The notes under the pieces: generated by a model
The model's database searches: none
What the model saw: only the letters and a program-made list of their open reading frames with translations
Told to the model about the DNA's origin: nothing
Program-made: the position numbers and the translations under genes
Shown: in pieces, positions 1 through 24,000 of the stretch
Layout: each line of letters opens with the position of its first letter
Numbering within the stretch: position 1 is the first letter of the stretch
DNA from: Tamlana flava
GTDB taxonomy: Bacteria; Bacteroidota; Bacteroidia; Flavobacteriales; Flavobacteriaceae
DNA length: 24,000 nt
Assembly (NCBI RefSeq): GCF_041287255.1
Contig: NZ_JBGGTX010000002.1
Coordinates: 44,134 to 68,133, forward strand
Direction of reading: 5' to 3'

Positions 1-1
1 A

Positions 2-82
2 GGAGATGAATACACACAAGCCTTTGGAACAGGATTTATAGGCTCCATGTATTATGTCTCTTGGATAATTAACAATCTATAA
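2..82 (+). CDS. 3' end of an unidentified upstream CDS (C-terminal 26 aa ...GDEYTQAFGTGFIGSMYYVSWIINNL*)
   Basis: Frame 2 is open from the window edge to TAA at 80-82. A strong rho-independent terminator follows about 25 nt later. The fragment is too short to identify. Confidence 0.3.
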   Translation, partial: GDEYTQAFGTGFIGSMYYVSWIINNL

Positions 83-106
83 ATACCTCTAGAAAATTTA
101 ACTAAA

Positions 107-134
107 ACACCTTCAAATTGAAGGTGTTTTTTTA
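107..134 (+). terminator. Rho-independent terminator of the upstream gene
   Basis: Perfect 9-bp stem ACACCTTCA (107-115) / TGAAGGTGT (119-127) with a 3-nt loop, followed by a T-run. Confidence 0.75.
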
Positions 135-180
135 TTCTAAAAAACCTAAAAAAACAACTTTTATTTTAAATTAAAAGATA

Positions 181-188
181 TATCTTTG
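181..188 (+). promoter_or_regulatory. Candidate Bacteroidota -7 promoter box (TATCTTTG = TAnnTTTG) for atpDC
   Basis: Exact match to the TAnnTTTG consensus, about 60 nt upstream of the atpD ATG and downstream of the preceding terminator. Confidence 0.4.
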
Positions 189-245
189 CAGCCGAAAACT
201 TAGATTGTTTTCCAACAATTAAATCGCATAATATTAAACACATAA

Positions 246-1757
<1,512 letters not shown>

Positions 1758-1799
1758 AACAGCTTAAAGCTATAAGCTTAAAGCCTAAAGCATTAAACT

Positions 1800-2078
1800 A
1801 TGTACTTAGAAATTGTATCACCAGAAGCAACCTTATTTAGCGGCGAAGTAGATTCTGTAGCTGTACCAGGAGTAAACGGTGAGTTTCAAATGTTAAATAA
1901 TCACGCGCCTATTGTTTCTTTATTAAAAGAAGGTGTTGTAAAGATTTTTGGAAACATTGAATTGGATGAAGAGGTTCAGGATAAATTTACCAAAGGAGAC
2001 AAAAGCACTACTTTATTAAATATAAATTCTGGAACAATAGAAATGAAAGATAACAAAGTAATAGTATTAGCTGATTAA
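1800..2078 (+). CDS. atpC: F1 ATP synthase epsilon subunit, short form (beta-sandwich domain only)
   Basis: Lies immediately downstream of atpD. The N-terminus MYLEIVSPEATLFSGEVDSVAVPGVNGEFQMLNNHAP is typical of epsilon. It is 92 aa. Confidence 0.9.
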   Translation: MYLEIVSPEATLFSGEVDSVAVPGVNGEFQMLNNHAPIVSLLKEGVVKIFGNIELDEEVQDKFTKGDKSTTLLNINSGTIEMKDNKVIVLAD

Positions 2079-2099
2079 GCACTTTACTTTTAGAATATA

Positions 2100-2134
2100 A
2101 AAAAACGCAAAACTTAAGTTTTGCGTTTTTTTTA
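2100..2134. terminator. Bidirectional rho-independent terminator between atpC (+) and the LexA-like gene (-)
   Basis: 9-bp stem ACGCAAAAC (2105-2113) / GTTTTGCGT (2118-2126) with loop TTAA. It is flanked by an A-run on the left and a T-run on the right. It overlaps the stop codon of the minus-strand gene. Confidence 0.75.
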
Positions 2135-2902
2135 TGCCTTATTTTTTATCGATTCCAACTCTACCCTCAATTCCTGAAACATATTCATAATACTGCTTAA
2201 CTTTAGTTCATCCTTATCATATTCTTGGGTATTAATACAGCAGGTAAATTCCCAAATCTCAATAATATCCTCCATTTTAACATCAAATGGCTGGTATGCT
2301 TTATTATCTGAATGCAACTCCAAACAGCCTTTCTCTTTAATTTTATTGTACAACCGTTTATATACCAGTCCATCATTTTTGGTAAGCACAATATAAGTCC
2401 TCCCATCTTTTACATCAGTGATGTCATCAACAAATTTGGCAACGACAAACGAGCCTTCCTTTACGGGTAACATAGAATCACCACTTATTGGAAAGGCTCG
2501 ATGTGTTCCTGTGGGTAAAAAAGGTAATTTTATTTTTTGAAGCTGCTCAATATACTCGGGGTCGGCATAACCTTGTAAGTAACCCGCCGAAGCCTTGGCC
2601 GGTATAATTTCTATTAAATCTTCATTAGCTTCATTAACGGTTACGGGGAATAACACACGCTTATTTCCCACTTCTATAAATGAAGTGTCCTTTGCCAAAC
2701 GCAAATCATTTTTCACTAAAATATCTATGGGAATATTAAAATAGTTCGACAACTCGATCAAACGGTCTATTGGCGGTTCAGAGCGCCCTTCTTCATAAGA
2801 ACCAACCATGGAACGTGTCCATTTTAACTCTTCGGCAAAACGCTCTTGTGAAAACTTTTTAAGCTTTCGTAAATGTTTTATGTTGGACTGGATGTACTTC
2901 AT
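2132..2902 (-). CDS. XRE-type HTH / S24 peptidase repressor (non-canonical LexA-like / CI-like)
   Basis: The N-terminal XRE HTH is LRKLKKFSQERFAEELKWTRSMVGSYEEGRSEP. The candidate cleavage site is Ala106-Gly107 (KASAGY). The catalytic Ser143 lies in GDSM and Lys182 in VYKRL, with spacing like E. coli LexA. The gene is divergent from the polymerase genes. Confidence 0.85.
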   Translation of the reverse strand: MKYIQSNIKHLRKLKKFSQERFAEELKWTRSMVGSYEEGRSEPPIDRLIELSNYFNIPIDILVKNDLRLAKDTSFIEVGNKRVLFPVTVNEANEDLIEIIPAKASAGYLQGYADPEYIEQLQKIKLPFLPTGTHRAFPISGDSMLPVKEGSFVVAKFVDDITDVKDGRTYIVLTKNDGLVYKRLYNKIKEKGCLELHSDNKAYQPFDVKMEDIIEIWEFTCCINTQEYDKDELKLSSIMNMFQELRVELESIKNKA

Positions 2903-2922
2903 TCAAAAATAAACTTTAACAT

Positions 2923-2937
2923 TATTTGCTACAAATA
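2923..2937. promoter_or_regulatory. 15-bp palindrome TATTTG-CTA-CAAATA, a candidate operator over the LexA-like gene promoter
   Basis: Perfect 6-bp arms with a 3-bp spacer. It overlaps the minus-strand -7 box at 2932-2939. Statistical support is weak in AT-rich DNA. Confidence 0.35.
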
Positions 2938-2939
2938 TA
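2932..2939 (-). promoter_or_regulatory. Candidate -7 box (TATATTTG on the minus strand) for the LexA-like gene
   Basis: Plus-strand CAAATATA is the reverse complement of TATATTTG, an exact TAnnTTTG match. It lies about 30 nt upstream of the ATG at 2902. Confidence 0.4.
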
Positions 2940-2954
2940 AGCAATAAAAACTAC

Positions 2955-2969
2955 AATTAGTAGCTAATT
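2955..2969. promoter_or_regulatory. 15-bp palindrome AATTAG-TAG-CTAATT, a candidate operator over the dnaE2-like promoter
   Basis: Perfect 6-bp arms with a 3-bp spacer. The architecture matches 2923-2937 and the centres are 32 bp apart. It overlaps the plus-strand -7 box at 2965-2972. Confidence 0.35.
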
Positions 2970-2972
2970 TTG
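2965..2972 (+). promoter_or_regulatory. Candidate -7 box (TAATTTTG) for the dnaE2-like/polIV operon
   Basis: Exact TAnnTTTG match ending 7 nt before the ATG at 2980. This implies a very short or absent leader. Confidence 0.4.
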
Positions 2973-2979
2973 TAATCCT

Positions 2980-5900
2980 ATGTATTTAAACTGTCACACA
3001 TATTACAGCTTGCGGTATGGCACAATTAAGCCAGAAAAACTTCTTGCTATTGCCTGTAAAAATGGTTTGCAAACATTAGCCTTAACCGATATAAACAACA
3101 CATCGGCTTGTTTGGATTTTGTAAGGCTATCTGAAAAATATAAAATAAAACCTGTGTTGGGCATCGATTTTAGAAATGGCGCACAGCAACAATTCATTTT
3201 ACTGGCAAAAAACAATGAAGGGTTTCAAAACATAAATGCTTATCTATCTATATATTTACACAACAATAATCTAAAAATCCCTGAAAGAGCACCCCAATTA
3301 GAGCATACCTTTGTTATTTACCCTTATCAACATCACAAAAATTTCGAATTAAGGGAGAATGAATTTCTGGGCATTAAACCAAAGGATTTAAACAAGCTCA
3401 AATTCTCTAAATGGAATAACTTCCGAAGCAAGCTAGTGGTGCTCCAAACGGTTTCCTTTGAGACAAAAAAAGATTTTAATACACACCGTTTGCTGCGCGC
3501 CATAGACAATAACACCTTATTGAGCAAGCTTCCAAAAAGTGAAGAAGGTAAGCCCTCAGATAGAATGCTTCTGCATGATGAATTGTATGAAACCTATCAG
3601 GAATTTCCAGAGCTTCTTGATAACACCTCAACTATTTTAAATGATTGTAGCATTGCATTTGATTTTTCACAGAAAACACCAAACAATCAAAAATCATTTA
3701 CTGAAAGTGAAGCGTCTGATTACCAATTGCTGGAGAAATTAACTTATGAAGGATTGCCCTATCGCTATGAAAACCCCACGGAAATCATTTATAACCGCAT
3801 TGAAAAAGAGCTTAAAATCATTAAAGAAAAAGGCTTTGTGTCTTATTTCCTTATCAATTGGAAAATTATAACGTACGCCCAAAGCAAAGGTTACTTTTAT
3901 GTTGGCCGTGGTAGTGGCGCGAATAGTATTGTGGCTTATCTACTCCGAATTACTGATGTAGACCCCATAGAACTCGATTTATATTTTGAACGGTTCATTA
4001 ATTTATTCCGGAAAAATCCACCTGATTTTGATATTGATTTTTCATGGACCGACCGTGACGATATTACCAATTTTATTTTTAAAACCTTTAAAAACACAGC
4101 GCTTTTAACCGTATACAATACTTTTAAGTTTAAGGCGTCGGTACGCGAATTAGGAAAAGTGTTCGGTTTGCCCAAAACCGAAATGGATGTGCTTACCCGT
4201 GGGCATTACAACGTAAACGATTTGGATAAATTATCGCAACTTGTATTAATATATAGTAAATATATTCAAGGATTTCCAAACTATCTGGGCATTCATGCTA
4301 GTGGTATTATTATTTCAGAAAAACCAATTCATTATTACACCGCTACCTTTTTGCCCCCTAAAGGCTATGCCACAACACAATTTGATATGATAGTTGCGGA
4401 AGATATTGGACTTTATAAATTTGATATTTTAAGTCAGCGTGGATTGGGAAAAATTAAAGATGCAGTAGAAATTGTAAAGTACAACCATCCCGAAAAAAAA
4501 CCTATAGATATTCATAATATCAAACGTTTCAAACAAGATGAACGCATAAAATATATGCTCAGAAACGCCAAAGCCATTGGTTGTTTTTATGTAGAATCGC
4601 CCGCCATGCGCATGTTGCTTAAAAAGCTGCAAGTAGACACCTATTTGGGCTTGGTTGCGGCCAGTTCCATTATACGTCCAGGTGTTGCAAAATCAGGAAT
4701 GATGCGCGAGTATATTTTACGTTATCGGTATCCCGAACGCTGTAAAAATGGCCATCCGGTTTTACTTAAAATCATGCCCGAAACTTATGGTGTTATGGTG
4801 TATCAGGAAGACGTTATTAAAGTTGCCCATATTTTTGGCGGATTATCTTTAGGTGAAGCTGACAAATTACGCCGAGGTATGTCGGGCAAGTTCCGTTCGC
4901 GCGATGAATTTCTAGCCGTAAAAGACTTATTTTTTGAAAACTGCAGAAAAAAAGGAGAACCCGAAACGGTGATTAATGAAATTTGGAACCAGATAGAAAG
5001 CTTTGCCGGTTATGCTTTTGCAAAAGGGCACTCAGCTTCTTATGCCGTAGAAAGCTATCAAAGTTTGTTTTTAAAAGCTTATTTTCCGTTGGAATATATG
5101 GTAGCCACCATTAATAATTTTGGTGGTTTTTACCGAACCGAACTGTATGTACACGAGGCAAGAATGCATGGCGGCATTATTGAAGCGCCTTGTGTCAATA
5201 TAAGCTTTAATGAAGCCATCATTAAAGACAAAACCATTTATTTGGGCTTTATTTTACTGCATGCTTTAGAAACAAAAACCATAAAAAAAATTATTGCTGA
5301 ACGTCAAAAAAATGGGGTTTTTAAAAGTTTGGATGATTTTATTGAACGCATTCCTATTTCTGTAGAACAAATCTCTATACTTATAAAAATCAATGCATTT
5401 CGTTTTACGGGAATCAATAAACGAGAATTGCTTTGGGAAGCACATTTAAAAATTAGCAAAACCATAGTTGAGGAGCATATTATAAAGTTGTTTAAAACCG
5501 AACGAATAAACTACAAAACGCCAAAACTTTCAAGTACCGATTTAGAGAATGCCTTTGATGAAATGGAGCTTTTGGGTTTCCCGTTATGCAACCCGTTTCA
5601 TTTATTGCAAACACCCACATCAAACCCTTTGCGGGCGAAAAATTTAATCGATTTTCAAAACAAAACCATCACTATTGAAGTTTATTTGGTAGCTACAAAA
5701 AACACCAAAACATCCAATGGAAAAAGCATGCACTTCGGCACGTTTTTAGACTACGATGGCGATTTTATCGATACGGTACACTTTCCGCCAATAGCGGCAA
5801 AATATCCATTCCGTGGAAAAGGCATTTATACCGTTACCGGAAAAGTAATGGTGGAGTTTGATTGTGTGACTATTGAAGTTTCAAGCATGGAACGTGCTGC

Positions 5901-6048
5901 CGTTATTGAAGACCCGCGTTATGCCGTAAATTCTTTGAATCACACCTTTCAGAATAAAAAAAGTTTTGCCGACCATAAAGCAAACCAGCTATCGCCCATG
6001 TTGCCGAAAACATTGGGGCATGCCCAACAAATTTATAATAATCAATAA
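2980..6048 (+). CDS. dnaE2: Error-prone DNA polymerase III alpha-like (DnaE2-type)
   Basis: 1022 aa. The N-terminal PHP start is MYLNCHTYYSLRYGT. Pol III alpha core motifs present are GRGSGANSIVAYLLRITDVDP, PDFDIDF, FESFAGYAFAKGHSASYA and YQEDV. It sits beside a LexA-like repressor and a Y-family polymerase. Confidence 0.85.
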   Translation: MYLNCHTYYSLRYGTIKPEKLLAIACKNGLQTLALTDINNTSACLDFVRLSEKYKIKPVLGIDFRNGAQQQFILLAKNNEGFQNINAYLSIYLHNNNLKIPERAPQLEHTFVIYPYQHHKNFELRENEFLGIKPKDLNKLKFSKWNNFRSKLVVLQTVSFETKKDFNTHRLLRAIDNNTLLSKLPKSEEGKPSDRMLLHDELYETYQEFPELLDNTSTILNDCSIAFDFSQKTPNNQKSFTESEASDYQLLEKLTYEGLPYRYENPTEIIYNRIEKELKIIKEKGFVSYFLINWKIITYAQSKGYFYVGRGSGANSIVAYLLRITDVDPIELDLYFERFINLFRKNPPDFDIDFSWTDRDDITNFIFKTFKNTALLTVYNTFKFKASVRELGKVFGLPKTEMDVLTRGHYNVNDLDKLSQLVLIYSKYIQGFPNYLGIHASGIIISEKPIHYYTATFLPPKGYATTQFDMIVAEDIGLYKFDILSQRGLGKIKDAVEIVKYNHPEKKPIDIHNIKRFKQDERIKYMLRNAKAIGCFYVESPAMRMLLKKLQVDTYLGLVAASSIIRPGVAKSGMMREYILRYRYPERCKNGHPVLLKIMPETYGVMVYQEDVIKVAHIFGGLSLGEADKLRRGMSGKFRSRDEFLAVKDLFFENCRKKGEPETVINEIWNQIESFAGYAFAKGHSASYAVESYQSLFLKAYFPLEYMVATINNFGGFYRTELYVHEARMHGGIIEAPCVNISFNEAIIKDKTIYLGFILLHALETKTIKKIIAERQKNGVFKSLDDFIERIPISVEQISILIKINAFRFTGINKRELLWEAHLKISKTIVEEHIIKLFKTERINYKTPKLSSTDLENAFDEMELLGFPLCNPFHLLQTPTSNPLRAKNLIDFQNKTITIEVYLVATKNTKTSNGKSMHFGTFLDYDGDFIDTVHFPPIAAKYPFRGKGIYTVTGKVMVEFDCVTIEVSSMERAAVIEDPRYAVNSLNHTFQNKKSFADHKANQLSPMLPKTLGHAQQIYNNQ

Positions 6049-6065
6049 GATTAACGCTGTTCTTT

Positions 6066-7283
6066 ATGGGTTACGACCGCTCTATAGTGCACATGGATTT
6101 AGACACATTCTTCGTGTCCTGCGAACGTCTGCTTGATAGTCGATTAATTGGCAAACCCGTACTTATTGGTGGCACTTCCGATAGAGGTGTTGTGGCCTCT
6201 TGTAGCTATGAGGCCCGAAAATTTGGCGTACACTCGGCAATGCCCATGCGCATGGCTAAAATGCTGTGCCCAGAAGCCATCATACTTCGCGGGAATTCTG
6301 GTATTTATACTAAATTTTCACAAAATGTTACTGAAGTTATAAAAGAAACCGTGCCTTTATATGAGAAGACATCCATTGATGAATTCTACATCGACCTCAC
6401 AGGCATGGATAAGTTTTTTGGCTGCCATAAATTGGCTTCAGAACTACGCCAACGTATTATAAAAGAAACCGGGTTGCCCATTTCGTTTGGGCTATCCATC
6501 AACAAAACAGTTTCTAAGATTGCTACTGGAGAAGCCAAACCCAACAATGAAATACGCATTATTTCAGGCACCGAGAAACCATTTTTGGCACCACTTTCAG
6601 TAAAAAAAATACCCATGGTTGGTAATGTTACCTACAAAGCGTTGTGTGATTTAGGGGTAAAACGCATTAAAACTGTGCAAGATATGCCCATGGAACTGAT
6701 GCACCGCGTATTGGGAAAGAATGGATTGAGCATCTGGAAAAAAGCAAATGGCATAGACAACACGCCTGTAATTCAATACCATGAGCGTAAATCTATTTCA
6801 ACCGAACGCACTTTTAACAAAGACACCACCGATGTTGACAAACTAAAAGGCATCATCATTGCCATGGCCGAAAATTTAGCCTACCAATTGCGTCGAGGTA
6901 ATAAATTAACAGCTTGCATTACTTTTAAAATTCGGTATTCCGATTTTCAAACGTACACACAACAACAACGTATTCCATATAGCGCTATGGACCACACTAT
7001 TATTCCCGTGGTTTTGGATTTATACAGAAAACTGTATAACCGCCGACTTTTAGTACGACTTATAGGTGTGAAATTTAGCCACTTAGTTGAAGGCGGGCAT
7101 CAAATAAATCTTTTTGAAGACAACGAAAAACAACTACATTTAAGTCAGGCCATTGATAAAATGCGTGAACGCTATGGCGATAGAGCTGTTATAAACGCCG
7201 CAGGAATGGAAGCCAAGAGCATCAGTAGATGGAACCCGTTTACAGGGGAACCGCCTCCTTTATTGGCCAATAGGCGGCAGTAA
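6066..7283 (+). CDS. dinB: Y-family DNA polymerase IV
   Basis: HMDLDTFFVSCE and SIDEFYIDLT retain the catalytic Asp/Asp-Glu residues. A QINLF clamp-binding-like motif is encoded at 7101-7115. The gap after the dnaE2-like gene is 17 bp. Confidence 0.9.
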   Translation: MGYDRSIVHMDLDTFFVSCERLLDSRLIGKPVLIGGTSDRGVVASCSYEARKFGVHSAMPMRMAKMLCPEAIILRGNSGIYTKFSQNVTEVIKETVPLYEKTSIDEFYIDLTGMDKFFGCHKLASELRQRIIKETGLPISFGLSINKTVSKIATGEAKPNNEIRIISGTEKPFLAPLSVKKIPMVGNVTYKALCDLGVKRIKTVQDMPMELMHRVLGKNGLSIWKKANGIDNTPVIQYHERKSISTERTFNKDTTDVDKLKGIIIAMAENLAYQLRRGNKLTACITFKIRYSDFQTYTQQQRIPYSAMDHTIIPVVLDLYRKLYNRRLLVRLIGVKFSHLVEGGHQINLFEDNEKQLHLSQAIDKMRERYGDRAVINAAGMEAKSISRWNPFTGEPPPLLANRRQ

Positions 7284-7298
7284 AATTAAGTACAAAGA

Positions 7299-7748
7299 TT
7301 AAAACAACTTGCCTTTTTCTAAAATAGCATAGCCTGTACGCTTATAAAACACCTTTTTGCCATTGGCACAAAACGTATAACTGCCAGTCGATTTCTTTTC
7401 TGAGACGGATAAAAGCAACACATCTTCTACGGTACAATCATAATCTTTGGCCACTTTAGCTTTAATATGATCAATGGTAGCACGACCCCTTTTTAACTGG
7501 TCTTGAATTTTTTTGTTCAACTTAGGCTCTTCAAAATCATCCGTTAAGTTACAACCATTTTCAATACTAGGTTCGGGAATTTCATTTTTCTTCACTTGGG
7601 CAACAGGCACCTCAGCATCAATATACTCCCAAGTGTAATCGGCCTTAAGCAACACGCGCCTGCCGTCTTCTGTTTTAACAATATAATTATTCTGCGCAAA
7701 ACTGGTATATGATATAAAGAAAAGCAAAAGGAAAAAACATAGTTTCAT
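7299..7748 (-). CDS. Hypothetical secreted protein (signal peptide MKLCFFLLLFFISYTSFAQ)
   Basis: The ORF has a clear N-terminal signal peptide when started at the ATG at 7748. The track's longer form begins at a TTG at 7781. I recognise no family. Confidence 0.6.
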   Translation of the reverse strand: MKLCFFLLLFFISYTSFAQNNYIVKTEDGRRVLLKADYTWEYIDAEVPVAQVKKNEIPEPSIENGCNLTDDFEEPKLNKKIQDQLKRGRATIDHIKAKVAKDYDCTVEDVLLLSVSEKKSTGSYTFCANGKKVFYKRTGYAILEKGKLF

Positions 7749-7783
7749 AACAAGATTTTTTTGAATAACCCAAAAGTACAACT

Positions 7784-7990
7784 TTAATCTTCAACATACT
7801 CCAAAATATCGGCTGGTTGGCAATCCAAAGCTTTGAAAATAGCCTCAAGCGTTGAAAACCGTACAGCCTTGGCCTTACCGGATTTTAATATGGAAAGGTT
7901 AGCTTCGGTAATTCCGATAATTTCAGCCAACTCTTTACTTTTCATATCCCGCTTGGCAAGTACAACATCAAGATTTACAATAATGGACAT
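7784..7990 (-). CDS. Small XRE-family HTH transcriptional regulator (YozG-like)
   Basis: 68 aa. MSIIVNLDVVLAKRDMKSKELAEIIGITEANLSILKSGKAKAVRFSTLEAI..CQPADILEY is the typical YozG/COG3655-type sequence. It lies 3 nt downstream of a DUF2975-type gene. Confidence 0.85.
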   Translation of the reverse strand: MSIIVNLDVVLAKRDMKSKELAEIIGITEANLSILKSGKAKAVRFSTLEAIFKALDCQPADILEYVED

Positions 7991-7993
7991 GGC

Positions 7994-8521
7994 TTAACTG
8001 GTTAAATCATTTTCTTCTTTTAGCCTTCTTGCGTTGCTAAAAACTTCACTTAATACTTGGAAAAACAAACCAATGGCTATCCAAACAATGCTAAATTGAA
8101 AATTGTATTCAAATTCATGATGATGGGTAAAACCTCCAGGATGGTAAGTCGTGTAATAATAATTGATGGGAATACAAGAGACCAAAATGAACCCGACCCC
8201 AATTAAAATTAAATACTTGCCAATTCTATGAAACAAATTAATAACAACATTATCAAAAACCTTCAATTCTTGGAACAATAAAATGATTTTACGGAAAAGA
8301 AAGAGGCAATAAACTAAAGCCAAATACAGAGCGAATTCCAATAACGAGGAAATAATTAATCCTGCACCTAGTATAGTGCATTGTTTTCGATCATATTCAA
8401 ACCCAGCAGAATTTATCTTGAGCAAGACAACAATAGCAACTACAGGAACAATAATAACAACGGCTATATTAACATAATAAACAATATCTGCAATCAACTT
8501 AAGTAGGTTGAGTTTTTTCAT
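7994..8521 (-). CDS. DUF2975-type multi-pass membrane protein
   Basis: It has four or more hydrophobic segments and the C-terminal RRLKEENDLTS tail typical of DUF2975. It shows the canonical pairing with a YozG-like HTH. The ATG at 8521 (MKKLNLLKL) is preferred over the TTG-extended start at 8551. Confidence 0.75.
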   Translation of the reverse strand: MKKLNLLKLIADIVYYVNIAVVIIVPVVAIVVLLKINSAGFEYDRKQCTILGAGLIISSLLEFALYLALVYCLFLFRKIILLFQELKVFDNVVINLFHRIGKYLILIGVGFILVSCIPINYYYTTYHPGGFTHHHEFEYNFQFSIVWIAIGLFFQVLSEVFSNARRLKEENDLTS

Positions 8522-8530
8522 ATTTAAAAA

Positions 8531-8579
8531 ATTATCGAATAACAATAACAAATATGTAAATATTATCGAATAACAATAA
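8531..8579. repeat. Two perfect 18-bp direct repeats ATTATCGAATAACAATAA (8531-8548 and 8562-8579), with a partial third TTATCG at 8584-8589
   Basis: Read directly from the sequence. The period is 31 bp, then 21 bp to the partial copy. The spacers are unrelated. The repeats lie in the divergent intergenic region between the DUF2975 operon and bioF. Confidence 0.9.
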
Positions 8580-8634
8580 TTTTTTATCGTAAAAAGATAT
8601 TTTAAAACCTGTTAGCTCTTTGTACCTTTACCAT

Positions 8635-9789
8635 ATGTTTCCAAAAAAACTTCAGCGAAAACTAGACAACCGTAAAGTAGATAACGCCTTTCGAGAGCTT
8701 GGTACACCTTCTAATTTGGTAGATTTTTCATCCAATGATTATTTAGGGTTTTCAAAGTCCGAAAACATTTTTAAAATCGCACATCTGTTTTTAGTTGAGA
8801 ACAACATTAAACAAAATGGGGCAACAGGTTCACGATTGCTATCAGGCAACCATAATTTGTATCATTTGGTCGAAACCGAACTCTGCAGGTTTCACAATAG
8901 TAAAGCTGCCCTGATTTTTAATTCGGGCTATGATGCCAATATTGGTTTTTTTTCAAGTGTACCACAACGCGGTGATATTATTTTTTATGATGAATTGATA
9001 CATGCTTCTATTCGCGATGGAATTTCAATGAGCCATGCAAAATCATATAAATTCAAGCATAATGATTTAGAAGAATTGGAGAGAAAATGTCAGGTTGAGC
9101 GCAATCGAAGTCCATTGGAAACCAATATCTATATCGTTACAGAATCAGTATTTTCAATGGATGGTGATTCCCCCAATCTTACAAAACTTTCTGAACTATG
9201 CGAGAAACACCAAGCCTATTTGGTAGTTGATGAAGCCCATTCCGTTGGTGTTTTTGATAATAATAGGGCAGGGTTAATTCAACAGTTAAAACTTGAACAT
9301 GATGTTTTTGCACGAATCATAACTTTTGGAAAAGCCTTGGGATGCCATGGTGCCGCTATTTTAGGAGACGAAAGTTTAAAACAGTTTTTGGTGAATTTTT
9401 CACGTAGTTTTATTTACACTACGGCACTACCACCACACAGCTTGGCAACCATGTATTCAGCGTACAAAGAATTGTCAAAAACAAAGAAAATCAGTAAGCT
9501 TCAAGAAAACATTATATTCTTTAAAGTCGAAATAGCCCATAAAAATCTTAAAAACCTGTTTATCGAAAGTAATTCTGCTATTCATTGCTGCATTATTTCG
9601 GGTAATGAATATGTAAAAACCATAGCTAAAAAAATTCAAGAAAAAGGTTTTGATGTCAAACCCATTTTATCGCCTACCGTCCCCAAAGGCCAAGAACGAT
9701 TGCGCTTTTGTTTACATGCCTTTAATAGTAAAAAAGAAATTTCGGAAGTCTTGCAACTCTTAGCTAACTTTGCTGTTAAATTTGAATAG
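8635..9789 (+). CDS. bioF: 8-amino-7-oxononanoate synthase
   Basis: FSSNDYLG, DEAHSVG and the PLP-lysine motif TFGKALG are present, in a bio-cluster context. The ATG at 8635 (MFPKKLQ) is preferred over the TTG at 8620. Confidence 0.9.
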   Translation: MFPKKLQRKLDNRKVDNAFRELGTPSNLVDFSSNDYLGFSKSENIFKIAHLFLVENNIKQNGATGSRLLSGNHNLYHLVETELCRFHNSKAALIFNSGYDANIGFFSSVPQRGDIIFYDELIHASIRDGISMSHAKSYKFKHNDLEELERKCQVERNRSPLETNIYIVTESVFSMDGDSPNLTKLSELCEKHQAYLVVDEAHSVGVFDNNRAGLIQQLKLEHDVFARIITFGKALGCHGAAILGDESLKQFLVNFSRSFIYTTALPPHSLATMYSAYKELSKTKKISKLQENIIFFKVEIAHKNLKNLFIESNSAIHCCIISGNEYVKTIAKKIQEKGFDVKPILSPTVPKGQERLRFCLHAFNSKKEISEVLQLLANFAVKFE

Positions 9790-10170
9790 ATGATTGATAA
9801 TTACACCATTTTGGCTGTTTATGAATTTTCAACCGAGGCTCAATTAACAAAATTGAAGTTAGAATCGGAAAATATACGGACAATGTTGGCGGACGAAAAA
9901 ACCATTGATGCCGACCCTTTAATCAGTCAAGCCATAGGTGGTGTTAAGCTTCTTGTGCACAATTGTGACCTTGAAAGAGCCACAGAAATTTACAATGACA
10001 TAAGACTGTATCGCAAAGACAAGGATAATAACGATATTCATTGCCCAAATTGCCATTCAACAAAAATATTAACAGCCCCACCAAGCAACACAAATATTTT
10101 TTACATGCTTTTTCCTTTTTTTGAAAAGCTTAAATACCAGTGCAACAATTGTAAAATGATTTTTAAATGA
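9790..10170 (+). CDS. DUF2007-like (putative signal-transducing fold) protein with a C-terminal CxxC...CxxC zinc ribbon
   Basis: The N-terminal region (YTILAVYEFSTEAQLTKLKLESENI...GGVKLLVHNCDLERATEIY) resembles DUF2007. The C-terminus has CPNC and CNNC pairs. The start abuts the bioF stop (TAGATG) and the stop overlaps the bioD start (ATGA). Confidence 0.6.
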   Translation: MIDNYTILAVYEFSTEAQLTKLKLESENIRTMLADEKTIDADPLISQAIGGVKLLVHNCDLERATEIYNDIRLYRKDKDNNDIHCPNCHSTKILTAPPSNTNIFYMLFPFFEKLKYQCNNCKMIFK

Positions 10171-10775
10171 AAACCTATTTCATCACAGGAATCTCAACCG
10201 ATGTTGGCAAAACTATTGCCTCAGCCATTATAACCGAGGCCTTAGAAGCAGATTATTGGAAACCCGTTCAAGCGGGCGACTTGAACAATTGCGACACAAA
10301 AAAAGTAAAGGCTTTAGTTTCGAACACCAAATCAAAATTCCACCCTAACGCTTATGCTATGCAAACGCCAATGAGTCCGCATGCAGCTGCAAAAATTGAT
10401 GTGGTAAACATTGAGTTAAAAAACATCAAACCCCCGAAAACAAAAAATCATTTGGTCATTGAAGGTGCCGGGGGCCTGCTTGTTCCCTTAAATGACAAAC
10501 AAACAGTGTTCAATCTCGTTAAACCAGACTACAAAGTTATAGTTGTTTCACGGCATTATCTTGGAAGCATAAACCACACCCTTCTGACCACAAACGCCTT
10601 AAAAGAAAAAGGTTTTGATGTTTCAATTATCTTTAGCGGAAATGAGCACGAATCAACAGAGTCCATCATCAAAAAAATGACAAATGTACCCGTCATAGGG
10701 CGAATTGAAGAAGAACCTTATTTCGATAAAAACGTGATTAAAGAATACGCTGAAATGTTTAGAGAGCGCTTATGA
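10167..10775 (+). CDS. bioD: Dethiobiotin synthetase
   Basis: The P-loop GISTDVGKT, YWKPVQAGD and EGAGGLLVP are present, in a bio-cluster context. Confidence 0.93.
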   Translation: MKTYFITGISTDVGKTIASAIITEALEADYWKPVQAGDLNNCDTKKVKALVSNTKSKFHPNAYAMQTPMSPHAAAKIDVVNIELKNIKPPKTKNHLVIEGAGGLLVPLNDKQTVFNLVKPDYKVIVVSRHYLGSINHTLLTTNALKEKGFDVSIIFSGNEHESTESIIKKMTNVPVIGRIEEEPYFDKNVIKEYAEMFRERL

Positions 10776-12037
10776 GTTTGAACGAAAGAGATAAAAAACA
10801 CCTTTGGCACCCACTGACGCAGCATAAATTACATCCAGATGCTATTGCCATTACCAAAGCGAATGGATGCATCTTAACTGATGAAAACGGGAACGAATAC
10901 ATAGATGCGATAGCCTCATGGTACACCTGCATGTATGGGCATTGCAACCCATATATCACCAACAAAGTCATGGGGCAGATGCAACAACTGGATCAAGTGG
11001 TTTTTAGCGGGTTCACCCATGAGCCAGCCATTAAGTTAAGTGAAGAACTAATAAAAATACTACCTGATAATCAAAACAAAATATTCTTTAGTGACAACGG
11101 TTCAACTGCAGTTGAAATTGGTATTAAAATGGCTCTGCAATACCACTTTAACAGTGATGATAAAAAGGACACCTTAATTGCTTTTGAAGACGGATTTCAT
11201 GGTGACACCTTTGGGGCAATGAGTGTTTCAGGATTGTCCGTTTACAATGGCCCTTTTGAAGATTTCTTTTTAACCGTAAAACGGATTCCTGTGCCGAATG
11301 GAAAAAATCATGATGTCATTTTAAAAAACCTTCAAAGTTTGGCTTCAAAAAACAAAGTTGCTGGCTTTGTTTACGAGCCTTTGGTACAAGGGGCTGCAGC
11401 CATGAAAATGCATGATGTAGAGGGCTTGAACATGATATTGAAATTTTGTAAGGATCAAAATATTATCACCGTGGCAGACGAGGTTATGACAGGCTTTGGT
11501 AAAACAGGAAAACATTTCGCATCACTACATCTAGAAAGCCAACCCGATATTATTTGCTTAAGCAAAGCCTTAACTGGCGGATTATTGCCCATGGCGCTTA
11601 CAACCTGCTCCCAAAAAATTTATGCCGCTTTTTACAGTGATGATATTGGAAAAGGGCTCTTCCACGGGCACACCTATTCAGCCAATCCATTGGCTTGTAC
11701 AGCCGCACTGGCAAGTATTGAATTATTACAATCTGAAAACATACAGAGAAATATAACTAGAATTATAAAATCGCATGAAGCTTTCAACAAACGCATAAAA
11801 ATACATCCAAAGGTAAAAGAGACAAGACAAACGGGCGTTATTTTTGCCCTTGATCTAAATGTAGAAATGGAACGCTATGGGAACCTTCGTGATCAGCTTT
11901 TTAAATTCTTTATGGAAAACGGTGTGTTCTTGCGTCCATTAGGAAACACCATTTATATTCAGGCACCCTATTTGATTACTGAAGAACAATTGGAAAAAGT
12001 CTATCGGGTTATTGAAGAATCTTTATCAATAGTGTAA
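10772..12037 (+). CDS. bioA: Adenosylmethionine-8-amino-7-oxononanoate aminotransferase
   Basis: HLWHPLTQH, DEVMTGFGKTG and the PLP-lysine LSKALTGG are present. There is an ATGA overlap with bioD. Confidence 0.95.
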   Translation: MSLNERDKKHLWHPLTQHKLHPDAIAITKANGCILTDENGNEYIDAIASWYTCMYGHCNPYITNKVMGQMQQLDQVVFSGFTHEPAIKLSEELIKILPDNQNKIFFSDNGSTAVEIGIKMALQYHFNSDDKKDTLIAFEDGFHGDTFGAMSVSGLSVYNGPFEDFFLTVKRIPVPNGKNHDVILKNLQSLASKNKVAGFVYEPLVQGAAAMKMHDVEGLNMILKFCKDQNIITVADEVMTGFGKTGKHFASLHLESQPDIICLSKALTGGLLPMALTTCSQKIYAAFYSDDIGKGLFHGHTYSANPLACTAALASIELLQSENIQRNITRIIKSHEAFNKRIKIHPKVKETRQTGVIFALDLNVEMERYGNLRDQLFKFFMENGVFLRPLGNTIYIQAPYLITEEQLEKVYRVIEESLSIV

Positions 12038-12050
12038 ATTTGCAAATTTA
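12035..12050. repeat. Perfect 16-bp palindrome TAAATTTGCAAATTTA spanning the bioA stop codon; it reads as TAnnTTTG on both strands
   Basis: Read directly. The function is unknown. One possibility is an internal promoter for the KAS-like gene and bioB. A perfect 16-mer palindrome is not very improbable in 24 kb of AT-rich DNA. Confidence 0.5.
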
Positions 12051-12052
12051 AC

Positions 12053-12146
12053 GTTCAATCTGAACTCCTGTCTGGCGACATGCAGATGTTTCAGGTTCAC
12101 ATAAAAATTTATGAGATGCTGAAATAAATTCAGCATGACAAAAAAC
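12053..12146. repeat. REP-like hairpin cluster; the 3' unit (12114-12146) is a near-identical copy of 16082-16114
   Basis: GTTCA-ATC-TGAAC lies at 12053-12065 and an imperfect CTGAA...TTCAG hairpin at 12060-12094. An 8-bp stem ATGCTGAA / TTCAGCAT (12116-12136) sits within the 33-nt unit AGATGCTGAAAYAAATTCAGCATGACAWAAAAC. Confidence 0.75.
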
Positions 12147-13304
12147 ATGAACAACCCAATCTCGATAACAGCCATTGCATCTATTTCTCCACTTGGAAAA
12201 ACAACAGATGAAATTTGGAAAACCTACCAAAATAAAAGCCATTGCATTACTAAAAAAATGGTTTCAGGCAAAAATGTTCTGGTTGCCGAAATTTTCGAAG
12301 AAGCAAAAAAAGAGATTGAAAATTTAAAACAATCCGACAACAAATACAGGTCTCTGGATGACACCGTTTTATATGCCATCTATGCATCAAGACAAGCGGT
12401 AAAGCAGTCAGGTTGGACCGCAACCGATAATTTTGGAATCAACATTGGTTCATCACGTGGCGCAACGCAGCTTTTTGAAACCTATCATGAATCCTTTCTA
12501 AAAAACAATAAAGCCGAAACCCTAAGCTCCCCGACCACAACACTGGGTAATATTTCATCTTGGGTGGCACACGATTTACAAACTGAAGGCCCAGAAATCA
12601 GTCATTCCATAACTTGTTCTACAGCCTTGCATGCCATGCTAAACGGCATTGCATGGATAAACTCTAGTATTTGCAACAAATTTTTGGTTGGGGGCAGTGA
12701 AGCACCGATAACACCTTTCACTATTGCGCAAATGCAGGCTTTAAAGATTTACTCAAAAGAAAATCATAAATTTCCCTGTCGTGCACTAGATTTCAATAAA
12801 ACCAAAAACACCATGGTTTTAGGTGAGGGGGCATCAATGGCATGCCTTGAATCGGGAAGTCAAAGAAACGCTCTTGCTTTAATCAATGGTTTTGGTTTTG
12901 CAACGGAAATTTTAGAACACAATATTTCCATTTCGAGTGATGCTAAGTGTTTTCAAAAATCGATGCGTATGGCATTGGACAATATGAACCCAGACGATGT
13001 TGATATTATTGTTATGCATGCGCCAGGAACCATTAAAGGCGATACTTCAGAACACAAAGCTATTGAGGCCGTTTTTAAAACCAATGTTCCAGCTTTAACC
13101 TCCAATAAATGGAAAATTGGCCATACTTTTGGGGCATCGGGTGCCTTAAGTATCGAACTTGCGGTTTTAATGCTTCAATACCAAGAATTTATTGGTATTC
13201 CATATTTAAAACATCAAAAAGCACCAAAAAAAATCGAAAAAATCATGGTAAATGCTGTGGGCTTTGGCGGTAATGCCGTGAGCATTTTATTATCAAAAGC
13301 ATGA
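12135..13304 (+). CDS. Beta-ketoacyl-ACP synthase I/II-like condensing enzyme embedded in the biotin cluster
   Basis: The Cys-His-His triad is intact: ITCSTALHAM (Cys), MHAPGT (His) and KIGHTFGASG (His). The fold-typical end VNAVGFGGNAVSILL is present. The true start may be the second ATG at 12147, because the first ATG lies inside the REP stem. Confidence 0.85.
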   Translation: MTKNMNNPISITAIASISPLGKTTDEIWKTYQNKSHCITKKMVSGKNVLVAEIFEEAKKEIENLKQSDNKYRSLDDTVLYAIYASRQAVKQSGWTATDNFGINIGSSRGATQLFETYHESFLKNNKAETLSSPTTTLGNISSWVAHDLQTEGPEISHSITCSTALHAMLNGIAWINSSICNKFLVGGSEAPITPFTIAQMQALKIYSKENHKFPCRALDFNKTKNTMVLGEGASMACLESGSQRNALALINGFGFATEILEHNISISSDAKCFQKSMRMALDNMNPDDVDIIVMHAPGTIKGDTSEHKAIEAVFKTNVPALTSNKWKIGHTFGASGALSIELAVLMLQYQEFIGIPYLKHQKAPKKIEKIMVNAVGFGGNAVSILLSKA

Positions 13305-13323
13305 CCAATAATATTTTAATTAG

Positions 13324-13331
13324 TATTTTTG
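13324..13331 (+). promoter_or_regulatory. Candidate -7 box (TATTTTTG) ahead of bioB
   Basis: Exact TAnnTTTG match 22 nt upstream of the bioB ATG, in the 49-nt gap after the KAS-like gene. Confidence 0.35.
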
Positions 13332-13353
13332 ATTTTAACTAACCTGCAGATTA

Positions 13354-14448
13354 ATGAGCGCAATCAAACACAATTGGACTAAAGAGGAAATCCTTGATAT
13401 TTACAACAAACCTTTAATGGAACTGCTTTACGAAGCGGCAACAGCACACCGTTTGCACCACGACCCTAATACGGTGCAAGTTAGCACGTTGCTATCCATA
13501 AAAACTGGTGGCTGCCCAGAAGATTGTGGCTACTGCCCACAGGCAGCACGCTACCATACCGATATTGATGGCAACGATTTAATGAGCGTTCAGCAGGTAA
13601 AAGCCCAAGCTTTGCGCGCAAAATCCAGCGGAAGTTCTCGGGTTTGTATGGGTGCAGCTTGGCGGAATGTTAAAGACGGCGAAGAGTTTGATCAAGTATT
13701 GGAAATGGTTCGTACCATCAATAAATTGGACATGGAAGTGTGCTGTACCCTTGGTATGCTTACCGAAAACCAAGCCAAAAGATTAGCCGAAGCAGGTTTG
13801 TACGCCTACAACCATAATTTAGATTCTTCAGAGGAATATTATAAAGAAGTTATTTCCACCAGAGGTTTTAGCGATCGTTTGGAAACCATTGATAATGTTC
13901 GGAAAACCAATGTAACCGTCTGTAGTGGTGGTATTATTGGTATGGGCGAAAAAGTTGAAGATCGCGCCGAAATGTTGGTAGCGCTATCTACATTAAATCC
14001 CCAACCGGAATCGGTACCAATAAATGCTTTGGTTGCTGTTGAAGGCACTCCCCTTGAAGACCAAGAACCTATTTCTATTTGGGACATGGTGCGCATGGTG
14101 GCAACCACGAGAATTGTCATGCCCGAAACGCAAGTGCGCTTAAGTGCAGGCCGTACACAAATGACAAAAGAAGGCCAAGCCATGTGTTTCTTTGCAGGAG
14201 CGAATTCTATTTTTGCTGGGGATAAATTATTGACCACACCAAATCCTGATGTTAATGAGGACATGGAAATGTTCAAACTTTTGGGGTTAAATCCGCAAAA
14301 GCCTTTTATTAAAAAGATGCAGCCCAAAACGGTTGAAGCCCAGGACTCACAATATGAAGCTTTGGGGGAAAAACCGAAATGGAGTAGACCAGAGCACACC
14401 ATTGAGCGCAATGAAGCTGCAAAAGAAAAAGCGAAAATAGCTAAGTAA
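13354..14448 (+). CDS. bioB: Biotin synthase (radical SAM)
   Basis: The CPEDCGYCPQ radical-SAM cluster motif is present, together with MEVCCTLG, YNHNLD, VCSGGIIGMGE and SAGR. Confidence 0.97.
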   Translation: MSAIKHNWTKEEILDIYNKPLMELLYEAATAHRLHHDPNTVQVSTLLSIKTGGCPEDCGYCPQAARYHTDIDGNDLMSVQQVKAQALRAKSSGSSRVCMGAAWRNVKDGEEFDQVLEMVRTINKLDMEVCCTLGMLTENQAKRLAEAGLYAYNHNLDSSEEYYKEVISTRGFSDRLETIDNVRKTNVTVCSGGIIGMGEKVEDRAEMLVALSTLNPQPESVPINALVAVEGTPLEDQEPISIWDMVRMVATTRIVMPETQVRLSAGRTQMTKEGQAMCFFAGANSIFAGDKLLTTPNPDVNEDMEMFKLLGLNPQKPFIKKMQPKTVEAQDSQYEALGEKPKWSRPEHTIERNEAAKEKAKIAK

Positions 14449-14454
14449 ATCTTT

Positions 14455-14580
14455 TTGCGTTAAGGATTGCAGCCCTTCGGCTACGCTCAGGGTAAACTTA
14501 TAGCTTTTGGCAAGGCAAGAAGGATCAAGCTAAGACTAGTGGCGTAAAGTGTCATCTCCTAGGGTAGCACCATGACTATT
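14455..14580. other. Unassigned GC-enriched (about 47% by hand count) non-coding segment with several short inverted repeats
   Basis: No ORF is present. Short inverted repeats include CCCT..AGGG (14474-14493), TAGCTT..AAGCTA (14501-14532) and GTCAT..ATGAC (14551-14576). The composition is unlike the surrounding AT-rich spacers. It could be a REP-type remnant or a structured RNA. Confidence 0.3.
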
Positions 14581-14629
14581 TTAAATCTCATAACGTTTTA
14601 TTAACTTTAGCCCACTAAACTTTGAAGCG

Positions 14630-15490
14630 TTGTCGTTGAACTTACTGGATATTCCGCGGGTAAAAACCATTACCAAAGCCGATTTTTTAGAACATTATTT
14701 TAAACCACAAAAACCTGTGGTCATTGAGCGTTTTATTGAGGATTGGCCTGCTTACACCAAGTGGAATTTAGACTACATTAAGCAAGTTGCCAGAGATATT
14801 ACCATACCTCTTTACGACAACAGACCTGTTTATTATAAAGATGGTTTTAACGAGCCACACGCTAAAATGAAGCTGACCGATTATATTGATCTGTTAAAGC
14901 GGGAGCCCACCAAATACCGTATTTTTTTATGGAATGCCCTAAAGGAAATGCCATCTTTACAACAAGATTTTAAATTTCCTGATTTCGGGTTGCGCCTCAT
15001 TAAAAGCATCCCGATGTTGTTTTTTGGTGGTGAAGACTCTTATACCTTTATGCATTACGATATTGATTTGGCCAATATTTTTCATTTTCATTTTGAGGGC
15101 AAAAAGCGAATCATTTTGTTCGACCAAAATCAGAACAAGTATCTGTATAAAATTCCACATTCCTTAATCACCAGAGAGGATATTGATTTCAATAACCCTG
15201 ATTTTGAAAAATGGCCTATGCTAAAACAGGCCAACGGCTACCAAACAGAACTGAGCCATGGCGAGGTGTTATATATGCCCGAAGGTTATTGGCACTATAT
15301 GCGCTACATTACCCCAGGGTTTTCAATGAGTTTGCGCGCCATTGCGCGAAACCCAAAAAACTTTGGCAAAGCAGTTTACAATGTTTTTATTATGCGCAAT
15401 TTCGACAACATTATGAGGCGCATAAAAAAACAAAAATGGATTGACTGGAAAAACCAACAGGCCATCATCAATACACACAAGCATTTGTAG
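14630..15490 (+). CDS. JmjC/cupin-like 2OG-Fe(II) oxygenase family protein
   Basis: The cupin_8/JmjC-like layout starts with DFLEHYFKPQKPVVIERFIEDWPAYTKW. HxD occurs in FMHYDID and the distal His in EGYWHYM. The frame has no ATG before the conserved N-terminus, so the start is probably TTG at 14630 or 14636. Confidence 0.75.
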   Translation: MSLNLLDIPRVKTITKADFLEHYFKPQKPVVIERFIEDWPAYTKWNLDYIKQVARDITIPLYDNRPVYYKDGFNEPHAKMKLTDYIDLLKREPTKYRIFLWNALKEMPSLQQDFKFPDFGLRLIKSIPMLFFGGEDSYTFMHYDIDLANIFHFHFEGKKRIILFDQNQNKYLYKIPHSLITREDIDFNNPDFEKWPMLKQANGYQTELSHGEVLYMPEGYWHYMRYITPGFSMSLRAIARNPKNFGKAVYNVFIMRNFDNIMRRIKKQKWIDWKNQQAIINTHKHL

Positions 15491-15519
15491 TTTTTGTCTC
15501 TTTTTTATAAAACTTATAA

Positions 15520-15527
15520 TATATTTG
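15520..15527 (+). promoter_or_regulatory. Candidate -7 box (TATATTTG) for the small OMP gene
   Basis: Exact TAnnTTTG match 24 nt upstream of the ATG at 15552. Confidence 0.45.
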
Positions 15528-15551
15528 CCACTTAAATTTAAAACTCAAATC

Positions 15552-16067
15552 ATGAATAAATTTATTTTAGTGTTAGCCCTTTTGTGTGTTTCACTAGTTA
15601 GTTCGCAAGCATATGTTGGTAGTGGCGACAACAAATTTCAAGTGGGCGCCAATTTTCAAAATAACGGTACTGGACTTAATTTAAGTTTCGATTATGGTAT
15701 AGGTGAAAACATTTCTGTTGGTATTTCATCTACCTACCTGCTAGGTATTGACAATACCTTAAAAAACAATGCCGATGAGGCTTTAAATGCAGATTTTGAT
15801 AATCGTCTTGATGTTCGTGCCCGTTTTAACGCCAACTTAGGAAACGTTATAAATGTTGATGAAAATTTTGATGTTTACCCTGGTTTGAGTCTTGGACTGA
15901 AAAACTTTGGTGGCCATTTAGGTGCCCGTTACTTTTTTAGCGATGGCTTTGGTCTTTATACCGAATTAAACGTACCGTTTGCAAAATATAAAACAGGAAC
16001 ATTAACCCCTCCTGAAAAATTGCACAATCAGTTTACCATTAATTTAGGGGCTTCATTTAACTTGTAA
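15552..16067 (+). CDS. Small outer-membrane beta-barrel protein (signal peptide MNKFILVLALLCVSLVSSQA)
   Basis: It has a signal peptide, alternating Gly/aromatic beta-strand patterning and a C-terminal ...INLGASFNL. The track's longer ORF (from 15441) overlaps the preceding gene and precedes the promoter box. Confidence 0.65.
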   Translation: MNKFILVLALLCVSLVSSQAYVGSGDNKFQVGANFQNNGTGLNLSFDYGIGENISVGISSTYLLGIDNTLKNNADEALNADFDNRLDVRARFNANLGNVINVDENFDVYPGLSLGLKNFGGHLGARYFFSDGFGLYTELNVPFAKYKTGTLTPPEKLHNQFTINLGASFNL

Positions 16068-16081
16068 AAATGGTCATTTTA

Positions 16082-16114
16082 AGATGCTGAAACAAATTCA
16101 GCATGACATAAAAC
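16082..16114. repeat. REP-like hairpin unit, second copy of 12114-12146 (31/33 identical)
   Basis: The stem is ATGCTGAA (16084-16091) / TTCAGCAT (16097-16104) with a 5-nt loop. The flanks AG...GACA.AAAAC are shared with the other copy. Confidence 0.8.
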
Positions 16115-16116
16115 GT

Positions 16117-16157
16117 AAAAAGGCAGGTTTAACATATATTATAAACCTGCCTTTTTT
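16117..16157. terminator. Bidirectional rho-independent terminator between the OMP gene (+) and recX (-)
   Basis: 11-bp stem AGGCAGGTTTA (16121-16131) / TAAACCTGCCT (16142-16152), with an A-run upstream and a T-run downstream. Confidence 0.8.
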
Positions 16158-16177
16158 ATTTATTAAATCGACAATAT

Positions 16178-16651
16178 TTACTTTACTAGTTCATTGGCTT
16201 TTTCGTAAACCAAGTGCGATTCCCAGCCCCTATATAACAGATAATCGATCAACTTCTTCCGTTTCTTAAAAACATTACTTTCTTTTAACGTGGAAGCTTT
16301 TTTTTCGGCTAGCACATTAAAAACCTCGATATAATCAACATTTTCAATTTCAGTAAGTCCTTTATTTATATTAACTTTGTCTATGTCTTTTTTCTTGAGT
16401 TCATAAGTTAAACGGCATCTTCCCCATTTCTTGATATTGAATTTCCCCTTTACAAATGCTCTGGCAAAACGTTCTTCGTTTAGAAAGTTATGCTCTATTA
16501 AGTGCACTATTATTATGTCTTTTGCTTCAGGAATCATGTGCATTTCTTGAAGTTTCTGCTTAACTTCTTTGTGACAACGTTCTTGATATACACAATAGTT
16601 TTCAAGCTTTTTTTTAGCTTCATCTAAAGTGTACGTATGTTTTTTAACCAT
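16178..16651 (-). CDS. recX: RecX family regulatory protein
   Basis: 157 aa. KLENYCVYQERCHKEVKQKL and the repeated helical modules ending YLLYRGW are typical of Bacteroidota RecX. Confidence 0.8.
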   Translation of the reverse strand: MVKKHTYTLDEAKKKLENYCVYQERCHKEVKQKLQEMHMIPEAKDIIIVHLIEHNFLNEERFARAFVKGKFNIKKWGRCRLTYELKKKDIDKVNINKGLTEIENVDYIEVFNVLAEKKASTLKESNVFKKRKKLIDYLLYRGWESHLVYEKANELVK

Positions 16652-16704
16652 TTGAGTAAAGGTAAAGAGAATCGATTAATAGCAAATCTGAATTTTTATT
16701 TTAC

Positions 16705-16712
16705 CAAATCTA
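16705..16712 (-). promoter_or_regulatory. Candidate -7 box (TAGATTTG on the minus strand) for recX
   Basis: Plus-strand CAAATCTA is the reverse complement of TAGATTTG, an exact TAnnTTTG match. It lies about 54 nt upstream of the recX ATG. Confidence 0.3.
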
Positions 16713-16730
16713 AAAATTAAACTTGACTAA

Positions 16731-19007
16731 ATGAAAAAAGTATTTTTAATTATTATAGCCTTTTTATGTGCTGGTTTAATACATTCCCAAGAAATCGCCT
16801 CATTTAGCTCTTTAGCCAATTCTGGCTGTAGTGGCACTATTTATAGCGATTCCGATATTACAACAAGTGGCATATGTAGAAGTTCGGACATTGTTGAAAA
16901 CACGGGATTAACATACAATTCTAGACGTTGGACTACAGCTACAACGTTAGACCTTAATGACTATTTGGAGTGGACCATAACACCAAACGCAGGTCATCAA
17001 ATCGATTTAACAACCATGGACATTACTTATGATCGGAGTCCTATGGATGGGCCAACAAAGGTTGATATCCAAGTTAACACGGGTTCTGGTTTTGTGTCAA
17101 TATTTACAGATGCTGTCGTTTCTCCTTCAGGTGAAGACAACAATGGCATTGATTTATCGGCATATACAAATGTAACTGCAACTATCACTTTTAGGTTATA
17201 TGCTTTTCAAGCTGGGTCAGATTTAGGGACATTTGATATTCAAGAAAATACAACTTCTAACAAAGGGATTATCATAAACGGAACGGTATCTCCGTTCTGT
17301 TCTTCTACCGTAACGTGGGATGGTACAGTATGGAGCAATGGTACGGGACCAGACTTAACTACCGAGGCCATATTGAATGCTAGTTACAACACAACTGTTA
17401 ATGGTGGAAGCTTTAGCGCATGCAGCTTAACAGTTAATTCAGGGGCTACGCTAACTGTTGATAACGGAACTTTTGTTGAAGTGGAAAACGATGTTACTGT
17501 TGATGGCAGTTTGATTGTGCAAACACAAGGTAATTTTGTGCAAAATGACGATGCTGGAACATTTACAAACAACGGTCTTTCAAGAGTAAACAAACAAACA
17601 GCAACAAAAGCCGCTTGGTATTATTACACTTATTGGAGTTCACCTGTGATGGGAGAGACTATTGGTAGTGTTTTCCCAGATGTTGATGGAGACCGCCGCT
17701 TTTTGTTTAATGCTGCAAACTTTGTCGACAACGATGGTAATGACATTGATGATAATGGTGATGACTGGCAACCTGCTTACTCGGGAGACACTATGACCCC
17801 AGGTGTTGGTTATGCGGTTACTGAATCTCGTTTTTTCTTTGGTGGCTCTGGTACTGCTTCCTTTGAAGGTGAATTCAATACTGGAGATGTAGATGTGAAC
17901 ATAACTTACAATGTTGCAAATACAGGAATGAAATGGAACTTTATAGGCAACCCATACCCTTCTGCCATTGATTTTGTGGCTTTCCATGCGGCAAACTCCT
18001 CTGTAGTCGATGGTGTCGCTTATTTTTGGTCGCAAGCTACTCCACCTGATAGCGCTAATCCAGGGAACCAAGATTTAAATTTTAGTAATAACGATTATGC
18101 TACATATACCGTTGGAGTTGGTGGTGCAGCAGGTGGTGGTCCTGACACTCCCGACCAATTCATCCCATCTGCACAAGGCTTTTTTATTGCGGCAGTAACC
18201 AACGGAACGGCCACATTTACTAATGCTATGCGTATGGCTGATGGAATAAGTAACACTCAATTTTTTAGAGGTTCTGGTTCAAAAAAGAAATCCCATAGCC
18301 TTGTGGAAAACAGACTATGGGTGAATTTAACTTCGGATAATGGAGTGTTCAATCAAATATTAGTTGGCTATGTTAATGGCGCAACTAATGGAAATGATGG
18401 TTTAGCCTATGATGCACCTAGGCTAATTACTCCTGACGCTCCCTCGGTTTTATATACTTCAATGGAGGAAAACAATAAAAAATACGTCATCCAAGGTAAA
18501 AACATCAACAGTATTAACGAAGATGAAGTCATCAAACTTGGTTTTAGCACCAAAATTGATGTGGCAACACTTTACAAATTATCTATAGCCCAACTAGAAG
18601 GTGATTTTTTAAGCAGCAACAATGTTTATTTAAAAGATAATTTGCTAAATAGTGTTCACGATTTATCTCTTTCAGATTACACCTTTACTTCTGAGGTTGG
18701 TGAATTTAACAACCGTTTTGAAATCGTGTTTAAACAGGAAGCACTTTCTACGGATTTTGATTTGGCAAATGCAAATAGTTTAAAAATTGTTGAGTTATAT
18801 AACCATGATGTTCGGTTTACAACTTCCAACAACTTAAAAATTAAAGCGGTTAATATTTACGATTTATTTGGCAGACAGTTGTATCAACTTAAAGGGCAAA
18901 ATACTTCCGAAACTTATACACTATCAAATTTAAAAAGCACGGTTTATATAGCAAAGGTTGAACTTTCCAATGGAGCCATTGTTACTAAAAAGGCTATAAA
19001 GAAATAA
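16731..19007 (+). CDS. Large secreted protein with a T9SS C-terminal sorting domain (cargo of unknown function)
   Basis: The signal peptide is MKKVFLIIIAFLCAGLIHSQ. The C-terminal roughly 75 aa (VNIYDLFGRQLYQLKG...YIAKVELSNGAIVTKKAIKK) matches the Por secretion tail pattern. An Asp-rich DNDGNDIDDNGDD motif is present. Confidence 0.8.
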   Translation: MKKVFLIIIAFLCAGLIHSQEIASFSSLANSGCSGTIYSDSDITTSGICRSSDIVENTGLTYNSRRWTTATTLDLNDYLEWTITPNAGHQIDLTTMDITYDRSPMDGPTKVDIQVNTGSGFVSIFTDAVVSPSGEDNNGIDLSAYTNVTATITFRLYAFQAGSDLGTFDIQENTTSNKGIIINGTVSPFCSSTVTWDGTVWSNGTGPDLTTEAILNASYNTTVNGGSFSACSLTVNSGATLTVDNGTFVEVENDVTVDGSLIVQTQGNFVQNDDAGTFTNNGLSRVNKQTATKAAWYYYTYWSSPVMGETIGSVFPDVDGDRRFLFNAANFVDNDGNDIDDNGDDWQPAYSGDTMTPGVGYAVTESRFFFGGSGTASFEGEFNTGDVDVNITYNVANTGMKWNFIGNPYPSAIDFVAFHAANSSVVDGVAYFWSQATPPDSANPGNQDLNFSNNDYATYTVGVGGAAGGGPDTPDQFIPSAQGFFIAAVTNGTATFTNAMRMADGISNTQFFRGSGSKKKSHSLVENRLWVNLTSDNGVFNQILVGYVNGATNGNDGLAYDAPRLITPDAPSVLYTSMEENNKKYVIQGKNINSINEDEVIKLGFSTKIDVATLYKLSIAQLEGDFLSSNNVYLKDNLLNSVHDLSLSDYTFTSEVGEFNNRFEIVFKQEALSTDFDLANANSLKIVELYNHDVRFTTSNNLKIKAVNIYDLFGRQLYQLKGQNTSETYTLSNLKSTVYIAKVELSNGAIVTKKAIKK

Positions 19008-19030
19008 CTAAAACAAAATTCTAAAAACTA

Positions 19031-19067
19031 AAACCGCTCGCAATATTCTGTTGCGGGCGGTTTTTTT
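19031..19067. terminator. Bidirectional rho-independent terminator between the T9SS cargo gene (+) and the TonB-dependent receptor (-)
   Basis: The stem AAACCGCTCGCAA / TTGCGGGCGGTTT has one G-U pair and a 7-nt loop, and is followed by T7. Confidence 0.8.
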
Positions 19068-19070
19068 ATA

Positions 19071-21482
19071 TCATAAACTATACTTTAACGCCAAAATAAA
19101 GTTGCGCCCGGGTGCAGCAATCCCAGAAGAATAGGTTTTATAGCGTTGATCGGTGATGTTTTCTAAACTCGCCGTTAAAGTAGCCGAGCGATTAATTTCA
19201 AATTGAGTCCTAAAATTAAGCGTATACCATGACGGGCTATATGGATTTCCGTTTTCATCCAAAGCATAGATGTAATCCTTCTCAATTTCGGAAGGCGCCA
19301 ATTGATCGAAAGATAAATCGCCATTATAGTTGGCAAATAAGTCTAATTTTACATCATTTAACAACCAGATTAAATGTGTGTTTCCAAAATTTGGAGCCAC
19401 ATGTCTAATGGGAACTTCTATATTTCCAGCCGTTTCTGTACCCCCAATAATACTGTATTGTGAGGTTAATTTTAATTTGGGTGTTATGGGCATTTTTAAG
19501 GCTATTTCAAAACCATGTATCCAAGCTTTTGATGCATTTTGAATAGCCTGTACATTGCTTAATTCACCATCATATTTAATCTCCGTTGCGCCATTTAATG
19601 TATAGTCCCGTCGCACCAAAGCGTTATCTAAATAGGTGTAATAGGTGCTCATGTCTAGCACCAATTTATCATCAAAATTCAATTTTAAACCAACTTCCCC
19701 GCCATAGGCATATTCAGGTCTTAAATTTTCGTTTGGCACCACAACTGAGCCTGGCTCAGAATCAAATACTTTACCAACATCATCTATATTTGGTGCCCTA
19801 AAGGCCGATGATGCATTCAGTTTCCATTGTATATTACTGTTTGGCGACCAACTTATACCTGCAGTTCCATTAAGTGAACCTGCCGTACTTTTTGAGGATA
19901 TGAAAGGCAAATCTAAATACATATTGTTTTCTGTGAAATCTGCACTAGAAACCACATGATTGAACCGCAATCCTGATTGAAAGACAAATTTTGGATTGGG
20001 CTTATATTTAATACTGGAATAAATAGCAGCAGCTTGCCAAGTTGCTCCATTTGGGTATCGTGAAACTGTTGGCATTATGGTGTTAGTATCAATATTTTCT
20101 TCTTGCCCGTTTGAATTTACCTTGTTATAAATATACTCGGCACCGTAAAAAAATTGCGTTTTAAGGCTTAATGTTTTTTCAAAATCCAAACTGATGGAAT
20201 AGGCATTAACAGCTTCATTACGAATGTTCCTAGTTGATGACCGAAAATTTCTATCCATCCTACTTTCCTGAAAATTTTGATAAGCCATGGTAGCTTTTAT
20301 CTTGTCGTATAAATTCGAACTACTGCTCAGTTTGGTAATCTGCAAATTGCCCATAAACCAGTTTTGTGGGCCATAATTCCATTCTGCAGAGCGTAACTCA
20401 CTGTTTCGGTATCGAATCAATCGGTCATATCTGGGCACATCTGAAGTTGTGGAATAGAACAAACCCAAATCAAAACTTAAATTCTCATAGGGTTCGTACC
20501 GTACTTTTTGCATCAAGTTCAGCTGATTATACCCAGTATATTTTTGAATTAAAGGATTACTATTTTGAATAATGACATCGCCCTCACTGGTTTCAATCAC
20601 AAATTCTGGTCGTAAATACTCGTCGGGCCCATGTCTTCCCATTTTTAAATCACCAAAACTTGAATAACTGGTATTGGTAATAAAAGCCCATTTTTTGCAA
20701 CCTAGATTAAAATCAAAATGCCCTGTTTTTTCATCATTCGCAGAACTGTACCTCACCAAAGCATTTGATTGGAACAACAGCGAATCGGTATACGAAGGTT
20801 TAGGCTTTTGCGTATAAAAGCTCATAACCCCGCCTATGGCATCACTTCCGTAAATAACGGAGCCAGAGCCCAAAGTGACCTCGGTGTGCTCAACAGAAAA
20901 CGGATCTACAGAAATAACATTTTGCAAATTTCCTCCTCTAAAAATGGCATTGTTCATGCGAACGCCATCAACAGTGATTAATAATCTATTAGTAGAAAAC
21001 CCACGTATCATAGGGCTGCCTCCACCCAACTGACTCTTTTGAATGTAGACCTGGCCAGTATTTTCCAATAAATCGGCGCTGGTTTGGGGATTTGAAAATG
21101 CAACATGTTCTGCGCTTTCTCGTACTATTTTTTGAGGGATGTCCTTTTTGTTCTGTTTGAATTTTGAAGCCGAAATAACTATTTCCTCCAATCCTTGGGT
21201 ATTTGATACCAAAAACACACGGTTAGATTTCCCTATTTGTTTCTTGGTCAGTTTTTTTAAAACATGAGATAAATGCTTAAAATAAATGGTTTCATCATCT
21301 GAAAAAACGTCGAGTTCGGCTTCACCTCTAAAATTGGTTATCACGCTTTTAGATTTATCGATATTATAAATAGCAACACCAAAAATGGGTTCTTTGGTCA
21401 CACTATTAAGCACTTTAATGTTTTGGCCTTGAAAAGAAATATATATATGTAAAAAAAAGAAAAGTAAATAATGAGACTTCAT
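19071..21482 (-). CDS. TonB-dependent outer-membrane receptor with an N-terminal carboxypeptidase-regulatory-like domain
   Basis: The plug region is GGGSPMIRGFSTNRLLITVDGVRMNN..GSDAIGGV. A long beta-barrel ends in ...RNFILALKYSL. The signal peptide is followed by a CarbopepD_reg-like segment. The substrate is unknown. Confidence 0.9.
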   Translation of the reverse strand: MKSHYLLFFFLHIYISFQGQNIKVLNSVTKEPIFGVAIYNIDKSKSVITNFRGEAELDVFSDDETIYFKHLSHVLKKLTKKQIGKSNRVFLVSNTQGLEEIVISASKFKQNKKDIPQKIVRESAEHVAFSNPQTSADLLENTGQVYIQKSQLGGGSPMIRGFSTNRLLITVDGVRMNNAIFRGGNLQNVISVDPFSVEHTEVTLGSGSVIYGSDAIGGVMSFYTQKPKPSYTDSLLFQSNALVRYSSANDEKTGHFDFNLGCKKWAFITNTSYSSFGDLKMGRHGPDEYLRPEFVIETSEGDVIIQNSNPLIQKYTGYNQLNLMQKVRYEPYENLSFDLGLFYSTTSDVPRYDRLIRYRNSELRSAEWNYGPQNWFMGNLQITKLSSSSNLYDKIKATMAYQNFQESRMDRNFRSSTRNIRNEAVNAYSISLDFEKTLSLKTQFFYGAEYIYNKVNSNGQEENIDTNTIMPTVSRYPNGATWQAAAIYSSIKYKPNPKFVFQSGLRFNHVVSSADFTENNMYLDLPFISSKSTAGSLNGTAGISWSPNSNIQWKLNASSAFRAPNIDDVGKVFDSEPGSVVVPNENLRPEYAYGGEVGLKLNFDDKLVLDMSTYYTYLDNALVRRDYTLNGATEIKYDGELSNVQAIQNASKAWIHGFEIALKMPITPKLKLTSQYSIIGGTETAGNIEVPIRHVAPNFGNTHLIWLLNDVKLDLFANYNGDLSFDQLAPSEIEKDYIYALDENGNPYSPSWYTLNFRTQFEINRSATLTASLENITDQRYKTYSSGIAAPGRNFILALKYSL

Positions 21483-21484
21483 GT

Positions 21485-22204
21485 TTAGCTAAAAACTTGA
21501 TTAAATACCTGCAGCGACTTGGGAACCTTAAAGCTTCCTAAATGTAGTTCATAATATAACAATATTATACTTAAAAACGCTTGTCTTTGTTTGGCATTGA
21601 TTTTTATATCAGGTAAAGCATCAAATGTTGTGCCCAATAAAGTTTTTAGCAGTGTTAAATTTTCGCCACTAATACTGTATTTATTACTTGCCTTTTGCTC
21701 GAATCTTCCTTCGTATAGATTAAATAAAGGATAGTCCACATCGCTCATTTCAGGATAAAAACCCAAATATTTTGTGAGTTTCAGAAGGAACAACAAATGA
21801 AATTTTGAATACTCGGCTTGAGAGTCCAACCATAAAAGTGTGCTTTCCAAAAAACTATAAAGTGTTTCATTCGGTTCCTCTTCCTGAAGTGTGCTCGACA
21901 ACACTTCCGCTATAAACATTACAATAGCACTTTTTAAAACATGGGTATGTAAACTATTGTAAATGAAATTTGGTTTAGCTTCCTTAATGGCCTGTAACGA
22001 CCTCGTATTTTTATGAATCAGTACGAGTTGCAATTGGGAAAGTAGTTGAAAATAAGCCACTTTGGCATTTCCCTTTTTACTTTTTAAGACACCACATAAC
22101 AGAAAACTCACCACCCCAAGCTGTTGGGAGTAACATTTTACAATGAGGTCGTTATCCTTATATCTTAATTTTGAAAGAACAATGGCGTTTGTAGTAATAA
22201 GCAT
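21485..22204 (-). CDS. recO: DNA repair/recombination mediator RecO
   Basis: 239 aa. The N-terminal OB-fold start MLITTNAIVLSKLRYKDNDLIVKCYSQQLG is typical of RecO. The size and helical C-terminal half are consistent. Confidence 0.8.
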   Translation of the reverse strand: MLITTNAIVLSKLRYKDNDLIVKCYSQQLGVVSFLLCGVLKSKKGNAKVAYFQLLSQLQLVLIHKNTRSLQAIKEAKPNFIYNSLHTHVLKSAIVMFIAEVLSSTLQEEEPNETLYSFLESTLLWLDSQAEYSKFHLLFLLKLTKYLGFYPEMSDVDYPLFNLYEGRFEQKASNKYSISGENLTLLKTLLGTTFDALPDIKINAKQRQAFLSIILLYYELHLGSFKVPKSLQVFNQVFS

Positions 22205-24000
22205 TAGCGTACCACCATTAATTTTAAAACTTTAGTTTCGTAGCTTTCCAAATCGGAAAGCATTATTAAATACACCCCAGAAGCCACAACATTGTTGGCT
22301 AGGTTCTTTCCATTCCAATAGGCCGTACCACCATCAATCTCTAAATTATAACCAGAATATCTTTGATTAGTGCTTGACTGTGCTTCGGCAACCAGATTAC
22401 CTTCAATATCCGTGATTTTGATATTAACGTTTTCCGATATGTCCTTAATCTTTACCTTTTCATCAACAATATTAAATCCGGGCCTAACGGGGTTTGGATA
22501 TGCATAGGCACTTTCCAAATCTTCAAAAGGGCTTGACCCTCCCGAACGAAATGACACTAAGCCTTTAGTTGTGGCAATATATACAATACCATTAACTTCG
22601 TCCAAAGAAATGTCTCTGATGCTATTTGATGGCAAAGGAGAATTATCTTTTGTAAAGTGATATATGGTCTTTTGACCATTTGGTGAAAAATAAAACAGCC
22701 CAGAATCAACTGTTCCTATCCACTTGTTATTCGAGCCATCAACCTTAATATCTGTGATATATTGTTGGAATAATAATTCTTTTGCAATACCATCTTCCTC
22801 TATAATGATTTCGTCTACGCTGGGATTGTTATCATCAAAAAAATTGGAGGTGTTGTACAAAACTCGTAAACCAACTACAGTTCCAATCCATAACTGGTTC
22901 CTTTTATCCATGGCCAAAGCACTTGCATACTTGGTTGGCATATTTTCATCGTCCTGATAAATAGCCTTCATTGTTTTGCTGCCATTTTTTTCATTAAAAG
23001 CTATTACTCCGTAATTGTAACTAGAAACCCATTTGATTTGATTGTTGTCTATAACGATATCACTAAATCCATTATTGCTATTTGCATTTGGTATAATCCC
23101 ATCTAAAGCATAGGATTTCCATTGGTTGTTCGATGGATTATATGATTTTAATTGATTTTCAACAAGTCCCATTGTTAACCATAAAATTCCATTATTATCA
23201 AAAGCTGAAGCACCTACTCTAATATCTATAGAGCTTGGGTTGTTAGGATCAACTAAAGATTCCAAACCACTATTCGATACGTCATACAAAATGGTTGGGA
23301 CATTGTCGTTAACTTCTAATAATCCGCTAAAAAAAGAACTGATAAATACTTGATTATTGCTAAAGGGATTGACGGCAATTTTGTTTAAACATTTGGCCTC
23401 GAAAATTTCGTCATATTCAGTGTTTATCCACCCACCATCTTTAAAATGGCTTATGCCTCTTCTGTTTAAGGGATAAGGGTTGTAAAAAAAATCGTATTCT
23501 CCAAAGCTAACCCATAAACCATTTGGTTCTGTTTGGAGTGAAAAAGGCGTATTTAAAAGAGGCCCTTGGGGGTGAACTTCTTCAAGGGTGGCAGAGTCCG
23601 TAATAGATGTTCTTAAAATTCCAAAATCATTGGTGCCAATAAAGATGTTTTCAGAATTTATTGTTGCACAGCTATAATTAGTAGTAAAAGTAGGATCTAT
23701 TACAACTTGTGATAAAATATTGAAATTGGAATCATAAACAAATACCTCATTTAGCGTTGTAACTATTAAGTTTCCATCATAAACTCTTAAATCTTGAGGA
23801 ATGCGAGAATAAGTAAACATTTCGTTAAATGAATCATTTATAATTTGGTATATTTTTCTATTTGTATTTATTGCGTAAAGTCTGTCTTGTTGGGCTTCAA
23901 TAGAAAGCCAATCACCAGTATTGATTGATTGCCAATTTTGAAAATCAATTAAATTAGGGCTAGAAACCAATGCTTTTTTTATTCCATTACCTCCACGGCA
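22204..24000 (-). CDS. Beta-propeller (two-component-regulator-propeller type repeats) protein with a T9SS C-terminal domain, PorZ-like; the N-terminus lies outside the window
   Basis: The reading frame stays open to the window edge; the track's M at 23970 is a TTG in a continuing frame. Propeller blades of the W..T..GL type recur. The C-terminal YAYPNPVRPG...GVYLIMLSD...KLMVVR is a T9SS CTD-like tail. Confidence 0.6.
   Translation of the reverse strand, partial: CRGGNGIKKALVSSPNLIDFQNWQSINTGDWLSIEAQQDRLYAINTNRKIYQIINDSFNEMFTYSRIPQDLRVYDGNLIVTTLNEVFVYDSNFNILSQVVIDPTFTTNYSCATINSENIFIGTNDFGILRTSITDSATLEEVHPQGPLLNTPFSLQTEPNGLWVSFGEYDFFYNPYPLNRRGISHFKDGGWINTEYDEIFEAKCLNKIAVNPFSNNQVFISSFFSGLLEVNDNVPTILYDVSNSGLESLVDPNNPSSIDIRVGASAFDNNGILWLTMGLVENQLKSYNPSNNQWKSYALDGIIPNANSNNGFSDIVIDNNQIKWVSSYNYGVIAFNEKNGSKTMKAIYQDDENMPTKYASALAMDKRNQLWIGTVVGLRVLYNTSNFFDDNNPSVDEIIIEEDGIAKELLFQQYITDIKVDGSNNKWIGTVDSGLFYFSPNGQKTIYHFTKDNSPLPSNSIRDISLDEVNGIVYIATTKGLVSFRSGGSSPFEDLESAYAYPNPVRPGFNIVDEKVKIKDISENVNIKITDIEGNLVAEAQSSTNQRYSGYNLEIDGGTAYWNGKNLANNVVASGVYLIMLSDLESYETKVLKLMVVR

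Follow-up and report, generated by a model that had tools for sequence, protein, structure and literature searches.

A gene for a FabF-like ketosynthase (KAS) inside the biotin cluster of the marine flavobacterium Tamlana flava (Flavobacteriaceae) is, on the evidence of its sequence and surroundings, a strong candidate for the missing pimelate-supply enzyme of biotin synthesis in these bacteria. We regard it as an evenly balanced question whether an active, decarboxylating KAS with the FabF fold has been recruited to biotin synthesis to supply the pimeloyl thioester in Flavobacteriaceae and Cytophagales. What is new here, as judged by alignment, is an invariant arginine in place of Ile108 of FabF, together with polar neighbours. 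Our literature search, which took in sources other than subscription journals, found no description of this Flavobacteriaceae/Cytophagales ketosynthase.

The Tamlana flava biotin cluster and its condensing enzyme

The window, by which we mean the whole 24-kb stretch of DNA that was analysed, carries on its plus strand, between positions 8620 and 14448, the genes bioF, a small ORF, bioD, bioA, the KAS-like gene and bioB, and profile matches agree with a previous sequence-only reading that had put them in this order. The genes, and the sites within the KAS-like gene to which we refer below, are as follows.

8620..9789, plus strand: bioF-type 8-amino-7-oxononanoate synthase (alpha-oxoamine synthase); PF00155, E 7.9e-42
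9790..10170, plus strand: 126-aa ORF with a DUF2007-like N-terminal part (weak) and a zinc-ribbon-like C-terminal end, CxxC...CxxC
10167..10775, plus strand: bioD, dethiobiotin synthase; TIGR00347, 113 bits against a cut-off of 83
10772..12037, plus strand: bioA, SAM:KAPA aminotransferase; TIGR00508, 537 bits against a cut-off of 405
12147..13304, plus strand (ORF opens at 12135): divergent KAS I/II-type condensing enzyme, 385 aa; PF00109 and PF02801
12453..12467, plus strand: signature S103-R104-G-A-T107, with Arg104 at the FabF back-gate Ile108 position by alignment with E. coli FabF
12528..12551, plus strand: signature S128-P-T-T-T132-L-G-N135, replacing FabF V134-P-S-T-I138-V-N-M141
12615..12617, plus strand: codon of the active-site Cys157 (E. 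coli FabF C163), invariant in alignments A1, A3 and A5
13017..13124, plus strand: decarboxylation residues from His291 to His326, equivalent to FabF H303, K335 and H340 and invariant in all alignments (codons: His291, 13017-13019; Lys321, 13107-13109; His326, 13122-13124)
13354..14448, plus strand: bioB, biotin synthase; TIGR00433, 406 bits against a cut-off of 225

BioF is the consumer of pimeloyl-ACP/CoA. The gene assigned to it here has TIGR00858 as its top NCBIfam match, at 329 bits and under the 426-bit cut-off, and a bioF gene opens the cluster in 71 of 80 related loci. The 126-aa ORF behind it, which matches DUF2007 in Pfam with an E value of 3.7e-4, under the cut-off, separates bioF from bioD in 51 of 80 Flavobacteriaceae loci and is missing from the Cytophagales clusters examined. 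The bioD gene overlaps both the small ORF and bioA by 4 nt, an arrangement that suggests translational coupling, and 49 nt separate the stop codon of the KAS gene from the start of bioB. A terminator scan found no terminator-like site between bioA, the KAS gene and bioB, and promoter and terminator scans, whose models do not cover Bacteroidota promoters, returned nothing above chance.

The true start of the KAS-like protein is probably the second ATG, at 12147, because the identical NCBI protein (100% identity to Tamlana flava protein P0001) and the homologues are 384-385 aa long. The protein has the two-domain architecture of PF00109 and PF02801 (E 9e-24 and 2e-16, respectively), and a Foldseek search with its AF2 model (pLDDT 91, pTM 0.93) gave FabF structures as the best PDB matches, with TM values of 0.87-0.90 at 20-25% identity. 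Its scores against the family models are low: it reaches 159 bits with the FabF equivalog model TIGR03150 (cut-off 493.75) and 89 bits with the FabB model NF005935 (cut-off 630), while PDB FabF sequences score about 100 bits against it. There was no match to FabH or KAS III models, and the triad is Cys-His-His, not the Cys-His-Asn of BioZ. Three motifs quoted in the earlier reading (SITCSTALHAM, MHAPGT and KIGHTFGASG) are present in the translation and, numbered from the probable start, C157, H291, K321/H326 and F373 correspond to E. coli FabF C163, H303, K335/H340 and F400, the GFGG gating loop G372-F373-G374-G375 aligning with FabF G399-G402. Members of 36-81% identity all retain C157, H291, K321, H326 and the F373 loop. 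The assignment to the KAS I/II type, as opposed to FabH/BioZ, and the full decarboxylating triad, both claimed in that reading, are thus borne out, and the protein is apparently a catalytically active decarboxylating condensing enzyme. We rejected the possibility of a pseudogene, since the KAS gene is stop-free and intact in 169 related loci.

All ORFs of at least 100 aa in the window, except those nested opposite a larger assigned gene, were scanned against Pfam, and we found among them no SAM methyltransferase, alpha/beta-hydrolase, P450, acyl-CoA ligase, KAS III or ferritin-like oxygenase, in line with the earlier statement that the window holds no known pimelate gene. A BioE-like gene was present neither in the window nor in the related loci, and BioW, BioI and BioZ are likewise absent from the window and from the flanks of up to 10 kb that were read. 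Up to 10 kb from the KAS gene in either direction, the 80 genome loci show no recurrent bioC-like methyltransferase, esterase, ACP, fabG or fabZ, and dedicated ACP, FabG-like or FabZ-like genes were not seen at the Cytophagales loci; the recurrent neighbours over this distance are, by sequence inspection, housekeeping genes (an ATP synthase subunit, mutY, ssb, HU, rpoN and ribF). Some related clusters contain inserted genes, including an NfeD-like and flotillin pair, ArnT-like membrane proteins, a GIY-YIG protein and, in three clusters, a secreted alpha/beta-hydrolase. These were rejected as missing pimelate partners, since none resembles bioC or an esterase (as labelled by sequence inspection, without Pfam).

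Polar residues at the predicted substrate pocket

The position aligned with FabF Ile108, which is a glycine in FabB, is an arginine in 168 of 169 related genes, and in a sample of 386 family proteins GSSRGAT is the sequence found in 329 of the 359 that have a motif of this form. Further FabF positions are also replaced here, with L111 changed to Thr, V134 to Ser, I138 to Thr, M141 to Asn, A162 to Thr and F202 to Met (Met196). Within the second signature, which corresponds to a stretch of FabF (V134-M141) that we take, from FabF structures, to line the acyl pocket, S128, P129, T132 and N135 are invariant in the family alignments. The hydrophobic Ile108-Phe202 back gate of FabF is therefore not kept, Arg104 and Met196 standing in its place.

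In FabF, I108 and F202 gate the acyl chain at about C7-C8, and the I108F substitution limits the chain to C6-C8 (PMC9006962). An arginine at the back gate should block or disfavour long hydrophobic chains. It is the sequence alignment with FabF that puts Arg104 at a pocket position; in the AF2 model the loop of residues 101-140, which includes Arg104, is of lower confidence (pLDDT 68-84), and this counts against the placement. The combination of an arginine with Ser, Thr and Asn echoes the conserved Ser/Arg/Ser set of BioZ, which has been proposed to neutralise the glutaryl carboxylate (PMC8024396). The idea, raised in the sequence-only reading, that the enzyme may elongate a dicarboxylate primer gains independent support from the arginine at the Ile108 position and the polar residues predicted around it.

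Distribution of the family and linkage to biotin genes

The KAS-like family is a distinct one, with about 450 clusters at 50% identity; among Flavobacteriaceae genera its members share 63-81% identity. To find related loci we scanned genomes with conserved stretches taken from an alignment of eight sequences, and linkage was counted over the 120 related loci whose flanks measure at least 3 kb in both directions. In 113 of these the KAS gene adjoins bioA and/or bioB, and the median gap between bioA and the KAS gene is 106 nt, despite genes inserted between the KAS gene and bioB, or between bioD and bioA, in some loci. At least four architectures are found among the related loci, across Flavobacteriales and Cytophagales.

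Architecture 1: bioF-(orf)-bioD-bioA-KAS-bioB
Architecture 2: bioFDA-KAS, with bioB elsewhere
Architecture 3: bioB-bioF-bioD-bioA-KAS, in Pontibacter and other Cytophagales
Architecture 4: KAS-bioB pairs in unrelated surroundings

A check of neighbourhood conservation, which had been suggested alongside the sequence-only reading, thus comes out in favour of linkage to bioA and bioB, including in Cytophagales with a different gene order. The counts themselves are inflated by shared ancestry: one family contributes much of the linkage, and in it conserved synteny extends beyond the bio genes, with dinB, recX and a cupin gene accompanying the cluster.

The remaining seven loci have no bio gene nearby, and all seven members share the Arg pocket. 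They belong to Polyangiaceae and other high-GC members, Capnocytophaga, Flavobacterium dankookense and one further locus (L124). In three loci (L081, L086 and L087) the KAS gene stands beside a PlsC/DAGAT-type acyltransferase, in Capnocytophaga it is beside secE-nusG, and in F. dankookense it is beside a canonical fabF-acpP pair that keeps Ile108 and Phe202. A metagenome scan for members outside Bacteroidota gave mostly more Bacteroidota, with high-GC matches on contigs of 1.4-3.5 kb that provide no context.

Candidate routes to the pimelate moiety

If the enzyme takes part in biotin synthesis, as we infer, an acyl primer that is short and ends in a free omega-carboxylate, with glutaryl-ACP or glutaryl-CoA as the likeliest, would load on Cys157, with the carboxylate held and neutralised by Arg104 and the surrounding Ser, Thr and Asn. 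Malonyl-ACP would then be decarboxylated by His291, His326 and Lys321, and Claisen condensation would yield 3-oxopimeloyl-ACP, which housekeeping FabG, FabZ and FabI would convert to pimeloyl-ACP for BioF. In this scheme the methyl-ester disguise of BioC and the esterase would become unnecessary, by a BioZ-like logic implemented in another branch of the thiolase superfamily. Two points count against a glutaryl primer: the usual primers of KAS I/II enzymes are acyl-ACPs, and glutaryl-ACP has no evident source. The more specific reading, in which a stand-alone KAS of the FabF fold uses an arginine-lined carboxylate pocket to make pimeloyl-ACP from a free dicarboxylate, convergently with BioZ and as the source for most Flavobacteriaceae and many Cytophagales, is one to which we give slightly less than an even chance.

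Condensing-enzyme routes to pimelate have apparent precedents in BioZ and in DVU2563 of Desulfovibrio vulgaris. BioZ is a 3-ketoacyl-ACP synthase of the KAS III/FabH type from alpha-proteobacteria, which joins glutaryl-CoA or glutaryl-ACP to malonyl-ACP; housekeeping fatty acid synthesis enzymes evidently accept free-carboxylate C7 intermediates, since bioZ alone substitutes for bioC and bioH in E. coli (PMC7645780, PMC8024396). As with BioZ, the condensing enzyme is here the only extra gene inside the bio cluster and is proposed to work without BioC or an esterase, its product passing into housekeeping FAS II reduction; the Arg and Ser at the bottom of the BioZ acyl tunnel, which are conserved and proposed to bind the free omega-carboxylate, have putative counterparts here in Arg104 and its polar neighbours, as placed by alignment with FabF. 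BioZ differs in its FabH fold and Cys-His-Asn triad, where the Tamlana enzyme has a FabF-like fold and Cys-His-His plus Lys, and it has been characterised biochemically and structurally, whereas the Tamlana KAS is known from its sequence and a predicted structure.

DVU2563 is annotated as FabF, lies in the bio cluster DVU2558-2565 and is required for biotin-free growth by RB-TnSeq, a genetic validation without biochemistry; it has been proposed to elongate malonyl-ACP without methyl esters (PMC10102598), and earlier proposals of such a route (Rodionov 2004; Lin & Cronan 2011) are known to us as cited in that paper. The sequence-only reading, which knew of no KAS I/II-type biotin enzyme, overlooked this one. 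By its published description, which is the basis of the likeness, DVU2563, which comes from an organism without bioC or bioH, resembles the Tamlana gene in being a KAS I/II-type gene among bioF, bioA, bioD and bioB and in being inferred to act on free-carboxylate intermediates. The Desulfovibrio module, comprising the KAS, a dedicated ACP, a FabG-like protein, two FabZ-like proteins and a nitroreductase-like gene, has been reported only from a few anaerobic phyla, and for DVU2563 the same study put forward active sites of lower hydrophobicity than in the FAS homologues (PMC10102598). It is a five-part module, in contrast to the lone KAS of aerobic Bacteroidota, and clustering of the Desulfovibrio type (DVU2560-2563, with KAS, ACP, FabG-like and FabZ-like genes) was not encountered at the related loci.

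Two further systems invite comparison. FabF itself (E. coli b1095; PDB 2GFW) shares the fold, the Cys-His-His-Lys residues and, in the GFGG loop, the gating Phe, but the Tamlana KAS is about 25 residues shorter and has Arg for Ile108, Met for Phe202 and Ser, Thr or Asn at several hydrophobic positions, and its gene is linked to bio genes, not to acpP or fabG. BioE, a ferritin-like diiron oxygenase that was left out of the earlier reading's list of pimelate routes, has been characterised in Weeksellaceae (PMC12704756, PMC12915131) and reported in some Flavobacteriaceae (PMC12915131), a point that counts against the main reading. Like the KAS gene it is a lineage-specific extra gene of bio clusters (in the related family Weeksellaceae, also Flavobacteriales); it supplies pimeloyl groups without BioC or BioH, as is proposed for the KAS, but its fold and chemistry are unrelated, as BioE cuts long acyl chains oxidatively.

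Several other explanations have to be set against recruitment for a glutaryl primer. The enzyme might instead act in a Desulfovibrio-like route that has no methyl esters, using malonyl-ACP as an undecarboxylated primer and carrying out both condensations (malonyl to 3-oxoglutaryl, and glutaryl to 3-oxopimeloyl), with the polar Arg pocket carrying a free carboxylate at both lengths. This follows a pathway logic proposed for D. vulgaris, where all cluster genes are required for biotin (PMC10102598), dispenses with external glutaryl-CoA, relies on the ACP thioesters that are the usual substrates of KAS I/II enzymes, and fits the polar character of several aligned pocket positions beyond Arg104. 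We nevertheless think it unlikely, because the ACP, FabG-like and FabZ-like genes of Desulfovibrio do not recur within 10 kb in 169 loci and housekeeping FabG, FabZ and FabI would have to process C5 free-carboxylate intermediates, a difficulty that methylation by BioC is considered to overcome (see the discussion in PMC10102598). A comparably low probability attaches to a supporting role in a BioC-esterase pathway with its genes elsewhere in the genome, that of a KAS dedicated to malonyl- and/or glutaryl-ACP methyl ester that would elongate them more efficiently than FabF or FabB. Other Bacteroidota (Bacteroides) do use BioC and BioG (PMC3494674), and in E. coli the long-chain KAS enzymes perform both condensations, with glutaryl-ACP methyl ester reaching the back-gate region (PMC9006962). 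A methyl ester, though, carries no charge and resembles an ordinary acyl chain, so that an invariant Arg in a pocket of Ser, Thr and Asn would be uncalled for, and neither bioC nor an esterase gene is ever clustered with the KAS gene in 169 loci, in contrast to the BioG-BioC fusion of B. fragilis (PMC3494674). The Bacteroides genes for these two proteins may themselves lie within the bio cluster.

It is also conceivable, if improbable to a similar degree, that the enzyme has nothing to do with biotin and makes a different acyl product that is polar or carboxylated (a lipid, polyketide or cofactor precursor), its neighbours reflecting inherited synteny or co-regulation with the biotin-dependent supply of malonyl-CoA. 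Conserved general synteny around the cluster would agree with this, as would the members outside Bacteroidota and the few inside that lack adjacent bio genes (the three acyltransferase-linked loci, Capnocytophaga and F. dankookense). Biotin genes are, however, often scattered in high-GC genomes, which makes missing linkage there weak evidence; no alternative pathway partner recurs beside the KAS gene, and linkage to bio genes survives rearrangements, including a changed gene order in another bacterial order and KAS-bioB pairs in unrelated contexts. An ordinary FabF/FabB paralogue serving bulk fatty acid synthesis would share the fold and catalytic residues, but we rejected it as very improbable: the scores fall far below the model cut-offs (159 against 494 bits for FabF, 89 against 630 for FabB), the change of Ile108 to Arg should disfavour long hydrophobic chains, and a canonical fabF-acpP pair coexists with the KAS gene in F. 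dankookense.

The supply of the pimelate moiety is a variable and still incomplete part of bacterial biotin synthesis. In curated reconstructions, dozens of species have bioF, bioA, bioD and bioB but no known pimelate source, and Capnocytophaga and Myroides appear there, by a binary call, as predicted biotin prototrophs (PMC6593275); Flavobacteriia have been reported among the main marine biotin prototrophs (PMC9561691). Should the KAS-like enzyme prove to be their pimelate source, it would provide the missing gene for a large clade of ecological importance, put right auxotrophy predictions made from genomes and offer a one-gene part for the engineering of biotin production. If convergent use of a free dicarboxylate holds, it would add a fifth or sixth route to the biotin precursor, one as yet undescribed biochemically, and would be the second condensing enzyme, after BioZ, to have been recruited independently to avoid the methyl-ester disguise, showing that a few substitutions, with Ile108 to Arg at their centre, can adapt a FabF-type pocket to charged substrates.

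The biotin cluster and its surroundings

In Tamlana flava (family Flavobacteriaceae, phylum Bacteroidota), the biotin genes of the window form a compact series, all on the + strand:

8620-9789, +, BioF-type synthase (top NCBIfam match, bioF)
9790-10170, +, 126-aa ORF with a weak DUF2007 match
10167-10775, +, bioD (exceeds the cut-off)
10772-12037, +, bioA (exceeds the cut-off)
12135-13304, +, ketoacyl-synthase (KAS) gene (PF00109 and PF02801)
13354-14448, +, bioB (exceeds the cut-off)

bioD overlaps each of its neighbours, the 126-aa ORF and bioA, by 4 nt, the KAS gene lies ~100 nt from bioA and 49 nt from bioB, and no terminator-like sites were found between the genes of the cluster. A T. flava protein matches the KAS-like protein at 100% identity and, since the NCBI protein and the homologues are 384-385 aa long, translation probably begins at the second ATG (12147). 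A short inverted repeat, TGCTGAAATAAATTCAGCA (12108-12140), whose end falls at the ORF's first ATG, upstream of this probable start, may be a chance match.

A Pfam scan of the other sizeable window ORFs, excluding those nested on the opposite strand within larger assigned genes, identified an ATP synthase beta subunit, a LexA-like/DnaE2/ImuB-type cassette, an HTH and DUF2975 pair, a cupin, outer-membrane and secreted proteins, recX, recO and a TonB-dependent receptor, and no known pimelate-route gene among them. These ORF, Pfam and NCBIfam calls bear out the sequence-only reading, which had described a KAS-like gene within a biotin cluster and no known pimelate gene in the window.

Several neighbours deserve a description of their own. 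The 126-aa ORF, possibly an accessory or regulator related to biotin, combines a weakly DUF2007-like N-terminal half with a zinc-ribbon-like CxxC...CxxC C-terminal end; it is retained between bioF and bioD in 51/80 Flavobacteriaceae loci and is missing from Cytophagales clusters. Immediately 3' of bioB, a Cupin_8/JmjC-like protein (14630-15490, +; Pfam E 1.6e-31, no NCBIfam family) with metal ligands of the HxD...H type recurs in 44 of 80 genome loci and many metagenome loci (with two copies in one, L140), and is not found with the KAS gene where bioB is elsewhere; it could be inherited synteny or an unrecognised bioB partner. Just upstream of the cluster lies an apparent SOS mutagenesis cassette, in which a LexA-like HTH and S24 peptidase gene (2132-2902, -) is adjoined by genes for a DnaE2-like polymerase (2980-6048) and for an ImuB/DinB-like member of the IMS family (6066-7283). 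Divergent from bioF, and only 68 nt from it, are a Cro/C1-type HTH_26 gene and a gene for a DUF2975 membrane protein (7784-8551, -); the two are found again upstream of bioF in many related loci, and may be a regulator pair or merely conserved synteny.

Association of the KAS gene with biotin genes

At least 597 genomes encode a relative (one genome per species). Related loci were collected from a one-genome-per-species scan (the best 80 loci, all Flavobacteriaceae, with identities of 63-81%), from metagenomes (80 loci) and from 9 exact look-ups, and linkage was counted in the 120 loci whose flanks both reach 3 kb or more. bioA lies upstream on the same strand in 108/120 (within 300 nt in 80 of these) and bioB downstream in 78/120; one or both are present in 113/120, many of these loci not being independent because the wider synteny around the Flavobacteriaceae cluster is conserved, with dinB, recX and a cupin gene recurring. 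The linkage is robust within Bacteroidota, and the KAS gene is real, conserved and under selection.

The gene was seen in different architectures: the Tamlana order, bioF-(orf)-bioD-bioA-KAS-bioB; bioF-bioD-bioA-KAS with bioB several kb off on the opposite strand, in many Flavobacterium species; bioB-bioF-bioD-bioA-KAS, seen in Pontibacter and further Cytophagales; and KAS-bioB pairs amid unrelated genes such as carboxypeptidase, ATP synthase subunits and seryl-tRNA synthetase. Five loci (L103, L144, L165, L167 and L019) carry such two-gene units with bioF, bioD and bioA absent within 10 kb, surrounded by M14 carboxypeptidase, ATP synthase alpha and gamma subunits, DAO oxidoreductase and serS; their hosts may carry bioFDA at another site or may merely salvage dethiobiotin. 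The cluster permits insertions of foreign genes at the KAS/bioB and bioD/bioA joints. By sequence inspection, a paired NfeD-like membrane protein and flotillin/band-7-like protein separate KAS from bioB in 24-25 Flavobacteriaceae genomes (L011, L016, L017, L027, L028, L030 and ~20 more), and ArnT-like membrane proteins lie between bioD and bioA in other loci.

Bio genes were not seen nearby in 7 loci: three high-GC loci (a Polyangiaceae MAG and 2 other contigs), Capnocytophaga haemolytica, where the KAS gene adjoins secE-nusG, Flavobacterium dankookense and a related MAG, and L124. These members retain the Arg pocket described below; their bio genes may be dispersed, or else the chemistry of the family serves beyond biotin. 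In F. dankookense (L062, 10001-11158) and its related MAG (L079), the intact KAS gene adjoins recX, and the bioF-bioD-bioA block of other Flavobacterium species is absent, its place being taken by purN and rnhA, preceded by acpP-fabF-rnc on the opposite strand. Among the high-GC members outside Bacteroidota, L087 (9036-11847) adjoins a PlsC/DAGAT-type acyltransferase and a DUF1801 protein, and the Polyangiaceae MAG (L081, 8584-12084) has as neighbours a 422-aa protein without annotation and a CBM_48 protein, a pair seen again on another contig, L082. These fixed non-bio neighbours hint that the Arg-pocket chemistry has another use, or a further one.

A distinct condensing-enzyme family with a polar pocket

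Both ketoacyl-synthase domains are present in the KAS-like protein, and its AlphaFold model (63 homologues; mean pLDDT 91, pTM 0.93) has FabF enzymes as its top structural matches (TM 0.87-0.90, identity 20-25%). By sequence, solved FabFs score only ~100 bits, and the curated FabF and FabB models are both missed widely (159 bits against a cut-off of 494, and 89 against 630), so that, going also by its NCBI name, the protein is claimed by no curated family. When 1.8 billion representative proteins were searched exhaustively, 453 clusters (50% identity) matched at E up to 1e-30, the best 150 of which run from 576 to 243 bits, well over the ~100 bits of FabF.

Alignment with E. coli FabF and FabB from the MG1655 record showed that the protein keeps the catalytic Cys, two His and Lys, together with the GFGG loop and the gating Phe within it, and these residues are invariant among relatives down to 36% identity. 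Since they are complete and invariant, the protein very probably works as a decarboxylating condensing enzyme, in line with what the sequence-only reading had supposed from the Cys-His-His triad.

The acyl pocket is another matter. Invariant family-specific motifs, GSSRGAT and SPTTTLGN, replace FabF GSGIGGL and VPSTIVNM. In E. coli FabF numbering, Ile108 becomes Arg and Phe202 becomes Met, and Leu111, Val134, Ile138, Met141 and Ala162, which we take to line the acyl pocket, become Thr, Ser, Thr, Asn and Thr, respectively. Of 169 genes from related loci, all free of stop codons, 168 encode the Arg. A review of stand-alone ketosynthases describes Ile108 and Phe202 as the "back gate" of the pocket in FabF, at ~C7-C8 of the bound chain; Ile108Phe limits elongation to C6-C8, and a glutaryl-ACP methyl ester extends to about back-gate depth (PMC9006962). 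Judged from the alignment, the gate Arg should close the pocket against long hydrophobic chains and would provide a counter-charge a few carbons away from the catalytic Cys, in a loop that is the least confident part of the AlphaFold model (pLDDT 68-84). This arrangement closely parallels BioZ, where the role proposed for the conserved Ser84, Arg147 and Ser287 at the tunnel bottom is to neutralise glutaryl-CoA's free carboxylate (PMC8024396).

A candidate source of pimelate

Interpretation of the KAS gene as a pimelate source is plausible, and is strengthened by the replacement of Ile108 by Arg. Such a route would have precedents in BioZ and a Desulfovibrio module. [quoted passage not shown] Reports of this multi-gene module come from a few anaerobic phyla only, whereas the Bacteroidota KAS stands alone; no description of a stand-alone Flavobacteriaceae/Cytophagales ketosynthase was found in the literature outside subscription journals. 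The earlier list of pimelate routes was also out of date in omitting BioE, a fourth characterised route, whose ferritin-like diiron oxygenase cuts long acyl chains, is active in Weeksellaceae and is reported from Flavobacteriaceae and other families (PMC12704756, PMC12915131).

We favour a single, BioZ-like condensation, in which a glutaryl thioester would be loaded on Cys157, its carboxylate paired with Arg104, and condensed with malonyl-ACP to 3-oxopimeloyl-ACP, which housekeeping FabG, FabZ and FabI would then reduce. We give this free-carboxylate route with a glutaryl primer about an even chance. Two rounds starting from malonyl are unlikely. The grounds for preferring glutaryl are indirect: the cluster gained only one gene; Desulfovibrio, thought to start from malonyl, has its own ACP, reductase and dehydratases; and bioZ alone can replace bioC and bioH in E. 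coli (PMC7645780, PMC8024396), so ordinary FAS enzymes tolerate C7 free-carboxylate intermediates. The weak point of the glutaryl model is that KAS I/II enzymes normally use ACP-bound primers, and a source of glutaryl-ACP is not apparent.

When all ORFs within 10 kb on each side were clustered across the related loci, none of the recurrent ones was a methyltransferase, esterase, acyl carrier protein, reductase or dehydratase. That the KAS is a helper for a BioC pathway encoded elsewhere seems improbable, and synthesis of an unrelated product is similarly doubtful. F. dankookense has a canonical fabF-acpP pair (Ile108, Phe202) 2 kb away from its KAS gene, so the KAS gene does not encode the housekeeping synthase, and an ordinary FabF is very improbable indeed. 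At stake in the glutaryl route and its rivals is the missing-gene problem of a large, ecologically important clade.
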